Shown: in pieces, positions 1 through 64,000 of the stretch | How the letters are laid out: each line of letters opens with the position of its first letter | Numbering within the stretch: position 1 is the first letter of the stretch | Assembly: GCA_965200345.1 (NCBI GenBank) | Contig: OZ241378.1 | Coordinates: 659,231-723,230 of the forward strand | Reading direction: 5' to 3' | DNA from: Candidatus Poribacteria bacterium | GTDB lineage: Bacteria; Poribacteria; WGA-4E; WGA-3G | Length of the DNA: 64,000 nt | Program-made: the position numbers and the translations under genes | Notes under the pieces: model-generated | What the model was told of the DNA's origin: nothing | Seen by the model: the letters and a program-made list of their open reading frames with translations, nothing else | Databases searched by the model: none

Positions 1-49
1 CATTTCAATTTGACGGATGCCGTCCGTGCTTTGTAGCACGAGAGAAACT

Positions 50-1207
50 ATGGAAGAATTGTTTAGTATTCATTACGCCGAAGTTGGACTCAAAGGGAAA
101 AATAGAGCATTTTTTGAAAAACGGCTTGCGAACAACATCAAACTGTCCCTGCAAGGTACCGGGTATGCTGAAGTAGAAAGGCTTCACGATAGGATTCTTG
201 TGCATCTTGGGCAACATGCGGATATTACTAAGATTAAGGAACGTTTACGGCACGTCATGGGCATCGCCCATTTTGAGCTTTCATGCCGTACCGAAAACAA
301 CATCGCAGCTATTAAAGATGGAGCCCTGCGGCACATCCGAGATGTCTCTTGCGAATCCCTGAAAGTTGAGACGAGGCGAGCAGACAAAACCTTCCCACTC
401 ACTTCTCCGGAGGTGAGTGCCGAGGTCGGTGGGTATCTCATCAAGGAAACAGGCGCACGGGCTGATATGCATAACCCCGACCTCACCTGTTGGATTAAAA
501 TAACACACAACGCGGCATATATCTCCGCCGAAAAAATTCAAGGGATCGGTGGTCTGCCAGTCGGTGTAAGTGGTAAGGTCCTTGTTATGTTGTCCGGCGG
601 GATTGACTCCCCCGTCGCTGCATGGCAAATGATCAAACGTGGCGCGAAAGCCGTTTTTATTCACTTTTATAGTTACCCTTATACCGATAAGGCTTCTTTG
701 GAGAAGGTCATCGAAATTGCTCAGATCTTAGCCGTATCTAATTATCGGAGCACCCTTTATCTCGTTCCGTTTGCGGATCTCCAGCAGACGATCGTCACCG
801 CAACGCCAGCCCCGTTCCGGGTTTTGTTGTATCGGCGGATGATGACACGGATCGCTGAGCGTGTTGCCGCTATGGTCGATGCGGAAGCACTTGTTACGGG
901 GGAAAGTCTTGCACAAGTGGCTTCGCAGACGCTGACAAATCTCCGAACGATTGAAGCGATTGCTGAAATCCCTATTTTGCGCCCACTTATTGGCGAGGAT
1001 AAAGCTGAAATCATCACGAAAGCACAACGGATAGGGACCTTTGATGTATCCACGCGTCCGCATCAAGACTGTTGCTCGCTTTTTGTGCCTAAGCATCCTG
1101 CCACGCGGGCATCGCTTACCGAGTTGGCGGATGCGGAATCAGGGTTGGATGTAGATACATTGGTTGAAGACGCACTGAATAACCTTGAAAAACAGGTGCT
1201 TGATTGA
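50..1207 (+). CDS. thiI: tRNA 4-thiouridine synthase ThiI (THUMP + PP-loop ATPase)
   Basis: ORF 17..1207. It has the N-terminal 'YAEVGLKGKNRxFFE' and the PP-loop 'SGGIDSPVAAW'. The ATG at 50 gives the family-typical N-terminus. Confidence 0.9.
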   Translation: MEELFSIHYAEVGLKGKNRAFFEKRLANNIKLSLQGTGYAEVERLHDRILVHLGQHADITKIKERLRHVMGIAHFELSCRTENNIAAIKDGALRHIRDVSCESLKVETRRADKTFPLTSPEVSAEVGGYLIKETGARADMHNPDLTCWIKITHNAAYISAEKIQGIGGLPVGVSGKVLVMLSGGIDSPVAAWQMIKRGAKAVFIHFYSYPYTDKASLEKVIEIAQILAVSNYRSTLYLVPFADLQQTIVTATPAPFRVLLYRRMMTRIAERVAAMVDAEALVTGESLAQVASQTLTNLRTIEAIAEIPILRPLIGEDKAEIITKAQRIGTFDVSTRPHQDCCSLFVPKHPATRASLTELADAESGLDVDTLVEDALNNLEKQVLD

Positions 1208-1211
1208 ACAG

Positions 1212-2219
1212 ATGGCTGCTGAAAAAATACTCCTTATTCGCCTCAGTTCCCTTGGCGACATTGTGCTCACAACACCCGCGATCCGGGCTGTTCGCGCCTA
1301 TTTCCCGGACGCGTACATCGCTATGCTTGTCGCAAAACAGTCCGCAGATATCCTCCGTGAAAATCCACATCTCAATGAAATAATTACGTTTGATCGGCTT
1401 GCTAAAGACAAGGATACCGGCGAGATGCTGCGAATTATTCGTCATCTGCGTGAACGAAAATTTACGATGGCTATTGATTTCCAGCGGAAGTTTCGTACTG
1501 AGATGCTCATGTATTTCAGTGGTGCCGCCGACCGTATCGGTAAAGGTAGATTCTGTACCATCCGCGTTCCTGAGCAGGGTAACAAACACGCCACAACACA
1601 CTATTTCGACCTGTTACATGCAGCTGGGATTCCGGCAGAAGATCAGAGATTGGAACTCTTTCTCTCCGAACCCGAGCGGTTAGATGCGGCGCAGCGGTTT
1701 GACGCTGCAGGTGTTAACAGTGGGGCGTTAACAGTGGGACTTTTTCCCGGTGCCGGATGGAAGTTACGCGAATGGATGCCTGAACGCTTCGCTGCCATTG
1801 GGGATAGGCTTGTGGAGCATTTCAACGCCAATGTTTTGATTTTTGGGGGACCAAAAGAGGCGGCACTCGTGCAGACTATTGCCAATCTCATGAACACACA
1901 CGCTATTCCGTTTGCGGGGAACCTCCAAGTTCGGCAGTTAGCCGCCTGCCTTAGAAAGTGTGATCTCTTTCTCACCAACGACACCGGTCCGATGCATATC
2001 GCCGCAGCGGTCGGAACTCCCACCGTGTCTCTGTTCGGTCCCGGCAATCACATCCGATTTCAACCGCTCGGAACATTGCATCAAACCATCCGTCACGCTG
2101 TGCCGTGCAGTCCATGTAAGCAGTTCACAGATAAATGCAAAGACAATATCTGCATGAAAGGGATTGGTGTGGATGAGGTGTGGCACTCTATCTCTCGCGT
2201 CCTTGCGAAAGTTGCTTAA
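1212..2219 (+). CDS. glycosyltransferase family 9 (heptosyltransferase-like)
   Basis: 'ILLIRLSSLGDIVLTTPAIRAVR' and 'NDTGPMHIAAAVGTPTVSLFGP' are typical GT9 motifs. The ATG at 1212 lies just after the thiI stop. Confidence 0.8.
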   Translation: MAAEKILLIRLSSLGDIVLTTPAIRAVRAYFPDAYIAMLVAKQSADILRENPHLNEIITFDRLAKDKDTGEMLRIIRHLRERKFTMAIDFQRKFRTEMLMYFSGAADRIGKGRFCTIRVPEQGNKHATTHYFDLLHAAGIPAEDQRLELFLSEPERLDAAQRFDAAGVNSGALTVGLFPGAGWKLREWMPERFAAIGDRLVEHFNANVLIFGGPKEAALVQTIANLMNTHAIPFAGNLQVRQLAACLRKCDLFLTNDTGPMHIAAAVGTPTVSLFGPGNHIRFQPLGTLHQTIRHAVPCSPCKQFTDKCKDNICMKGIGVDEVWHSISRVLAKVA

Positions 2220-2238
2220 CCTGAACCAAGCCAGTGCA

Positions 2239-3312
2239 TTACCCGCACGCTGTCTCAAAGACGCGTAGGTGATTTTCGCCGAGTACCTTTCGGATATCGT
2301 CATCGGAATAGCCGCGTTCACTCAGCCCTTCCGCGATTTTGATAAATTCGCTGGCATCCTTGAGTAAATCTCCACCGCCATCAAAATCCGAACCGATACC
2401 AACATGGTCAATGCCAGCGATGTCAATAGCGTAGGCGATATGGTTAAGCAATTGCGCCAGGGGGGGCATTTTTTGCCAACCGTCTATCATAATAAACCCT
2501 GGAACAAAGGTGATTCCGACAACACCGCCATTAGCCGATAAAGCTTTCAATTGTTCGTTGCTCAAGTTCCGTGGGTGCCGGCACAAAGTCTTACAATTGC
2601 TATGAGAGGCAATAACCGGATGCTCCGAGATTTCGAGAACATCCCAAAATCCACGTTCACTGATATGCGAGACATCCACGAGCATTCCTAAGCGGTTCAT
2701 CTCTTTAACCAATGCCATCCCAAATCGGGTCAAGCCGCCCCCCATATCCTCTTCATCATTTCCCGTTGATGCCCATGTATTTAGATTATGCGTTAAGCCA
2801 ATAGAGCGGACACCGAGCAAGTAAAGCGAGCGGAGTATATTCAGGCTCCGTTCGACTGCCTCACTGTTTTCAATGACGAGCACTGCAGCGAGTTTACCCG
2901 CTGCCTTCGCCTCGCGAATATCACTCGCTTTCCGAACGATGCAGATGTCGTCAGCGTTTGCTGTCACTTCTTCGTTGAACCACCCGAACGCATCTAACGC
3001 ATAAGCGAGATGGTTTTTCCAGGCGCGCGTCACGTCAACGGCGAAGAAAGCAGCATCAATACCACCTTGTCGCATTTTTGGGATATTGAGTTGGATACCG
3101 ATGGCTTCCTCTGCCGGTGGCACGGCACCGCGCAGATAGGCGATAGTGCCAACCGGATCCTCTGGATTTCGGGCGTTCTCGTCAGCAAAGCTCACATTAC
3201 CGCGACGGATATGTGCCACGATGGCATCATTGTGCGAGTCAATCACGAGTGCCTGCTCGTGTAACTCAGCAATCCGCTTGTCTATTTGGGTCTGTCTGTT
3301 TTTCTTTTCCAT
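2239..3312 (-). CDS. membrane dipeptidase, peptidase family M19
   Basis: The M19 metal-ligand motifs 'IDSHND', 'GLTHN', 'VDVSH' and 'GSDFDG' are present. Confidence 0.85.
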   Translation of the reverse strand: MEKKNRQTQIDKRIAELHEQALVIDSHNDAIVAHIRRGNVSFADENARNPEDPVGTIAYLRGAVPPAEEAIGIQLNIPKMRQGGIDAAFFAVDVTRAWKNHLAYALDAFGWFNEEVTANADDICIVRKASDIREAKAAGKLAAVLVIENSEAVERSLNILRSLYLLGVRSIGLTHNLNTWASTGNDEEDMGGGLTRFGMALVKEMNRLGMLVDVSHISERGFWDVLEISEHPVIASHSNCKTLCRHPRNLSNEQLKALSANGGVVGITFVPGFIMIDGWQKMPPLAQLLNHIAYAIDIAGIDHVGIGSDFDGGGDLLKDASEFIKIAEGLSERGYSDDDIRKVLGENHLRVFETACG

Positions 3313-3317
3313 AGTCC

Positions 3318-4355
3318 TCAGGCTAAATCCAGTACTGTTTGTATCGTTCGTTCGGCTATATCAGATGTAATCCGTAGCGTTGTCGCGACGGTGTACGGGA
3401 GCTGGTGTTGCGCGACGTAGTCGGACAAATTGATAAGCGTATCAGCAATTGCCTCACGGGCGACAGCTGACGGACGATAGTTAATCTGCAAACACTCTAA
3501 TGCATGACGATACTGCATCCACGGTTGCGATTGCAACGCAGCCATCAGTAAAATACCGAGTCCTACCAATTCACCGTGTAAAAGATCGCCACTGCCTGCA
3601 GATGTTAAGTGCTTCTCAAGTGCGTAAGTAAAATAGTGTTCGCTCCCCTCTTCAACGCGACTATGTCCGCATAGATTACAAAGCTGCACCTCCATACAGA
3701 GCAGGTCGAGTAGAAGTTTCAATCCTTCAGGTGTCCCGTTGCCAATCTCCCGTGCGTTTTCCAAGAGCGTTTGGAGGAGGGTCTCCCCGATAGCAACTGC
3801 CTGTGGCGTAATTTGTTGATCAGATGGATTCTCACCCATCTTCTCCGCTTCTTGCCAATCCCATAGCGCTGTTGCGATTGAGAGCACATCCGCTGCGCCA
3901 CTCGCTCGCATTGCAGCAGGGGCGTTGCAGAGCATATCCATATCTACGATAACAGTATCAGGGGTCTTTGTAGGAAGATAGTGGACACATCCGTTTCCTC
4001 TAACACCTGTTGCATCGGTGAGGAAAGCGTCTGTTGACAAAATCGTCGGGACCGCGATGAGAGGCAAGTCGTTTGCGGAGGCAACGTACTTAGCGGTGTC
4101 AATTGCCAGACCACCGCCGATTCCGTAAACCACTTCACCTTCGCATCCGTCGGCAAACGCAGCCATAGTTGCCTCCGTGTTGCCGTCAACATAGAGAAGT
4201 TGATGTGGATTTATATCAACGCCTTCGACTGCCTGCCAAGCAGGCCCTGTCGTCAAAACGACTGCCTCGCGGCGTTCATTAATATCGGCAAACGCGCGTG
4301 TCACAATACTCGGCAATCGTCCAATATCTTTTTCAGAATGCTCTTCTAATAACAT
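3318..4355 (-). CDS. iron-containing alcohol dehydrogenase superfamily, sn-glycerol-1-phosphate dehydrogenase-like (AraM/EgsA type)
   Basis: 'GIGGGLAIDTAKY', 'VPTILSTDAF', 'SGAADVLS..ALWDW' and 'EGSEHYF...LHGELVG' match the G1PDH/AraM pattern. Confidence 0.65.
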   Translation of the reverse strand: MLLEEHSEKDIGRLPSIVTRAFADINERREAVVLTTGPAWQAVEGVDINPHQLLYVDGNTEATMAAFADGCEGEVVYGIGGGLAIDTAKYVASANDLPLIAVPTILSTDAFLTDATGVRGNGCVHYLPTKTPDTVIVDMDMLCNAPAAMRASGAADVLSIATALWDWQEAEKMGENPSDQQITPQAVAIGETLLQTLLENAREIGNGTPEGLKLLLDLLCMEVQLCNLCGHSRVEEGSEHYFTYALEKHLTSAGSGDLLHGELVGLGILLMAALQSQPWMQYRHALECLQINYRPSAVAREAIADTLINLSDYVAQHQLPYTVATTLRITSDIAERTIQTVLDLA

Positions 4356-4370
4356 CAGAATCCTCTGGTC

Positions 4371-5510
4371 TCACTTCACTGACAACGGTAACTCGAGAAA
4401 ATAAATTTGTCGGGAGCCTTCATGAACTGAATCGAAAGTAATTGCTTGTCCATCTGGTGCCCAACGCGGGTGTAAATCACATCGGATGTCTCCAGTGAAC
4501 TGTTCTTCATGATGGAACTCACCCAAGACAATCTTCCGATTTTCAGCGATATTGTAAACCATCAATTGCGCTAACCGTTCGGGACCTCGTGGATATGTAT
4601 CGCACAACAGCCACTGCCGATCGGGCGAAAATGAGGCGTGCCCATCGTGAGGTAACACACCGCGTCCGATAGGTGTGAAGTCCCGTGCCCCATCTGTAAA
4701 TTCAACAAACCCCATCTCATCAACAATATCTGAAGAGACAAGAATCCGCGTCGGTGTCCGCCAATCGAAATGTGACACGCGATACCCGAACGGAATTTGC
4801 ATTTCCAAATCAGTACCATCAGGGTTCACCGTCCAGAGTGAGGTGTAGAACCCTGTTTCCGCACGCACTCGGCAAAAAAATAGGAGGCGCGTGCCATCTG
4901 TATTAAATAAAACATGGTTGAACCAGGTCCGTTTCCCTACCATCCGTGCGTCACCACTGGCTCGTATAACATCGGCGATAGAGCGTACAAGTTTAGAATT
5001 TCCATCTCGGAGGTTAAGTTGATATAAACCGTCTGTCTCCGGTTGTGCCTCAATGTCACTTGGTTTGCTGTGGGTAGCGTAGCCGACGACGGCTCGACAG
5101 TGTGCCATCCGTCCATAGTTTAACCCAATCGCAAGCGGTGCGGTAGGAGACACGGCAGCGATCGCCCCTTTTATAGTGCGCACATCGCCCGTGGTTGGAT
5201 TTAAGGCACGCGATACCAGCGTGTCCTCCTCCCAATCATTAAACGTGAATTCTGCAGCAGCGGTAGCGTCTATCCAATGCATCATGCTACCCTGTTGGAG
5301 GTTAAAAGCGGTGGTCTTCGCGTGCGGAATAAATTGATGCGTGTTCCGATCAACTAATCCGACTGTTGCCACGTCTTCTGGCATAGGGCGATGTGTATGA
5401 AAATCTGTCTCTAATGCAAGATGATACCGCGTTGTGCTATCCCAAGGATTAATGCCGTAGTACCCAAAAAAATGGTGCTTTGGACACGTAGACAGTTTTT
5501 TAATGTTCAT
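4371..5510 (-). CDS. oligogalacturonate-lyase-family / TolB-like beta-propeller protein
   Basis: The C-terminus 'HPRWAPDGQAITFDSVHEGSRQIYFLELP' resembles the Ogl-family C-terminus. The sequence has a repeated beta-propeller character. Confidence 0.5.
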   Translation of the reverse strand: MNIKKLSTCPKHHFFGYYGINPWDSTTRYHLALETDFHTHRPMPEDVATVGLVDRNTHQFIPHAKTTAFNLQQGSMMHWIDATAAAEFTFNDWEEDTLVSRALNPTTGDVRTIKGAIAAVSPTAPLAIGLNYGRMAHCRAVVGYATHSKPSDIEAQPETDGLYQLNLRDGNSKLVRSIADVIRASGDARMVGKRTWFNHVLFNTDGTRLLFFCRVRAETGFYTSLWTVNPDGTDLEMQIPFGYRVSHFDWRTPTRILVSSDIVDEMGFVEFTDGARDFTPIGRGVLPHDGHASFSPDRQWLLCDTYPRGPERLAQLMVYNIAENRKIVLGEFHHEEQFTGDIRCDLHPRWAPDGQAITFDSVHEGSRQIYFLELPLSVK

Positions 5511-5747
5511 ATTACTTCTTGAGACTTTGAATCAACAGTCCTTATTAATTCTAATTTAGTTCCATCTATTTTTTATTGGGTATGAATTTTGAAACCGAAA
5601 TCCAACTTATATCGTTTTACCCTTTAGTCTACATTTCCAAAAAGCTAAGTGGTCCCTCTGAATGAATTCGGCACCTTCCTGAACATAGCGCGCAATAAGC
5701 CTTTTGTATTCTTAACCACAAGCGATCCGGACGAAAAAAAAAAGAAA

Positions 5748-6482
5748 ATGCAATTTGCAGCCAGAACGGATACAGGTAAACTTCGCGATAGGAACGAAGA
5801 CTTATACTATTTTGATACGCAGCTTCAACTGTTTGCTATCGCTGATGGTATGAGTGGACACGAACGCGGCGACATCGCGAGTCGCATTGCTCTTGAAGTT
5901 ATTCAGGAGTGGGCGGAAACCCAAGCATCTCCACAGAGCGACTTAGGTCCCATGAAACGACTCGGAGTTCTCAGCGAACTTGCGGAGGCAGCGAACGAGC
6001 GTATCTATACTTCCGCTGAGAGTCAAGGCAAAGGTCGCGGCATGGGCACAACCTTCATTGCAGGTTTTGTTACCTTTAGTTATCTCGCGTACGTGCATGT
6101 CGGCGATAGTAGACTCTATGTCCTACGCGATGAAACACTCACACAGATAACGACAGACGACTCCTTCGTTGAAAAAATGGTCGACAAAGGTGAAATAACA
6201 CCAGAAGAGGGGCGCGTCCATGAAAAACGGAACATCATTACACAAGCGATCGGTTTGAAGCCAGAGGTTAGCGTCAATGCAGATGCATATCCGCTTGTCC
6301 CCGGTGATATTGTCCTCGCCTGTACCGATGGTTTGCATGACCTAATTATCAACGATGACGAGATCGCCGACATTATCTTGTCTGCTTCTGGTATTGAAGA
6401 GGCATCTGAGAATCTCATCAACAAGGCACTTGATTATGGAGGCACCGATAACGTTACGGTACTTCTTATAGATGTTGATTAA
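5748..6482 (+). CDS. PP2C-family Ser/Thr protein phosphatase
   Basis: PPM motifs 'RTDTGKLRDRNED', 'ADGMSGH' and 'GGTDNVTV' are present. The ATG at 5748 gives the family N-terminus. Confidence 0.85.
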   Translation: MQFAARTDTGKLRDRNEDLYYFDTQLQLFAIADGMSGHERGDIASRIALEVIQEWAETQASPQSDLGPMKRLGVLSELAEAANERIYTSAESQGKGRGMGTTFIAGFVTFSYLAYVHVGDSRLYVLRDETLTQITTDDSFVEKMVDKGEITPEEGRVHEKRNIITQAIGLKPEVSVNADAYPLVPGDIVLACTDGLHDLIINDDEIADIILSASGIEEASENLINKALDYGGTDNVTVLLIDVD

Positions 6483-6534
6483 CCCGCCATACCCCGCATC
6501 TCTTTTCAGGTTCGCAAGTTTCCCAAAAACGCGA

Positions 6535-6990
6535 TCATAATTCCGACGTACTTTCCCCGTGTTCTCCAAAAACCAATACGCTGTCTGGATCTGACTCTTC
6601 TTGTGCTTCTTCGACATGTACAGGCATTGCTAACTCTGGCAGTTCAATCCGCTCGGCTTCAGCCCACAAACGTTCGAGGTTATAATAAGCACGTCTTTCG
6701 GACAGAAAGACATGTACAACAAAATCAACGTAGTCTAAGAGAATCCAATCCGCTTTACGCGCGCCTTCCTGATGCCAAGGTTTCTGTGACCAGTTGCTTT
6801 CAAGTTCCTCAAGCACGGCTTGCGAAATACCTTCTACTTGGATGTCGGAGACACCGCTGAAGATAGCGAAGAAGTCCGTGAAACCATCAAGTTCACGTAA
6901 ATCAAGAATAACACCATCTTGTGCGCGGCGGCTCATCGCTGCCGAAGCGGCGGCTTTTACCATATCTAATGTGTTTTTTCCGTTTTCCAT
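6535..6990 (-). CDS. rsfS: ribosome silencing factor RsfS (iojap family)
   Basis: 'DLRELDGFTDFFAIFSG', 'WILLDYVDFVVHVF' and 'YYNLERLW' match the family. It follows yqeK as in the conserved nadD-yqeK-rsfS cluster. Confidence 0.85.
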   Translation of the reverse strand: MENGKNTLDMVKAAASAAMSRRAQDGVILDLRELDGFTDFFAIFSGVSDIQVEGISQAVLEELESNWSQKPWHQEGARKADWILLDYVDFVVHVFLSERRAYYNLERLWAEAERIELPELAMPVHVEEAQEESDPDSVLVFGEHGESTSEL

Positions 6991-7001
6991 TGTAAATTCC
7001 T

Positions 7002-7625
7002 TTAAGTTTTGACGCTCTCTAACGTGCTGTTGTAGGTATGAAGCGTATTTGGATGAATCATTACACCTTTATTCAAAAGGTGTTCAATTTTCGCGCGAGC
7101 GACATGATGAACGGCACGCCTCAAGTCTGTGTACGCTAACTCCCGTACGAGATGAACAGCTGTATGTGTCCGCGTCGGCTCCGCGAAGTCTGCTACGTAT
7201 AATACCTGTGATATAACCCCCATTGATGGATTTCCGGTTGTGTGGTTGCGAATGGCTTCGAGCACCTCAAGTTCTGTTACAGCGAATTTCTCAACCGCTA
7301 ATTTCACGCCTATAAGTGGATGCAAGAGCGAAGGATTTACCTCTTCAATCGGGTCAAGGCGAATTTCATAGGCGTGTACTGCCTCATATAACGCTTGAGC
7401 GTTCATCCATTTCGCGCTGTCATGTAAAAGCGCAGCCAGGCTTGCCTGCCAAATATCCGCTTTATGAACACACGCGAGATCCACCGCCATCTCTTGTACG
7501 GCGAGGACATGCTGAAGCCGTTCCGCACTCAATTTATCTGAGAGATACTGTTGAATTTCAATCGACTTCGGGTGTGCCCGGAGTTCTGCGAGTGTGGTGT
7601 CTATCTGATCGTATACGTAGTCCAA
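7002..7625 (-). CDS. yqeK: HD-domain bis(5'-nucleosyl)-tetraphosphatase YqeK
   Basis: HD motifs 'HVLAV' and 'LLHDSAKW' are present, and the gene lies between nadD and rsfS. Confidence 0.8.
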   Translation of the reverse strand: MDYVYDQIDTTLAELRAHPKSIEIQQYLSDKLSAERLQHVLAVQEMAVDLACVHKADIWQASLAALLHDSAKWMNAQALYEAVHAYEIRLDPIEEVNPSLLHPLIGVKLAVEKFAVTELEVLEAIRNHTTGNPSMGVISQVLYVADFAEPTRTHTAVHLVRELAYTDLRRAVHHVARAKIEHLLNKGVMIHPNTLHTYNSTLESVKT

Positions 7626-7928
7626 TTACTCTCTCTCATCGTCAATGCGAATCCCTAATTCGGCTAATTCAGCAAGCAGTTCTCGTTCAGTCTCAGACAA
7701 AATCGTGTCCGGCAACGGGGTACGAATCGCGTATTCCTCATTCATCCATTTTGAGAGATCCGCGGCTTTGCACCGGGCACTACAGAATGGGAAATTTTTG
7801 GGTAAAGGGGTCCCGACTTCCCACACAAAATCATAAACTGTTCCGCACATGCTGCATGTATGTTCCACGTTTTTAAGGTCCTTATATTCAAAAGCGCGCT
7901 TTCCACACAACGCGAAAGCATTGCACAA
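7626..7928 (-). CDS. YacG-like zinc-finger protein
   Basis: 'CSMCG...FPFCSARCKAADLSKWMNEEYAI' fits the YacG pattern C-x2-C...PFCS-x-RC-x3-DL-x-W. Confidence 0.5.
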   Translation of the reverse strand: MCNAFALCGKRAFEYKDLKNVEHTCSMCGTVYDFVWEVGTPLPKNFPFCSARCKAADLSKWMNEEYAIRTPLPDTILSETERELLAELAELGIRIDDERE

Positions 7929-7946
7929 CCTCTTAAGAATGTCTTC

Positions 7947-8345
7947 TCAGGGACTGACAATGTGGCGTTGCTTCAGGGTTTCTATTTCTGCTTTGAGCGT
8001 CTCAATTTCTTCCTGTTGTAGATTGTCTCGGATACTGCGCCTGTGTGCCAATATACCCCACACAGTTGCACCTATCGCAAGAATTGCCAAAGGTAAACCG
8101 ATGCAGGCAATGATGATGTTATTTTGTCTGTCAAAACTCTTTTCAATCCTGTCAAAACTCTTGTCAACCCTGTCAAAACTCTTTTCAACCCTGTCAAAAC
8201 CCTTAGCGACATTCTCTTTTAGATTCTTGAGGTCGGTTTTAATCACAAGGACATCTGCTTTGAGTGTGTCATCTACTTCCGACTGCGCATATAAAGGCAA
8301 CGTGATTGCACAAAGAAGTAGCAAGCAAAGTAAAATCGTTTTCAT
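7947..8345 (-). CDS. hypothetical secreted, membrane-anchored coiled-coil protein with (E/D)KSFDR(V/I) repeats
   Basis: The protein has the signal peptide MKTILLCLLLLCAITLPLYA, four tandem 'KSFDRx' heptads, one TM helix and a C-terminal coiled coil. An internal ATG at 8345 was chosen so the CDS does not overlap nadD. Confidence 0.5.
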   Translation of the reverse strand: MKTILLCLLLLCAITLPLYAQSEVDDTLKADVLVIKTDLKNLKENVAKGFDRVEKSFDRVDKSFDRIEKSFDRQNNIIIACIGLPLAILAIGATVWGILAHRRSIRDNLQQEEIETLKAEIETLKQRHIVSP

Positions 8346-8391
8346 GATGTAGTTGCTTGTTTTCTGATGAATTTTAAACGGATATTTCCTG

Positions 8392-8991
8392 TTATTGATA
8401 CAACCGATACCGCTGAATATAAGATTCAACTGTTTCTGGTACAAGGTACCGAATGGAAAGCCCCTTGCGTATCCGTTCCCGAATGGCTGTAGCAGATATA
8501 TCCACACCTGTTATTGGAAAGGTCGTAACCCGCTTGCGAACTTCCAATGGCACCCGGTTTAGGTCGTAATTCGGGCGTGTCGTTGCAATCATAATACACC
8601 GTGCCAAAACTTCGTCGAAATCTCTCCAGACTTTATACTCGATGAGCGAATCTGCACCGATGATCCATGCGAGTTCGGTCGTCTCTCCGTAAAGTTTTTG
8701 TAGCGCCTTTAGCGTTTCAACGGTATATGACGGACCGGCGCGCTCCAGTTCTATCCGTGACACTTCAAAGTGTGTATGCTCTGCAATTGCCAAGAGTACC
8801 ATCTGATATCGGTGTTCGGGTTCAATAATATCGGTATCTGCGACCTTATGCGGGGGTCTCGCAGAAGGGATAAATAAGATCTTATCGTAGCCCAATCCGA
8901 CCCGGACCTGTTCAGCACTCAGCAGATGCGCGTAGTGAATCGGGTTGAATGTTCCGCCCATCACAGCGATTCTTTGGGTTGTCTTCAGCAT
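8392..8991 (-). CDS. nadD: nicotinate-nucleotide adenylyltransferase
   Basis: 'GGTFNPIHYAHL' motif and typical length. Confidence 0.9.
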   Translation of the reverse strand: MLKTTQRIAVMGGTFNPIHYAHLLSAEQVRVGLGYDKILFIPSARPPHKVADTDIIEPEHRYQMVLLAIAEHTHFEVSRIELERAGPSYTVETLKALQKLYGETTELAWIIGADSLIEYKVWRDFDEVLARCIMIATTRPNYDLNRVPLEVRKRVTTFPITGVDISATAIRERIRKGLSIRYLVPETVESYIQRYRLYQ

Positions 8992-9052
8992 CAGAATGTC
9001 CAGCAGATATGAACTTAATTAAGTCAATCTCGCACTTCTCCATGCTCCTTAA

Positions 9053-9081
9053 AGTATACGGTTTTACACGAGAAAAGTCAA
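9053..9081 (-). promoter_or_regulatory. sigma70-type promoter for the nadD operon (TTGACT-17-TATACT)
   Basis: The reverse complement reads TTGACT (9081..9076), a 17-nt spacer, then TATACT (9058..9053). It lies about 60 nt upstream of the nadD ATG. Confidence 0.5.
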
Positions 9082-9099
9082 TGGGAAAATCGGGACACG

Positions 9100-9867
9100 C
9101 TAACCTCCGTGTAGGCGAGCCTTGTAATCATCATAAGCCCGCTCAATCTGTTTTGCGGATTCTTCGGGACCGATGAAATGCGCGCCGGTCAACACAACAG
9201 GCGGTTTCCCGCGTTCCGTCAGCAGCTCAGCGACTCGGCACTTAATCGCATTGACAATCGAGAGTGTGCCAATGCTGGACGTGGGTCCCACCGGATACGC
9301 CAGATTCGGGATGTCAACAACGGCATCACCGGGTGGATTACAATTGTCAATCGTTAGGTCCGCGATTTCAAAAAGCCGTTTACCAGAGGTGTGCTTTGAG
9401 GTTGATGAACGACTGTGCACAATGGAACTCACCGCGATGACAGGTAGATGCCGCGCCTTCGCTCCCATGGCTATTTCAATCGGCAGGATATTCGTGCCTG
9501 AATTGGAAAACACCATCATGGTGTCGTGAGGACCGAAAGTGAAATTGCGTAAGATGACTTCCGCATAGCCTGAGATGTTTTCCAGAAAGAGTGCCTGCCG
9601 CTGACCGTTGCAACCGACGACTTGGTTGTGATAGGTAACGGCTAATTCTACGATTGGAAAGAAACCCGGGAAGCTTCCGTAACGCGGGAACATCTCCTCG
9701 ACTGCCATGCGGGAATGCCCCGATCCGAATAGGTAGACGAGACCGTCTTCGGCTATTGTTTCAGCACATATATCGGAGACCTGCGCAATCGTGTCGGTTT
9801 GCGTCGCTTCAATCTGTTTCAAAATGTCTTGTGCAGTGTGTAGGTAACTGAGATGGGAAGTACTCAT
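9100..9867 (-). CDS. SIS-domain protein (UPF0309-type sugar phosphate isomerase-like)
   Basis: 'LVYLFGSGHSRMAVEE' and 'MMVFSNSGTN' are SIS-fold motifs. Confidence 0.7.
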   Translation of the reverse strand: MSTSHLSYLHTAQDILKQIEATQTDTIAQVSDICAETIAEDGLVYLFGSGHSRMAVEEMFPRYGSFPGFFPIVELAVTYHNQVVGCNGQRQALFLENISGYAEVILRNFTFGPHDTMMVFSNSGTNILPIEIAMGAKARHLPVIAVSSIVHSRSSTSKHTSGKRLFEIADLTIDNCNPPGDAVVDIPNLAYPVGPTSSIGTLSIVNAIKCRVAELLTERGKPPVVLTGAHFIGPEESAKQIERAYDDYKARLHGG

Positions 9868-10105
9868 AATATTGTTGTTTGCTGAACCTCAATCGCTTAA
9901 TTTTTGAATTTATTATTACAGTGTAATGCGTGTGTCCATATTGCTAAAATGCCAGCATCTATTCTATCACAATTCTGACATATCCACAATGTTTTTCTGC
10001 AGGTCCTCAGGACGATTTAGTTTTCGGTTTTCGTCCAATTTTGACTCCCCAGGTCCGGTAGGTGTCAATTTAGGGATTTTCCGTGCCATTCTCGTTCCAT
10101 TAAGT

Positions 10106-10302
10106 CTGAACTGTGATTTTTCTGATTTTTCTGATTTTTGTGATAAGATCTCTGATGAAAAATAAGATGCTGATTGTGGGATTGACGTTTCTACAGAGAG
10201 GACGTTCCCGCGGAACTGCTGAGTCGTCAGGACTCAGTTTTCAGTTTTCAGTTGCTTGTGATGGGTTGTCTTATCATAGAAATCAGAGAAATCCCAGTTC
10301 AG
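10106..10302. mobile_element. MITE-like element, about 197 bp, with about 25-bp imperfect terminal inverted repeats
   Basis: The left end is 'ctgaactgtgatttttctgatttttct' (10106..). The reverse complement of the right end, 'ctgaactgggatttctctgatttct' (..10302), matches it. The interior has palindromes gataagatc/gtcttatc and ctgagtc-gtcag-gactcag. There is no ORF. Confidence 0.5.
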
Positions 10303-10644
10303 AACGCAACAGTGGTAGGCGTGTGTCCGTTTTTGGGCTCGCAAGGGTTTTCTGCTGCCCTGCTGTCTCCAAGCGGATCTGTTTGGATTGAATCTCAACA
10401 ACTTTCGTGTGGCGAGGTTTTCTAACCTCGCCGATGCTGATGTCTAAGTAATTCTAAAATCTACCAGAAATGACCCTAAATTCTGCTGCAGAGGCGTTCA
10501 ATTTTCCTGTAGGAGGGAACTCCGATTCCCAACTCCGTTTTGTAGAAGGGGTATTCTGATTGAAGCATTCAGCAGGAAGTAGATAGAAAACCGACAATTG
10601 AATAGCTCTGAAATCTACCGTAAATAGCCTTGACAAAGACAAAT

Positions 10645-10672
10645 TTGCTTTTTCCCTGGAATTGTGTATAAT
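10645..10672 (+). promoter_or_regulatory. putative sigma70 promoter (TTGCTT-16-TATAAT) inside a repeated promoter cassette
   Basis: The hexamers were read directly from the sequence. The cassette recurs at 20185..20285. Confidence 0.4.
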
Positions 10673-11232
10673 ATATAGTTAGATTTAGATATTAATATTT
10701 TTTAACTTGAATAATATTGAAAATTGACCTATTATAACAATAGGCGTGTCGCACAAACTTTTTAATGTGTGCATGTGTGGGTTGCAAACTAAAAGTTTGC
10801 CGTACAAAAGAGAAAACTAAATGACCCTATTTATACTGCCAATACGTGTATGACAAACATGATCAAAGTGATAAAGGTGACACCAATGCTCGGCAGACAT
10901 GTAGATATTAACAGGACAAACAGGACAAATCGGTTTTTACCCATTTCCTCAACTTACAGCGTGTGTCTTGCTGCGTATGCACACGCCTTTAATTCAGCGA
11001 ATATCCCCCCCCCCGCTTTACACAAGTTAAGTATATTATTTTATAACGAGATTTATGCAGAGAGCAACTGGGCACCGAGTGCCTCGTGCCTTGGCGATCT
11101 CTCTTTTCAGGGTCTCACTGCAAGAGAAAATTTTACCCCCTTAAACGGAATAGTGAGAAATGTTAGGACTGTTCGTAGTCGCGCAATGAATTGCGTGACT
11201 ACGAATTATTTCAATGAAAGGAACTGAAAACT

Positions 11233-12929
<1,697 letters not shown>

Positions 12930-13233
12930 TATCAAATGACCATAGGATGGCTGGAATGCTGATGTTTATTAGCTTTCCGGTCATCCATTGCTGATGATTG
13001 GATTGAGTTCTATTCATCCGAACACCCCTTCTCCTCCACTGACGGAGTGTATAATCCCACCGACGATAGGTTTCCCCACGTTAGCACATTAGCACATTTT
13101 CTTCTGGTTTTTAGATTGAGAATGTGCTATAATTTCCTTATCTACGTTTTCGGTTCTAAAACCCAATGCTTTAGCTTTGGGATACAGAACCGCCCTATTG
13201 AATTAGACCATGGGGCTATAGTTAAAAAAAGAG

Positions 13234-13262
13234 TTGACATTTCGTCAAAAATGTAGTATAAT
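13234..13262 (+). promoter_or_regulatory. consensus sigma70 promoter TTGACA-17-TATAAT
   Basis: TTGACA at 13234..13239, a 17-nt spacer, then TATAAT at 13257..13262. Confidence 0.6.
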
Positions 13263-13265
13263 TAA

Positions 13266-13348
13266 CATAGTCATTGATTGAGACGTGTAAGCAGTAGCTA
13301 CCTTGCTACTGGTCTCAATCACCCTCTTACAAGGACAGAATGACTATG
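13266..13348 (+). other. nested long hairpin at the 5' end of the transcript predicted from the 13234 promoter
   Basis: Three stems nest inside each other: catagtcatt/aatgactatg, gattgagac/gtctcaatc and cagtagc/gctactg. Confidence 0.4.
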
Positions 13349-13790
13349 GCTAATATCCATTAAAAACGAACATCACAAAATCCGAATACGTTGAAAGATA
13401 CGATATTCCTGAAACCTTGCGAGGTTCAGATTTTGTTGAGATTTCAAGTTCTGAAGCAAGAAATACTTGCCAGAAGTATCGGTCGGTCACGAAGGTTCAA
13501 GTGATTTTCCGTAGTGTGCCAGATGACCCGCACCGCGAGATTACACTCGTGTCGGTTCGGATTAAACCCGAACAAGCTCCCAAGGATAACGTCTGGACGA
13601 TTGCGACGCTGAAGGGAGTCAGAGAAGCCAGTATCGCAGAACGTCAAATGGACGTCGTGGTATAACCTAAAAGAACCACTTGGGAGTTCCGTCAAAGGAA
13701 TCCCAATCCTTTAGGTTTGGGAGGGGTCAAATCACGTAATCACAAAGGGCGCGACTTGTCTGCCCATATAAAATAAGGAAAGTATTCGTA

Positions 13791-14741
13791 ATGAAACACA
13801 TAAAAATTCCCGGAGTTAGTAAAGACATCTCACATCTGATTCTGGGCAGCATGATGTTTTCGCCTACAAGATTCGACTATAGCACTGAGATGCTTGACGC
13901 GTTTTTTGAAGCGGGTGGAAATGCCCTCGACACAGCACACGGTTATGGTGGTGGCGATAGTGAGATGCTGATTGGGCTCTGGATGCGGCAACGTGGGAAC
14001 CGAGACGATGTTTTTCTTATTGATAAAGGTGGACACCCGCAAGGTAGAGTGCCACGCCCGCGTCTGTCCCCTGAAGAGATTAAAGCCGATCTTGATGAAA
14101 GCATTACACGCCTCCGGACCGATTATATCGATCTTTACATGCTCCATCGCGATGACCCTGTAATTCCGGTGCGTACGATTATTGATTATCTGAACGAGGA
14201 GATCGGGGCTGGACGCATCCGAGCGATTGCTGCCTCTAACTGGCAACCGGAGCGTATTACTGAAGCTAACACCTATGCCGAGGAAAATGGACTCGCGGGT
14301 TTCGTCTCTTGTAGCAACAATATCAGTCTCGCTGTGCCGATGGAACCGATGTGGGGTGGGTGCGTCTGTGTTGATGGTGCCGCACGCGCATGGCATCAGG
14401 AGAGCCAATTCCCGTTGATGCCGTGGTCTTCGCAAGCACGCGGCTTCTTCAGCGGCGCGTTTACACCGGAGAACCGCGATAACGGAGATATGGTGCGCGT
14501 CTATTACAATGACGAAAACTTTGAGAGGCTTGCACGCGCAAAAAAATTAGGCGAAAAATACGGCTATTCCCCAATTCAAGTCTCCCTTGCATATTGCTTG
14601 AATATTTCGTTCCCAGTTTTCCCGATTGTTGGCCCCGCAACTTTAGAGGAAATGGATTCCTCGCTCGGCGCAATGAGCCTTGAACTCTCTGATGCTGAGA
14701 TGCAATGGCTTAACTTAGAAACGGATGGTGATCCCCTATGA
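13791..14741 (+). CDS. aldo/keto reductase
   Basis: AKR-family motifs 'GGNALDTAHGYGGGDSE' and 'IDLYMLHRDD' are present. The gene ends in TGA. Confidence 0.9.
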   Translation: MKHIKIPGVSKDISHLILGSMMFSPTRFDYSTEMLDAFFEAGGNALDTAHGYGGGDSEMLIGLWMRQRGNRDDVFLIDKGGHPQGRVPRPRLSPEEIKADLDESITRLRTDYIDLYMLHRDDPVIPVRTIIDYLNEEIGAGRIRAIAASNWQPERITEANTYAEENGLAGFVSCSNNISLAVPMEPMWGGCVCVDGAARAWHQESQFPLMPWSSQARGFFSGAFTPENRDNGDMVRVYYNDENFERLARAKKLGEKYGYSPIQVSLAYCLNISFPVFPIVGPATLEEMDSSLGAMSLELSDAEMQWLNLETDGDPL

Positions 14742-15817
14742 TGATTCGGATTTTTTATCTCCTACTCTGTCTTCAATTCATCCTTTTTCCGCTCGGCTTT
14801 GCCCAAGAGAGCTGAGGTGCTTGAAGCAATCTCGCGACTCCACGTGGCGGGATCGGTGAAGTCAGTTTGGCTTCAGGAGAGATGAAGAAATTTCAGGGCA
14901 CGTTCAGTATGATGCGGTGGTTTGACGCACAAGGTGGACACCTTGAAACAAAAGGGATTTCCCCAGAAGGAGAGGTAATAGATGTCCCGTTACATCGACA
15001 CCACGTTAAACTAAACATATTTCGCATTGACATTGGGTTGAAATATCAATTCAATTCCGAATGGATGTTAGAAGCGAATGTGCCATACGAGACCAAAATC
15101 CAAGAGGCAACCATTGAAGAAATTGATACGCTCACGGATGCACAACGAAAAGCAATTGCGCGCAATCGGGACAATCATCATCGCAATGAGACCTACGCGG
15201 GCCCTACGGATACGGACATCTTCTTAGGGTATCAGAGGCGAGACGTGTTTGTGGATCACGATTTCCTTGTGGGACGTATAGGAACGACGATTCCGCTTGG
15301 AAAAACCGAAGAGGATCCCTGGAAGTTAGGGGATGCAGGACTTAAGCATCTCCATATCCAGTTTGGTACTGGCACCTTTAATCCGATCGCTGATCTGCAT
15401 TACGGTTTGCCCGTCTACAAAGGTTTGCGAGCGAACGTCAGTCTCCGCGGAAAGTTGCCCTTCTATGAAAATAGCAAGACCTATCGCGCTTCGAGAGAGA
15501 TTACCTACACAGGTGGTCTGAATTATAGTTTCAGCGATTGGCTTTCGTTCCAAGTTGGCTATCTCGGCTTTTATCAATCCTTCGCCTATTGGGCAGGCGA
15601 ACAGGACATCAATTCCGGGCTCCGGTTCAGTATGGCATCTTTCGGAGCATCAGTTATAACGCCTTATAATGTGCCGTTGTCTCTGGCGGTGATGTTGCCC
15701 TTACATCAGGAGACGCTTTATGACGACACGAATGCTTTGTTGGATGGTACATACGAGGAGCGCGACGCCTTTGAATTCGGTCCCTTAGTATCATTAACGG
15801 TTTTATATGCATTTTAG
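14741..15817 (+). CDS. outer-membrane beta-barrel protein; candidate selenoprotein with in-frame UGA-Gly-Ala-UGA after the signal peptide (otherwise a nonsense-disrupted pseudogene)
   Basis: The ATG at 14741 overlaps the upstream stop. It opens the signal peptide MIRIFYLLLCLQFILFPLGFA/QES. TGA codons at 14813 and 14822 are in frame with ORF 14867..15817, which lacks its own signal peptide and ends '...LTVLYAF'. Confidence 0.45.
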
Positions 15818-15975
15818 AATATCGTTTTGCCTCTGAAAAAAGGCGTATTTTCATAAGAAGATGATAAAATTATTGAGACATCACAATACAATGCGAAGGA
15901 TCAATCAGAACTTACGCAAAGTTGAAGAGGTTCCCTTATTTACGGGTGCTAATATCCCTTACTGCCACGGACTCG

Positions 15976-15997
15976 GTGCGGTTAGAAACCGCACCTA
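15976..15997. repeat. REP-like hairpin GGTGCGGTT-agaa-AACCGCACC followed by CTAC
   Basis: A perfect 9-bp stem. It belongs to the GGTTT-loop-AAACC hairpin family seen throughout the window. Confidence 0.6.
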
Positions 15998-16034
15998 CCA
16001 GGGGGGTTGTGTAAGTCCTATCAATTTTAGGGCA

Positions 16035-18185
16035 TTGCTTTTAAGCAGATGTTTGATAGTCCTAATCGTACTCTCTTTTTTTCTGAGTTGCGGGGTGCCG
16101 AATAATCCGTATCCGAAATCCGAACAGGACGAGGAAATCTATTACAGCACCTTTAGTGAAGAACCGAAGCACTTTGATCCGGCAGTGTCCTACAGTTCAG
16201 ACGAATACAGGTTCATCCAGCAGATTTATGAACCGCCTTTACGGTATCATTACCTCAAAAGGCCCTACGAATTGATCTCACTAACGGCGGCGGCGGTCCC
16301 GCAACCCCAATATTATGATGCTGATGGCGAGCAGCTATCGTCAGATGCTCCTGCAGCGTCTGTCGCGCGCGCTGTGTATGAAATTCGTATCCGTCCCGGT
16401 ATCATGTATCAGCCGCACGCCTGTTTTGCAAAAGCTGAAAATGGCGTAATGCGGTACCACACCTTGAAAAAAGCAGACGTGAAGGGCTTTACCGAGATCA
16501 AAGATTTTCCGATGACAGGGACGCGTGAACTTATCGCAGCGGATTATGTCTACCAGATCAAACGGATGGCGGACCCGCGTCTCGCCTGCCCTATTCTTAG
16601 CACGTTGAAAGATTATATCCTTGGGATGGACACGTATTCCGCCGCGCTTGCTAACGGACAGGAAGAGGCACCCTTTCCGGGCGTGGAGGTCGTGGATCGG
16701 CACACCTATCGAGTTATCCTAAAAGCGAAATATCCGCAGTTTGTCTATTGGTTGGCGATGCCTTTCTTTTCACCGATGCCTAAAGAGGCGATTGACTTTT
16801 ACAGCCAACCCGTTATGAAGGAGCGGAACATCACGATTGATAGGTTTCCTGTGGGGACAGGTGCTTATCGGATAGAAACGCTCCTCGCACACAAGGAGAT
16901 CGTCCTGGTCAAGAATGAGAATTTTCGGGTTGAGCGTTACCCGTCGGGTGGGGAACCCGGTGATAGGGACGCTGGACTGCTTGACGACGCATGGGAAACT
17001 ATCCCGTTTATACCGAAAGTTGTCTACAAATTAGAAAAAGAATATATCCCGCGCTGGAATAAGTTCTTGCAAGGGTATTACGACAGTTCCGGCATCTCCT
17101 CAGATACATTTGACAGCGCGATTATGTTCGATGATACGGGGGATCCGAAGGAAAGTGAGGCATTGAAGGCGAAACATATTGTCCTACGTACGAGCGTAGA
17201 ACCGACGACTGTTTATCTCGCTTTCAATATGTTAGACGATACCGTCGGCGGGTACACCGCGGAGAAACAGAAACTTCGGCAAGCGATTTCGATCGCCTTG
17301 AATTACGAAGAGTATATTGAAATTTTTCTCAATGGACGGGGTGTTGTGTCACACAGTCCACTGCCGCCTGGTATCTTCGGCTACGAAGCGGGTGAGACGG
17401 GTATTAATCCATATATATACGACTGGGATGCAAGCACCAACCGTCCGGTCCGAAAATCTATTGAAGCAGCACGCCAACTGCTCGCAGAAGCGGGCTACCC
17501 GGGTGGACAGGATAGTAAAGGGAATCCGCTGATTGTCTCTTTTGACAACACGTGGAATTCGGCAGGTGCGACGTCCCGCTTAACGTGGATGCGAAATAAA
17601 TTAGAGCAGCTCGGTATCACGATGGAGAGTCGCACCACCGATTACAATCGATTTCGCGACAAAGTGAAAAACGGGAATTTCCAAATCATCTTATGGGGGT
17701 GGCATGCGGACTACCCCGATGCAGAAAATTTCCTGTTCCTTCTCTACGGTCCGAATAGTAAAGTCCTACGCGATGGCGAAAATGCGGCCAACTACGATAA
17801 TCCAGAATATAACCGGCTCTTTGAAACAATGAAAAACATGGAGAACTCGCCGGAACGGTTGACACGCATTCGCGAAATGAACCGCCTGTTACAACGCGAT
17901 GCGCCTTGGGTCTTTGTCTATCACCCTGTCGTTTTTGGTCTGTCGCATCAGTGGTTGAAGAATAGTAAACCGAGTGCTTTGGGGCGTGGAAACTTCAAGT
18001 ATCTCCGCATTGATGCCAGTCAGCGGACAGAAAGCCGTCAAGCGTGGAATCAGCCTATTGTTTGGCCCCTATGGGTCTGTCTCGGATTGCTGATCTTAGG
18101 CACGATTCCGGCTGCCATCACAATTTGGAAACGAGAAAGACAGACAAAACAGGCGCACATTGCTGATGAAGCGCCAGAAAATTAA
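16035..18185 (+). CDS. ABC transporter substrate-binding protein, family 5 (peptide/nickel type), lipoprotein with an extra C-terminal TM helix
   Basis: The sequence resembles the OppA/DppA/NikA family throughout. An in-frame TTG at 16035 gives the lipobox 'LSFFLSCG'. The maximal ORF starts at 15861 but would run through a REP hairpin. The C-terminal stretch 'IVWPLWVCLGLLILGTIPAAITIW' is hydrophobic. Confidence 0.75.
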   Translation: MLLSRCLIVLIVLSFFLSCGVPNNPYPKSEQDEEIYYSTFSEEPKHFDPAVSYSSDEYRFIQQIYEPPLRYHYLKRPYELISLTAAAVPQPQYYDADGEQLSSDAPAASVARAVYEIRIRPGIMYQPHACFAKAENGVMRYHTLKKADVKGFTEIKDFPMTGTRELIAADYVYQIKRMADPRLACPILSTLKDYILGMDTYSAALANGQEEAPFPGVEVVDRHTYRVILKAKYPQFVYWLAMPFFSPMPKEAIDFYSQPVMKERNITIDRFPVGTGAYRIETLLAHKEIVLVKNENFRVERYPSGGEPGDRDAGLLDDAWETIPFIPKVVYKLEKEYIPRWNKFLQGYYDSSGISSDTFDSAIMFDDTGDPKESEALKAKHIVLRTSVEPTTVYLAFNMLDDTVGGYTAEKQKLRQAISIALNYEEYIEIFLNGRGVVSHSPLPPGIFGYEAGETGINPYIYDWDASTNRPVRKSIEAARQLLAEAGYPGGQDSKGNPLIVSFDNTWNSAGATSRLTWMRNKLEQLGITMESRTTDYNRFRDKVKNGNFQIILWGWHADYPDAENFLFLLYGPNSKVLRDGENAANYDNPEYNRLFETMKNMENSPERLTRIREMNRLLQRDAPWVFVYHPVVFGLSHQWLKNSKPSALGRGNFKYLRIDASQRTESRQAWNQPIVWPLWVCLGLLILGTIPAAITIWKRERQTKQAHIADEAPEN

Positions 18186-18203
18186 ATAGAGTTTGTGCAT
18201 TTC

Positions 18204-18243
18204 CTCTTAAAGTCCCCCTGATAAGGGGATTTAGGGGGTTAAA
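18204..18243. repeat. palindromic G/C-run element (ctcttaaagtccccctgataaggggatttagggggttaaa)
   Basis: Its reverse complement matches the two ends of the element core at 53895..53959. Confidence 0.6.
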
Positions 18244-18315
18244 AATATCGGATGTGTATGCTTGTGCTAACCGAAAGTCAGCACAGTTTTAAAAAATTCA
18301 TTGCTCTGGTGAAGA

Positions 18316-19296
18316 ATGCTCACTTATATTATACGGCGAATGCTTTATGCGATCCCGATCTTAATAGGCGTGAACCTCATCGTCTTTTTCCTCTTTTTTG
18401 TCGTCAATTCACCCGACCAGATGGCACGGAAGATTCTCGGTGAAAAGAATATTACGCAGGAAGATGTTGAGAATTGGAAGAAACAGAACGGTTATCACTT
18501 GCCCCTCTTCTTCAATACTGAGGCATCACGGGGCGGACACTTTACGGAGACGATCTTCTTTCAGAAATCAGCGAAACTTTTCCTCTTTGATTTCGGGAAA
18601 TCTGATACGAACAACATTGATATAACATCACAGATCTCGCAGCGCATGTGGGCAAGTCTTGCTATTGCTTTACCGACGTTCCTGATCGGACTGCTCGTGA
18701 ATATCACTGTGTCTATGATTGTGGCTTATTACCGGGCGACGTACGTCGATTTCTGGGGCACGATCATTGCGGTGATGGTTATGTCTATTTCTCAACTTTT
18801 TTATATTATTGGTGGTCAGTGGTTGTTTGGCAAAATGTTGCGACTCTCTCCGATTTCTGGTTATGATTCGGGTGTAGACATGCTGAAGTTTGTGATTCTC
18901 CCTGTGGTTATCGGCATCATTAGCGGTATTGGTGGTGGCATCCGCTTCTATCGTACAATATTCCTTGAGGAGGTAAATCGGGATTATGTCCGGACAGCAC
19001 GGGCAAAAGGCGTGAGTGAAGCCGGTGTTCTCTTTAAACACGCCCTGAAAAATGCGATGATTCCGATTTTAACGAATGTCGTGTTGGCAATTCCACTGTT
19101 GTTTATGGGAAGTTTGGTGATGGAGGCGTTTTTCGCGATTCCGGGGTTGGGAAGTTTTACGATCGAGGCGATTCAAGCGCAAGATTTCGCTATTGTGCGA
19201 AGTATGGTCTATCTCGCTTCTGTTCTGTATATCGTCGGTCTGTTGCTAACCGACATCAGTTATACGTTGGTTGATCCGCGCATCCGATTCGGGTGA
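18316..19296 (+). CDS. ABC transporter permease (DppB/OppB-like)
   Basis: It has six predicted TM segments and the EAA-like region 'DYVRTARAKGVSE'. Confidence 0.85.
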   Translation: MLTYIIRRMLYAIPILIGVNLIVFFLFFVVNSPDQMARKILGEKNITQEDVENWKKQNGYHLPLFFNTEASRGGHFTETIFFQKSAKLFLFDFGKSDTNNIDITSQISQRMWASLAIALPTFLIGLLVNITVSMIVAYYRATYVDFWGTIIAVMVMSISQLFYIIGGQWLFGKMLRLSPISGYDSGVDMLKFVILPVVIGIISGIGGGIRFYRTIFLEEVNRDYVRTARAKGVSEAGVLFKHALKNAMIPILTNVVLAIPLLFMGSLVMEAFFAIPGLGSFTIEAIQAQDFAIVRSMVYLASVLYIVGLLLTDISYTLVDPRIRFG

Positions 19297-19307
19297 GAAA
19301 GTGGTAA

Positions 19308-19745
19308 ATGATTTCACAAAATAGAAGTTATCAAGTTATGCAAGGCGTGATGAGCCTCCTATTGGGCTGCATCAGTATCGTCTTACTGGTAACCCTCCGG
19401 GGCTCAGGGTATCCGAGTGTGATTCTCTCAGCATTTCTGATTGTGGGCATCACGCTAATCTTATCAGGTGATTACCTCCTTAATCCTTTCAAGCTACCGG
19501 TCACCCCGTTAAAACAGGAACTCGCAAGCGACATCGGTTTGATCGCTTACGGTGTACTGTATTTCAGCATCGCTATGTCAGAACTACTGCAACCGCGTTG
19601 GTTCACTGTCGGGTTGCCAGTCTTTTTACAACCGATTTGGGTGCGGCGCGGGTTAGCAGGTGTCGGGATTGTTCTGATCGCTGCGGGCATTTACGGTATC
19701 TGTCACTTATACACGGCGCAATTATCCGACAACTCACCAGAATAG
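19308..19745 (+). CDS. hypothetical integral membrane protein (about 4 TM)
   Basis: The hydrophobic segment pattern is the only evidence. I recognise no family. Confidence 0.45.
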   Translation: MISQNRSYQVMQGVMSLLLGCISIVLLVTLRGSGYPSVILSAFLIVGITLILSGDYLLNPFKLPVTPLKQELASDIGLIAYGVLYFSIAMSELLQPRWFTVGLPVFLQPIWVRRGLAGVGIVLIAAGIYGICHLYTAQLSDNSPE

Positions 19746-19792
19746 CACAACGCTAAAAGAGTTTCGTAGACCACCGCGTCTTTCGAGACCTA

Positions 19793-20098
19793 TCACTTCG
19801 CGATAATCACGGCATAGCGGAGCGGTGTTGCACCGACGTTGCGTATCCCATGCAAAACTTGGCAATCGACGTGGACGGCTTCGTTGTCGCTGACGCGGTG
19901 TGTCGCTTCACCAAACAACACTTCACCTTCCCCAGAAAACACATAAAAAATTTCTTGTCCGTCATGTGTATGCGGTGGATGCGCGCGTTGCCCAGGTCCA
20001 ACTTCGGAGATGTGGAGATGGAGTTGATCCGTATCTGCCCCTGCTTCAAAAATAAAGCGATTGATACCTTTGATGTCGTTTCTAATCTCTTTTTCCAT
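19793..20098 (-). CDS. cupin domain protein
   Basis: 'PPHTHDGQEIFYVFSGEG' followed by a second His motif gives a cupin signature. Confidence 0.7.
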   Translation of the reverse strand: MEKEIRNDIKGINRFIFEAGADTDQLHLHISEVGPGQRAHPPHTHDGQEIFYVFSGEGEVLFGEATHRVSDNEAVHVDCQVLHGIRNVGATPLRYAVIIAK

Positions 20099-20194
20099 GA
20101 GAATTTTTCCTTATTGCTCTAAAAATTTGGAAATTAATGTAGCATATGCCCCAAGAATTGTCAATCTGCAAATCAGAGAGATATAATTTGCTTT

Positions 20195-20223
20195 TTGACT
20201 TAAAATATCCTATAGTGTATAGT
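20195..20223 (+). promoter_or_regulatory. sigma70 promoter TTGACT-17-TATAGT upstream of the aquaporin gene
   Basis: The hexamers were read directly. The promoter is part of the repeated cassette shared with 10641..10738. Confidence 0.55.
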
Positions 20224-20427
20224 TAGATATAGGCTTAATTATTTTTAAATTGAATAATATATTCAAATTTGACCTACTCTAACCCAAGTTACCACTTGTA
20301 AATCCATGGGAGTTCCGATTGCAGATCAAATCACAAAGGTGTGTAAATATTTTGTCAAAAATTGAAATTAAAATAGTCATCAGGAATAGTTATCTGATAA
20401 TTTAATTTCAAATTCAAGGAGAATTTT

Positions 20428-21075
20428 ATGAATGCAAAGAGTTTAGTCGCTGAATTTGTTGGTACGTTTGCACTGATTTTTATCGGTGCTGGTGCATTGG
20501 CGATCACTCAAGCGAATTTAGTAGGGGTTGCACTCGCTCACGGCTTGGTGATTGTAACGTTTGCGTATGCGTATGGACACATTTCTGGCACACATATCAA
20601 TCCGGCTGTGACGCTTGGCTTGCTAATAGCGGGAGAGATTGAATTTGTCGCAGCGATAGGGTACTGGATTGTGCAATTTCTTGGCGGAATTTTGGGGGCG
20701 GTTGTGCTTAACGCTGTGCTACCGAATCCTGGCGATTTGGGTGTAACAATTTTGGCTGAAGGTGTTACCCCGGTTCAAGGGCTTGTCGTCGAAATCGTGC
20801 TCACTTTCTTCCTCGTCAATACCATTTTCAACACCGCTGTGAGTGGGAAGGCAGGCAATTTCGCTGGACTTGCAATTGGGCTCACACTGGTACTCTGTAT
20901 TCTAATGGGTGGTCCATTAACACGTGCCTCTCTCAATCCGGCACGTACATTGGGACCCGCTATCGTCAGTGGGAATTATGCGGATCTCTGGCTCTACTTC
21001 GTGGGACCGGGCGTCGGTGCGATCCTCGCCGCACTTCTCTATATCGGTGTTTTGAAAGACAAAGAGGAAGCATAG
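20428..21075 (+). CDS. aqpZ: MIP-family aquaporin
   Basis: Two NPA boxes are present ('HINPAVT' and 'SLNPART'). The SD is aaggag. Confidence 0.9.
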   Translation: MNAKSLVAEFVGTFALIFIGAGALAITQANLVGVALAHGLVIVTFAYAYGHISGTHINPAVTLGLLIAGEIEFVAAIGYWIVQFLGGILGAVVLNAVLPNPGDLGVTILAEGVTPVQGLVVEIVLTFFLVNTIFNTAVSGKAGNFAGLAIGLTLVLCILMGGPLTRASLNPARTLGPAIVSGNYADLWLYFVGPGVGAILAALLYIGVLKDKEEA

Positions 21076-21099
21076 TCCATTTATCGCGGACAAAAAGAG

Positions 21100-21134
21100 A
21101 AGGCTGGCACATTTACGCGCCAGCCTTTTTGTTT
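21100..21134. terminator. bidirectional intrinsic terminator between aqpZ and hsp20
   Basis: The stem AAGGCTGGC/GCCAGCCTT has T-runs on both strands. Confidence 0.7.
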
Positions 21135-21152
21135 GGTTTTAAGGGGTGTGTC

Positions 21153-21587
21153 TTAAGATGTCGTTGTAATCGGAACTTCGGTCGGTTTCGCTGCTTCCGG
21201 TTTCGGAATAGAGAGCGTCAACACACCGTTGCTGTATTCGGCTTTGATATCGTCTGTTGCCACTTCCGATGGGAGCGTGAATCTGCGTTGGAAACTCCCA
21301 TAACGGCGTTCAACTCGACGGTAGTTTTGGGTGTCATCACCTGCATTTTCCTGCCGCTTTTCTCCGCTGAGCGTCAAGAGGTTCTCTTTGACAGAGACGT
21401 GGAGATCGTCTTTTGCGACACCTGGCAATTCGGCGCGAACTTCAAATGTGTCGTCTGTTTCCGAAATATCAACCGAAGGTGCCCAGTTATATGTGCCTGC
21501 GTCGGTTTTTGCGTGCAGTGGTGCAAGGAACGGGCTGTAAAATCTGAATGGGTTTCTTGCCGGTCTGTGTAAAGTCAAATAAGTCAT
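21153..21587 (-). CDS. Hsp20/alpha-crystallin small heat-shock protein (copy 1)
   Basis: The ACD motifs 'ELPGV.KDD..V....N.L.ISGE' and 'FxRxFxLP' are present. The start MTYLT is preceded by AAGGAGAAAAAAAATG. Confidence 0.9.
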   Translation of the reverse strand: MTYLTLHRPARNPFRFYSPFLAPLHAKTDAGTYNWAPSVDISETDDTFEVRAELPGVAKDDLHVSVKENLLTLSGEKRQENAGDDTQNYRRVERRYGSFQRRFTLPSEVATDDIKAEYSNGVLTLSIPKPEAAKPTEVPITTTS

Positions 21588-21679
21588 TTTTTTTCTCCTT
21601 TGGATAACATGCTGTATGTGTGTTGTTGGACATGCCTCGCGTGTTCTATATAACAGACGAGGCACGTCCGAGTCTTAGA

Positions 21680-22132
21680 TTAGGAATTGACTGTAATCGG
21701 AACTTCAGTTGGTTTTGCTGCTTCCGCCTTCGGAATTCCGAGTGTCAAGACCCCATCTTTAAATTCCGCTTTGATAGCATCGGTTTCGATGTGTCTTGGC
21801 AACGTGAAACTTCTCTGGAAGCTGCCGTACCGCCTTTCAACACGGTGGTAGTTTTTGCCATCTGTCTCTGCTTCTTGATGTTTTTCACCTTTGATGGTAA
21901 GCAGATTGTCGGTTACAGAGACGTTAACATCGTTTTCGGATACGCCCGGCAGTTCAGCGCGGATCTCAAATCCGTTTTCCGTTTCAGAAATATCTACGGT
22001 AGGTATCCAAGCGGTGCTGTCCGTATCCGTTCCACCTTCGTGAGAATCGAAGAGATCGCTAAAAACCTTCTCCATCTGGTTGTGGAGGTTAAACAGGTTT
22101 CGCATCGGTCTGCGTGTTGTTAAGTAAGTCAT
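21680..22132 (-). CDS. Hsp20/alpha-crystallin small heat-shock protein (copy 2)
   Basis: It is a paralogue of copy 1 and has the same RBS/start context, AAGGAGAAAAAAAATGACTTA. Confidence 0.9.
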   Translation of the reverse strand: MTYLTTRRPMRNLFNLHNQMEKVFSDLFDSHEGGTDTDSTAWIPTVDISETENGFEIRAELPGVSENDVNVSVTDNLLTIKGEKHQEAETDGKNYHRVERRYGSFQRSFTLPRHIETDAIKAEFKDGVLTLGIPKAEAAKPTEVPITVNS

Positions 22133-22172
22133 TTTTTTTCTCCTTCTGAATTTTGTTTGTGTAAATGTTAGA

Positions 22173-22274
22173 TGCAAGTTCTGTGCCAAACAGGTTGCAA
22201 GTTTCATGCCAATTTTTTCAGAGGCAACCGACGATGTTGCCGTTCTGTTTGTATGTGAAGCAAATTCCGTGCCA
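22173..22274 (-). promoter_or_regulatory. three tandem sigma54 -24/-12 boxes upstream of hsp20 copy 2
   Basis: On the minus strand: TGGCAC-agaac-TTGCA (22188..22173), TGGCAT-gaaac-TTGCA (22211..22196) and TGGCAC-ggaat-TTGCT (22274..22259). Confidence 0.6.
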
Positions 22275-22417
22275 AAGCAGCTTCTCATCTGCTGACTGCC
22301 CACAGCGAGTGGTGTTTCCTAATCGCTGTAGGCGTAGGTCTTGTGCTTACCACGTGGGGACCCCATCTATATAACACGATTCATGGAAGAATAGAGAGGC
22401 GGTGTAGATTTGCCAAA

Positions 22418-22458
22418 TTGACATCACCCTTGCCACTGTGGCACTGAGGGCATGTCAA
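22418..22458. promoter_or_regulatory. 41-bp near-perfect palindrome (possible enhancer-binding-protein site or udk terminator hairpin)
   Basis: The sequence ttgacatcaccct-tgccac-t-gtggca-ctgagggcatgtcaa lies 150-250 bp upstream of the sigma54 boxes. Confidence 0.35.
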
Positions 22459-22496
22459 AATGGCTATGAAGGGGAAGGTACGCTTTCGACGCGCGT

Positions 22497-23150
22497 TTAT
22501 GAAGAAGTTTTGTTTTCCTGAATTCGGGCGCGGATTCCGGCAACGAGTGTGTGCAACGCAACCGGATTTTCGTTTTGGAATGGGATCACCAAATCTGCGT
22601 ACTGTTTGCAAGGTTCGGTGTAGACAGGAAAGTTGGGCAGAACATCGCGCCGGTACCAGTTGATCGCCCACTCCAGATCGCCGCCGCGCCGTGCAACATC
22701 ACGGAGCATCCGTCGCAAGACGCGCTCGTGGGCATCTACATCAAGGAATAGTTTGATGTCCATCAAGTTACGTAAGTCTTCACTCCAGAAGATAAGATGT
22801 CCTTCTACAATGACAACATCGCTGGGTTGAACACTGGTCTGTTCGTCCCCGCGTTGGGCACCGCGGGTGCCCGGGGTCGGCACGTCAATAGCGTCTCTGG
22901 CACGCAGTTTCTTGATGTCTGTAATAAGGGCATCCCATAGAACAGCATCCGGGTGATTCGCGGTAATTACGCGTTCTCGCTCTGCTTCGGAGTATTCTGA
23001 CCAGTCCCGAAAATAAGAATCTTGGTTTAGCACAACGGGCGAAAATTCCGCGAGGGCTTCCGCCAAAGCATTGGCAAATGTCGTTTTCCCAGAAGCGGAG
23101 CCGCCCATAATCCCAACAGTGATAGGTGTGAAAGACTTTTCTTTTGGCAT
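22497..23150 (-). CDS. udk: uridine kinase
   Basis: The P-loop 'GIMGGSASGKTT' and the uridine kinase/PRK family pattern are present. An ATG lies at 23150. Confidence 0.8.
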   Translation of the reverse strand: MPKEKSFTPITVGIMGGSASGKTTFANALAEALAEFSPVVLNQDSYFRDWSEYSEAERERVITANHPDAVLWDALITDIKKLRARDAIDVPTPGTRGAQRGDEQTSVQPSDVVIVEGHLIFWSEDLRNLMDIKLFLDVDAHERVLRRMLRDVARRGGDLEWAINWYRRDVLPNFPVYTEPCKQYADLVIPFQNENPVALHTLVAGIRARIQENKTSS

Positions 23151-23349
23151 AGTTTCTCCGTCTACATTATGTTGTAAGAGTTCAGTTCTGTATGTTAACA
23201 TACATCAGTTCGAGGGTCAAGACTATTGTGGACATTTATCAGAATTATTCAGTTGTCAGCAGTCAGAGGTTTTAAACCTCATCAGCGAAGTTTTACAGAG
23301 TCTGGACTTGGAGGCTGCGACACTTACTGACAACTATTAAAAAAGAAAT

Positions 23350-23378
23350 TTGACTTGCATAAAAAAATGTGTTATTAT
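23350..23378 (+). promoter_or_regulatory. sigma70 promoter TTGACT-17-TATTAT for the aroF leader
   Basis: The hexamers were read directly. The promoter lies about 490 nt upstream of aroF. Confidence 0.55.
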
Positions 23379-23551
23379 ATATTTTAAAGTCAGTGGTAGA
23401 GGATGCTACTGTTCAGAAAGTTTAAAGCGGATAGCGTAGTTTCTCTATTACAATGACTAAACGTTTTTTTTTAATAATGTCTTAGTAGTATAGGATTGTT
23501 TTTGAGATGTTGCGGGCATGTTTTTTGTTGCCCGATTCGGGGAGCTTGATA

Positions 23552-23734
23552 ATGCGAATGCTTGAACGCAATACCATCGCAATACAGATAACCGGTGTAG
23601 GGCTCGTTCAGGACCTTTCTTTCTACGCTTGGGCCTTTTTAGCGCGACTTGCAAGCAGCAGTTTGCTGTTAAAAGGCGCGTTGGCGTTTTATCTGTATCT
23701 GTACTTATATTGGTACGGCAACGATAGGTGGTGA
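23552..23734 (+). CDS. candidate aromatic-rich leader peptide (ends ...AFYLYLYLYWYGNDRW)
   Basis: The SD GGGGAG lies 7 nt before the ATG at 23552. Aromatic codons cluster at 23621..23638 (FYAWAF) and 23687..23731 (F, 5 Y, 2 W). The exact start is uncertain, because there are in-frame ATGs at 23507, 23552 and 23558. Confidence 0.35.
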   Translation: MRMLERNTIAIQITGVGLVQDLSFYAWAFLARLASSSLLLKGALAFYLYLYLYWYGNDRW

Positions 23735-23786
23735 AAGTTCGTAGGTAATGTCTCAATTGTATGATTAACCGATTCCAGTGTCGCCA

Positions 23787-23828
23787 CCCAGCGTTGAAGA
23801 TAAATTCGATGTTGGGTTATTTTTTTTA
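23787..23828 (+). terminator. intrinsic terminator (putative attenuator) just upstream of aroF
   Basis: A 12-bp stem cccagcgttgaa/ttcgatgttggg (three G-U pairs) with a 6-nt loop is followed by TTATTTTTTTT. Confidence 0.55.
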
Positions 23829-23871
23829 ACCGAATTTGATTTGGGATAGATAGAGTTTTTCTGGGAGGTAG

Positions 23872-24897
23872 TTGAAAAGGATGGTAATCGTTACCAAGAC
23901 CGATGCAACACAATCAGATATTGATGCTGTTGTAAAACGGATCGAAAGTGTTGGGTTGAAAGCACAAATCTCAACCGGCGAACGGCACACGGTCATCGGT
24001 GTCATAGGAGATAAAACATTGCTTGGTGATATTCCGATAGAGTCAATGTCCGGTGTTGAACGAACGATGCCGATTACAGCACCGTTCAAGTTGGCGAGCC
24101 GCGAATTTCGGGAAGAACCAACAGTTATTGCAGTGAATGGCACAAAGATTGGTGGAAAGCAGTTGCCTGTTATCGCTGGTCCCTGTGCAGTAGAGAGCAC
24201 AGAACAAATTGTGACTATTGCTCGGTTGGTTCAAAAATCGGGCGCGAGTTTCATCAGAGGCGGTGCGTTTAAGCCGAGAACGGGGCCTTATAGTTTCCAA
24301 GGCTACGGTGAAAGTGCTCTCAAGATGCTAAAAGCAGCGAAAGACGAAACGGGACTCGGTATCGTCACTGAAGTTATGACGCCACACGAGGTGGAACTCG
24401 TCGGGGAATACACAGATATGTTCCAACTCGGCACTCGGAACATGACAAATTTTTACCTGTTACGTGAGGTCGGCCGCGCGCAGAAACCCGTAATTCTCAA
24501 GCGCGGGATGTCCGCGACAATCGAAGAATGGCTGCTTGCTGCCGAATATATTCTCGCAGAAGGAAACCCAGATGTTATCCTATGCGAACGTGGTATTCGT
24601 ACATTTGAAACCCATACACGTAACACACTTGACCTGAACGCGGTGCCCGTCGTTCACGAATTGAGCCACCTTCCAATTGTCGTTGACCCAAGCCACGGCA
24701 CCGGTATTCGGAGTTTGGTGTGTGATATGACGAAGGCATCTGTCGCTGCAGGCGCCGATGGACTGTTACTTGAGGTACATCATGATCCTGATCATTCAAT
24801 GACAGGAGATGGGGCACAATCGTTGTTCCCAGATCAATTTGAGACGCTCATGCAGGAACTGAAACCTATTGCGATCGCTGTCGGTCGTGAAATGTAA
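23872..24897 (+). CDS. aroF: 3-deoxy-7-phosphoheptulonate (DAHP) synthase, type I-beta with N-terminal ferredoxin-like/ACT regulatory domain
   Basis: The layout resembles Thermotoga-type DAHPS: an N-terminal regulatory domain followed by 'VIAGPCAVES', 'KPRT' and 'VDPSH'. The start is TTG 23872 or ATG 23881. Confidence 0.9.
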   Translation: MKRMVIVTKTDATQSDIDAVVKRIESVGLKAQISTGERHTVIGVIGDKTLLGDIPIESMSGVERTMPITAPFKLASREFREEPTVIAVNGTKIGGKQLPVIAGPCAVESTEQIVTIARLVQKSGASFIRGGAFKPRTGPYSFQGYGESALKMLKAAKDETGLGIVTEVMTPHEVELVGEYTDMFQLGTRNMTNFYLLREVGRAQKPVILKRGMSATIEEWLLAAEYILAEGNPDVILCERGIRTFETHTRNTLDLNAVPVVHELSHLPIVVDPSHGTGIRSLVCDMTKASVAAGADGLLLEVHHDPDHSMTGDGAQSLFPDQFETLMQELKPIAIAVGREM

Positions 24898-25072
24898 TTT
24901 TTTAACGATTGAGTTTTTGCTCATTTTTTGCCGATGGCAAAAAATGGTTTTCGATGAAGTTGGCGGTGTTGGTTATGTTATGTTGTCTGATGCTTTTAAA
25001 CTTGAGGGTAACCTTTTGATAGCATCAGACTTCCGTCGTAACTTGCAAACTTTATCTATCCGTGATTAAAAT

Positions 25073-26641
25073 TTGGAGGAAAGAGCCTTGGACGATTTTG
25101 AAACCAACCAGCAGAAAGTCTATATTTTTGATACAACGCTCCGTGATGCCGAGCAGACCCCCGGTGCTGCTCTGGGTATCCAGGAAAAACTCGAAATTGC
25201 CAAGCACCTCGCCAAATTAAATGTTGATGTCATTGAAGCCGGATTCCCCATCTCCTCACCGGGCGATTTCGACGCTGTCAAACGGATAGCAAATGAGGTT
25301 GAAGGTCCGGAAATTTGCGCGCTCTCTCGCGTTGTAGAGAAAGACATTACTGCGGCATGGAAAGCGATTGAGGACGCGCCGCGCGCCCGTATCCACACGT
25401 TTGTCGGTACATCACCTATCCACATGGGACGTATCACGCGAACGACACCGGAAGATACACTCCGGATGGCAACGGATGCTGTCGCCTATGCTAAGCGTCT
25501 CTGTGAAGGACACGCAGATGCGAATGTGGAATTCTCGCCGATGGACGCGGGACGGACAGAATTGGCGTTCCTTTATGAGGTCGTTGAAGCAACTATCGCC
25601 GCAGGCGCGACCGTCGTCAATATCCCGGAAACCGTCGGGTGGACAGTCCCAACGGAATTTGGCGACCTGATTAAAGGCATCATGGAAAATGTCCCGAACG
25701 TTGCCGATGCCATTATCAGTGTTCACTGTCATAACGACCTCGGCTTGGCGGTGGCGAACAGTCTGATCGCGATTGAGCAAGGCGCGCGTCAGGTAGAATG
25801 TACAATCAACGGACTCGGGGAACGTGCAGGGAACACCTCGCTTGAAGAGGTCGTCATGGCAATCCGAACTCGGCGAGACTATTTCAAAGAATATTACACC
25901 GAGATTAACGCAAAAGAGATCGTCCCGATTAGTCGGCGTGTCAGCCGAACGATGGGTATCTCTGTGCAACCGAACAAAGCGATTGTCGGCGCGAACGCCT
26001 TCGCACACAGTTCGGGTATCCATCAGGACGGGATCATCAAATCACGAGTAACGTTTGAAATCATTGATCCGAAAGAGATCGGTTGGAAAGAGAGTCAACT
26101 CATCCTCAGTCCTCGGTCGGGACGCAACGCACTCAGACACCGACTCAGCGAACTCGGCTACGAAGTGGACGCTGAACAGTTAGACAAAGTCTATGAAAGA
26201 TTCCTGAGGGTCGCTGATAAAAAGAAAGCGGTGCAGGATGCTGACCTTGAGGCGATCATGAGCGATGAGATTCGCGCAATCCCTGCTGTCTTTGAACTTG
26301 ATTATATTCAAGTCGTCAGCGGAACGAAAATTTCACCGACAACAACAGTCGGAATTCGGACGGAAGACGGCGTTGTTGAAAAAGCGTCAACTGGTGATGG
26401 ACCTGTTGATGCTGCGTTTAAGGCGATTGGTCAGGTTGTTGATATTCAACTGAATCTCATTGACTATCAGATCCGTTCTGTAACCGAAGGCGAAGACGCT
26501 ATCGGTGAAGTCTCATTGAAGGTACAGGATAATGGACACATCATCACCGGACACGGTGCCAGCACAGACATCATCGAAGCGAGTGCGCGTGCATACATCC
26601 ACGCTGTTAACAAGTTAATCCAGATCCGGTCTGAAGGGTAA
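25073..26641 (+). CDS. leuA: 2-isopropylmalate synthase
   Basis: 'FDTTLRDAEQ', 'HCHNDLGLAVANS' and a C-terminal LeuA dimerisation domain are present. The start is TTG after the SD ggagga. Confidence 0.9.
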   Translation: MEERALDDFETNQQKVYIFDTTLRDAEQTPGAALGIQEKLEIAKHLAKLNVDVIEAGFPISSPGDFDAVKRIANEVEGPEICALSRVVEKDITAAWKAIEDAPRARIHTFVGTSPIHMGRITRTTPEDTLRMATDAVAYAKRLCEGHADANVEFSPMDAGRTELAFLYEVVEATIAAGATVVNIPETVGWTVPTEFGDLIKGIMENVPNVADAIISVHCHNDLGLAVANSLIAIEQGARQVECTINGLGERAGNTSLEEVVMAIRTRRDYFKEYYTEINAKEIVPISRRVSRTMGISVQPNKAIVGANAFAHSSGIHQDGIIKSRVTFEIIDPKEIGWKESQLILSPRSGRNALRHRLSELGYEVDAEQLDKVYERFLRVADKKKAVQDADLEAIMSDEIRAIPAVFELDYIQVVSGTKISPTTTVGIRTEDGVVEKASTGDGPVDAAFKAIGQVVDIQLNLIDYQIRSVTEGEDAIGEVSLKVQDNGHIITGHGASTDIIEASARAYIHAVNKLIQIRSEG

Positions 26642-26781
26642 GAGCGTCGGGATTTACGCAAAGGCATTTGCTGGCGAGGTTTCAACCTCGCCAGCGGCGC
26701 GTTATGGAAAGGTTGCTTAAAACGGGATAAATTTTGTCAACGATAATCTATCTTGACACGAGTTTTTGTGGGGGAAATTCA

Positions 26782-27222
26782 ATGTTGAGAACATCGTTCG
26801 TATACATATTAGTCATTGTGTCTTTCATTTCCATAGGATGTGGAAAGATAGGTGTATCTCAACGAGATACAAGCGATCCAAATGTTACCCTGTCTTTCAC
26901 AGAGGTATTAAACGATCCGGAAACGTACATAGATAAGGTATTAACCTTTGAGGCAGTTGTAAAGCGCACACGTTATGGAAGTGATATAGAGTTATACACT
27001 AACAAGAAGCTTAGACAATTTTCCATTACCACGCATGGTGCTGATATTCATAGCATAGATGAAAATGGCGAGGAAGTGGAAATTTTTCCGAATGAGAAAT
27101 ATAGATTCAAATGTAGGATTTACGAGATTAAGATTGATCAGCACGGTATATGGGATATTCAAGCTGAATTTATTGTTTCAGATGAAAAGCATATATTGCA
27201 TCAACCGGAACTTGTGAACTAA
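26782..27222 (+). CDS. hypothetical lipoprotein (AT-rich orphan)
   Basis: The lipobox 'FISIGCGK' is present. I recognise no family. Confidence 0.5.
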   Translation: MLRTSFVYILVIVSFISIGCGKIGVSQRDTSDPNVTLSFTEVLNDPETYIDKVLTFEAVVKRTRYGSDIELYTNKKLRQFSITTHGADIHSIDENGEEVEIFPNEKYRFKCRIYEIKIDQHGIWDIQAEFIVSDEKHILHQPELVN

Positions 27223-27254
27223 AGGGATAAATCTTTTTCAATAGTGATATGTCA

Positions 27255-27290
27255 AGCCCTGTCGGATGCTCCAACAGGGCTTTTTTTTTA
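27255..27290. terminator. bidirectional intrinsic terminator
   Basis: The stem AGCCCTGT/ACAGGGCT is followed by T9. It lies between convergent genes. Confidence 0.75.
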
Positions 27291-27307
27291 CTGTATTCTA
27301 TGGAAAA

Positions 27308-28795
27308 TTACCAATCCTCAACCAGTTGCACCAATAACCGCACGCCGTAGCCGGACGCCCCTTCAGGGATATACGTAGAGCCTTTCATCCCCCAAGCAGT
27401 GCCAGCGATGTCGAGGTGTACCCACGGGTAGCCTTCCGCGAACTTCTTCAAAAACGCGCCCCCGGCAATCGTGCCAGCCGTGCCGTCGCCTATGTTCTGC
27501 ACATCTGCGACTTTGCTTTTGACCCCTTCATCGTAATCGTCCCAAAGTGGTAATTCCCAAACGCGTTCATGCGTCTTTACGGCTGCCGATTTCACTTTCG
27601 CCATGAGTTCTGGATCTGTCCCCAGTGCCCCCGCTGCGATATGTCCTAAAGTACCGATCACAGCACCGGTGAGCGTGGCTAAGTCGATAACGCCTTTGGG
27701 GTTATACTGTGCCGTCCATCCGAGCGCATCTGCCAATACCAAACGTCCCTCAGCATCGGTGTTAAGAATCTCAATCGTTTTGCCGCCATAAGAGGTGACG
27801 ACATCGCCGGGCTTAACCGCAGTGCCACTCGGCATATTTTCGGTCGCGGCAACTAAGCCGATGACACGCACATTCGGTTTGAGTTGACCGATGACTTGCA
27901 TCGCGCCGATTACAGCAGCAGCACCCGACATGTCGTGTTTCATCTCATGCATACCGCTTCCGCCTTTGATCGAGATCCCGCCTGTGTCAAAGGTAATCCC
28001 TTTTCCAACAAGCACGACAGTATCTTGTCCTTCACCATCAGGCGTGTATTCGAGAATAATAAAGCGCGGCTCTTCAGCACTCCCTTGCGCGACGGCAAGG
28101 AGTGTACGGAACCCTTTTTCTTCGAGGGTGGCTTTGTCAAAAATTTCGCAACCGAGTCCTGTTGTCTCTGCTACCGCTTCTGCCTTTTCAGCGAGTTGCG
28201 TCGGCGTGAGATAATTTGCGGGTTGGTTGCTCAAATCACGGGCGAGCAGTGTACCGTTAGCGATTACTTCTCCGCGCTGGGCTGCTGCTTCTACCGTGGC
28301 CTGACTGTGATCACTTTCAGTTAAGAATGTGATGGATTCAAGTTTTTTCTTTTCGTCTTCATCATCGTTTCCGGTTTTGTGTTCATCGAACTGATAGAGT
28401 GCGAGCAAGGAGGCTTCCGCTGCGGCTTGTATCATTTCAGGGGTGGCTTCGTTTGGCATCGGAACAGCGGCGTTTCTTAAACCCATATCCCGGATCGTCC
28501 GCACGGCGTGGCCGGCTGTCTGGCGGACTTTTTCGGTAGTCAGGTCGTGATACTCACCCAAACCTACCAGTAGCACGCGAGGCGCGGTTATCGCACCGTT
28601 TGTATAGAGCCAACTCGTCGTTTTCAACTTGCCTGTGAAATCGCCGAGGTTCATTCTTTCGCGAATGCGTCCACCGAGTGCTTGATCTATAGTTTGAAGT
28701 GGAGCACTATAGAAATCCGGATTCTCCAGCACACCGATGGCAATCACATCGCTCTGTTCTTGGTTAAACCCACCCGTTTTGACAGTAATATTCAT
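27308..28795 (-). CDS. pepA: leucyl aminopeptidase, family M17
   Basis: 'NTDAEGRLVLAD' and 'VGKGITFDTGG' are present. Confidence 0.9.
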   Translation of the reverse strand: MNITVKTGGFNQEQSDVIAIGVLENPDFYSAPLQTIDQALGGRIRERMNLGDFTGKLKTTSWLYTNGAITAPRVLLVGLGEYHDLTTEKVRQTAGHAVRTIRDMGLRNAAVPMPNEATPEMIQAAAEASLLALYQFDEHKTGNDDEDEKKKLESITFLTESDHSQATVEAAAQRGEVIANGTLLARDLSNQPANYLTPTQLAEKAEAVAETTGLGCEIFDKATLEEKGFRTLLAVAQGSAEEPRFIILEYTPDGEGQDTVVLVGKGITFDTGGISIKGGSGMHEMKHDMSGAAAVIGAMQVIGQLKPNVRVIGLVAATENMPSGTAVKPGDVVTSYGGKTIEILNTDAEGRLVLADALGWTAQYNPKGVIDLATLTGAVIGTLGHIAAGALGTDPELMAKVKSAAVKTHERVWELPLWDDYDEGVKSKVADVQNIGDGTAGTIAGGAFLKKFAEGYPWVHLDIAGTAWGMKGSTYIPEGASGYGVRLLVQLVEDW

Positions 28796-28918
28796 AAATT
28801 TTCCTTTCTATTTTGTTGTCTGAACCAGGATTCCGGAAATGAAAAGAATTACAGACATTTTCTAATTGACGAGGTTCTTTTCCTATAGGACTTTAATCTT
28901 ACGTAAATCCTCAATTTT

Positions 28919-30028
28919 TTAGTTGTTAAGGTTCAGCCAATCAATCTCATCAAGTGTAGCTGCTTCCCAGACCTCTTCAAAGAGTGAATCAAGGCGCGAG
29001 AGGTTCTGTATTGAGGCTATCTGATTAGCAACGGATTCTGGAACATCATTAAATCGAAATTGTAGCAGCTTGAGCACCGCTGCCTGTTTCGCCCGGGTTT
29101 CGCCTTGTTCTATACCTTGTTCTATACCTTGTTCTATACCTTGTTCTATACCTTGTTCTATACCTTGTTCTATACCTTGTTCTCTAAGAATATCTGCCAT
29201 CGATTTTGCCATTGTTTCTACCTCCAACTCTTGGATATGTTGACCTACTAACTTTACTAACTCTTGATGTTCATCAGCCGGACGACGATGCAGTATTAGT
29301 AAAAGTATATACTTAATAGCACGCTCCCACTGCCCAGATCGCTCTGTATCAAGTTCATTCAGGTGAGACATCGCCTCTACAAGCGCATCCACTAACGCAG
29401 CCTTACTTGCACGTTCCTTTTGAAGAACCGTTAGTAACCAACCAAATGGATGGTTTGTTTTCGTTAAATCTGATACCACCGTTCGTTTAACATCTAAAAA
29501 CAGGATTTCACACTTCGGAACAAATTGAAACATGCCTTCCGGAATATCCATTATCGCATCAAGTGTCAGCGGGGCATTCCAACCCCGGTCTCCACTATAA
29601 AAGACTATCGGCAGAATCGGACGCAAACGCCACGCACGCTCGGGGATATCGTTGGACACCCACTCCCGACGCTGGGCAGTCCAAATATCTATCATGTAAG
29701 ACATCACACGCAATCCCATGGAAACGTCAACCCTTGATTGGTGTTCAATCAGGATATAGATAAGCAGATCATCTGTTTCAGCCCCGCGTTTATAGGGCAC
29801 CCGAAAAAGAAGATCCGCTTCTTGTTCGCGAAGGGTATCGGCAATTAAACTCCTATTGAGTTGCGTGAGTTGACTAAAATCAATATGCTCAACGAATTCG
29901 CTGGGGGCAACGATTTCTAACAACCCTTGGACGTATTCTATGTATTGCAGGAGCCATCTGGCACTTCTATCGGGAAAATGTGTGATAGAAATGTCAAAAA
30001 AACTGCGTATATCTGTATCTTTGAGCAT
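28919..30028 (-). CDS. Rpn-family recombination-promoting nuclease / putative transposase (PD-(D/E)xK, YhgA-like) with a DUF4351-like tail
   Basis: 'ADLLFRV...LIYILIEHQS' forms the PDDEXK core. The C-terminal 'LLQFRFNDVPESV...I..L....L' matches the tail pattern. Confidence 0.75.
   Translation of the reverse strand: MLKDTDIRSFFDISITHFPDRSARWLLQYIEYVQGLLEIVAPSEFVEHIDFSQLTQLNRSLIADTLREQEADLLFRVPYKRGAETDDLLIYILIEHQSRVDVSMGLRVMSYMIDIWTAQRREWVSNDIPERAWRLRPILPIVFYSGDRGWNAPLTLDAIMDIPEGMFQFVPKCEILFLDVKRTVVSDLTKTNHPFGWLLTVLQKERASKAALVDALVEAMSHLNELDTERSGQWERAIKYILLLILHRRPADEHQELVKLVGQHIQELEVETMAKSMADILREQGIEQGIEQGIEQGIEQGIEQGIEQGETRAKQAAVLKLLQFRFNDVPESVANQIASIQNLSRLDSLFEEVWEAATLDEIDWLNLNN
29103..29186. 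repeat. 12-bp tandem repeat (ccttgttctata) x about 7 encoding (EQGI)n inside the Rpn gene
   Basis: Six perfect copies and one variant copy were read directly. Confidence 0.9.
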
Positions 30029-30075
30029 ATTCTCTGTGCGTTATTATGGTGTGTCTTGCTAACTTGTGTTCCACT

Positions 30076-30381
30076 CTAAGTTTTTCGCATTCCCGTTAAG
30101 ACGACTAACGGTTCGTGACTCGTGACGGTAATTGAGTGATAGGTATTCGCAGGAACATCAATCCGATCGCCACTTTCTATGGACCCGTGTTCATCCGCGA
30201 CCTTCACATCTGCCGTGCCAGATAACACACAGACGACTTCATCTTGGGTGTGGATATAATCGAGATAGGCACCGCCAGGACGCCCCGACCACTCGTAGGC
30301 ATTGAAGCCTTCGGATTGCAGCTGTTGCTTTAAGGTGTCAGTGTCTGCATGCTGTTCTGACCAACGCGATTTCCAATTCAT
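30076..30381 (-). CDS. cupin domain protein
   Basis: Small beta-barrel cupin pattern 'DEVVCVLSGTADV...GD...VPANTYH'. Confidence 0.65.
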   Translation of the reverse strand: MNWKSRWSEQHADTDTLKQQLQSEGFNAYEWSGRPGGAYLDYIHTQDEVVCVLSGTADVKVADEHGSIESGDRIDVPANTYHSITVTSHEPLVVLTGMRKT

Positions 30382-30485
30382 GGAGCACCTCCTTGGTTGG
30401 TTTATTGGTGAGAGATTTCTGTGGATATTATACCATTTCTGAAATTATATCCTGCACTCACGCCTCATATTAAAATGAACCACCC

Positions 30486-30884
30486 TCACTCAATTTCTAC
30501 GATCTGAATATTATTTCCGCAAGTATCATTGAAGACAGCAAAAATTGTTGTTCCTATCTCAGTAGGTTCTACACTGAATTCGACGCCAAGGTTGATTAAT
30601 CGCTCATATTCTTCCTGAACGTTTTCCACACTGAATTGGGTATAGGGAAGTCCTGCATCAAATAAAGCTTTTTGATACGTTGTAGCGGGTTTAAAATGGT
30701 TTTCAGATAATGGTTCTAACAAAAGTTCAGGCCCGTCTTGTTCTTTTTTTGATACTACCGTAAGCCATCTGTCCCCATTTTCTAAGGGAATGTCCCTCTT
30801 CTTGACAAATCCCAATTTTTCAGTATAAAATTTTAATGCACTTTCCTGATCTTGAACAAAAATGCTGGTTACTCTAATTTTCAT
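30486..30884 (-). CDS. VOC/glyoxalase-family protein
   Basis: 'FYTEKLGF' and 'FNDTCGNNIQIVE' are typical of the VOC fold. An ATG lies at 30884. Confidence 0.7.
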   Translation of the reverse strand: MKIRVTSIFVQDQESALKFYTEKLGFVKKRDIPLENGDRWLTVVSKKEQDGPELLLEPLSENHFKPATTYQKALFDAGLPYTQFSVENVQEEYERLINLGVEFSVEPTEIGTTIFAVFNDTCGNNIQIVEIE

Positions 30885-31130
30885 AGCGTTATTTACCTCG
30901 AATTCGCCCGATGAAGCGGACGCTTTTTTCTTCAAATCTGATCGAAAAGCTTCCAATCAGAATTGGTGTTATTTTATATTTTTCTGTCCTAAACGGTTCT
31001 TATAGTAGAGCCCGTAATTATTTTCACACATAGGGGAACCGTAGGGGTTGGGTTACCCAAACCCTACGAGCGAAAAGTGTAAACTTATTTTCGGATTTTA
31101 CTATAACTGACAACTAAGAACCGAAAACCA

Positions 31131-33830
31131 CTAAAGTGGCTCCAACCGTACAGGACACACTTTTAGTTCGGCTGTGTGGGTAATCGGGTCGTAACCAGAA
31201 CCTGTCAATAGGTTGACAGGGACATCTGCGAAGCTAAAACTGGCGAAAACAGTCCCGCGCGGCGAACGGTTCGTCGCTTTGACTTTGATGTTGATACTGC
31301 CGCGTGCACTACTCATTTTACACCACTCTCCATCCGTTAGTTCCCATTTCTCAAGGTCTGCTGGATTGACCTCCAATGATTCTTCAGGCAAGAGGTAATC
31401 AATCCCCTGTGCCCTACCCGTCTGTGTTCGGGTGTGATAGGACTGCAAGCGTCTCCCTGTTGTGAGCCATACGGGGAAATCGTCGCTAATTGTCTCGGCA
31501 GGGTCTCGGTAATGTACATTTGAGAAAATACCACGACCGTTGACAAACGATTCCTCATGGAGCCGTGGTGTCCCCGGATGTTCCTTGTGCGGCACGGGCC
31601 ATTGGTATTCACTCTTGTCAATGCGTTCCCAATCTAATCCTGCGTAAATCGGTGAAACCCGACAGAGTTCATTGAAGACCGGTTTTGGCGTATCGAAATC
31701 GAAGCCTTCAAACCCGAGACGTTGTGCAATTTGGCAGATAATCCACCAATCCGGTTTCGCCTGACCCGGTGGTGGGACGGCCGCGCGCATCCGTTGAACA
31801 CGCCGTTCCGTATTTGTGCAGACCCCATCCGTTTCACCCCAAGCAGTTGCTGGTAGTACAATATCAGCGAGTTCAGCAGTCTCAGTGAGAAAGATGTCAA
31901 TAACGACGAGGTGCTCTAATGAACGGAGCGCGTGCTCACAATGCTCTCTATCCGGGTCGGAGAGCAACGTATTTTCGCCATCAATGAGCATCGCATGGAT
32001 GCTGTCCCCACAAAGTTCTAAGGCAGTTACTTTCGTGATGCCCTTCTCCAAATCAACGGCTTTGCCATACTCCGCTTTGAATTTCGCCTGATGTTCTGGA
32101 TCCGTAACGGCTTGGAAGCCGGGGTAGTTGTTCGGCAATGCGCCACTATCGCCTGCCCCCTGAATGTTGTTTTGCCCACGCATCGGATTGATACCTGTTC
32201 CCTCGCGTCCGACATTCCCGGTCATCAAGGCGAGATTGCAGAGGCTCTGAACATTCTCAACGCCACAGATATGTTCGGTGATGCCGAGTGTGTAGTAGAT
32301 AGCCCCTTTGTTCGTGCTGCCGTACCACATCGCCGCTGTCTCAATGTCCTTCGCGGGGACCCCTGTAATCGTTTCTGCCCACTCCGGGGTCCACTCACTG
32401 ATATGTTCAAAGAATTCGTCAAACCCAGTCGTGCGGTTTTCGATGAACGCTTCGTCAATCAAGCCTTCGCGGGCGATCACGTGTGCCATGCCAAGGAGCA
32501 GTGCTGTGTCGGAACCGACGCGGAGGGGTAGATAGAGATGCGACAACTCTGCCAACCCGATGCGTCTCGGATCCGCAACGATGAGTTTCGCACCACGTGC
32601 GATTGCCTTCTTAAGCCCCGTCGCCGCGACAGGATGACATTCCGTCATATTTGTGCCGATACAGAAGATGACCTCCGGTTTTTGCATATCAACGAGCGGG
32701 TTAGACATCGCGCCACGTCCGATTGTCGCTGCCAGACCGGCAACGGTCGGCGCGTGTCAGGCACGGCTGCAGTTGTCGATGTAGTTGCTCCCGAACCCTA
32801 CACGGATAAACTTCTGCATCAGATACGCAGCTTCACTCGGTGCCCGTCCGGAAGCGATGCCATAGATGCTGTGTCTACCGTGTTCAGCATTAATTTTTCG
32901 GAAACCTTCAGCGGCTTTCTCAAGTGCGTCCTCCCATGTGGCTTCGTGGAGTTCACCATCTGCCCCGCGGATAAGTGGGGTCTTTAACCGGTCGGGATGT
33001 TGCACGAAATCGTAAGCAAACTGACCTTTAACACAGAGCGCGCCTTGATTCGCGGGGCCGTCCATGGCAGGATGGATGCCAACAATCTTCTCATTTTTCG
33101 TGAGGATATCAACGGAGCATCCTACACCGCAGTATGGACAGATTGTGCGGGTTTTGTCAGGCATAGCATCAGCTACCTCATCAACCGCCCGGAGTGCTTT
33201 CTTGTCGGCGAGTGCACCTGTCGGACAGGTCTGGATACACTGCCCGCAAAACGTGCAGGCGGAATCCTTGAGAAGCCCATCAAACTCTGTGGTAATCTGT
33301 GTATGGAAGCCGCGGTTCATGACGTTGATCGCGTGGTCCCCCTCTTGTTCGGCACAGACGCGGACGCACCGATAACAGGAGATACAAAGTTCATAATCTC
33401 TGAGGATAAACGGATTGTCATCTTCGGTTTTATTACTGCCGGATTTCGCACCTGTCATACGGGTGCCGTTTACTGCATACTTGTCGCGGAGGTCCGCGAG
33501 TTCACCAGCAGCATAACCGCGTAACGGGGACACATCAACTTCACGATTCTCGCTGACAACCATCTCCAGCAGCGTCTTCCGGTACGCCTCTATTGTATCG
33601 GTCGCTGTGCGGACAACCATTCCCTCTGTGGCTTGCGTTGTACAGGATGCCACAGGGTTTCGCGCACCTTCTAACTCGACGATGCAAAGGCGGCAACCAC
33701 CGAAAGGCTCAAGCCTCGGATCATAGCAGAGCGTTGGAATCTCTTTTTGGTGGCGTTGCGCGACTTCAAGGATAGTTTCGCCTTCAGAAAAAGTGACTTC
33801 AATACCATCAATTTCCATGTTATGTTTCAT
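31131..33830 (-). CDS. fdhA: formate dehydrogenase alpha subunit (NuoG-like 2Fe-2S/4Fe-4S N-terminus + Mo/W-bisPGD domain), selenocysteine-containing (UGA at 32759..32757)
   Basis: ORFs 32757..33845 and 31131..32708 share a frame and are joined by a single TGA. The junction reads 'IDNCSRA-U-HAPTVAGL', which is the FDH active-site motif. A SECIS-like hairpin follows the TGA. Confidence 0.85.
32727..32745 (-). other. bacterial SECIS-like hairpin for fdhA
   Basis: CGUUGCC-GGUCU-GGCAGCG starts 11 nt after the UGA and has a GGUC-type loop, as in E. coli fdhF. Confidence 0.6.
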
Positions 33831-33880
33831 TGCGATAAACCTCAACGTGTCGTGCCCCGGGGTTGCCGCTACCCAATAGG

Positions 33881-34951
33881 TTATTCTCCAGCACTAAAAT
33901 CGATTTGTGGCACCTCTAATGTGCCAGCAAGAATTTGCTGTCTCGCTGCTTCTACCTTTTGTTGTACCGCTTCAGGTACCTGAGATTTCAGTTCTGGGTT
34001 ATAAGTCAAAGCGATTGCACCGTTGGTAGTCATTGTAAAGACATAGAGTTTGGATTCAAACGTTCCTGCCTTGACAGCCGTGGCGAGTTGCACATAGGCA
34101 TTCGGTGTAATCACGGCATTCGCGAGTACAGCGCGAGGTGAGACTGCACTCTGATCGCGGTTAGCACCAAAGGCGTAGACAGTTTTGCCGGAATCCTGTG
34201 CCATGACGACTGCTTCAAACACACCGAGTCCGGCTTCATTTGCATTATGAAAAATAAAGTCAACACCTTCTTGTATCTGTGCAAGTGCCAGTTCTCTCGC
34301 CTTAGCGATGTTTTCCCAATCGCCTACATAGGTGCGTTGCACTACGGCATCGGGGTTGCCGCTTTTCACGCCGCCCTCAAACGCCATAAATGTGCTGCTG
34401 CCAGACGGAAGCTCCTGACCGCCGACAATACCGATCTGGTCTGTCTGTGTCATCAGACCGGCTATCATCCCTAAAAGGTAGGTGGCTTGTTCAAGTCGAA
34501 AGACAATCGGGGCGACATTCTCACGGACGGCCCCACTTGCGCCGGCAGAGGTAATAAAGACAATTTCAGGATAATCGTGTGCGACGGCTATCGCTGCCTC
34601 CTGATATTCGTAGCCATGCCCGAAGATAAGGTTATAGCCATCCATAGCGTAGGCGCGAAAATCTGCTTCCCAGACATCCGGGGTTAAACTCTCGACGTAG
34701 TCTATTTCGGCACCGAGTTCGGCTCCGATTGCTGTTAAGCCATCGTGCGCCAAGGCGTTCCATCCCTGATCGCTAATAGAACCCGGTAGGAGCATACCGA
34801 CTTTGAATGTTCCGGATTCTGGCGCGTAGATAATTTTGCTGCTATCCTGAACTCTCTCGCAACCGACTATAGACCCGATGACCAAGAGACATACGATTAG
34901 GACTGAACGTCCAAGTTTATCTAAAAAAATCCAATAAATTCGTTGTTTCAC
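33881..34951 (-). CDS. BMP-family (PnrA/Med-like) ABC substrate-binding lipoprotein, paralogue 3
   Basis: 'KVGMLLPGSISDQGWNA' and a lipobox 'IVGC' are present. It is a paralogue of the two genes upstream. Confidence 0.8.
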   Translation of the reverse strand: MKQRIYWIFLDKLGRSVLIVCLLVIGSIVGCERVQDSSKIIYAPESGTFKVGMLLPGSISDQGWNALAHDGLTAIGAELGAEIDYVESLTPDVWEADFRAYAMDGYNLIFGHGYEYQEAAIAVAHDYPEIVFITSAGASGAVRENVAPIVFRLEQATYLLGMIAGLMTQTDQIGIVGGQELPSGSSTFMAFEGGVKSGNPDAVVQRTYVGDWENIAKARELALAQIQEGVDFIFHNANEAGLGVFEAVVMAQDSGKTVYAFGANRDQSAVSPRAVLANAVITPNAYVQLATAVKAGTFESKLYVFTMTTNGAIALTYNPELKSQVPEAVQQKVEAARQQILAGTLEVPQIDFSAGE

Positions 34952-35054
34952 CTGAATGCTTCCTTATTATTCGCTACCGCTGGCGCGGTTTGAAATTGGG
35001 GCTCTGCCCGTTCCGGGGAAGGACACCAGCAGTACACAAACTGACGGTTGACGG

Positions 35055-36092
35055 CTATTGCGTAAGATAGGTTTGCTCCACCTTTAATTCGCCTGAGAGA
35101 ATTTTGGCTTTAGCATCCTCAACGGCTTTTTGTGCTGTCTCTGGCACCTTATCCTTCAATGCCGGGTTGTAGACAAAAGTAAGTGCTTCATCTTCTGCCA
35201 TTGTGAAGCGATAGGGTTGCGGTTCAAAGGTGCCTTCCATCACAATCTTGGCGAGATTTACAAAGACCTTGGGGGTAACAATGGCACTCGCGACTATAGT
35301 TGTAGGGGACAACTCGCTCTGGTCTCGATATACCCCGAAAGTGTAGACGGTCTTTCCATCGGATTGTGCCTCCATTGCAGCTTGAAAAACGCCGAGCCCC
35401 GCGACATCCGCAACCGGAAAGAGAAAGTCGCTGTCTTCATTAATGTGCGCCCGGGCGAGTTCCTTCCCTTTCCCGATGTCCGACCAATTGCCGACATACG
35501 CCCGATGGACCACGACATCAGGGTTAACGCTTTTCGCGCCCTCTTCAAACGCGCTAAACATACTATTGATAGCTGAGATGTTTTGTCCACCGACAATACC
35601 GATTTTGTTTGTTTGGGTCATTGAACCGGCGATAACCCCTAACAAGTAAACGGGCTCCTCAATCGCGAAAACGATCGGAGATATATTATCGGTGACGGTG
35701 TTCCCAGTGGATGTAATAAAAACCGTTTCGGGGAAGTCTGGGGCAACTTGTTTCGCAGATTCCTGATATCCGAAGCCGTGCCCCCAAATAAGTTGGTACC
35801 CATCCAGCGCGTAATCGCGAAAGTGTGCTTCCTGATCCGTAGGCGTTCGGCTCTCAACGTGGCTAACTTTCGCGCCTAACTCCTTTTCAATCGCTTTGAG
35901 GCCATCATAAGCGAAAGCATTCCATCCTCCATCGGTGATGGAAGCGGGCAGAAGTAAAGCAACCTTAAATTTTTCATGTCCTTTCGCATAGATATTTATG
36001 CTTCCAATTAACATGAATCCGATTGTCAAAAGCCATAGAAGTACGGCATAGATTGCCATACTATATCGCGATTTCCGAGATAGCTGTTTCAC
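35055..36092 (-). CDS. BMP-family ABC substrate-binding protein, paralogue 2
   Basis: 'KVALLLPASITDGGWNA' is present. The protein aligns over its whole length with paralogues 1 and 3. Confidence 0.8.
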   Translation of the reverse strand: MKQLSRKSRYSMAIYAVLLWLLTIGFMLIGSINIYAKGHEKFKVALLLPASITDGGWNAFAYDGLKAIEKELGAKVSHVESRTPTDQEAHFRDYALDGYQLIWGHGFGYQESAKQVAPDFPETVFITSTGNTVTDNISPIVFAIEEPVYLLGVIAGSMTQTNKIGIVGGQNISAINSMFSAFEEGAKSVNPDVVVHRAYVGNWSDIGKGKELARAHINEDSDFLFPVADVAGLGVFQAAMEAQSDGKTVYTFGVYRDQSELSPTTIVASAIVTPKVFVNLAKIVMEGTFEPQPYRFTMAEDEALTFVYNPALKDKVPETAQKAVEDAKAKILSGELKVEQTYLTQ

Positions 36093-36129
36093 GCGAATAT
36101 TCCTCCAATAGTTCGGTTACAGAAGCCTA

Positions 36130-37182
36130 TCAATCTTTGTCGTCTTCCTTTTCAGTGAAATCAATTTGTGGTACCTTCAACTCACCTGCAAGGATCTTGG
36201 CTTTTGCATCTTCAACGGCTTTTTGGACATTTTCTGGCACCTTATCCTTCAACGCGGGACTGTAGGTGAGGGTGATCGCTTCGTCTGTCAACATGTTGAA
36301 AGTATAAACCTGCGGTTTAAACTTGCCGTCCTTGATAAGTTTGGCAATTTGTACAAAAGCGTTCGGTGTAATCACGGCATTCGCAATCACGGTCGGAGAA
36401 ATATCACTCTTATCGCGATTCGCTCCAAAGGTATACACCAACTTGCCCTCTTTTTGAGCGAGCTCAGCCGCCTCATAGGCACCGAGTCCAGCGGCATCAG
36501 CATTCGGGAAGATAAAATCGACGCCCTCATTAATCTGTGCGAGTGCGAGTTCCTTACCTTTGCCGATGTCCTCCCAATTCCCGACGTATACCCAAGATAC
36601 CTCTACTTCAGCGTTCACACTTTTCGCACCGCCTTCAAACGCCATAAACGTGCTATTCACAGATGGGATATTCTGTCCACCCATCACACCGAGTTTATTG
36701 GTTTTCGTCATCATGCCTGCGATCATCCCTAAAAGATAGGCAGGCTCTTCAACGCGGAAGTTCGCGGGTGAAATATTATCGGTGATCGTGCCGCCGGAAG
36801 ATGTGATGAAAATCGTCTCAGGAAAGTCGGCTGCGACAGCTTTCGCAGGGTCTTGAAACTCGTATCCGTGTCCAAACACCAAGTTGTAGCCGTCCAGTGC
36901 GTAGGAACGGAATTGTTCTTCCTGATCCGAGGGGGTTCGGGTCTCAGCGTGGCTGGTTTCCGCACCGAGTTGTTTTTCGATCGCCACAAGTCCTTCATAA
37001 GCCAGAGCGTTCCAACCCGCATCACTGATAGAACCGGGTAGCAGCATCGCAACTTTGAATTTTTCATGTCCTTTTGCGTTGAGATCTATATTCCCAACAA
37101 GTATGAATCCGATTGCGAAAAGGCATAGGAGGAGTCCGTAGATTGTGACCCTGTTTCGTAAATTGTAAGATAGCTGTTTCAC
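36130..37182 (-). CDS. BMP-family ABC substrate-binding protein, paralogue 1
   Basis: 'KVAMLLPGSISDAGWNA' is present, with an N-terminal signal anchor. Confidence 0.8.
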   Translation of the reverse strand: MKQLSYNLRNRVTIYGLLLCLFAIGFILVGNIDLNAKGHEKFKVAMLLPGSISDAGWNALAYEGLVAIEKQLGAETSHAETRTPSDQEEQFRSYALDGYNLVFGHGYEFQDPAKAVAADFPETIFITSSGGTITDNISPANFRVEEPAYLLGMIAGMMTKTNKLGVMGGQNIPSVNSTFMAFEGGAKSVNAEVEVSWVYVGNWEDIGKGKELALAQINEGVDFIFPNADAAGLGAYEAAELAQKEGKLVYTFGANRDKSDISPTVIANAVITPNAFVQIAKLIKDGKFKPQVYTFNMLTDEAITLTYSPALKDKVPENVQKAVEDAKAKILAGELKVPQIDFTEKEDDKD

Positions 37183-37528
37183 GTTAAAAATTCTCCTTTA
37201 TCACTGGAATGTTGCTTTAAAGTATAGCACGTTTACGCGAAAAATGTAAAGTGGTATCATTTTACGATTCAGCGCCATTCAATTTTAAGAAATTATTGGA
37301 TTTCACGTCTTTTTTTTCAGGAGCCGGTGCGGTTGGAATGCAGGTCGCATTTTGGGTTTTTGCTGGCGGTCTTTGCTTGGTGTCTTTGATAGGGTGTTTC
37401 TGCGGATTTCTGCGGATTTCTTCGCGTACGCCGCAAAACTGCACCTACCGGGCCTGGGGGTGAAGATTCGATCGGAAAATGGAGAATTGAATGTCTCTGT
37501 TTTACGATTACGATAAAAATACAGCTAA

Positions 37529-38044
37529 CTAAAATTCAAAGATGGAAAAGATTGGTAAATCCCTCATCTTTTCTCTACCGTTGAGTTCGGTGAGTTCTAT
37601 TAAAAGGGCAATGCCTACAATTTCCCCACCTGCTTTTTCAACGAGTTCAATCGTTGCTGCAAGGGTTCCACCAGTAGCCAAGAGATCATCGCATAAGAGT
37701 ACGCGGCTCCCTTTTGGAAAATCGTCTTGATGGATAGTGAGTGTGTCTTCTCCGTACTCAAGATCATAGGTCACTTCGTATGTATCATAAGGTAACTTCC
37801 CTTTTTTACGTACAGGAACAAAGCCTGCCCCCATCCGATACGCAAGTGCAGAAGCGAAAATGAACCCTCTTGCTTCGGGGCCTGCGATTACGTCAACTCC
37901 CTCATTTTTATAGTGGTTTGCGTAGACCTCAATTACAGCGTTGAAAACAGGGGCATTTACTAAAAGTGGCGTAATGTCTTTAAACATAATACCGGGTTTA
38001 GGATAATCAGGTATAGTTCGGATAAACTTGGATAAATCGTTCAT
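37529..38044 (-). CDS. apt: adenine phosphoribosyltransferase
   Basis: 'YPKPGIMFKDITPL' and the PRPP motif 'VLLCDDLLATGGT' are present. The ATG at 38044 gives 171 aa. Confidence 0.9.
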   Translation of the reverse strand: MNDLSKFIRTIPDYPKPGIMFKDITPLLVNAPVFNAVIEVYANHYKNEGVDVIAGPEARGFIFASALAYRMGAGFVPVRKKGKLPYDTYEVTYDLEYGEDTLTIHQDDFPKGSRVLLCDDLLATGGTLAATIELVEKAGGEIVGIALLIELTELNGREKMRDLPIFSIFEF

Positions 38045-38195
38045 AACGTTGTAAAACCTTTTGAATTTAGCAGTTTCAGGTTTGAGATTTTTGTAAAACA
38101 ATTGGCTATATTATAGCATTTTTATGCTGTATTGTCAAAAACCGAGACACCTGTTAGGGTATCACGGTGAAGTGCTGACGTTTGCGGAATTTCCA

Positions 38196-38224
38196 TTGAC
38201 ACGCTTATACAAATTGCGTATACT
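38196..38224 (+). promoter_or_regulatory. sigma70 promoter TTGACA-17-TATACT for the DUF6807-ABC operon
   Basis: The hexamers were read directly. Confidence 0.55.
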
Positions 38225-38304
38225 TTTTAGAACCATTTGTGCAGAATAACGCGGATCAAAATATCAATTTTAATTAATATTGAAACTTGTTCAAATGAGG
38301 AATT

Positions 38305-39159
38305 ATGGAAAACAATTTTGAAGTTAAAGTAAATGCCAAAACACATCTGGTTGTTGAAGCCGACACGGGTCGTTGTTTGGGCGGTGTCGGTGCGAACTTT
38401 TATCGTCCGTTTGTCTTTCCGTTCTACACGCCGGCGGGACAGACCGTCGTTCAGGAGTTCGCCTTCGATCACCCGTTCCACAACGGTATTTTCGTTGGAC
38501 AAGGACCGGTTCAAGTCGGCGACAGGGAAGCAGGTTTTTGGGCATCGCCGCCCCGCCGTTCTTGGACAGATAAAGTCTTTGAGAGATTAGGACGGATGGA
38601 TACGCAGAAAGACATTGGCATTACGCCACACGCCGATGGTGTCCAATTCGTTCAGAATGTTGTCTGGCGAGATGAAAACGAAGAACCGTTGATCGATGAA
38701 ATTCGTACTGTCAATCTTCACGCGCTTGATGATGCCACTATCTGCGATATGACGAGTGAGAAGATCGCTGCTTACGGTGCCGTTACGTATCCGCAGACGA
38801 AATTTGGGAGCATCGGTATCCGCGTTGAACCGAGACTTCTGCCTGTCATGGGCGGTATTGTGTTGGGGGACAATGGACGCAGCGGAAGTGTTGATGTCGT
38901 CCACGAAGGCGAATCGGATTTCGTTGCCTACCAAAACGTGTTGGCAGGGCATGGTGCGTTCGGTGTCTTTATGAGCATTCTTAATGAAGGCATTCGGGGG
39001 CCGTGGTTCATTCGGGATTACGGGATGGCGCTCTATAATCCGACTTGGACAGGCACCGTATCAACACCTGAAGGTGAAAGTTGGACAGTTTCGCTTCGGG
39101 TTATCGCTTACGATGGAGAATTGACGCCCGCGAGCGCGGAAAAGTGGTGCCTGCTGTAG
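38305..39159 (+). CDS. DUF6807 (PmoA-family) protein
   Basis: 'FDHPFHNGIF', 'TKFGSIGIRV' and 'WFIRDYGMALYNP' fit my recollection of the DUF6807 pattern. Confidence 0.5.
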   Translation: MENNFEVKVNAKTHLVVEADTGRCLGGVGANFYRPFVFPFYTPAGQTVVQEFAFDHPFHNGIFVGQGPVQVGDREAGFWASPPRRSWTDKVFERLGRMDTQKDIGITPHADGVQFVQNVVWRDENEEPLIDEIRTVNLHALDDATICDMTSEKIAAYGAVTYPQTKFGSIGIRVEPRLLPVMGGIVLGDNGRSGSVDVVHEGESDFVAYQNVLAGHGAFGVFMSILNEGIRGPWFIRDYGMALYNPTWTGTVSTPEGESWTVSLRVIAYDGELTPASAEKWCLL

Positions 39160-40773
39160 ATGGAAAAAGAAAACATCCTTGAACTTCAAAATGTTACCAA
39201 AACCTTCGGTGATCTTGTTGCCGTTGACAGCGTTGATTTTGCGCTCCAAGCGGGTGAAATTCACGCGATTTTAGGGGAAAATGGTGCAGGAAAGTCCACA
39301 CTGATGAATCTTATCTATGGGCTTTACCAGCCATCGGTAGGACGTATCTATGTTACAGATCGTGAAGGGTGGCGACGTAGGTTACGGGCAAAGTCCCCGC
39401 GTGATGCGATTGTTAGCGGTATCGGCATGGTGCATCAGCACTTCATGCTGGTTGAAAATCTGACTGTCGCTGAGAATATCGCCTTGAGTCTTGGGCAATT
39501 GCGTCGGGGCACAGCGAGAGACGCACCTGAGAACGGTAGTTATAAGAAGTGGTTGGGAAAATTCCGCTTTAAAAAAGAAGACGCGATTCACATTACGGAA
39601 GCACTTTCAGAACAGTTCGGTTTAACTGTTGATCCGAGTGCCTTAGTACGGACCCTCTCCGTAGGCTTAAAACAACGCGTAGAGATTCTAAAGGCACTAT
39701 CAGTTGACGCGCGGATTCTCATTCTTGATGAACCGACAGCTGTTCTAAGTCCGCAAGAGGTAGAAGGTTTCTTCACAATTCTCCGAAAACTCCAAGCCGG
39801 TGGTCGCGCAATCATTTTCATTAGCCACAAAATGAAAGAGGTTTTGAGCATCAGCGATAGGATTACCGTTTTACGGCGCGGCAAAAAAGTCTATCTCGGT
39901 CCGACGGGTGAACTGACCGCACGGGAACTCGCGCGGGAAATGATCGGGGCAGAAGTCAACGAAGTTGAGCGCTCAGGAACCCCCCCCCTTGAAGGCGAGG
40001 TATCAGACAACGTGCTACAACTCTCAAACCTGACGGTATTGGGCAGTCGCAACGAAATCGCGGTGTCGGATGTCTCTATGGCGACCCATCGCGGTGAAAT
40101 CGTCGGGATCGCTGGCGTTGATGGCAACGGACAGCGCGAACTCGCCGAAGCGATCATGGGATTACGGCATAGCGAATCTGGAACAATAAGTATCTTAGGC
40201 ACCGATCCGAAAGGGACAAAAGCGGTGCGGCAGCGCGGGGTCGGTTATATCCCCGAAGATAGGCAAACGACTGGCGTTATCGCGTCGTTCTCAGTTACAG
40301 AAAATCTCTTGTTGAATATAACGCACTTGGAACATACAGCACATTGGAATGTCCTGAATCAAAAAAGAAAACGGAATACAGCGGAACAACTTATCGCTGA
40401 TTATGACATCCGTCCGCCTATTGGTGGCATTCCTGCCGCCGCACTCTCCGGTGGGAACCAACAAAAAATTGTCCTCGCCCGAGAAATCTCGCTTCAGCCC
40501 GACTTACTTATCGCCGTTAATCCGACACGCGGTTTAGATGTCAATGCCGCTCGCTATGTCCATGAGAATTTGCTGGCGCAACGCGAGAAAAAAAAATCTG
40601 TCCTGCTCATCTCAACAGAGTTAGATGAAGTCCTCCTCTTGAGTGACCGACTCTTTGTGATGTCGAGGGGTAAGTTGATCAAGGCGACAGCGCAGCGCAA
40701 CGATATTGAAGCACTCGGATTGTTAATGACGGGGCAAACCCATAAAGATTTTGGTGATAGTCTGAAAACCTGA
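39160..40773 (+). CDS. ABC transporter ATP-binding protein, fused double ATPase (nucleoside/sugar CUT2 type)
   Basis: The Walker A motif 'GENGAGKST' and two ABC signature regions are present. The start follows directly after the stop of the upstream gene. Confidence 0.85.
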   Translation: MEKENILELQNVTKTFGDLVAVDSVDFALQAGEIHAILGENGAGKSTLMNLIYGLYQPSVGRIYVTDREGWRRRLRAKSPRDAIVSGIGMVHQHFMLVENLTVAENIALSLGQLRRGTARDAPENGSYKKWLGKFRFKKEDAIHITEALSEQFGLTVDPSALVRTLSVGLKQRVEILKALSVDARILILDEPTAVLSPQEVEGFFTILRKLQAGGRAIIFISHKMKEVLSISDRITVLRRGKKVYLGPTGELTARELAREMIGAEVNEVERSGTPPLEGEVSDNVLQLSNLTVLGSRNEIAVSDVSMATHRGEIVGIAGVDGNGQRELAEAIMGLRHSESGTISILGTDPKGTKAVRQRGVGYIPEDRQTTGVIASFSVTENLLLNITHLEHTAHWNVLNQKRKRNTAEQLIADYDIRPPIGGIPAAALSGGNQQKIVLAREISLQPDLLIAVNPTRGLDVNAARYVHENLLAQREKKKSVLLISTELDEVLLLSDRLFVMSRGKLIKATAQRNDIEALGLLMTGQTHKDFGDSLKT

Positions 40774-41846
40774 TGTTAAAAATAACCAACCTATTCAAAA
40801 GAATCAACGTTCATTGGGTGGTGACACCGGTTCTAATACTCGCGAGTGCGTTTGTTACAAACGCCATTATAATGCTGCTCTGCAACTACAACCCGTTAGA
40901 GGCTTATCAAGCAGCGGTGAGTGGCGCATTTGGGAACAGTCGGAAATTCGGAGAAACGTTGGTGAAAAGCACGCCGTTTCTGATGACAGGGCTCTCAGTT
41001 GCGATGGCGTTTCGGTGTGGGATTTGGAATATCGGTGCCGAAGGACAGTTCCTGATGGGCGCGTTAGCAGCGACATGGTTTGGAACGAAACTCGCTCCAC
41101 TTTTCCCTGAAACGCCTTGGATTGCTGTGCCGATATGCCTCGGTATTGCGACGCTTGCAGGCGGAATATGGGGGCTTATTCCGGCAATCCTCAAGGTAAC
41201 GCGCGGGGTCAACGAAGTTATTAGTACGATTATGTTGAACTACGTCGCGCTCCATCTGGTGAGTATGATGATAGATGGCGGTCCGTTGCAAGAAGCCGCA
41301 CAACGCGGCCCGCAGAGTGATCGGATAGCCGAGTGGGTATTTCTACCGCGGCTTTTCCCACCGCATCGGGTCCACCTCGGCATCGTTATCGCTGTCCTCT
41401 TAGCAATTATCCTGACGTTTGTCCTCTTTCGGACAGCGTTTGGGTATCAACTTCGCGCAGTAGGCGAAGGCTCGGCTGCAGCGGAAGCAGCCGGGATTTC
41501 GATTATGCATAACACCCTCCGCGTCTTTTTCATTAGCGGCGCGCTCGCTGGACTCGGCGGCGCGATTGAACTCACCGCACTGACCCGCCGACTTTTTCTC
41601 AATTTCTCACCCGGATACGGGTACACAGCGATTGCGGTTGCCCTATTAGCGAAGTTGAATCCCTTAGTGACGGTTGCTGCTGCCTTGCTATTTGGCGCGC
41701 TATCGACCGGTTCATACAGTATGCAGCGAACGGTCGGCATCTCTGACAAAGTAACGTTCGTGATGCAAGCGACAATTTTGCTTTTTGTTATCGGTTATAG
41801 TTCTGTGCAGTTGTTCCGCAAGCGGACATCTGCACAATCTGAGTAA
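40773..41846 (+). CDS. ABC transporter permease (NupB/RnsC-like)
   Basis: It is a multi-TM protein and its ATG overlaps the ATPase stop. Confidence 0.8.
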   Translation: MLKITNLFKRINVHWVVTPVLILASAFVTNAIIMLLCNYNPLEAYQAAVSGAFGNSRKFGETLVKSTPFLMTGLSVAMAFRCGIWNIGAEGQFLMGALAATWFGTKLAPLFPETPWIAVPICLGIATLAGGIWGLIPAILKVTRGVNEVISTIMLNYVALHLVSMMIDGGPLQEAAQRGPQSDRIAEWVFLPRLFPPHRVHLGIVIAVLLAIILTFVLFRTAFGYQLRAVGEGSAAAEAAGISIMHNTLRVFFISGALAGLGGAIELTALTRRLFLNFSPGYGYTAIAVALLAKLNPLVTVAAALLFGALSTGSYSMQRTVGISDKVTFVMQATILLFVIGYSSVQLFRKRTSAQSE

Positions 41847-42033
41847 GAATTGCTTGAAGCAGCAAATATTGAAGTTGTAGGTATTTCTTATTAATATCAA
41901 AGGGTGTGTTGACAGCCAAAGATTGTGATTTATCAAAGTCAAAAGCGTAATAGTTTACAATATCGTAACAACCTAAGCAAAAACCGTTTTTCGACAACGG
42001 AGAAAAACGAGCAAAAACTTAATAGTTAAAAAT

Positions 42034-42957
42034 ATGTTTGAAGAAATTCTTTCGGCAACGATTCGCGGGGCGACTCCGCTCCTGCTGGCAGCTTTAGGTG
42101 AAGTCATCTCCCAACGTGCAGGTGTGCTTAACATCGGTATTGAAGGGATGATGCTCATCGGCGCGTTTTTTGGGATGGTCGGCTCATTCTACACGGCGGA
42201 ATTCGTGATGTTTGCACCGTGGTTCGGGCTTCTGATGGCTGGACTCAGTGGACTTATCGCTGCCGCGCTTTTTGCGTTGTGTGCCATCAGGCTCCGTGGT
42301 GACCAAGTTATCATCGGCACGGCGATGACGCTTTTGGCGCTGGGATTGACAGAAGTGATCTATCAACGACTCTTCGGTGTAACAGGGATTGCAAAAGGCG
42401 TGCCAGCATTCCAGCAGATCAACATCCCGATGCTCTCCGAAATCCCTGTCTTAGGGCATGCCTTGTTTTCACACAATATCCTCGTTTTCATTGCGTTTCT
42501 GCTGGTGCCGTGTGTCTATTTTTTCCTCTACCATACGCAGCTCGGACTCAGGATACGCGCGTGTGGTGAGCATCCGAAGGCGATTGCCACCGTCGGTGCT
42601 AATGTGTTCCGTTTGAGAACGATGTGTCTACTCTTCGCGGGTGCGATGGCGGGTATCGCAGGCGGTTATCTCTCCCTCGCCGATGTCCCCTATTTTACAC
42701 CGGGGATGACAGTCGGACGCGGGTTCATCGCTTTGGCGATCGTTATTTTTGGGAAATGGCATCCTGTAAAGGCATGCGGTGCTGCTTTGCTCTTCGGACT
42801 CGGTTCAGCACTCGATGCACGGTTCCAAGCCCTGGGCTGGGATATTCCGTATCAGTTGTGGTTGATGTTGCCTTATGTGCTCTGCTTAGCGGTGCTGGCA
42901 GGGTTTGTCGGACGTGCTGAGGCACCCCTCGCCTTGGGAAAACCGTACGGGGAATAG
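42034..42957 (+). CDS. ABC transporter permease (NupC/RnsD-like)
   Basis: It is a multi-TM protein that begins 'AATIRGATPLLLAALGE..SQRAGVLNIGIEGMM'. Confidence 0.8.
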   Translation: MFEEILSATIRGATPLLLAALGEVISQRAGVLNIGIEGMMLIGAFFGMVGSFYTAEFVMFAPWFGLLMAGLSGLIAAALFALCAIRLRGDQVIIGTAMTLLALGLTEVIYQRLFGVTGIAKGVPAFQQINIPMLSEIPVLGHALFSHNILVFIAFLLVPCVYFFLYHTQLGLRIRACGEHPKAIATVGANVFRLRTMCLLFAGAMAGIAGGYLSLADVPYFTPGMTVGRGFIALAIVIFGKWHPVKACGAALLFGLGSALDARFQALGWDIPYQLWLMLPYVLCLAVLAGFVGRAEAPLALGKPYGE

Positions 42958-42960
42958 CCG

Positions 42961-42994
42961 TCAGGGAGGTTTTTCTGCAAAAAAACCTCCCTGA
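42961..42994. repeat. hairpin TCAGGGAGGTTTTT-ctgc-AAAAAAACCTCCCTGA between convergent genes
   Basis: It was read directly. It belongs to the GGTTT-loop-AAACC family and is followed by a heptad tail 'tggctgacagcc'. Confidence 0.6.
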
Positions 42995-43007
42995 TGGCTG
43001 ACAGCCT

Positions 43008-46000
43008 TTAAAAAGTACTACCGAGGCGGAAATGTGCCCGTCTTGTATCGGTTGAACTCGGAACAGATACGAGTGGGATCGCATAGTCGAGTCCGACTGT
43101 GAGCGCGCCAAAATCCAGATAGAGTCCAGCACCAACAGCGGATGGTAAACGCGTTAGCGTCTCAATATCCGCCAATGAATCCCAGACATTGCCAGCATCA
43201 AAAAAGAAGGCACCGCGGATCATCGAATAGATTGGGAACCTTAACTCCGTATTAAAAATGAATTGGACATCGCCACGATGGATACCTGAGATCGTCTCGG
43301 GACCGAGGGAACGCTCTGTGTAGCCTCGAACCGTCGTACCGCCGCCCGCCCAAAACCGCTCAAAAGAGATGAGTTCCGCGCGGCGGTTTGAACGCAAACT
43401 GGTCGTGATACCACATCGAACCGCAGTTGCTAACACAAGGCTGCCGATGAGTTTTTGATAATATCGTGTATCCGTTGTCGTTTTAATAAAACTGGTTTCG
43501 CCTTGCAAGAGGCCACCCGCGTATTCGAGTGTCATCTCGTTGAACATGCCACCTATCGGATTCAGATAGCGCATACGAGCATCGTAAGTCCAAGAGAAAC
43601 GGAGACTACTCACGGTTGTGCTGGATGGGTTCTGTTCTTCGTAGGGGCGGGGTAACCCCGCCCCTACTGGCGGTGTCCCTTGCTCCATGGGTGGCACCGG
43701 TTGGTTCAAGTCTCGGTAACTATATCGCAAATCCAAATGATGTGATTTACCTAATTTCCTACTGAGGATAAAACTCCCTTGGAGCGCGCGAACATTGTCA
43801 TCTATCTCTAACTTCTTAGCAGATAACCGTAAGGTGCCCCGCGTCCTGCCAATCAACCACGGTTCGGTGAGCCTTGCATCCACAAGGTAACCCAATTCAT
43901 CACGCCACCCTAATCGACTGAGGAAGCGTCCTCGGATGTTCCGTTTAAAGAGGAAGTTGCTATTCGTTAACTCCAGCGTCCCATTCCAACCTTCTGCGAA
44001 ACTATAGCCACCGCCATAACTAAAGGTTCTCGGTTGCTGCTGCTTTTCAACTGTTACTAAAACATCATAGGTTCTGAGAATAGCTTGAGGGGTCTCTCCG
44101 TCAGTCGTCTTTACACCATCGTTGCCTTCCATCTTTTTCGGTTCGCGAGGTTCTGCTTGAACCCTGCGAAAAATCCCTAAGCTGGAGAGGTTTTGCAAGG
44201 CACGGCTTAATCTGTCAGATGTCCAAAGCTCCCCCTCAAGATGGGCGACTTCGCGTTTGAGAACGTGTGGTTTCACAACGTCCGTATCGCCTTCAAAATA
44301 GAATTTACCGAATGTTACCTGCTCACCCTCTGTCTCCACAGCAAGATTGAGGATACCGTGTTCAAACACCTCAAGATGTGTCGGTGCCTGGTTGAGTGTA
44401 TAGCGTGGATTGCCCTCAATATCTTGGATGCTCCAGTGGTTATCGAGTTCCGTGGTTATGGAAAGTCCTGTGAGTGTCAGATTATGATTTTTAAATTCAT
44501 CGCGGATTTCCAAAGGGAGGTTACCCTCCGAAAGAGATTCCGAAAAATTACCTTCTACTTCAAAAACTGCAGTTTCTGTTTCAGGTATGTAAGTGTCATT
44601 AACCTTTGCGTTGCTATATCCGCGTTCACGATACGCATTACGGACAGCCTCTTGATAGACAGTTCTTTCAAACACAGCATTCGGTTGTGGCAACTGAAGT
44701 TCGCTTTCCAAACCTTTTAGAAGCGTAGCAGTATCTATCGCGCGGTTACCGCTGATGACACATCGGTGAATCAACTCTTTGCGGTCCTCAAAAATTGAGA
44801 CATGTATTTCGACTTCGCCAATGTTTTGACCGTTTAAAGGTTGTTTGTTAGGGGTTGCTGTGATGACTGCGTTAGGATAACCCGCTCTCTCGTATAAAAT
44901 ACCGAGTCGATGTTCATCTGTCTCAAGGTCTTCTTGATAAAAAAAGCGTTTCTGTTCTTGCCGCGAGAGGAACCTGGCAACAAGATTTGAGAGTCGCAGA
45001 CTCCCGAGAAGTCCGACTGCCGGTTTCACTGTCATTTCTCGGAGTAAGTCGGCGTCCAGAAAGGCGCGGTTCCCAGAAAAAGATACACGCGTAACCCTAT
45101 AACGGTTCCCAGGATTAATCGTAAGTTGAACGCTGGCGGCATCCGCAGCTTTCTCCTCCACAGTCGTCCCATGATAACCTTCGTCTTTGAAATGCTCTTT
45201 TATCCGTCCTTCCCACAGAGAAGGTGCCCCCGTACTGATCACCTCGGCTATATCTTCTCTGAAGGTATCTTGTTGGGATAAAGAGAGTTCACCGGTCCTT
45301 GAAACGAAATTAAACTCGACCTGCTTGCCTTCATTGATGTCAAACTGCAGTAGCCCGGTTTTCGCTGTAAATTTTGGTGCAATAGTTGCGGTGGGATAAT
45401 TGTTTTTACGGTAGAGTGCTTCCATTGCTGCCACGTCGGTGTCAACATCAGTTTTATTGTAAACCGGATAGCGTATGCTGAAGCCACAAGCACGTTTGAG
45501 GCGGTTGGTTGAGATAGCGAAATTCCCCTGAATTTGCAGCCTTTTGATCGTTGACGGAGCCCCCGGGGTTATCTGATAGGTTAATACGCCAGTTTCGGTA
45601 AGGACATCGGTAACCGTAACTTGCGCATCAAAATATCCATGGTCTCTGCAAATCCGTTTGATATAGATAATATCTGCTTTGGCAATCGCAGGGACATATC
45701 TCCCCCCCGGCTTCGATTTTACCGCATTTTCAATAGCCGATCTGAATTGGCTCGGCGGAATGCCGGCGATGACAACCGCCTTAATGAGATCAAAAGATGT
45801 CAGTTGATAGGTTAACGCAACGCCATTGCGGTGCTCCTGTGCGTAAACCTGAATTTGGGAGTATTGCTGTGTCGCGTAGAGTCTCTTAATACTCTGTTGA
45901 ATAGCGTACTGAGATAAGCTGTCCTCAACACTTACCGAGGCCTGCTTGCTGAGCATGTTGTATTGTTCTGTAGCTTCCGCTATAGGTGCGGTATCAATGT

Positions 46001-46184
46001 AGTATTCGATTTTGTCTATGCGCGTCGCATCAGGTGCTTCCGTGAGTAGGAACTTCTCTGTCTTTGTCTCACCTGAAGTTTCTGTGGGTGCGTTCGCGCC
46101 TACAGATTGCAAAAAAAAACAGCAGAACATCAAGATAAAACAAATCACGCTACCTATGAGTGTGTTGTAATTTATAGTGCCCAC
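43008..46184 (-). CDS. tamA: Omp85-family outer membrane protein (TamA/BamA-like, multiple POTRA domains)
   Basis: It has a signal peptide, POTRA-like repeats, a surface-antigen D15 barrel and a C-terminal '...HFRLGSTF'. Its GTG start overlaps the tamB stop by 1 nt. Confidence 0.8.
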   Translation of the reverse strand: MGTINYNTLIGSVICFILMFCCFFLQSVGANAPTETSGETKTEKFLLTEAPDATRIDKIEYYIDTAPIAEATEQYNMLSKQASVSVEDSLSQYAIQQSIKRLYATQQYSQIQVYAQEHRNGVALTYQLTSFDLIKAVVIAGIPPSQFRSAIENAVKSKPGGRYVPAIAKADIIYIKRICRDHGYFDAQVTVTDVLTETGVLTYQITPGAPSTIKRLQIQGNFAISTNRLKRACGFSIRYPVYNKTDVDTDVAAMEALYRKNNYPTATIAPKFTAKTGLLQFDINEGKQVEFNFVSRTGELSLSQQDTFREDIAEVISTGAPSLWEGRIKEHFKDEGYHGTTVEEKAADAASVQLTINPGNRYRVTRVSFSGNRAFLDADLLREMTVKPAVGLLGSLRLSNLVARFLSRQEQKRFFYQEDLETDEHRLGILYERAGYPNAVITATPNKQPLNGQNIGEVEIHVSIFEDRKELIHRCVISGNRAIDTATLLKGLESELQLPQPNAVFERTVYQEAVRNAYRERGYSNAKVNDTYIPETETAVFEVEGNFSESLSEGNLPLEIRDEFKNHNLTLTGLSITTELDNHWSIQDIEGNPRYTLNQAPTHLEVFEHGILNLAVETEGEQVTFGKFYFEGDTDVVKPHVLKREVAHLEGELWTSDRLSRALQNLSSLGIFRRVQAEPREPKKMEGNDGVKTTDGETPQAILRTYDVLVTVEKQQQPRTFSYGGGYSFAEGWNGTLELTNSNFLFKRNIRGRFLSRLGWRDELGYLVDARLTEPWLIGRTRGTLRLSAKKLEIDDNVRALQGSFILSRKLGKSHHLDLRYSYRDLNQPVPPMEQGTPPVGAGLPRPYEEQNPSSTTVSSLRFSWTYDARMRYLNPIGGMFNEMTLEYAGGLLQGETSFIKTTTDTRYYQKLIGSLVLATAVRCGITTSLRSNRRAELISFERFWAGGGTTVRGYTERSLGPETISGIHRGDVQFIFNTELRFPIYSMIRGAFFFDAGNVWDSLADIETLTRLPSAVGAGLYLDFGALTVGLDYAIPLVSVPSSTDTRRAHFRLGSTF
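43641..43667. repeat. perfect 12-bp-stem palindrome GTAGGGGCGGGG-taa-CCCCGCCCCTAC inside the tamA coding sequence
   Basis: It was read directly. On the coding strand it encodes '...VGAGLPRPYE...'. Confidence 0.85.
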
Positions 46185-49100
46185 TAAAAACGCCCCTTTA
46201 TCTCAAAACCGACCCCATATTCGCCTTTTTCGTTGTTTTCAATTTTAATGGACATGTTTTTTCGCAGTTGATATTCTGCGCTGACAGACCGCGCGTCTTC
46301 ATCATGCGGACGGTGAAAATTAAACGTGAAGCCCCAGAAGGCACGCGAAAATGCAGCATTGCGGATAAGAAACGTCATAATCTCCTCATGCGAGAGGATT
46401 TCAGGCGCGTTCGGTGCGCTCAGAACAAACGCTGGGTTCTTTAAGGTACCAGTCAGACTCGCGTTAACCTCAAGATCAACCGTGCTTTGATCTCTCGGCA
46501 GGACACCGCGAATACGATCCGGTGTTTGGAGAAGGATGTTGAGTTCTGGATCAAATTCGCTCGTACTTCCGTTGGTAATTCTTGAGCCTTCAATGAATTC
46601 AAAGCTCTGTGGAACAAGTCCGATTCTACCACTGATGACCGAAACAGTTCCATTGAAAATCGGATTTTGAATGGGACCGATGAGTTTACCCCCTGAACTC
46701 GAAATTTCAATGTTTGTCGGTCCCGTGATGGATGAAAGCACACGGAAATTGTCCGGGATATCAATATCAAGGTTCAAATATAAATCGCGAAGGATCGGAT
46801 AATCCAATATAACGTCTACCTCGCTGACAGAAGTCCTCGCGAACCAATCGACAACTGCCTCCCAGTTTTGTTCATAATACCCCTGACTTATATTCAGGTT
46901 GCCTGTTAAAGACGGATCCTCAAATCCACCTTGTAGGTGTAATTGCGTCGGATTAGAACCGAGTTGAATTTGATACTTTCCGGGTTGTTCAAGAAGCGCG
47001 GATGAGATGCTGGTCTGCAAATCCATCGTCGGTGGGTTTTCCCATACACGTCCATCGGGGGGTGTTTTAACGCTGCCGGTCATCAAAAAAACACCATCGT
47101 TCAACACACCCTCAAGCTGCTCAACGGTTGCACCTTGCTCTGATAACGCAATTCTGCCTGTTGTCTCTTTAACATGAATGCCGGCTTCCGAAAGTTCAAA
47201 CCCTATATCGTCGAAACGCACAGCCCCTTCAACTCGCGGCGTTTCCATCGTCCCATTGAGTACGACATAGGCTTGACCCGTCCCTGTCGGAGATTCCAGA
47301 CCCGGGACTAAGTAGCGTAGAATGTCAAGATCATCGACTGTAATATCCAAGATACCGTTCATCTCTGTCTGTAGGAGTTCGTGCCAAACTGTTTCTGGAG
47401 ACCGTTGCAGTGCCATTAAAAACGGCGTTATCTCAAGGTGATAAGGCATCGTCCAGGAAAAAGTAAGCAGATCTCCACCGAACGTCGCTTCAACATACCG
47501 CTTTTTTGAGATTTCCCATTTCCCGTTCTGATACCGAATTCTCCAGCGCAGGTCGATAGGGATGTCATGCAGGTAGAGTTCCGCGGGTTCGGACGTGTGT
47601 CGTCGCAAAGTTATCTTCGGATTTTCACTGGTACCACTCATCTGTATGCTTCCGGACAACGCACCCGTAATCCGGTAAGGCGCGGGCCAAGAGGCAGTTA
47701 TTGCCGAGACATCGAAATTTTTGAGGCGTAGGGCTGTGTTAAATTCTCCATTTACCGACCATTGACTGCCAGCATCAATGCTGAGTGTTGTCTTTGCGTC
47801 TTCAACTGTGTGTACGTCCCCGGCAACACCCTCTGGTTTCTCATCTTCATCGGTAAACGTCTGTTCGACCTGAAAGATGTACTGATTTTCAAGGGTAAAT
47901 GCTTGAGGTAAAGTTATTGTCCCCGCGTTCAGCACTATCTGAATCGGTCGCGGGTCTTGGAAATCGTAGGACTTATCCAGTGCCTTAAAGGCGAGGCGGA
48001 CACTGTTAATGGATAATTTCGCGTTTGAGACAGCCACAATATCTGCGAGTGAAGGGACCTTTTGGATTTGTGGAAATGGTGTATTTTCTCCTTTTGTCAG
48101 AAAACTACTGAAAGGAATTGTTAATTCATTGAGCGTCGTACTGAGATGTCCCTCAATCTCTTCCAATGCTTCTGGCGGCAGGGCATGCTGAACCGTTGCG
48201 CCGAGTGGGAATGATTTAAATTTCAATCCGATTAGTGTGAAGTCTTTAGGTGTTAACCCGTCCAATGCCAATTGCGCCTGTTGAAGGATACAGTAACCTG
48301 TCCCTAAATCGAAGCCGAGTTCTGTAAGGTCAATCGTATCTTCGCGAGCGTTAAGCTTCATCTTCATGTTCCGAATGGGTTCATGGAAATTCTTGAGTTG
48401 GAGTTGCACCGCCTCAAGCGATGCAGTCCCCGTTATGTGAGGATCACTGCTTGTGCCTTGTAGTGCTAAATCTATGTCAACGGTGCCATCTGCCTCTGAA
48501 AAGAGTAGATCAATGCCGGGGAAAAATTCAAGCGGGAGTTCACTACCCCGAAAATGTACATCAATCGGTTCATCGGGAAACCGATCCGATATGTCTATCC
48601 CTGTGAATTCTAAATTGAACGGAATCACACCGGTAATCGTTGACCTACCCGCACGGTTCTTTATCTCAATGCCTGCGAGTGTTATCCGTTCATCACGGTA
48701 CTCGACTTTTCCGTTCCATTCCATCTCATTGATGTCGCCGTTCCATTCCGCTGTAATCTCCGGTGCCTCAAAAGTGCCTGTGATATTAACGTTTGCCGTT
48801 GTCACCATTTCAGGCGACTTCAGTGCTAAAGGGAGACGCACAACAAGATCTCCTCGTTCGGATTGGAATTGAAGCGGCGTTGTGTTGGTACAGTTAATAC
48901 CATACCCCTGAAAATTCAACGCACTCACTTCACCGGTTATTGAGATTTGGTGTGGGTGCAGGCTGCCTTTACCGCTGAGTTTCGCATGTCCAGAAACGGT
49001 GCCACGGAAAGGTGGGACTTGCCTTGACAATAGGGTCACAAGATCAGCGATCCCCAGTTCAGACACTAACACATCAATGGCAAACCGCTGTGCATCTGCA

Positions 49101-52100
49101 TCTTGCGTTGAGAACGAAGCGCCTCCTTGTATCCGGTAGCTGCCATCACCTATCTGTCCATCTGCCTTTACCGATTGGATGTTTAAAGCACCTGCATTAA
49201 GAGTCGCATTCGCATGCAAACTTTCCAATGTGATAGGGTCCGCATAAGCCATGAACCGAATCGGCTGCTGGGGTGCCGTTTGCGCGTTTACGGCGATAAC
49301 AATTTCAACGGGGGTGCCTGTAATCTCTATTGAAACCCCTAACGCGCCTCCTGTGAGATCTTCACCCTTAATGCCATTTGCGGAAGCCTTCGCTATTAAG
49401 TCGCTAAACGTCGTGAGTGCTAAATCAGGTGCGTTGACGCTGAGGTTTAGCCGCGATTTGTTAACGTCTTCCGGGTGAACGTTTATCTCGCCGCCTATAT
49501 CTACAGCGTTCCCCAAAAGTTTCAAATCAGTTTTTTCAAGGCGCATTAAGTTGTCTTCGTATACGATCGCACCGCCTGCATCGCTTATACGAGTATCACC
49601 TACTTCTGTCTTTAAATCCAACATCGGGATTGCCCAATCCAACGCGACCTTGGGTTGCTTAGATGTGCCAGTTATTTTCAGGGTATAACGACCGCTCCCG
49701 GTCTGTAGCATGTCAAGCGGAAGTCCTAACGCTGTGCCAAAAGGTCCCAGCGCGAACCCGTCAGATTTCGCGTCAAGATCCATCACCTCGCTTTTGGCAT
49801 CAAAACTCCCCGTCAGTTCAATAAACGGTGATTTATCTTCGGCTGTCCTTAGGGCAAACGCGTCAAAAGTCCATTTGTCGTCTTTGAGGTATAACCGAAT
49901 CGGTTCAGCGTTTGTGAATGGACTCTTTTTCCCGCTTGAATTTCCGTAATGAAGTTGGCTGGTGTCAATTTCGATATTGACATCGTAAGGGTGAACCCGC
50001 TGTTTTTGACCATCAACTTGCGCCTTATCAAAAGTATCTATAGATGCGTTGATGTTCGAGGAAGAATCGCTTTCAGCAAGGAGGTTTTCTTGCTGATGAC
50101 TGATGGAAACCGATGGCTGACGGCTATTTTCCTCATCCGTTGGCGCGAGGGCTGCTACTGTCCCTTTTATTTCGGCGCGTCCATTGGCAGTCCCTGTGAC
50201 CGCCTCAAGGGCGGGGTGCAAGATACGCAGAATCGGTGTAACCTCAAGTGCTTCGCTCTCCATTATGAATTTGTAAGGGTTGTCGGGAGCCATACTGACG
50301 TAGCCCCGAATCTGACCGTTAAACCCGCGCCCCGTGAAATCGAAACGATCCGGTTCACCGGTAGTATTTTTAAGTTCTACGAGTTTGCCGTGTAGCAAAA
50401 CATCACTGAGTGGATGTTTCGTCTCCCGACCATTGTCTAAGAAGGTTATGTCCGAGAAATCCAGTTCGACCTGAAAATCAACATTTTCCGGTTTTTTTAG
50501 CGTTCCGACGACCCGAACATCAAACTGCCCTCCAAAAGGAAAATCGGGGATTTTTGCTGCGCTTGCAAGTTCTTGGAAACTCACAGGTGCATCGCTTTCG
50601 AGCAGCAAATCGTAATCGCCGTTTGAAGTCATCGTTACGTTGAGCGTAACCTTCTGACCACGGGTGGTTATCTCAAAATCTGGAAGTGCGATGTTGTAAT
50701 CCTCAATTCGCAAAGGAAGCGTTAGCGGATCCAGATGGATACCCCATGCCACACCTTCGGTGACACTGAAATCGGCACTGCCATCAAGATTAATCAGCGT
50801 TCCGTATAGTTTGAGTTCGCCAGTAACTTCACCGTCTACTGGGTATTCTGCGCCTAACAATACCCTCGGATAGTGTTGGGCGTAAACGGGATCAGCAACG
50901 ACACTGAATTCGGCTGGAAACTCACCTTCGACATCCACAACGCCGGTAATTGTCGTCCGGCTCTCATACGCCGTCACGCGGTTGTTTATCGTATTTTTGG
51001 TGAGCAGACCATTTTCAATGAATACCTGTCCATCTTGGTAGTCGAGGTTACCTACCAAAGCACCGATCGGGATGTCATTGAAACTCGCATCCGGGATTTT
51101 TATAGCACCTTCCAGTATACCATCCGAGGACAACTTCGCAGTGTATTCTCCCGTCCCGCCGAGATCCGCACTGTTAACAATCTTCATTAGGTTGTCAAAA
51201 TTGATACGCGAAATGTGGATATCCAGAGCATCTTGCGCCGCTAAAGGAAAGGGACCGGTGATGTTAATATCGGTTTCATCAAGGTTTCCACCGGCTTTCA
51301 CTTCACCCGCATCAATCACACAACTCAGTGTTGAATCCACAAGCGCGACTTCGTTGAGGGTGGTCTCTGTTATCTCTATCGTGCTATTGAGTTTGAAAGT
51401 TGAGAAGTCTGTAGTATTTCCGTTGAGTGTGGCGGTTCCTGAGAGGAGTCCTGTGCTGTCTGTGAGGAATTCGGGGAGTTGAACAAACATCGACAGCAGG
51501 GGTATGAGTTTGATATCTGTTGCCTTTCCCTGTCCTGTATAATTAAGCGGGGATGTTGTCAGTTGTCGTAGCTGCGCAATAACATCACCCTCCGGTCGGC
51601 TTTGGAGTCCGATCGTTCCGTTACTGGTCAAGGTGCCGTCAGCGATCTGTGTCCTGAAGGTTTTTAGCGTGAATGTAGGGATTGGGTGTAAATTGAAATC
51701 GGCATCAATTTTTAGGTCTGTCAGTACAATTTGTCTATGGCTTTCCGCTTGTGTCATAGAAAATGTCGGTGTTTCCACAGAGAGTGCAGCAGCGAAGGCT
51801 AAATCGCTGTTTCCGCTTGCCGTTATCCTACCCTTGACAATGCCTTCAAGTTCGGTGGCTTCGCCGAAAAATTGATCTACATCTGCAACATCCAATCGCA
51901 GTAAATCCAGTCCAATATCCCAAGGTGCCCCCGTTTCTCCGTGCGGAAAATGACCTGTAACTTCCAAGCTTGAGTTGCCAAATTCTAATCGGAGGCGATC
52001 CAATTCGCTAAGCGTGGCTAAAATCTGAAAATCCACTTCAAACGTATCAATCGGTGTCTCGGAACCGTTGAACTTAAGACTGCCAGCATCAATTCTTAAA

Positions 52101-52666
52101 TAACCGTTGTGGTTCCATGTGTCGAGGGGCCCCTTTACGTCAATAGAGACACCTGTAATCTCTATATGAATATCGCGTTGCGTATCAATGTAATCAATTA
52201 TACCGTTATTACATTCAATATGTTCAACTGCCAAAGCGAATTTCGGAGGACCTTGTGTTGTAGTTTCCTTAAAAATATGCGCCAAATTAACACTACCATC
52301 GGCGTTGGACTTCGCGCGAATCCGTGGTTTGGTCACACTCAGTTGTGTCACCTCAAATTCGCGAGTTAACAACCCCAGTAGATTATATTTCAGGACAACT
52401 TTTTCTGTAGAGATTACCGGCGTATCTGGTGTATCATGCTTGGAAATTGTAATACCGTTGATAGTAATATTGCCCAAGATGCTGCCTTTTATCTTACCGA
52501 CACTTGCCTTATAATCGTCTGTTAGCCGATATTCAAGTTCGGTCACAAGCCGTTTTTCTGCCCAATTCAGAAAAGCACCTGAACGAATAAAGAAAAAAAC
52601 CCCGCAGAGGGCAAGGATAATGAATATTCCGAGGAAAATAGCGATTTTCTGGATTCTTTTCTGCAT
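46184..52666 (-). CDS. tamB: translocation and assembly module protein TamB (AsmA-like, DUF490 C-terminus), 2160 aa
   Basis: It has an N-terminal TM anchor, a very long beta-rich repetitive body and a C-terminus ending '...GFEIKGRF'. It is coupled to an Omp85 gene. Confidence 0.8.
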   Translation of the reverse strand: MQKRIQKIAIFLGIFIILALCGVFFFIRSGAFLNWAEKRLVTELEYRLTDDYKASVGKIKGSILGNITINGITISKHDTPDTPVISTEKVVLKYNLLGLLTREFEVTQLSVTKPRIRAKSNADGSVNLAHIFKETTTQGPPKFALAVEHIECNNGIIDYIDTQRDIHIEITGVSIDVKGPLDTWNHNGYLRIDAGSLKFNGSETPIDTFEVDFQILATLSELDRLRLEFGNSSLEVTGHFPHGETGAPWDIGLDLLRLDVADVDQFFGEATELEGIVKGRITASGNSDLAFAAALSVETPTFSMTQAESHRQIVLTDLKIDADFNLHPIPTFTLKTFRTQIADGTLTSNGTIGLQSRPEGDVIAQLRQLTTSPLNYTGQGKATDIKLIPLLSMFVQLPEFLTDSTGLLSGTATLNGNTTDFSTFKLNSTIEITETTLNEVALVDSTLSCVIDAGEVKAGGNLDETDINITGPFPLAAQDALDIHISRINFDNLMKIVNSADLGGTGEYTAKLSSDGILEGAIKIPDASFNDIPIGALVGNLDYQDGQVFIENGLLTKNTINNRVTAYESRTTITGVVDVEGEFPAEFSVVADPVYAQHYPRVLLGAEYPVDGEVTGELKLYGTLINLDGSADFSVTEGVAWGIHLDPLTLPLRIEDYNIALPDFEITTRGQKVTLNVTMTSNGDYDLLLESDAPVSFQELASAAKIPDFPFGGQFDVRVVGTLKKPENVDFQVELDFSDITFLDNGRETKHPLSDVLLHGKLVELKNTTGEPDRFDFTGRGFNGQIRGYVSMAPDNPYKFIMESEALEVTPILRILHPALEAVTGTANGRAEIKGTVAALAPTDEENSRQPSVSISHQQENLLAESDSSSNINASIDTFDKAQVDGQKQRVHPYDVNIEIDTSQLHYGNSSGKKSPFTNAEPIRLYLKDDKWTFDAFALRTAEDKSPFIELTGSFDAKSEVMDLDAKSDGFALGPFGTALGLPLDMLQTGSGRYTLKITGTSKQPKVALDWAIPMLDLKTEVGDTRISDAGGAIVYEDNLMRLEKTDLKLLGNAVDIGGEINVHPEDVNKSRLNLSVNAPDLALTTFSDLIAKASANGIKGEDLTGGALGVSIEITGTPVEIVIAVNAQTAPQQPIRFMAYADPITLESLHANATLNAGALNIQSVKADGQIGDGSYRIQGGASFSTQDADAQRFAIDVLVSELGIADLVTLLSRQVPPFRGTVSGHAKLSGKGSLHPHQISITGEVSALNFQGYGINCTNTTPLQFQSERGDLVVRLPLALKSPEMVTTANVNITGTFEAPEITAEWNGDINEMEWNGKVEYRDERITLAGIEIKNRAGRSTITGVIPFNLEFTGIDISDRFPDEPIDVHFRGSELPLEFFPGIDLLFSEADGTVDIDLALQGTSSDPHITGTASLEAVQLQLKNFHEPIRNMKMKLNAREDTIDLTELGFDLGTGYCILQQAQLALDGLTPKDFTLIGLKFKSFPLGATVQHALPPEALEEIEGHLSTTLNELTIPFSSFLTKGENTPFPQIQKVPSLADIVAVSNAKLSINSVRLAFKALDKSYDFQDPRPIQIVLNAGTITLPQAFTLENQYIFQVEQTFTDEDEKPEGVAGDVHTVEDAKTTLSIDAGSQWSVNGEFNTALRLKNFDVSAITASWPAPYRITGALSGSIQMSGTSENPKITLRRHTSEPAELYLHDIPIDLRWRIRYQNGKWEISKKRYVEATFGGDLLTFSWTMPYHLEITPFLMALQRSPETVWHELLQTEMNGILDITVDDLDILRYLVPGLESPTGTGQAYVVLNGTMETPRVEGAVRFDDIGFELSEAGIHVKETTGRIALSEQGATVEQLEGVLNDGVFLMTGSVKTPPDGRVWENPPTMDLQTSISSALLEQPGKYQIQLGSNPTQLHLQGGFEDPSLTGNLNISQGYYEQNWEAVVDWFARTSVSEVDVILDYPILRDLYLNLDIDIPDNFRVLSSITGPTNIEISSSGGKLIGPIQNPIFNGTVSVISGRIGLVPQSFEFIEGSRITNGSTSEFDPELNILLQTPDRIRGVLPRDQSTVDLEVNASLTGTLKNPAFVLSAPNAPEILSHEEIMTFLIRNAAFSRAFWGFTFNFHRPHDEDARSVSAEYQLRKNMSIKIENNEKGEYGVGFEIKGRF

Positions 52667-52740
52667 CTTCGTTTTCCTATCTGGCTATCGGAGACCATCA
52701 GCAGTCAGAAAAGAAGTTATTTATTCCCAGAGAACCCTCT

Positions 52741-53799
52741 TTACTGATGGCTGATCGCTGATCGCTGGCGACTCCAAAAAAATTCGTGTGCCGCCGCGAC
52801 TACCTCAGCAGTCGTTTGCTGGGGGTGAGCGTCCGTTCCGAGCGCACTCGCTTGCGTGTCAAGCCCAATCGTGAGCCAAAGCAAGTACTCAATATTTCCG
52901 ATGTCTTTGTGGATCGGTGAATACGTCAACCCTCTCACCGCAGCCCCGAGTTTCTCCGTGACAAAAACACTGAGATTGTCTATTGTCTGGATATGCACCT
53001 GTTTGTCAGGGACAATTCCGCCCTTTTTCACATGGGCTTTTCCGGCTTCAAACTGCGGCTTAAGCAGGGCAATAATATCATAGGAATGGTTATCAGTTTT
53101 CAGTTCGGGTTTTCTGCGAAAAACCTTTCGGTTTCCAGTTAAGAGGTTATCGTTTTGACAAGGTACCTCTCTTAACTGATGACTGACAACTGACGACTGA
53201 CAACTATTCCCCTGCGTCAGAATCTTGATGACACTCGGTAGCACCGTCCTTAGAGAAATAAAAGAGACATCAATCACAGCGATAGTGATAAAATCATCGC
53301 TATCGTGTAGAGGGTTTTTGCTTGAAGGTGTTTTTGTTTCGGGTATTTCTGCGGATTTCTTCAAGGTAACCTTGCCTCTACTTAAAAGTGTTGGGGTTAA
53401 ATGCCGGATGTTCGTTTTCTCGATCGACTGAACCTGTGGATGCGTCCGAAGTTTCCAAGCGAGCTGCCCGTAACCGACATCAACGGCATAGACGAATTTC
53501 GCGCCGTGTTGGAGGAGACAGTCTGTGAATCCACCCGTTGATGCGCCAACATCAAGCGCGACCCGGTCTTGTACATCCACATCAAAGATAGATAACGCCT
53601 TCTCCAACTTGAACCCGCCGCGACTGACATATCTTTGCGGTGTCTGAACAACAACCTTCGCGTCCGTAGAAACACGCCGCCCGGGCTTAATTCTGGTGTC
53701 TCCGTTAACGGTTACAGCACCTGCAAGGATAAGCCGTTTCGCTTGCTCCCGGCTCTCCGCCAAGCCTTGCTCTACCAAAAAAATATCTATCCGTTGCAT
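52741..53799 (-). CDS. tlyA: TlyA-family rRNA (cytidine-2'-O)-methyltransferase with repeat-derived insertions
   Basis: It has an S4 domain, 'DVGASTGGFTDCLL', 'DVSFISL' and 'LKPQFE'. It is about 90 aa longer than typical TlyA. An ATG lies at 53799. Confidence 0.8.
   Translation of the reverse strand: MQRIDIFLVEQGLAESREQAKRLILAGAVTVNGDTRIKPGRRVSTDAKVVVQTPQRYVSRGGFKLEKALSIFDVDVQDRVALDVGASTGGFTDCLLQHGAKFVYAVDVGYGQLAWKLRTHPQVQSIEKTNIRHLTPTLLSRGKVTLKKSAEIPETKTPSSKNPLHDSDDFITIAVIDVSFISLRTVLPSVIKILTQGNSCQSSVVSHQLREVPCQNDNLLTGNRKVFRRKPELKTDNHSYDIIALLKPQFEAGKAHVKKGGIVPDKQVHIQTIDNLSVFVTEKLGAAVRGLTYSPIHKDIGNIEYLLWLTIGLDTQASALGTDAHPQQTTAEVVAAAHEFFWSRQRSAISHQ
53088..53210. repeat. heptad/hairpin repeat block embedded in-frame in tlyA
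   Basis: The block contains cagttcGGGTTTTCtgcGAAAAACCtttcgg, the hairpin CAGTTAAGAGG...CCTCTCTTAACTG and ctgatgactgacaactgacgactgacaac. The same units occur in intergenic spacers. Confidence 0.8.
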
Positions 53800-53810
53800 T
53801 TTTGTGTCCA

Positions 53811-53852
53811 AGAGTCAGAGTTGTCAGTTATCAGTTTTCAGTTAATTTCTTC
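53811..53852. repeat. heptad repeats (gtcagag ttgtcag ttatcag ttttcag ttaattt)
   Basis: Read directly from the sequence. Confidence 0.8.
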
Positions 53853-53975
53853 AGGACTTACGCAAATTGAATGGGAAACGGTATATTTTGCTGATTTAAC
53901 CCCCTAAATCCCCAACCCCCCATATCCCCCTTATCAGGGGAGTAGGGGGACTTTAAGAGAAAATACGTAAGTCCT
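53853..53975. mobile_element. MITE-like element bounded by a perfect 10-bp inverted repeat (aggacttacg / cgtaagtcct) with a G/C-run palindromic core
   Basis: The inverted repeats lie at 53853..53862 and 53966..53975. The core at 53895..53959 is related to 18204..18243. Confidence 0.55.
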
Positions 53976-54018
53976 ATTCTTGTGACGGTTGCTTTTGTTT
54001 CCCTGCCACAGCATATCT

Positions 54019-54051
54019 CTGACTGACAATTGACAACTGATAACTGGTAAC
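54019..54051. repeat. heptad repeats ctgactg acaattg acaactg ataactg gtaac abutting the dxs stop
   Basis: Read directly from the sequence. Confidence 0.8.
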
Positions 54052-55904
54052 TATTCCAGCATTTTCTCTGCGGCGCGAACAACAGCGTCAGCATCGCACT
54101 GGTATAGCGCGTGAAGGTGCTTGACATCACCGTGCTCAATAAATTCGTCAGGGATACCGAGATTTGTAACTCGCACGTTTGTGATCCCCGCTGCGGCGAG
54201 TGCCTCCAAGACGGCGCTGCCGAAACCGCCCATTATTACACCGTCTTCAATCGTAATTACCTTGCCGATGCGTTCCGCAAGCGGCAGAATTGTTGCAGTA
54301 TCTAACGGTTTTACAAATCTCGCGTTGACAACGGTCACTGAAATTCCGGTATCAGCCAACGTTTGCGCGGCTTCAAGTGCGGGGTAAACTCGGTTACCAA
54401 TAGCGATGACAAGCACATCGTCACCTTCTCTGACGATCTCACTTTCACCGATAGGCAAGACTTGTGGTTCCGCTGCGATCTTTACACCGACCCCTGTGCC
54501 TCGCGGGTAGCGGAAGGCAATCGGACCGTCTTCATAGGCAAGCGCGGTCTTCACCATAGATTGTAACTCGTTCTCATCTTTCGGTGCCATCACGACCATG
54601 TTCGGAATAGAACGCAGATATGCGAAATCGAAAACACCGTGATGTGTCGGGCCGTCCGCGCCGACAAGTCCACTCCTATCGAGTGCGAAGATGACCGGAA
54701 GGTTTTGGATACAGACATCGTGTAAGACCTGATCATAACTCCGCTGGAGGAAAGTGGAATAGATGGCAGCGACAGGACGCATCCCTTGTGCTGCGAGTCC
54801 ACTTGCGAATGTAACGGCGCACTGCTCTGCCAGTCCGATATCAAAACACCGACTCGGAAACGCGTTGGCAAACTTATCAAGTCCCGTCCCACCCGGCATC
54901 GCTGCCGTCACGCCGACGACCCGTGGGTCGCGTTTCGCCAATTCAATCAGCGTTCGGCTGAACACTTCCGTGTAGGAGGGGACCGTCGGTTTCGGTTTAA
55001 GTGTCTTCCCTGTCTTCAGGTTGAAGGGACCGCTGACACTATAGAAGCCGACCGGGTCCTCTTCCGCTGGTGCGTAGCCGCGTCCCTTTTCAGTTACGAC
55101 GTGGAGCAGGATAGGCCCGAATAAACTACGGATACCTGTCAACACCGGGATGAGTGCCTCCAAATCGTTTCCATCAAGCGGGCCGAAGTAACGGAACCCG
55201 AATTCCTCAAATAGCGTCCCCGGTTTCAATGAAGCCTCAATTTTACGGGCAATCTGCTTTGCATCTGCCGGAATTAAATTCAGCATCTCTTTGACACCGG
55301 AGCGGAGGAAGTTATATTGTGGTGAACTCGTGAGTTTGTGAAAGTGTTTTGAGAACGCACCGACCGTCGCGGAGATAGACATGTTGTTATCATTGAGGAT
55401 AACAAGCATATCGTTCCTGAAGTCACCGGCGGCGTTCAACGCTTCAAACGCCATACCGCCCGTTAAACCACCATCCCCGATGATAGCGACGACCTTGTAA
55501 GTCTCATTAATCAGATCTCGCGCAGTGGCGATGCCTAACGCCGCAGCGATAGAGGTGCTCGAATGCCCGGCACCAAAAACATCATATTCACTCTCGGCTC
55601 TGCTGAGAAATCCACTGATGCCATCAGTCTGTCTGAGCGTTGGAAAGGCTTCTCTTCTGCCAGTCAGTAATTTATGTGGATATGCCTGATGTCCGATATC
55701 CCAAATGACTTTATCGCGTGGTGTGTCAAATACCTTATGCAATGCTATCGCTAACTCAATCGTACCGAAATTGGGTGCAAAATGCCCTGGATGCTCGGAT
55801 AAAACTGTTAGTAGATAGGCGCGCATCTCCTCAGCCAGCACTTCAAGTTCGCTAATCTCCAGTTTTTTCAGGTCAGCGGGTCCATTAATTTTTTCTAAGA
55901 ACAT
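54051..55904 (-). CDS. dxs: 1-deoxy-D-xylulose-5-phosphate synthase
   Basis: 'GHQAYPHKLLTGR' and the TPP motif 'IGDGGLTGGMAFEALN' are present. Confidence 0.95.
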   Translation of the reverse strand: MFLEKINGPADLKKLEISELEVLAEEMRAYLLTVLSEHPGHFAPNFGTIELAIALHKVFDTPRDKVIWDIGHQAYPHKLLTGRREAFPTLRQTDGISGFLSRAESEYDVFGAGHSSTSIAAALGIATARDLINETYKVVAIIGDGGLTGGMAFEALNAAGDFRNDMLVILNDNNMSISATVGAFSKHFHKLTSSPQYNFLRSGVKEMLNLIPADAKQIARKIEASLKPGTLFEEFGFRYFGPLDGNDLEALIPVLTGIRSLFGPILLHVVTEKGRGYAPAEEDPVGFYSVSGPFNLKTGKTLKPKPTVPSYTEVFSRTLIELAKRDPRVVGVTAAMPGGTGLDKFANAFPSRCFDIGLAEQCAVTFASGLAAQGMRPVAAIYSTFLQRSYDQVLHDVCIQNLPVIFALDRSGLVGADGPTHHGVFDFAYLRSIPNMVVMAPKDENELQSMVKTALAYEDGPIAFRYPRGTGVGVKIAAEPQVLPIGESEIVREGDDVLVIAIGNRVYPALEAAQTLADTGISVTVVNARFVKPLDTATILPLAERIGKVITIEDGVIMGGFGSAVLEALAAAGITNVRVTNLGIPDEFIEHGDVKHLHALYQCDADAVVRAAEKMLE

Positions 55905-55922
55905 GGTTTTTAATCCTATTGT

Positions 55923-56111
55923 TTATGGGTTATCTGTTTTGAGAACGTTTTCTACCCGCTGCTCAGCGTCTTCGAGCATCTCGCGACACGATGAAACTAA
56001 GCCGACACCTTCCTCAAAGAGTTTGAGAGAATCCTCAAGCGGCAGTTCGTTGCCCGCCTCAAGTTTATCAACGATCTCGGTCAGTTTTGCGAGTTTTTCT
56101 TCAAAGGTCAT
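55923..56111 (-). CDS. xseB: exodeoxyribonuclease VII small subunit
   Basis: 'FEEKLAKLTEIVDKLE....LPLEDSLKLFEEG' matches XseB. The gene lies between xseA and dxs. Confidence 0.9.
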   Translation of the reverse strand: MTFEEKLAKLTEIVDKLEAGNELPLEDSLKLFEEGVGLVSSCREMLEDAEQRVENVLKTDNP

Positions 56112-56174
56112 ATTTTATCTCCATTAGCGGTGAACATGCTTGTAGGAGGGTTTGTAACCCCAATATATAACTTC

Positions 56175-57395
56175 TTACTTTTGATGATCTTCGTCCAGAA
56201 ATTCTTCAACCCGACACGCGAGATGCCCCTCTGATAGTTGGACCTCGATTCTATCGCCAACAGATACATGTTCAGCTGTTGTTAGCACCTCACCATCTGT
56301 TTTTCGGCTGATACTATACCCACGTTTCAGTGTGGCTAACGGACTCAACGCGTCAAGCCGTTGGGCAAGTGTGTGAAGTCTATTTTCGCTATCGGTGAGG
56401 CTACGTTTCGCTGCGTTACGACACGCTGCGTCAAAGGTGTCTACTGTTTGGTAGAGTTGGTAGATAGCATCCTTACGCTGTGTCGGTGCAAGCCGTGTCT
56501 CAAGCTCTTGGATCCGTGTTTTATGGCTATTCAATTGGCTCTGAATTGTTGTGCGCAGCCACGCATCAAAACCGTCTAATTGTGCGAAAAGTTCATCCTG
56601 ATCCGGAACAATATGTTCAATTGCTGCCGACGGGGTCGGTGCCCGGTGGTCTGCCACCATATCCGAGATCGTGTAATCCGTCTCGTGTCCGACTGCCGAC
56701 ACAACCGGAATCGTGGAAGCGAAGATCGCACGCGCAACGCGTTCTTCGTTAAATGACCAGAGATCTTCAATCGAACCGCCACCACGCCCGACGATAAGCA
56801 CATCTATATCGTCTCGCTGATTCATCGCTTGCAGCGCGTCGGCAATCTCTTGTGCAGCACCATCGCCTTGGACGAGGGACGGATGTAGTAACACTTCGGC
56901 TACCGGATACCGTTTGCGAAGCTGCTCACAGATATCTTGGAACGCTGCCCCCGTTGCCGACGTAATCACACCGATCTTCTGCGGGAATTTTGGTAACGTT
57001 TTTTTGTGGATGTCATCGAACAAACCCTCGTCTGCGAGTCGCTGTTTCAACGCTTCAAACGCTCTCTGTAGCGCACCGATCCCGACAGGTTCCACGTTTT
57101 GACCAATAATCTGATATTGTCCTCTGGTAGCATATAGGCCCAGCTGCCCTTGCACAATCACCTCCTCACCATCCTGCGGTAAAAATCGGAGACGAGAAGC
57201 ATTGTTCCGAAAAAGAGCAACCGAGATTTGGCTGTTCGCGTCCTTGAGCGTGAAATAGACATGCCCGGCACCAGAACGACTGTAATTTGACACCTGCCCC
57301 TGCACCCACACATTTTTGAAGGGTGGATGTTGCTCTATCAACCTTTTCAAGAGGTTTGTTATGTCACTGACACTATGGACAGTTTTTGTTGGCAT
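56175..57395 (-). CDS. xseA: exodeoxyribonuclease VII large subunit
   Basis: It has an OB-fold N-terminus 'VSDITNLLKRLIE...VWVQGQVSN' and 'IVGRGGGSIEDLWSFNEE'. The maximal ORF reaches 57443, but its first codons are heptad-repeat sequence. Confidence 0.85.
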   Translation of the reverse strand: MPTKTVHSVSDITNLLKRLIEQHPPFKNVWVQGQVSNYSRSGAGHVYFTLKDANSQISVALFRNNASRLRFLPQDGEEVIVQGQLGLYATRGQYQIIGQNVEPVGIGALQRAFEALKQRLADEGLFDDIHKKTLPKFPQKIGVITSATGAAFQDICEQLRKRYPVAEVLLHPSLVQGDGAAQEIADALQAMNQRDDIDVLIVGRGGGSIEDLWSFNEERVARAIFASTIPVVSAVGHETDYTISDMVADHRAPTPSAAIEHIVPDQDELFAQLDGFDAWLRTTIQSQLNSHKTRIQELETRLAPTQRKDAIYQLYQTVDTFDAACRNAAKRSLTDSENRLHTLAQRLDALSPLATLKRGYSISRKTDGEVLTTAEHVSVGDRIEVQLSEGHLACRVEEFLDEDHQK

Positions 57396-57582
57396 CGAAA
57401 ATTCTAATTGCATATTAGTACTTAGCGATTGGCTATCAGCCATCAGTAAATATTGCCAGCACGGGAAAATCCGCAGAAATACCGGATTTAGTCTGGGAAT
57501 AGACTAAATCCGTTCCTTGTATTACATTGCAAAAACACTTGCTTCTACATTGATAACCAAAAGTAAACCAGCAGCCCTCTTG

Positions 57583-57611
57583 CTGACGGCTGACAGCCGA
57601 CAGCCGTCGGC
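57583..57611. repeat. heptad repeats ctgacgg ctgacag ccgacag ccgtcgg
   Basis: Read directly from the sequence. Confidence 0.8.
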
Positions 57612-57614
57612 TAC

Positions 57615-58391
57615 TCAATATTGATCTTGCAGCGGCACAATACTCACTGCCAACCCCGTTTTATCGTCTAATTCTATCTCAGCACCGCAGAGTTTGACAT
57701 TGCCTTTAGCGACAGTGAAGCGCGCTGGCATCATCGTCAGAAACCGTTCAAGCACAAGATCCGTTCGTACGCCGATAACCGAATCATAGGGGCCCGTCAT
57801 CCCAACATCTGTAATATAAGCCGTGCCTTGCGGGAGCACGCGCGCATCCGCTGTCGGAACATGCGTATGTGTCCCAATCACCGCGCCGACTCTACCGTCA
57901 GCGTGCCAACCCATTGCGATTTTCTCAGAGGTCGCTTCGGCGTGAAAGTCGAGAAGGATATTGGGTGTCACCGCTTTTATCTCAGGCAAGATTGTATCAA
58001 GGGCGTGAAATGGGTTGGTATATGGGTTCATGAAAAGTTGTCCAGCGAGGTTGATGACACCAAGTTGGGTCTGTCCGTCATCAGAAGAGACGATGGTCAC
58101 GCCGCGCCCGGTCACCTCGGTTGGATAGTTCGCCGGACGTATCAGCTGCGGTGTTGTATCTATAAAGTTGAAAATATCTTTATTATCCCAGACGTGGTTG
58201 CCAGTGGTAATGGCGGAGACACCTGATGCCAAGAGTTGATCAACAATCTCAAATGTCAACCCTTTCCCACCCGCCGCGTTCTCTCCGTTAGCGACAATAA
58301 AATCATACCTGTCGCGATGCGCTTCCAGAAACTTCGTTGTTGCTGCTCTGCCCGGATTGCCGACTATATCTCCGATAAACAGTATCTTCAT
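57615..58391 (-). CDS. YmdB-like metallophosphoesterase (TIGR00282 family)
   Basis: 'MKILFIGDIVGNPGR' and 'GENAAGGKG' are present. Confidence 0.85.
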   Translation of the reverse strand: MKILFIGDIVGNPGRAATTKFLEAHRDRYDFIVANGENAAGGKGLTFEIVDQLLASGVSAITTGNHVWDNKDIFNFIDTTPQLIRPANYPTEVTGRGVTIVSSDDGQTQLGVINLAGQLFMNPYTNPFHALDTILPEIKAVTPNILLDFHAEATSEKIAMGWHADGRVGAVIGTHTHVPTADARVLPQGTAYITDVGMTGPYDSVIGVRTDLVLERFLTMMPARFTVAKGNVKLCGAEIELDDKTGLAVSIVPLQDQY

Positions 58392-58426
58392 TTTTAATGG
58401 CTATCGGCTGTCGGCTTTCAGCTATC

Positions 58427-58457
58427 AATAAAAAGGGCTCTGATGAACCAGAGGCCC
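58427..58457 (-). terminator. intrinsic terminator downstream of pyrE
   Basis: On the minus strand, GGGCCTCTG-gttcat-CAGAGCCC is followed by TTTTTATT. Confidence 0.65.
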
Positions 58458-58460
58458 TTG

Positions 58461-58488
58461 CTGACTGCTGACTGCTGACTGCTGACTG
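58461..58488. repeat. perfect heptamer tandem repeat (CTGACTG)x4
   Basis: It was read directly and abuts the pyrE stop codon. Confidence 0.9.
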
Positions 58489-59010
58489 CTACTCTCCTTC
58501 TAACTCCGCAAGCGTAAAAACGGACGTGAATGTGCATCCAAGTGCATTAATCTTTGCTGCTCCGCCTGCCTGCCGATCAATCGCGGCTACGACATGTTCC
58601 ACTCTATACCCCGCTGCACGAATCTGTTCAATTGATGTGCAAACCTGTCCCGCAGTTGTAATCACATCTTCTATCACGACAAGCCTGCTACCCACTTTGA
58701 CCCCACCCTCTATAAGGTTACAGGTGCCATAAGTTTTTGCTTCCTTACGGACGTAAAAGCAGGGGATCCCCGTTTGTAATGAGAGCGCGGTTGCAAGCGG
58801 GATGCCACCTAATTCCAAACCTGCCAACCCGTCACAACTCGGTGGGAGCCGTTTCACCATCTCTTCAGCAATCGCGGTGAGCAGTGTGGGGTTGCTCTCA
58901 AATCGGTATTTATCCCAATAGAAATTACTAATACTTCCTGAACGGAGTTTGAATTCACCTGTGAGATACGAAGTCTCACGGATCTGTTTTGCAAGCTCTG
59001 TTTTTGTCAT
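58489..59010 (-). CDS. pyrE: orotate phosphoribosyltransferase
   Basis: The PRPP motif 'LVVIEDVITTAGQ' and 'SGSISNFYWD' are present. Confidence 0.9.
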   Translation of the reverse strand: MTKTELAKQIRETSYLTGEFKLRSGSISNFYWDKYRFESNPTLLTAIAEEMVKRLPPSCDGLAGLELGGIPLATALSLQTGIPCFYVRKEAKTYGTCNLIEGGVKVGSRLVVIEDVITTAGQVCTSIEQIRAAGYRVEHVVAAIDRQAGGAAKINALGCTFTSVFTLAELEGE

Positions 59011-59235
59011 TGTTTATAGTTGTCAGTACGGTTTTCTACGAAAACCTTTCAGTTGTCAGTACTCGGTTGTTGGTTATCAGAGGAATAGTTGTCAGTTATC
59101 AGTACTCAGTTTTCAGAGAAAGGGTTATCAGTTTTCAATTATCAACTACAAAAGGCCCTCGGTAAACGAACACCTCTTACCTGACAACTGAAAGGTTTTT
59201 TAGAAAAAAAAACCGTACTGACAACTGATAACTAT
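59011..59235. mobile_element. MITE-like 225-bp element bounded by about 45-bp inverted copies of the unit ATAGTTGTCAGTACGGTTTTCTACGAAAACCTTTCAGTTGTCAG
   Basis: The left copy lies at about 59016..59058. The reverse complement of the right copy at 59181..59235 matches it. The interior is made of heptad repeats. Confidence 0.55.
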
Positions 59236-60278
59236 TAAAACACCTCAATATGCGCGGTTTCTCCTGCTACCACTTCTCCAATAACAGCGGCTTCAGGGCA
59301 ATCCGCTGCACGGAGCTCCGCTACCGCTGCATCAGCGTTCTCGGCGGGAAGTGAGAACAGCAAACCGCCGGACGTTTCCGCCTCCATCAGAATGTGATGC
59401 ATCGCCTCGCTATCTGTGTGGAACGTAACTTTGTCGGCAAGGAACGTCATATTCGCAAGATAGGCTTGCGTATAGGTATCCTGCGCGATGAGTGCCGGGG
59501 CATCTTCAAAGTGAGGCACGGCTTTGCTATCTATCTTAAGATGGGCATCATTGCCTGCCGCCATCTCCGAAGCGTGCCCTAACAACCCGTAACCCGTGAC
59601 GTCCGTGCAAGCACTTGCACCATACTTCAGCATCACCGTCGATGCTGAGGCGTTGAGCCGAGTCATCGATTCAACGAGTTGTGGTAGCACCGCATCGCTG
59701 ATCTTATCAAACTTCAAACCTGTGGTCAGAATACCGATACCGAGGTTTTTGGTCAAAATGAGGACATCCCCCGGGCGTGCCCCGTAATTTTTGACGAATT
59801 TCTCCGGATGCACGATCCCCGTTACAGAGAGTCCGTACATCAATTCTGGTGCATCTACCGTATGCCCACCGACAAGCGCAGCCCCCGCTTCAATCGCTTT
59901 TTCAGTGCCGCCCCTGACAATATCACCGAGGATTGATAAATCCAAGTCCGCCTTGGGCCAGCAGGTGATATTCAACGCCGTTTTCGGGACACCGCCCATA
60001 CTATAGACATCGCTCAGTGAGTTCGTCGCAGCGATCGCACCGAATGTATACGGGTCGTCAACGATAGGTGTGAAATAGTCAACCGTGTTGACGAGTGCAA
60101 GGTCATCAGAAATACGGTAAATTCCGGCATCGTCCGAGGTTTCGGTACCGACAAGGAGGTTCGGATCGGTGGATTTCGGGATGTTATCTAAAATGTGCGC
60201 CAGCTCCCCTGGAGCGAGTTTTGATGCTCACCCAGCGCATTTCACAGTCGCAGTTAAACGGATTTTCTGTTGTGTCAT
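59235..60278 (-). CDS. selD: selenide, water dikinase (selenophosphate synthetase), selenocysteine-containing (UGA at 60230..60228)
   Basis: Extending ORF 59235..59999 upstream in frame gives 'MTQQKIRLTATVKCAG-U-ASKLAPGELAHILDNI...GTETSDDAGIY...', the SelD N-terminus with Sec at the catalytic Cys/Sec position. Confidence 0.85.
60200..60218 (-). other. SECIS-like hairpin downstream of the selD UGA
   Basis: GCUCC-AGG-GGAGC begins 12 nt after the UGA and is extendable by two flanking pairs. It was folded by hand only. Confidence 0.4.
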
Positions 60279-60288
60279 AATAGAGGTG

Positions 60289-60318
60289 CCAGTTTTCGGT
60301 TGTCAGTTGCCAGTTAAG
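60289..60318. repeat. heptad repeats ccagttt tcggttg tcagttg ccagtta
   Basis: It was read directly and fills the selD-isomerase spacer. Confidence 0.75.
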
Positions 60319-61222
60319 AGGTTTCCTGTAGATCCTCCAAGACAGATTTTACGTACGCCACGCTCCGTCCATCTTGATGGAATTGGTCGCCATCGCGGAT
60401 ACCCTCGATCGCCAGATAGCCATCGTAGCCAGCATCAAGTGCCGCGGCGATTGCGAAGCGATAGTCGATTTCACCATCGGGCAGCGGGACTTGGACATAG
60501 ATAGCCGTTTCCAGCTCTGGGATATGCACGCGATAGAGGCTTTTGCAATGCCAATAGTTGACATGCGGTGCAACCGCTGTGATTGCGGCTTCGCACGTCT
60601 CCTCTGGGATGTCGTAAGTCCAGTAGACATTACCTAAATCCGGATTTATGCCGACATTCGGCGCGTCAATTAATTTTAACAACCGTAGCGTTGACGCACT
60701 GTTATCCGCTATTGAATTTTGATGGATTTCTATGGAAATCTCGACACCGAGATCCGCGGCGATAACGGCGACTTCACTCACAGCTTTCGCAGTCCGTTCG
60801 TAATCTCCATCATTCGCTTGACGGCTTGATCCTTGTGAAACGGATTCGCCACGATATGTCCCTTTTCCGCCCGGATCGTCGGGCGGTGTAGTGACTGTGG
60901 AATTAACAATGCCCGCACCCACTTTCGCCGCGAAGTGGACGGCATCTATCATCCGTTGTTTGTTGGCTGCAGCGACCTGTGGGTCCCTCGCAGCACCACC
61001 ACCGCCGCGAATGGCGACGCATGGCATACCTGTATCTTCAAGTTCTGCGCGGAGTGTTTTGGCTTCAGCGTCAGAGAGATTCATTCCAGGAAGTTCAATC
61101 CCGTCGAAGCCGATCTTTTTGGCGTGTTCTAAAAACCGCCGTCTATCTGTTGCATCGGTGGGTAACGCGCCACCGTTGTAAGGGTATGATGTACATCGTC
61201 TAAAAGCGTACGCAATCTTCAT
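60314..61222 (-). CDS. sugar phosphate isomerase/epimerase (xylose-isomerase-like TIM barrel)
   Basis: Pattern 'FDGIEL', 'ISIEIHQNS', 'GINPDLGN' and 'YLAIEG'. Confidence 0.7.
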   Translation of the reverse strand: MKIAYAFRRCTSYPYNGGALPTDATDRRRFLEHAKKIGFDGIELPGMNLSDAEAKTLRAELEDTGMPCVAIRGGGGAARDPQVAAANKQRMIDAVHFAAKVGAGIVNSTVTTPPDDPGGKGTYRGESVSQGSSRQANDGDYERTAKAVSEVAVIAADLGVEISIEIHQNSIADNSASTLRLLKLIDAPNVGINPDLGNVYWTYDIPEETCEAAITAVAPHVNYWHCKSLYRVHIPELETAIYVQVPLPDGEIDYRFAIAAALDAGYDGYLAIEGIRDGDQFHQDGRSVAYVKSVLEDLQETS

Positions 61223-61935
61223 GGCATCCTTCCTTCAAATAGATAGGCTACAGCCTGCTGGAACTGTTGAAAAAGTTGAGCGTTTACAACGTCTATTGCT
61301 GCAGGCTTCTTCCAAGCGTCATTACAATCGGATGGTTCGTGCTGAGGTGCGGTGTCTTTGGCATCGGGTATGGCACGCGCACCGTTATCAGGCGTAGTTA
61401 GTTTAGCACGTCCTACCCTTTTTTGTAAAGCGACATCTCGGTCTGCGATCGCACCGAGAACGCTCCGATAATACCACGCTTGGTCTTCGACACCGCCGTG
61501 AAACCGATCCCAGACAGCATCGCCGATGAGATTGTATTCTGAAATGATAGTCCGTAGATTGTGAAGCTTATCAGCGCACGTCACAGTACAGACTTCGGGG
61601 CTGGCACTTCTTAATGCCTCAATCCGTTCCGTTTTACGGGCGCGCCACCGCAATGCCTTGTCCTCTGAACAACCGTCAACGATATTTGCGATAGCATCCC
61701 CAAAACGTTCCCGAATAAATTCCAACGTCAGATCGGTGTCCTCAACCGTATCGTGCAAGATACCTGCGATAATCACTGCCTCAGTGCATCCCGCTTCCAT
61801 TAAGATGAGTCCGACGGCATAAGGATGTGTAATGTAAGGCGTATCGGTGCCTTTCCGATATTGCCCTTGGTGGGCTTCGGCGGCGATCTCTATCGCTTCT
61901 TCGATCTGATTTTTTCCAGTACCGTTTTGCGTCAT
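61219..61935 (-). CDS. HD-domain (p)ppGpp hydrolase-like protein (SpoT/Mesh1 HD domain only)
   Basis: 'HQGQYRKGTDTPYITHPYAV' and 'AGILHDTVEDT' are present. Confidence 0.75.
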   Translation of the reverse strand: MTQNGTGKNQIEEAIEIAAEAHQGQYRKGTDTPYITHPYAVGLILMEAGCTEAVIIAGILHDTVEDTDLTLEFIRERFGDAIANIVDGCSEDKALRWRARKTERIEALRSASPEVCTVTCADKLHNLRTIISEYNLIGDAVWDRFHGGVEDQAWYYRSVLGAIADRDVALQKRVGRAKLTTPDNGARAIPDAKDTAPQHEPSDCNDAWKKPAAIDVVNAQLFQQFQQAVAYLFEGRMP

Positions 61936-62044
61936 ACTTCTATTGAAAAAGACAGGTCCTACAGACCAAACCTTGGTAGAAAATTGGAGATTTAAATATT
62001 GTTAAATGATACACTATTTCAAGTGTAACCGTCAAGGTATTTTT

Positions 62045-62112
62045 GTAATAGTAACCAGTAACCAGTTAAGAACTCTCACTGCGAGGCACTCTTTAACTGG
62101 CAACTGATAAAG
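62045..62112. repeat. heptad repeats plus hairpin CCAGTTAAGA...TCTTTAACTGG
   Basis: It was read directly. The 'CCAGTTAAGAG' unit recurs at 53137 and 60309. Confidence 0.75.
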
Positions 62113-62121
62113 GAACACATT

Positions 62122-63585
62122 ATGACAACAATCGCCATCGGCGGCATCATGCACGAATCCAATACATTTAGTGAGACGCCGACCGACTTCGCCGCGTTTT
62201 CGCAAACCTTTGCTCGGAATCTGGTCAATCTCTGGGGCGAATCCCATCACGAAATAGGTGGGTTCATCCAAGGTGCAACAGAATACAACTACACGGCTTA
62301 CCCGACACTCATGACTTCGGCAACACCCGCAGGGCGTGTAACAGATGACGCTTTCGACCGATTTACCGAGATGTTAATCCAGCACCTCAAAGCTGCCCCC
62401 AAACATGAAGGACTCCTCCTCGCACTCCACGGCGCAATGGTCGTGGAGAGTTATCCGGACGGTGATGGTGAAGTCTTGCGCCGACTCCGAGATGCCTTTG
62501 GTCGTGACTTTCCGATTGTCGTTACGCTCGACCAGCACGCCAACATCTCCGAACAGATGGTCGCCGGATCAACCGCACTCGTGGTTTACAAGACAACGCC
62601 GCACATTGATCAACGCCAACGCGGACTACAGGCGGCAGAACTCATGATGCGGATCCTCAGGGACGAGGTTACGCCGACGCAAGTACTCGCTAAACCACCG
62701 ATGCTCCTGAATATCTTGTATCATAACACCAGCGTGCCACCGATGGAGCCTATTCTCACAGCAGCGAAGCAACTCGAAACGCGTCCTGATGTCCTCGCGG
62801 CAAACGTCGCATTGGGGTATCCGTATGCCGATGTTTATGAAGCCGGTCCCGCCTTTGTCGTCGTCACTGACGATGCCCCACAACTCGCACAGACGGAAGC
62901 CGATCGGTTATCCGATGTGTTGTGGAACGTCCACGAACAACTCACACTTGATCTCCCCGATGCTGCACAAGCAGTCACGCAAGCCGTCCAGTCTGAACAG
63001 CGTCCTGTTATTCTGGTCGAGATGGGGGACAACATCGGCGGCGGTTCACCCGGGGACAGCACTTTCGTTTTGGCGGAGTTGCAACGACAAGGGGCATCGG
63101 GATTCGTCGTTGTGCTCTATGACCCCGCGGGTGTGCAAAGTTGTATTCAGGCGGGTGTCGGTGCAGATGTCGCTTTAGGTGTCGGCGGGAAAGCAGACAA
63201 TCTGCACGGTGATCCTGTCGCAATTCAGGGCAAGGTACGTCTGATCCATGACGGTAGCTATGAGGAGACGCAACCTCGGCACGGCGGGCAGCGGTACCAC
63301 AATCAGGGGTTAACAACTGTCGTCGCTGTGGGTGATTCTCTAATCGTACTGACAAGTAGACGGCAAACCCCGTTTAGTCTTCAGCAGTTGTTGAGTCTCG
63401 GCATTGATCCGACTGCGATGCGGATGATTGTTGTCAAAGCCGCGGTCGCCTACCGCGCTGCCTACGAACCGATTGCGGGGCAGATTATTGAGGTGGATAC
63501 ACCCGGATTGACTGCGGTGAACCCGTTGCATTTTGAATATCACAACGTCCGTCGACCTTTGTTTCCTCTGGATTCTGAACTGTGA
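62122..63585 (+). CDS. M81-family metallopeptidase (MlrC-like)
   Basis: The N-terminus 'IAIGGIMHESNTFS' and the overall MlrC N- plus C-domain length fit the family. Confidence 0.75.
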   Translation: MTTIAIGGIMHESNTFSETPTDFAAFSQTFARNLVNLWGESHHEIGGFIQGATEYNYTAYPTLMTSATPAGRVTDDAFDRFTEMLIQHLKAAPKHEGLLLALHGAMVVESYPDGDGEVLRRLRDAFGRDFPIVVTLDQHANISEQMVAGSTALVVYKTTPHIDQRQRGLQAAELMMRILRDEVTPTQVLAKPPMLLNILYHNTSVPPMEPILTAAKQLETRPDVLAANVALGYPYADVYEAGPAFVVVTDDAPQLAQTEADRLSDVLWNVHEQLTLDLPDAAQAVTQAVQSEQRPVILVEMGDNIGGGSPGDSTFVLAELQRQGASGFVVVLYDPAGVQSCIQAGVGADVALGVGGKADNLHGDPVAIQGKVRLIHDGSYEETQPRHGGQRYHNQGLTTVVAVGDSLIVLTSRRQTPFSLQQLLSLGIDPTAMRMIVVKAAVAYRAAYEPIAGQIIEVDTPGLTAVNPLHFEYHNVRRPLFPLDSEL

Positions 63586-63632
63586 TTTACAAGATTAGAG
63601 AGGCTATAAACTTGAAATACTACTTTTATGTG

Positions 63633-63706
63633 CTAATGACTGACGGCTGATGGCTAATACGCTGATAGCCGACGGCTGATGGAAACCGACGGCTGACGGC
63701 TATTGC
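63633..63706. repeat. heptad repeats (ctgacgg ctgatgg ctaatac gctgata gccgacg gctgatg ...)
   Basis: It was read directly and overlaps the stop codon of the next gene. Confidence 0.8.
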
Positions 63707-64000
63707 GCTTCTATTATCTCGTCCCACAAAACCTGCTGCACGTCCCCGGAACTATACATTCTTAAAACAACCGGTTCCGGTCCACCTAAGATGACCGAAT
63801 CGCCTCTATCATGATTAACATTGATAAAACTATTATGCGCGTTAAATGCCGATACCGCCGCTGACGCACCTCGTTCGTTTTCAACCTTCAGCATCGCTCT
63901 GGGACTTTTGATCACAACAGCCGCACCATCTTCCCTTGTCCCAATTGATATCGTACTGGCACCGTTATCAATAGCGATGTCCCCATTATTAACACCGTTT
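63700..64000 (-). CDS. hypothetical protein, C-terminal fragment (ORF open to the window edge)
   Basis: The frame stays open from 64000 down to the TAG at 63700. The N/G/D-rich sequence looks like short beta-strand repeats. Confidence 0.4.
   Translation of the reverse strand, partial: NGVNNGDIAIDNGASTISIGTREDGAAVVIKSPRAMLKVENERGASAAVSAFNAHNSFINVNHDRGDSVILGGPEPVVLRMYSSGDVQQVLWDEIIEAQ

What the first reader, a model, noticed from the sequence alone, without database searches (positions are those of the whole stretch)
14741..15817. Signal peptide, UGA-Gly-Ala-UGA, then a beta-barrel in one frame: candidate Sec-x-x-Sec outer-membrane selenoprotein
What the sequence shows:
- The ATG at 14741 overlaps the TGA stop of the aldo/keto reductase (ATGATGA) and opens a textbook signal peptide, MIRIFYLLLCLQFILFPLGFA/QES.
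- The same frame then reads TGA GGT GCT TGA (14813..14824).
- It continues without any further stop into the 316-codon ORF 14867..15817.
- That ORF has no signal peptide of its own, yet it looks like an outer-membrane beta-barrel (alternating strands, C-terminal ...LTVLYAF).

Why recoding is plausible:
- The organism clearly inserts Sec at UGA (selD 60230..60228; fdhA 32759..32757).
- Two TGA codons spaced like a CxxC redox or metal motif, in an otherwise intact 1-kb frame with intact translational coupling, are hard to explain by random decay.
- A hairpin GAC-UCC...GGG-AUC (14836..14854, GU in the loop) starts 11 nt after the second UGA, which is the fdhF-like spacing.
- A second 6-bp hairpin sits at 14858..14874.

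A secreted or OM beta-barrel selenoprotein, and a U-x-x-U pair, would both be unusual. The gene sits directly upstream of a family-5 (peptide/nickel) ABC binding protein.
Basis: partly seen in the sequence, partly recalled or inferred. Interest (0 to 1): 0.8.

Follow-up and report, generated by a model that had tools for sequence, protein, structure and literature searches.

The report
Double-selenocysteine outer-membrane barrel protein
The two in-frame "stop" codons are almost certainly read as selenocysteine, which makes this a member of a widespread, uncatalogued family of outer-membrane channel proteins whose flexible N-terminal arm carries a Sec-x-x-Sec motif, probably used to handle copper- or mercury-like metals.

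Summary

- **Frame.** Window 14741-15817 reads signal peptide, UGA-Gly-Ala-UGA, then a roughly 12-stranded beta-barrel in one frame.
- **Conservation in Poribacteria.** In 80 Poribacteria genomes, 77 keep TGA/TGA and 3 have TGT or TGC at the first position. TAA and TAG never occur. The flanking "non-coding" segments show coding periodicity.
- **Cys counterparts.** Bacteroidota homologues carry Cys-Pro-Ala-Cys-Ser-Asn-Pro at the same place.
- **Breadth.** Other lineages (one cluster includes a Planctomycetota MAG) and soil, marine and rhizosphere metagenomes carry U-[GPASI]-A-U-S-N-P. At least 92 metagenome contigs do so.
- **RNA.** Two downstream hairpins covary across lineages.
- **Sec use.** The organism decodes Sec: selD and fdhA in the window carry UGA.
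- **Status.** The family matches no Pfam or NCBIfam model. It is annotated "hypothetical" and truncated everywhere, and it is absent from a May 2026 catalogue of 119 selenoprotein families.

Function is inferred, not shown. Family members sit beside or are fused to HMA, thioredoxin, DsbA, MerR and Cus-type genes, and the barrel has seven conserved His residues. In one operon the HMA partner's own CxxC site is replaced by two UGAs. The likely role is soft-metal and/or redox handling at the outer membrane.

The parts
13791..14741 (+). Aldo/keto reductase gene. Its TGA stop overlaps the start of the barrel gene.
   Evidence: Pfam PF00248, E = 1.7e-51. Immediately upstream of the barrel gene in 72 of 80 Poribacteria loci, but not in other lineages.
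14738..14803 (+). Signal peptide (M)MIRIFYLLLCLQFILFPLGFA. Start is ATG 14738 or 14741. The inferred signal-peptidase I site is after GFA, so the mature N-terminus would be Q-E-S-U-G-A-U.
   Evidence: An in-frame hydrophobic leader precedes the motif in all 80 genome loci and in the metagenome loci. Codon-position entropy is 0.63/0.25/0.99, coding-like. The cleavage site is inferred from the sequence.
14813..14815 (+). UGA1, read as the first selenocysteine of U-G-A-U.
   Evidence: TGA in 77 of 80 loci and TGT or TGC in 3. Aligns with the first Cys of CPAC in the Bacteroidota homologues.
14816..14821 (+). Gly-Ala codons between the two UGAs.
   Evidence: They vary only synonymously among the 77 UxxU loci (ggt/ggc/ggg/gga, gcc/gcg/gct/gca), apart from one ggg (Gly) at the Ala codon in L048; the three CxxU paralogues have Pro-Ala. 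In other lineages the first codon is P, A, S or I, with Ala kept.
14822..14824 (+). UGA2, read as the second selenocysteine.
   Evidence: TGA in 80 of 80 loci. Aligns with the second Cys of CPAC.
14825..14890 (+). Linker or arm (SNLATPRGGIGEVSLASGEMKK) between the UxxU motif and the first barrel strand. It contains the S-N-P signature, which is S-N-L in this allele.
   Evidence: Low-confidence, flexible region in both AF2 models. Codon-position entropy is 0.28/0.20/0.51, indicating coding sequence with extra constraint.
14829..14853 (+). Hairpin 1: a 7-bp stem (14829-35 with 14847-53) and an 11-nt loop. It starts 13 nt after UGA1 and 4 nt after UGA2.
   Evidence: Compensatory pairs (GC 16 / AU 7 / GU 6 at one pair). 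4 of 7 pairs covary across lineages. The loop lies 19-30 nt after UGA1 in all 152 sequences analysed.
14857..14875 (+). Hairpin 2: an 8-bp stem (14857-64 with 14868-75) and a GUU loop. By loop sequence it is SECIS-like. It starts 32 nt after UGA2.
   Evidence: 8 of 8 pairs show compensatory changes and 95.6% of cells are paired. G is in the first two loop positions in 67 of 76 and 74 of 76 sequences. Loops are GUC, GUU or GGUCN, resembling this genome's fdhA SECIS loop GGUCU.
14891..15817 (+). A roughly 12-stranded outer-membrane beta-barrel with helical inserts, ending ...LTVLYAF then TAG.
   Evidence: AF2 pLDDT 90.4, pTM 0.86. Foldseek top hits are FapF (5o65, 5o67) and COG4313 (4rl8), TM 0.53-0.70.
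14939..15355 (+). Span holding the conserved His/acidic residues: H39 (14939-41), H57-x-H59 (14993-15001), H118-H119 (15176-81), E122, D129, E162, and H175-x-H177-x-QFGTGT (15347 onward).
   Evidence: These columns are invariant or at least 90% conserved in a 65-sequence alignment with mean identity 39%. That they form a metal site is inferred.

Best explanation
**What it is.** Window 14738/14741-15817 is one intact gene for a secreted outer-membrane protein. Both in-frame UGA codons (14813, 14822) are recoded as selenocysteine.

**Mature protein.** It starts at about Gln-Glu-Ser-Sec-Gly-Ala-Sec-Ser-Asn. A flexible arm of about 25 residues follows, then a roughly 12-stranded beta-barrel. The barrel's inserts carry a conserved cluster of His, Asp and Glu residues.

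**Recoding.** It is directed by conserved mRNA structure inside the coding sequence.
- Hairpin 1 sits at SECIS-like spacing from UGA1.
- Hairpin 2 has a SECIS-like G/U apical loop further downstream.
- Whether these are two SECIS elements, one per UGA, or a single composite element is not resolved.

**Inferred function.** The N-terminal diselenol (a dithiol in the Cys forms) is a soft-metal-binding and/or redox-active site, with Cu(I), Hg(II) or Ag(I) as candidate metals. It lies at the periplasmic mouth of the channel.
- It is probably kept reduced, and loaded or unloaded, by a periplasmic HMA-thioredoxin partner.
- It probably passes the ion to or from the His-lined barrel for transit across the outer membrane.

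**Shown versus inferred.**
- Shown: gene integrity, UGA conservation, Cys/Sec correspondence, covarying hairpins, the barrel fold, and the metal/redox gene context of the family.
- Inferred: Sec rather than Cys insertion, which hairpin serves which UGA, the periplasmic location of the arm, metal identity, and transport direction.
For: **Frame and conservation**
- The frame reads as described.
- All 594 close homologues are called truncated, at about 302 aa.
- 80 genome loci have an in-frame signal peptide followed by the motif. Codons are TGA/TGA in 77 and TGY/TGA in 3, and never TAA or TAG.
- Coding periodicity is seen in the signal peptide and the linker.

**Cys/Sec correspondence**
- Cys forms with CPACSNP occur directly after the signal peptide in Bacteroidota.
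- U-P-A-U-SNP occurs in other lineages.
- Database entries with WGAW turn out to be TGA..TGA at the DNA level.
- 92 of 120 metagenome pattern hits encode the barrel in frame.

**Sec machinery and RNA**
- SelD and FdhA in the window carry Sec codons.
- The two hairpins covary and fit parts of the bSECIS rules.

**Fold**
- AF2 and Foldseek support a 12-stranded barrel.
- His residues are conserved across the family.

**Metal and redox context**
- HMA is fused to the barrel in one member.
- Thioredoxin is fused in 7 of 8 long members.
- An HMA-Trx or Trx gene lies directly upstream in 25 of 63 loci and in L084, L086 and L087.
- Nearby genes include DsbA and CusA/CusB, MerR, and YHS plus OEP next to the Poribacteria CxxU paralogue.
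- The partner HMA motif is itself replaced by two UGAs in L089. Its best match is NF041115, UxxU_metal_bind.
Against: - There are no protein-level data, so selenium incorporation is not demonstrated.
- Neither hairpin meets every published bSECIS rule. The hairpin 1 loop lacks the G rule in about half of sequences. The hairpin 2 loop is a median 40 nt from UGA2, outside the 16-37 nt range in most sequences.
- selA, selB and selC are not in the window, and ARAGORN finds no tRNA there.
- In the window and in most Poribacteria orthologues the neighbours are an AKR and, in 47 of 80 loci, a peptide/nickel-type ABC system. They are not metal genes. The metal role is therefore extrapolated from paralogues and other lineages.
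- The window's allele has Leu at the otherwise invariant Pro of S-N-P.
Confidence: 0.8

Rival explanations
1. The gene is recoded, but one or both UGAs are read as cysteine by a SECIS-dependent tRNA (tRNA-ReC / SelC*). The protein would then be CxxC or a mixed form in vivo.
For: PMC13582414 reports tRNA-ReC-like genes enriched in genomes with UXXU-type hydrogenases. It notes that either or both UGAs may then be decoded as Cys. Poribacteria are among the phyla in that data set.
Against: The window encodes Sec-type SelD and FdhA, so genuine Sec decoding operates in this organism. If Cys were intended, a single TGA to TGY change would suffice, yet TGA persists across many lineages. No tRNA could be examined.
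Confidence: 0.08
2. It is a genuine double-Sec protein, but the UxxU arm is mainly a redox centre. A diselenide/diselenol would cycle with thioredoxin and DsbA partners, as in SelL or Prx-like UxxU proteins, rather than acting as a metal-binding or transport site.
For: Thioredoxin is the commonest fused or adjacent domain. DsbA-like genes are nearby. Most known CxxC/UxxC selenoproteins are oxidoreductases (PMC13188914).
Against: HMA domains accompany the thioredoxin in the adjacent genes, and HMA is fused to one barrel. MerR, CusAB, YHS and P-type ATPase genes are in the neighbourhood. The partner's HMA metal motif co-switches to Sec. The barrel has conserved His residues. The two roles are not mutually exclusive.
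Confidence: 0.25
3. It is a pseudogene or an assembly artefact, and the two TGAs are real stops in a decayed or mis-assembled gene.
For: Every annotation pipeline calls the gene truncated and hypothetical. The window allele has an unusual P-to-L change in the SNP motif.
Against: The TGA pair is identical in 77 independent genomes, including complete chromosomes, and in at least 92 metagenome contigs. No TAA, TAG or frameshift occurs. The Gly-Ala codons between the TGAs vary synonymously, coding periodicity holds on both sides, and Cys codons sit at the same sites in homologues.
Confidence: 0.01
4. There are two separate products: a 24-residue leader peptide that terminates at UGA1, and a barrel protein initiated internally at TTG 14867 or a downstream ATG.
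For: This is the gene model produced by automatic callers.
Against: A beta-barrel outer-membrane protein without a signal peptide cannot reach the outer membrane. The leader is always in the same frame at a fixed distance. The Cys forms are single continuous ORFs. Internal start positions are not conserved across lineages.
Confidence: 0.01

Closest known systems
NF041115 'UxxU_metal_bind' HMA-type metal-binding (seleno)protein, and the Sec forms of MerT, MerP and CopZ
   Same: Two Sec residues replace the CxxC pair of a soft-metal site. Cys-form homologues exist, and the genes sit in heavy-metal contexts. In L089 an NF041115-like HMA(U..U)-thioredoxin gene lies directly upstream of a UPAU barrel.
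   Different: The window protein has no HMA fold. Its motif is on an unstructured N-terminal arm of an outer-membrane barrel. It is not a member of this family.
FapF and the COG4313 channel Pput2725 (PDB 5o65, 4rl8): 12-stranded outer-membrane channels
   Same: These are the best structural matches (TM 0.53-0.70). They are barrels of similar size with an N-terminal segment ahead of the barrel.
   Different: Identity is only 10-14%. There is no Pfam PF13557 hit for the window protein and no PDB sequence hit. Neither of these proteins has a CxxC/UxxU arm or the conserved His motifs.
Predicted outer-membrane selenoproteins: the MtrB/PioB-type GSU2204 family (NF041027) and the FCYXU-motif TonB-dependent receptor (NF049945), both listed in PMC13188914
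   Same: They are beta-barrel outer-membrane proteins predicted to contain Sec, so a precedent exists for exporting a selenoprotein to the outer membrane. From my own recollection, not tested here, MtrB-type barrels also carry an N-terminal CxxC.
   Different: Each has a single Sec and belongs to a different, much larger barrel family. Neither NCBIfam model matches this protein.
UXXU-type Group 4 [NiFeSe] hydrogenases (PMC13582414) and Prx-like or SelL-type UxxU proteins
   Same: Two UGAs are separated by two codons at a CxxC site. Poribacteria are among the hosts. The same open question applies: how are two adjacent UGAs decoded?
   Different: Those are cytoplasmic enzymes, for which a single downstream SECIS was proposed. 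Here two separate covarying hairpins follow the motif, and the protein is secreted.

Membership tests
Bacterial selenoprotein gene (Sec-UGA recoding) | In-frame UGA conserved among orthologues in an otherwise intact ORF | tested here: met
   TGA/TGA in 77 of 80 genome loci and in at least 92 metagenome contigs. Coding periodicity holds on both sides.
Bacterial selenoprotein gene (Sec-UGA recoding) | Homologues with Cys at the position aligned with UGA | tested here: met
   CPACSNP in Bacteroidota forms. TGT or TGC at position 1 in L075, L076 and L080.
Bacterial selenoprotein gene (Sec-UGA recoding) | Sec machinery in the same organism | tested here: met
   SelD and FdhA in the window each carry UGA at the Sec site. 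selA, selB and selC are not in the window, so they were not examined.
Bacterial selenoprotein gene (Sec-UGA recoding) | Selenium shown in the protein | not testable with these tools
   Requires 75Se labelling or mass spectrometry.
bSECIS consensus (3-9 nt loop, 4-16 bp stem, G in the first two loop positions, 16-37 nt from UGA; PMC13188914) | All four constraints met by one hairpin for a given UGA | tested here: inconclusive
   Hairpin 1 meets the spacing rule from UGA1 in 152 of 152 sequences, but the G rule in only about half, and its loop is often longer than 9 nt. Hairpin 2 meets the loop and G rules (141 of 152), but its spacing from UGA2 has a median of 40 nt and is in range in only 31 of 152. 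Both hairpins covary.
NF041115 UxxU_metal_bind / HMA (PF00403) | HMA ferredoxin-like fold carrying the UxxU or CxxC motif | tested here: not met
   No HMA hit for the window protein. The motif lies on a disordered arm.
COG4313 / PF13557 Phenol_MetA_deg and FapF | Sequence match to the family model | tested here: not met
   No PF13557 hit at E <= 1. Similarity is at fold level only. A few homologues carry precomputed PF13557 hits.
MtrB/PioB-type OM selenoprotein (NF041027) and FCYXU TonB receptor (NF049945) | Match to the NCBIfam model | tested here: not met
   NCBIfam scans returned only BamG at E = 0.03 and nothing for the Cys forms.
Outer-membrane beta-barrel protein | Signal peptide, closed antiparallel barrel, C-terminal aromatic residue | tested here: met
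   Signal peptide. AF2 barrel with pLDDT 90.4. C-terminus ...LYAF.

The most novel reading that the evidence does not exclude
This is a widespread, previously uncatalogued outer-membrane module. A 12-stranded His-lined channel carries a tethered N-terminal diselenol 'fishing line' that exchanges soft metals with a periplasmic HMA-thioredoxin partner, which is itself sometimes a double selenoprotein. Its two UGAs, three codons apart, are decoded with a bipartite or tandem SECIS: one hairpin is positioned for UGA1, and a second hairpin with a G/U loop sits beyond the canonical distance for UGA2. That would be a new SECIS architecture and a new route for metals across the outer membrane.
Probability: 0.3. 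Interest if true: 0.8.

Novelty: new member of a known kind. Interest (0 to 1): 0.66.

Why it matters
1. **Annotation.** Hundreds of database entries for this family are truncated "hypothetical proteins" that lack both the signal peptide and the functional motif. Recognising the recoding fixes the gene model across Poribacteria, at least one Planctomycetota MAG and many soil and marine lineages. It also adds a family to the prokaryotic selenoproteome, which listed 119 families in May 2026.
2. **Export.** It is a secreted double-Sec protein targeted to the outer membrane, so two adjacent Sec residues must pass through the Sec translocon and the BAM machinery.
3. **Decoding.** Two covarying hairpins follow two UGAs set 9 nt apart. 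This gives a natural, testable system for the open question of how UxxU motifs are decoded in bacteria.
4. **Metal biology.** The recurrent pairing of the barrel with HMA-thioredoxin points to an uncharacterised outer-membrane step in copper, mercury or silver handling. Cultivable Bacteroidota carrying the Cys form could be used to test it.

Tried and rejected
- **Rfam.** A scan of the whole window at gathering thresholds found nothing, not even for the fdhA or selD SECIS. Rfam is therefore uninformative here.
- **Pfam and NCBIfam.** Scans of the read-through product gave only sub-threshold noise: DUF3187, Pom and BamG.
- **PDB.** A sequence-profile search found nothing.
- **Read-through sequence.** I used the post-UGA2 product instead.
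- **Peptide/nickel ABC transporter as a partner.** I considered this and rejected it as general, because it follows the gene in only 47 of 80 loci. A weak terminator-like hairpin follows the barrel gene, but that pattern is no more frequent than chance.
- **Alternative genetic code (UGA = Trp or Gly).** Rejected. The AKR gene upstream ends in TGA, and the database entries reading WGAW are artefacts of gene calling.
- **Extended helix linking CUCC in the hairpin 1 loop to GGAG after hairpin 2.** By eye there is no covariation, so I did not pursue it.
- **Neighbour survey.** My naive ORF-based survey of high-GC metagenome contigs produced many shadow ORFs. Only the Pfam-confirmed neighbours are used.
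Full report
**1. The observation**

- Translating window 14741-15820 gives MIRIFYLLLCLQFILFPLGFAQES*GA*SNLATPRGGIGEVSLASGEMKK..., followed by an uninterrupted frame to ...LTVLYAF and TAG.
- The two stops are TGA at 14813-15 and 14822-24.
- The AKR gene (Pfam PF00248) ends with a TGA at 14739-41 that overlaps the ATG.
- A second in-frame ATG lies at 14738. Most orthologues read MMIRIF.
- SelD (VKCAG*ASKL) and FdhA (NCSRA*HAPTV) in the same window carry UGA at the canonical Sec sites.
- The description is therefore accurate.

**2. Is it more than chance?**

- A search with the read-through product found 594 homologues. The closest 120 are all from Candidatus Poribacteria-like assemblies, and almost all are called at about 302 aa. 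They begin at the equivalent of Met57 and have no signal peptide.
- I fetched 80 genomic loci at 92-58% identity, several from complete chromosomes. I translated the same frame upstream in each.
  - Every locus has a hydrophobic leader in frame.
  - 77 loci read QES*GA*SNPAIPRGG.
  - Three paralogue-like loci read QESCPA*SNP.
- At the DNA level the codons are TGA/TGA in 77 loci and TGT or TGC/TGA in 3. TAA and TAG never occur.
- In the 77 UxxU loci the Gly and Ala codons between them drift synonymously, apart from one Gly at the Ala position in L048; the three CxxU paralogues have Pro-Ala there.
- Codon-position entropy:

| Segment | Position 1 | Position 2 | Position 3 |
|---|---|---|---|
| Signal peptide | 0.63 | 0.25 | 0.99 |
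| Linker, UGA2 to Met57 | 0.28 | 0.20 | 0.51 |
| Barrel | 0.47 | 0.28 | 1.00 |

- The signal peptide pattern matches the barrel. The linker is coding but has extra third-position constraint.
- Decay, assembly error and a two-gene model are therefore excluded for practical purposes.

**3. Cys/Sec correspondence**

- An exhaustive search of 1.84 billion cluster representatives found 381 relatives.
- The full-length relatives carry a signal peptide followed directly by Cys-Pro-Ala-Cys-Ser-Asn-Pro. Examples are P0130, P0139, P0143, P0160 and P0182.
- A second search seeded with P0130 showed this Q[AG]CPACSNPALQSSEKLEAG form to be highly conserved in Bacteroidota: Saprospirales, Cyclobacteriaceae, Flavobacteriales and Terrimonas. 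All are annotated hypothetical.
- Other relatives again start abruptly after the motif. Their DNA reads signal peptide, then TGA CCN GCN TGA AGY AAC CCC, which is U-P-A-U-S-N-P (L086, L087, L089, L090), or U-G-A-U (L085, L088).
- Database proteins reading WGAWSNP are TGA codons translated under a TGA=Trp code.
  - 92 of them encode a barrel homologue in frame, at 23-80% identity.
  - They come from soil, rhizosphere, marine, freshwater and sponge samples.
  - The consensus is signal peptide, then U-[G/P/A/S/I]-A-U-S-N-P-x-[L/I/F]-P.
- One Sec-form cluster includes a Planctomycetota MAG.
- This pattern is the standard comparative signature of a selenoprotein family: UxxU, CxxU and CxxC forms at one site.

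**4. RNA structure**

Two hairpins follow the motif.

*Hairpin 1*
- Window 14829-35 pairs with 14847-53.
- It starts 13 nt after UGA1 and only 4 nt after UGA2.

*Hairpin 2*
- Window 14857-64 pairs with 14868-75, with a GUU loop.
- It starts 32 nt after UGA2.

*Covariation*
- On 30 Poribacteria sequences, 95.6% of cells pair, with compensatory changes in both helices. Slid registers give 29-52%.
- A covariance model built from that alignment found the site in 62 diverse loci. It found none in the two distinct Cys-form loci sampled (L081, L084).
- On that fitted alignment, hairpin 2 has compensatory changes at 8 of 8 pairs with 95.6% pairing. Hairpin 1 has them at 4 of 7 pairs. Slid registers give 33-51%.
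- The amino acids encoded over hairpin 2 differ completely between lineages (EVSLTS, SAGPAD, MEAGPVS). The conservation is therefore at the RNA level.

*Fit to the published bSECIS rules*
- The hairpin 1 loop is 19-30 nt from UGA1 in all 152 sequences analysed, which is within range. It has the required G in only about half of them.
[quoted passage not shown] Loops are GUC, GUU or GGUCN, like this genome's fdhA loop GGUCU, which sits 11 nt after its own UGA.
- However, hairpin 2 lies a median 40 nt from UGA2.
- In the CxxU paralogues, a hairpin 1 equivalent begins 14 nt after the single UGA.

*Reading.* I take this as a bipartite or tandem recoding signal. Which hairpin serves which UGA remains open. 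The first was drawn in the wrong register.

**5. The protein**

- AlphaFold2 with a 65-sequence alignment gives pLDDT 90.4 and pTM 0.86. The model is a barrel of about 12 strands with two helical inserts.
- The best PDB fold matches are FapF and the COG4313 channel Pput2725, at TM 0.53-0.70 and 10-14% identity.
- There is no sequence-level match to Pfam, NCBIfam or PDB.
- In the model of the full-length Cys form, CPAC lies in a low-confidence, flexible segment about 25 residues before strand 1.
- Across the family, at mean identity 39%, these residues are invariant or nearly so: H39, H57, H59, H118, H119, H175, H177, K91, E122, D129, E162 and the HLHIQFGTGTF motif.

**6. Functional context**

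- *Fusions.*
  - One barrel carries a C-terminal HMA domain.
  - Seven of eight long members carry a C-terminal thioredoxin.
  - Two show sub-threshold cupredoxin-like matches.
- *Upstream gene.* An HMA-thioredoxin gene lies directly upstream in L084, L086 and L087. An HMA-Trx or Trx gene lies upstream in 25 of 63 metagenome loci.
- *Other neighbours.*
  - HMA-DUF4396
  - DsbA and CusA/CusB
  - MerR
  - an anti-sigma factor with an HMA domain
  - what looks by sequence like a P-type ATPase (not Pfam-confirmed)
  - for the Poribacteria CxxU paralogue, a YHS/Met-rich protein and two TolC-like factors
- *Partner co-switch.* In L089 and L090 the upstream "thioredoxin" is really a lipoprotein HMA-thioredoxin. 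Its GMxCxxC motif is replaced by GMT-UGA-PSG-UGA. Its best NCBIfam match is NF041115, "UxxU_metal_bind". The partner's metal site has made the same Cys-to-Sec switch.
- *Inference.* The arm is a soft-metal and/or redox site serviced by HMA-Trx. An even-stranded barrel places its N-terminal arm and any C-terminal fusion in the periplasm.
- *Caveat.* In the window itself the neighbours are the AKR (72 of 80 loci) and a family-5 ABC system (47 of 80). No HMA-Trx homologue is present. The metal role for this particular orthologue is extrapolated.

**7. Comparison with what is known**

- The May 2026 review lists 119 prokaryotic selenoprotein families, each tied to a domain model. None corresponds to this family.
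- Precedents exist for each individual feature.
  - UxxU occurs in a Prx-like family, in NF041115 (HMA), in an FmdB family, and in Group 4 [NiFeSe] hydrogenases that include Poribacteria.
  - Predicted outer-membrane selenoproteins include the MtrB/PioB-type NF041027 and the TonB receptor NF049945.
- Full-text searches found no paper describing this barrel.
- I therefore rate it a new member of a known kind: a new selenoprotein family. Its double-hairpin signal is unusual, and the underlying protein family is uncharacterised.

**8. Residual doubts**

- There is no protein-level evidence.
- UGA could be read as Cys by tRNA-ReC.
- The SECIS assignment is unresolved.
- The window allele carries Leu at the invariant Pro of S-N-P, which keeps a G-U pair in hairpin 1.
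- The function is inferred from context.

Noticed in passing
L089:4150-4890 (and the identical L090): The gene called as a 168-aa thioredoxin extends upstream in frame to a lipoprotein signal peptide and an HMA domain. Its metal motif reads GMT-TGA-PSG-TGA, so it is a second double-UGA (Sec) gene. It lies directly upstream of the UPAU barrel and downstream of a MerR regulator, inside a mobile-element context (Mu-like transposase, ArdA).
   Followed up: partly
window 14825-14842: The window's allele reads S-N-L-A-T-P where all 80 related genome loci read S-N-P-(A/T/V/G)-(I/L/V)-P. The CCC-to-CTC change keeps a G-U pair in hairpin 1. It could be a real variant, relaxed constraint or a sequence error.
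   Followed up: partly
window 32716-32759 (- strand): The fdhA Sec codon is followed by a textbook SECIS: UGA, 11 nt, then CGUUGCC-GGUCU-GGCAGCG. The selD UGA (60228-60230, - strand) has no comparably strong hairpin in the minimum-free-energy fold.
   Followed up: partly
window 11233-12929: An LRR protein with long PQ-rich and poly-Glu low-complexity tracts (11233-12507) overlaps, in another frame, an ORF carrying FlgD-Ig and type IX secretion C-terminal sorting domains (12396-12929). This could be one gene split by a frameshift, or programmed or erroneous slippage in the repeats.
   Followed up: no
window 14804-14806, and the Bacteroidota homologues (P0270-P0350): The predicted mature N-terminus is Gln in both Poribacteria (GFA|QES) and Bacteroidota (FA|QACPAC). 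From my own recollection, this fits the Bacteroidetes 'Q-rule' of N-terminal pyroglutamate. The metal/redox motif would then sit 1-3 residues from a blocked N-terminus.
   Followed up: no
L116:8680-9676 (oriented as the match): Directly downstream of a UPAU barrel lies a second, divergent barrel paralogue with a Cys-form N-terminus (AGCGSASCPLD) and HHDE/HEHH motifs. This is a tandem Sec-form and Cys-form pair in one locus.
   Followed up: no
P0206 and P0186 (database proteins); L085:848-1000: Public protein sets contain WGAWSNP and CSLWSNP versions of this family. At least the first is TGA translated as Trp by a gene caller using an alternative code.
   Followed up: partly
window 15861-18185: The family-5 solute-binding protein is unusually long (774 aa). 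It has an N-terminal extension and a C-terminal hydrophobic segment (WPLWVCLGLLILGTIPAAITIW), which suggests a membrane-anchored binding protein.
   Followed up: no
L075:2281-2721, and L095, L108 and L170 upstream ORFs: Small Cys-rich secreted proteins with CC and CxxC clusters and no Pfam match recur upstream of several barrel genes. They may be further metal-binding partners.
   Followed up: no

Follow-up and report, generated by a model that had tools for sequence, protein, structure and literature searches.

The aroF–leuA operon of a Candidatus Poribacteria bacterium, a member of an uncultivated phylum of sponge symbionts, is likely to be controlled by a ribosome-mediated (leader-peptide) transcription attenuator. 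We analysed one 64-kb stretch of DNA, hereafter the window, in which a promoter, a translatable reading frame rich in Tyr and Leu codons, and a terminator with a competing antiterminator precede aroF (Table 1). The amino acids sensed would be Tyr, probably also Phe and Trp, and possibly Leu. The initial annotation of this stretch had read the aromatic codons in front of aroF as the leader of an attenuator; the conserved open reading frame (ORF), terminator and antiterminator support that reading, and none of the bioinformatic checks made on it went against it.

Table 1 Features of the aroF–leuA leader and operon, in positions of the window
Feature	Position	Strand	Details
Sigma-70-type promoter	23350–23378	+	-35 TTGACT 23350–23355, 17-nt spacer, extended -10 TGtTATTAT
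Mapped RNA 5′ ends	23384–23404	+	Metatranscriptome contig starts; transcription start ~23385
Conserved 5′-leader block CTAAACGTTTTT...AAYAACGTCTTA	23457–23484	+	Alignment A3 columns 101–129, nearly invariant
Shine-Dalgarno sequence GGGGAG	23539–23544	+	7 nt ahead of ATG 23552
Leader ORF MRMLERNTIAIQITGVGLVQDLSFYAWAFLARLASSSLLLKGALAFYLYLYLYWYGNDRW-stop	23552–23734	+	60 codons; ATG 23552, TGA 23732–23734
Regulatory codon run F-Y-L-Y-L-Y-L-Y-W-Y	23687–23716	+	TTT TAT CTG TAT CTG TAC TTA TAT TGG TAC
Segment 1:2 hairpin inside ORF	23690–23726	+	Upper stem CUGUAC 23699–23704 with GUACGG 23713–23718; candidate pause hairpin
Antiterminator 5′ strand (segment 2)	23719–23734	+	CAACG + GGUGGUGA; last codons and UGA stop
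Antiterminator 3′ strand (segment 3)	23781–23796	+	UCGCCACC + CGUUG; overlaps terminator 5′ arm from 23786
Intrinsic terminator	23786–23827	+	13-bp stem 23786–23798/23805–23817, 6-nt loop, UAUUUUUUUU
aroF, type I-beta DAHP synthase	23881–24897	+	NF006421 480 bits; TIGR01361 387 bits; PF00793
leuA, 2-isopropylmalate synthase	25073–26641	+	Profile matches; co-transcribed with aroF
Hypothetical 162-aa ORF	26734–27222	+	Possibly last gene of the transcription unit

The aroF–leuA transcript and its 5′ leader

The promoter, initially annotated as a consensus TTGACT-17-TATTAT element, is present: it matches at 10 of 12 positions and came top of the nine promoter-like sites found in a scan of 22000–26000. 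Its -10 box TATTAT occupies 23373–23378 and its TG 23370–23371, and an A-rich stretch lies upstream. Among the 36 loci scanned, 34 have a TTGAC(T/A)...TAT(T/C/A)AT promoter in the equivalent relative place; the exceptions are L003, which is cut by a contig end, and L023, which has TTGACA...TAATAT.

Transcripts were traced in assembled metatranscriptome (Logan) contigs of flat depth. The RNA 5′ end falls 7–8 nt past the -10 box. RNA contig X7 begins at 23386, immediately after adapter and GGG, which we read as the template-switch signature of an RNA 5′ end, and RNA contigs X1–X4 begin at 23399–23404, two of them joined to adapter. As a control, DNA contigs from the same study run uninterrupted across 23170–23400. 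Counted from the mapped 5′ end the leader measures 496 nt; the promoter had been placed correctly in the initial annotation, with a distance to aroF given as about 490 nt. Single RNA contigs begin at the promoter and cover leader, aroF and leuA; transcription starts where it had been predicted to and includes aroF. Contigs X1, X2 and X4 extend to 27289–27554, and X3 breaks at 26630. In RNA run X5 the sole contig assembled at the locus (23485–23778) lies wholly within the leader, and in run X16 the summed depth over the leader exceeds that over aroF; each hints weakly at premature termination. A hairpin at 23388–23458 with a T9 run might have been a terminator close to the promoter or a small RNA, but this reading was rejected: the RNA contigs pass through it, and relatives keep the T-run, within a conserved block, but not the hairpin.

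The product of aroF carries an N-terminal ferredoxin-like regulatory domain (PF18152, residues 1–66), the domain that mediates feedback inhibition by Tyr and Phe in the DAHP synthase of Thermotoga maritima. Downstream of aroF, leuA is found in 39 of 39 Poribacteria loci, across a spacer of ~7 to ~330 nt. The 162-aa ORF that follows occurs in only some relatives and has no family match.

Upstream of the leader ORF lies a conserved block of 28 nt with two AACGTYTT repeats ~20 nt apart. Attenuation leaves the conservation of this block unexplained, along with that of the MRTLERNT at the N terminus of the leader peptide. Repeats without a role in attenuation, a leader as long as this one and a GGUGGU that resembles part of the T-box core would all suit a switch set by a trans-acting factor (an RNA-binding protein, uncharged tRNA or metabolite) on the long 5′ leader, with the ORF incidental or auxiliary. 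We consider such a factor improbable. Locus L004 has lost the block, yet keeps the ORF, the antiterminator and the terminator, and RNAalifold returned no consensus structure for the 5′ leader (22 loci; -0.48 kcal/mol). The initial annotation had raised membership of a known riboswitch or T-box class; Rfam scans gave no riboswitch, T-box or leader family, whether in 22900–24200 at E <= 10 or in the whole window at the gathering score; the two hits obtained, to archaeal snoRNAs, were noise. A trans-acting factor would also leave the conservation of the reading frame and of its Tyr codons without explanation.

Leader reading frame and codon run

The leader ORF is present as first annotated, with GGGGAG 7 nt before the ATG and a stop at 23734. 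It ends in YLYLYLYWYGNDRW-stop, and its last 17 codons (LAFYLYLYLYWYGNDRW) hold one Phe, five Tyr and two Trp, the count originally given. The 38 related Poribacteria loci with this leader, which come from diverged genomes, all show the same layout, and a purine-rich (G/T/C)AGGAA-like site lies 7–10 nt upstream of the ATG in these relatives. The frame is open in 38 of 38 loci, at 12 different lengths between 46 and 84 codons, every one a multiple of three; the other two frames contain 63 and 72 stops (36 loci counted). More than 50 homologous peptides are predicted (54), few of them with a source name, and all of those from Candidatus Poribacteria.

Codon identity is conserved in the regulatory run. 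Its Tyr columns hold TAT or TAC (or Phe, TTT or TTC) in 35–38 of 38 loci. In the columns between them Leu predominates, written with six synonymous codons (CTG, CTC, CTT, CTA, TTA and TTG) and thus with first-position changes included. Because these Leu positions also tolerate V, M, F, P and W, sensing of Leu is less certain than sensing of Tyr. The alternating run forms a hexanucleotide repeat, (UAY-YUR)n, in which the number of YL units differs between strains, from three to six; these changes plausibly arise by slippage. The near clade has four to six Tyr codons in the run, and the far clade two or three Tyr plus two to four Phe. Over the last 20 codons, aromatic residues average 7.4 (37%, vs 8.1% in the window's long ORFs) and Leu residues 4.5 (22% vs 9.6%). 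In a six-frame translation of the window, YLYLYLYWY is one of two places with at least five Tyr in nine residues. The comparison with related genomes suggested in the initial annotation found both the aromatic codons and the terminator kept (38 loci).

With 60 amino acids the ORF is long for a leader, and it encodes a hydrophobic peptide that recurs in more than 50 predictions, with its N-terminal MRTLERNT and an internal W conserved. These properties would fit a real small (membrane) protein with a terminator of its own, aroF being independent of ORF translation through constitutive read-through or its own promoter. We rate this as more doubtful still than a trans-acting factor. The central part of the peptide varies greatly, with 36-nt tandem duplications and, in L004, a 14-codon deletion, and the peptide has no Pfam or NCBIfam match. 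Mean column entropy over the whole ORF (0.88/0.83/0.87 for codon positions 1/2/3) lacks periodicity, which indicates that protein-like selection acts on the frame and the regulatory codons alone and not on the peptide as a whole. Three further points count against a free-standing small gene: its stop codon lies within a helix that is complementary to the terminator arm, the distance from the terminator to aroF varies between Poribacteria loci (~50 to ~280 nt, with inserted repeats), and RNA contigs run unbroken from the leader into aroF.

Terminator and antiterminator pairings

Beyond the leader ORF, the hairpin and U-run of the initial annotation are present, with a stem of 13 pairs at 23786–23817 in place of the 12 bp first noted. 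Five of the 13 pairs are G–C, and the stem is followed by TATTTTTTTT to 23827 (U8). The end of the U-run lies 52–53 nt from the aroF ATG at 23881, which corrects an earlier estimate of about 45 nt. In isolation the terminator folds at -18.7 kcal/mol (z = -6.65 vs shuffles). Across 38 sequences it is paired in 98.8% of alignment cells, compared with 26–50% in slid controls, and there is almost no variation in its 3′ arm GAUGUUGGG or in the U-run.

Pairing of the stop-codon region with sequence overlapping the terminator arm, proposed in the initial annotation, is conserved and covaries. Eight of the nine pairs described there form, with the partner TCGCCACCC at 23781–23789 and not at 23780–23788, and the helix is longer than had been noted: GGUGGUGA (23727–23734) pairs with UCGCCACC (23781–23788) and, after a 3x3 internal loop, CAACG (23719–23723) pairs with CGUUG (23792–23796). 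The antiterminator thereby sequesters 11 of the 13 nt of the terminator 5′ arm and leaves two A's of that arm free; given the loop and the free A's, segment 4 (23805–23817) could invade the helix. It is paired in 97.6% of cells, vs 31–76% with slid partners. Covariation is confined to one pair (40:128; AU in 19 sequences, GC in 14 and GU in 3), probably with a single change in the tree, and the U-to-C change in segment 3 is compatible with both pairing partners. The antiterminator region (23717–23798) folds at -23.4 kcal/mol and is the minimum free energy fold of a transcript truncated before segment 4. As the antiterminator is predicted to form without a ribosome, the default state is probably ON, unlike that of E. 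coli trp.

The hairpin between segments 1 and 2 has a folding energy of -11.6 kcal/mol (z = -3.5). Most near-clade loci retain the upper 6 bp of this hairpin; the lower stem is poorly conserved. The conserved upper pairs do not overlap segment 2, and the hairpin does not sequester that segment.

Folding was also simulated at equilibrium with a 28-nt mask, standing for the ribosome, moved stepwise along the ORF. The terminator was predicted in every state (P about 1); when the transcript was truncated before segment 4, segment 3 often paired with far-upstream RNA. Since the terminator wins at equilibrium for all simulated ribosome positions, the switch must be kinetic. The equilibrium simulation is uninformative for a kinetic switch, and isolated-helix energies and conservation were relied on instead.

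From this arrangement we infer the following course of events. Transcription would start at ~23385 from the strong promoter, and a ribosome would load at the Shine-Dalgarno sequence and ATG 23552 and translate the 60-codon leader. If charged tRNA-Tyr were scarce (or, probably, tRNA-Phe or tRNA-Trp and, possibly, tRNA-Leu), the ribosome would stall early in the Y-L-Y-L-Y run (23690–23706), leaving segment 2 free to pair with segment 3 once the latter is made; the terminator 5′ arm would then be locked, and the polymerase would read into aroF and leuA. If the codons were read quickly, the ribosome would reach the UGA within segment 2 and cover that segment, segment 3 would pair with segment 4, and transcription would stop at the U-run, at ~23827. 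Most likely, the cell uses this switch to turn on the first genes of aromatic and leucine synthesis upon shortage.

The R-W-UGA end of the leader is nearly invariant (AGG in 34 and TGG in 36 of 38 loci) and its stop codon sits in the switch helix, as might be expected if a TnaC-like arrest peptide, (G/S)xxRW-stop, stalled the ribosome at the UGA upon binding of a free aromatic amino acid and the RNA fold were set by this stalled ribosome. We hold this to be the least probable of the alternatives: the need for AGGUGGUGA to pair with UCACCACC explains the invariance, five loci (L023, L027, L034, L035 and L037) have the stop shifted by -3 to +12 nt and still retain the helices, a stall at the stop would favour termination and so have high aromatic amino acid repress, as the codon run already does, and the terminator here is intrinsic, whereas TnaC control works through Rho-dependent termination.

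Known leaders and leucine codons

Attenuation at the Tyr/Leu run places the Poribacteria leader beside the enterobacterial attenuators (trpL, pheL, hisL, leuL, thrL and ilvL). The order of parts is the same, from promoter to Shine-Dalgarno sequence and short ORF to a run of end-product codons towards the 3′ end of that ORF, and there too the stop codon lies beside or inside segment 2, the 2:3 and 3:4 helices exclude each other, and a U-run comes ahead of the first biosynthetic gene. The Poribacteria leaders differ in length (46–84 codons vs 14–32 in the enterobacterial textbook cases) and in their regulatory codons, which alternate as Y-L-Y-L, whereas those of the enterobacterial leaders are consecutive. 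They differ, too, in the untranslated state, for which read-through is predicted, as the segment 1:2 hairpin leaves segment 2 free, in contrast to enterobacterial super-attenuation. The amino-acid leaders held in Rfam (Trp, Phe, His, Leu and Thr) are alike in how they work, but the Poribacteria leader matches none of them in sequence or structure. T-box leaders of Firmicutes likewise stand upstream of aro genes and report tRNA charging through a choice between terminator and antiterminator; they do so by binding tRNA directly and not through a ribosome, and the Poribacteria leader has no specifier loop, T-box motif or match to RF00230 (E <= 10).

Multivalent attenuators offer a parallel for the Leu codons. 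The leader of the thr operon contains Thr and Ile codons and that of ilvGMEDA contains Leu, Val and Ile codons, and starvation for any of these relieves termination. The Poribacteria leader likewise mixes codons for different amino acids; the amino acids of thr and ilvGMEDA belong to one branched pathway, however, whereas Tyr and Leu would each match the entry enzyme of a different, unrelated pathway, the two being joined in one operon. Co-transcription of aroF with leuA suggests what the alternating Leu codons may be for. We tentatively suggest, as a possibility well short of probable, that the leader is a two-pathway attenuator in which charging of tRNA-Tyr and tRNA-Leu would be sensed, aroF and leuA co-regulated as committed enzymes of aromatic and leucine synthesis, and sensitivity tuned by the number of repeats, with some second input acting through the AACGTYTT repeats. 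This reading is backed by a correlation: the Poribacteria loci combine aroF–leuA with a Tyr/Leu run, and seven aromatic-leader loci of other phyla have neither leuA downstream nor Leu in the run. Leu may thus be among the amino acids sensed, to judge from codon pattern and synteny.

Aromatic-run mini-ORFs followed by strong terminators occur upstream of the same type of DAHP synthase in Acidobacteriota, Methylomirabilota and others, and we regard these as independent analogues. Within Poribacteria, the leader of a deep-sea locus (L036; aroF 75% identity) is of another kind: it has a terminator of its own and an antiterminator that copies the 3′ arm, and shows no clear aromatic run.

The initial annotation had considered a Tyr-dominated leader in front of a DAHP synthase undescribed. 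For the Tyr codons this stands, in that our literature search found neither a Poribacteria attenuator nor a Tyr-codon leader; control of a DAHP synthase by a leader peptide as such is known from Corynebacterium glutamicum. There, aroF is preceded by the leader peptide aroR with Phe-Tyr-Phe (Mentz 2013, PMC4046766; PMC11802643), and ribosome stalling controls transcription (Mentz 2013, PMC4046766; Neshat 2014 as summarised in PMC11802643). Both leaders place aromatic codons upstream of a DAHP synthase gene, but aroR is short, has a single Phe-Tyr-Phe and reportedly responds to Phe and not to Tyr. In C. glutamicum, moreover, leuA has a separate Leu leader of its own, whereas one Tyr-dominated, Leu-interleaved leader precedes aroF–leuA in Poribacteria. 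A comparative study of Actinobacteria reports no Tyr or Phe attenuators (PMC1262725).

The mechanism is classic and the conceptual gain correspondingly modest; the Poribacteria example is previously undescribed. It provides a concrete, testable regulatory element in a phylum for which no cis-regulation of this kind was found in the literature searched, and adds a probable case, outside Corynebacterium, of a DAHP synthase under leader-peptide attenuation. Together with the leaders of Acidobacteriota, Methylomirabilota and others, it suggests a widespread, unannotated class of 'aro leaders' outside Rfam. If the alternating Tyr and Leu codons before aroF–leuA do work in this way, a single attenuator would integrate two amino-acid pathways that are unrelated, which is unusual. 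For symbionts such as these, the leader could mark the amino acids that the bacterium still senses and makes.

Architecture and transcription of the aroF leader

The promoter, the leader ORF with its Shine–Dalgarno sequence, and the terminator hairpin with its U-run that the initial annotation had placed upstream of aroF were all found in the sequence, and they are arranged as in a classical attenuator. The pairing it had drawn between the stop-codon region and the sequence preceding the terminator is real, but was one base off in position; it is also longer than noted, continuing past a 3x3 loop via CAACG/CGUUG. The antiterminator helix occupies 11 nt of the terminator's 13-nt 5' arm. Folded alone, the terminator reached -18.7 kcal/mol (z = -6.65), the antiterminator region (23717-23798) -23.4 kcal/mol and a hairpin inside the Tyr/Leu codons (23690-23726) -11.6 kcal/mol. 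A transcript ending just 5' of the terminator 3' arm is predicted to fold as a small hairpin plus the full antiterminator.

Features of the aroF leader and the genes that follow it
Feature	Position	Strand	Details
Promoter	-35 TTGACT 23350-55; -10 TATTAT 23373-78	+	17-nt spacing, TG extension; from sequence
Shine-Dalgarno GGGGAG	7 nt 5' of ATG 23552	+	from sequence
Leader ORF	ATG 23552 to UGA 23732-34	+	60 codons, C-terminal end ...AFYLYLYLYWYGNDRW-UGA; from sequence
Antiterminator, first helix	23727-34 with 23781-88	+	GGUGGUGA with UCGCCACC; pairing
Antiterminator, second helix	23719-23 with 23792-96	+	CAACG with CGUUG, past 3x3 internal loop; pairing
Terminator	23786-23817	+	13-bp hairpin, then UAUUUUUUUU; 52 nt 5' of aroF ATG
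aroF	ATG 23881	+	type I-beta DAHP synthase with N-terminal ferredoxin-like regulatory domain
leuA	gene after aroF	+	2-isopropylmalate synthase

In each of the four metatranscriptomes containing the window strain (X1-X4), a single contig spanned the leader, aroF and leuA, starting at 23399-23404 and ending at 26029-27554; adapter sequence was joined to the contig start in two of them. A contig with high depth, from a related strain in another sponge metatranscriptome, began at the equivalent of 23386, 7-8 nt past the -10 box and immediately 3' of adapter plus GGG; we read this GGG as the mark of template switching at an RNA 5' end. Because DNA assemblies of the same study are unbroken over 23170-23400, the RNA boundary marks a transcript end rather than an artefact of assembly. 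The mapped 5' ends and spanning contigs indicate that the promoter is in use, that the leader is ~496 nt long and that aroF and leuA are co-transcribed. Depth along the RNA contigs was flat, so attenuation itself is not readable from contig depths; hints of it came from X5, a low-coverage run whose sole contig assembled at the locus (23485-23778) lies within the leader, and from the RNA run X16, in which summed depth was greater for the leader than for aroF.

A pair of Hsp20-like ORFs in tandem (170 and 207 aa) and one aquaporin-like ORF, at 21153-22303 (minus strand) and 20428-21075 (plus strand), adjoin on the upstream side a divergent uridine-kinase-like gene (22497-23201, minus strand), all named from their translations.

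Conservation across Poribacteria

The genomes nearest to the window were all Candidatus Poribacteria, sponge symbionts. Fetching by aroF gave 39 Poribacteria loci; in 38, the leader was recognisably homologous, with a Shine–Dalgarno-like site upstream of the ATG in relatives. The frame is open in all 38 (12 lengths, 141-255 nt, each a multiple of three); the two alternative frames contain 63 and 72 stops (36 loci counted). Codon periodicity of variation was absent over the entire peptide (codon-position test, Poribacteria loci) and its middle is highly plastic, containing tandem duplications of 36 nt and, in locus L004, a 14-codon deletion, which argues that the peptide as such is not under protein-like selection; the duplications keep frame, showing the middle to be expendable. 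One to three extra in-frame tandem copies of the 36-nt unit A(R/Q)LASKNLLLKS occur in locus L011 (2560-2814) and in predicted homologous peptides P0003, P0005, P0013, P0020, P0026, P0027 and P0042.

In contrast to the rest of the peptide, the C-terminal run is conserved as codons in the alignment. Its Tyr columns hold TAT/TAC, or Phe TTT/TTC in a more distant clade, in 35-38 of the 38 sequences; Leu predominates in the columns between them, with six synonymous codons used and CTN/TTR first-position changes included. Loci differ in the number of Tyr-Leu units (3 to 6). Within the last 20 codons, aromatic residues make up 37% and Leu 22%, versus 8% and 10% in long ORFs of the window.

Terminator pairing held in 98.8% of alignment cells (26-50% in slid controls) and antiterminator pairing in 97.6% (31-76%). 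One antiterminator pair covaries (A-U, n = 19; G-C, n = 14; G-U intermediates, n = 3), probably reflecting a single event, and where U becomes C in the shared strand, the base also fits its terminator partner G. Covariation is thin because the region is so conserved.

A 5'-leader block, CTAAACGTTTTT-N-AAYAACGTCTTA (23457-23484; columns 101-129 of the 5'-leader alignment A3), is nearly invariant, carries two AACGTYTT direct repeats ~20 nt apart and is missing in L004. No consensus RNA structure was found for it across the aligned 5' leaders. The leader is also unusually long and the peptide N-terminus, MRTLERNT, is conserved. A second regulatory input may act on the leader; the block could be such an input or a protein-binding site.

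The most divergent Poribacteria locus, L036 (2800-3000; deep-sea MAG, aroF 75% identical), has an unrelated leader: a consensus promoter, a 34-codon ORF lacking any clear run of aromatic codons, a perfect 18-bp terminator and, upstream within the ORF, a near-copy of the terminator 3' arm (UCGAUGAUAGGCG).

Spacers and leaders at other loci

The window's aroF-leuA spacer (24898-25072, 175 nt) is inserted sequence missing from many strains: in other strains, RNA contigs go directly from 24897 to 25073, and the L011 spacer is 7 nt. The first 64 nt of the window's spacer, which contain a terminator-like hairpin (24921-24947), recur with 80% identity at 41969-42032 (minus strand), so the spacer looks like a small repeated element. 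Between the attenuator U-run and the aroF ribosome-binding site, L005, L009, L014 and L018 carry 1-3 tandem copies of a ~45-nt hairpin-containing repeat, TTTCGGTGCAGCTTGCAAACCGAAAACTTGCTATTAAGAAGG, of which the window's terminator-aroF spacer has no copy; this spacer ranges from ~50 to ~280 nt among loci.

Outside the Poribacteria, seven loci (L040, L046, L057, L061, L068, L075 and L080; Acidobacteriota, Bryobacterales, Methylomirabilota and others) also have short aromatic-run ORFs 100-170 nt 5' of the aroF match, before the same type I-beta DAHP synthase. Examples are MNSRFYFYYFGAFTTGP, MRFVASNSFRFWFWYGT, ..SFYWFRFWY.. and ..GGFFSFYFGE..; the runs include FYFYYF, FRFWFWY and FFSFYF. A strong GC-rich hairpin and U-run lie 3' of the ORF in all six upstream regions folded (L040, L046, L057, L061, L075 and L080). 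None of the seven has leuA downstream or Leu in the run. They look like members of an 'aro leader' attenuator class that is widespread but unannotated. In L056 and L062 (Bacteroidota, Ignavibacteriota), leuA (49% identity) follows aroF and a second LeuA-like gene precedes it, so aroF-leuA linkage recurs outside Poribacteria.

Proposed switch and candidate signals

A ribosome stalled at the early Tyr/Leu codons (23690-23706) would leave segment 2 (23719-23734) free to capture segment 3 (23781-23796), giving read-through; one arriving at the UGA, inside segment 2, would block this pairing and let the terminator form. The conserved upper hairpin of the codon run could be a pause site coupling ribosome and polymerase. 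The trp, pheA, his, leu and thr attenuators work in the same way; unlike in the E. coli trp leader, nothing here sequesters segment 2 when untranslated, so the model predicts read-through as the default state of an untranslated leader. Equilibrium folding with a ribosome mask, which is no test of the attenuation model, favoured the terminator in every case, as expected if the switch is decided kinetically.

Tyr is the best-supported signal, since its columns are the most conserved and the enzyme carries a ferredoxin-like regulatory domain; in Thermotoga maritima DAHPS, this domain mediates Tyr/Phe feedback inhibition. Enrichment extends to Phe and Trp codons. Leu may plausibly be sensed as well: in every one of the 39 Poribacteria loci, aroF is followed by leuA (gap as small as 7 nt), and the seven other-phyla loci without leuA also lack Leu in the run, but the Leu columns also admit V, M, F, P and W, which keeps our confidence low.

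Rfam gave no family match for the leader or the entire 64-kb window, placing the leader outside every curated RNA family, and we found no description of such an attenuator for Poribacteria in the literature searched. Functionally nearest is the Corynebacterium glutamicum aroR-aroF attenuator, with Phe-Tyr-Phe codons (PMC4046766; PMC11802643). The attenuation mechanism is known; the proposed Poribacteria variant is marked by its long leader, a repeat in which Tyr and Leu alternate, and an operon across two pathways.
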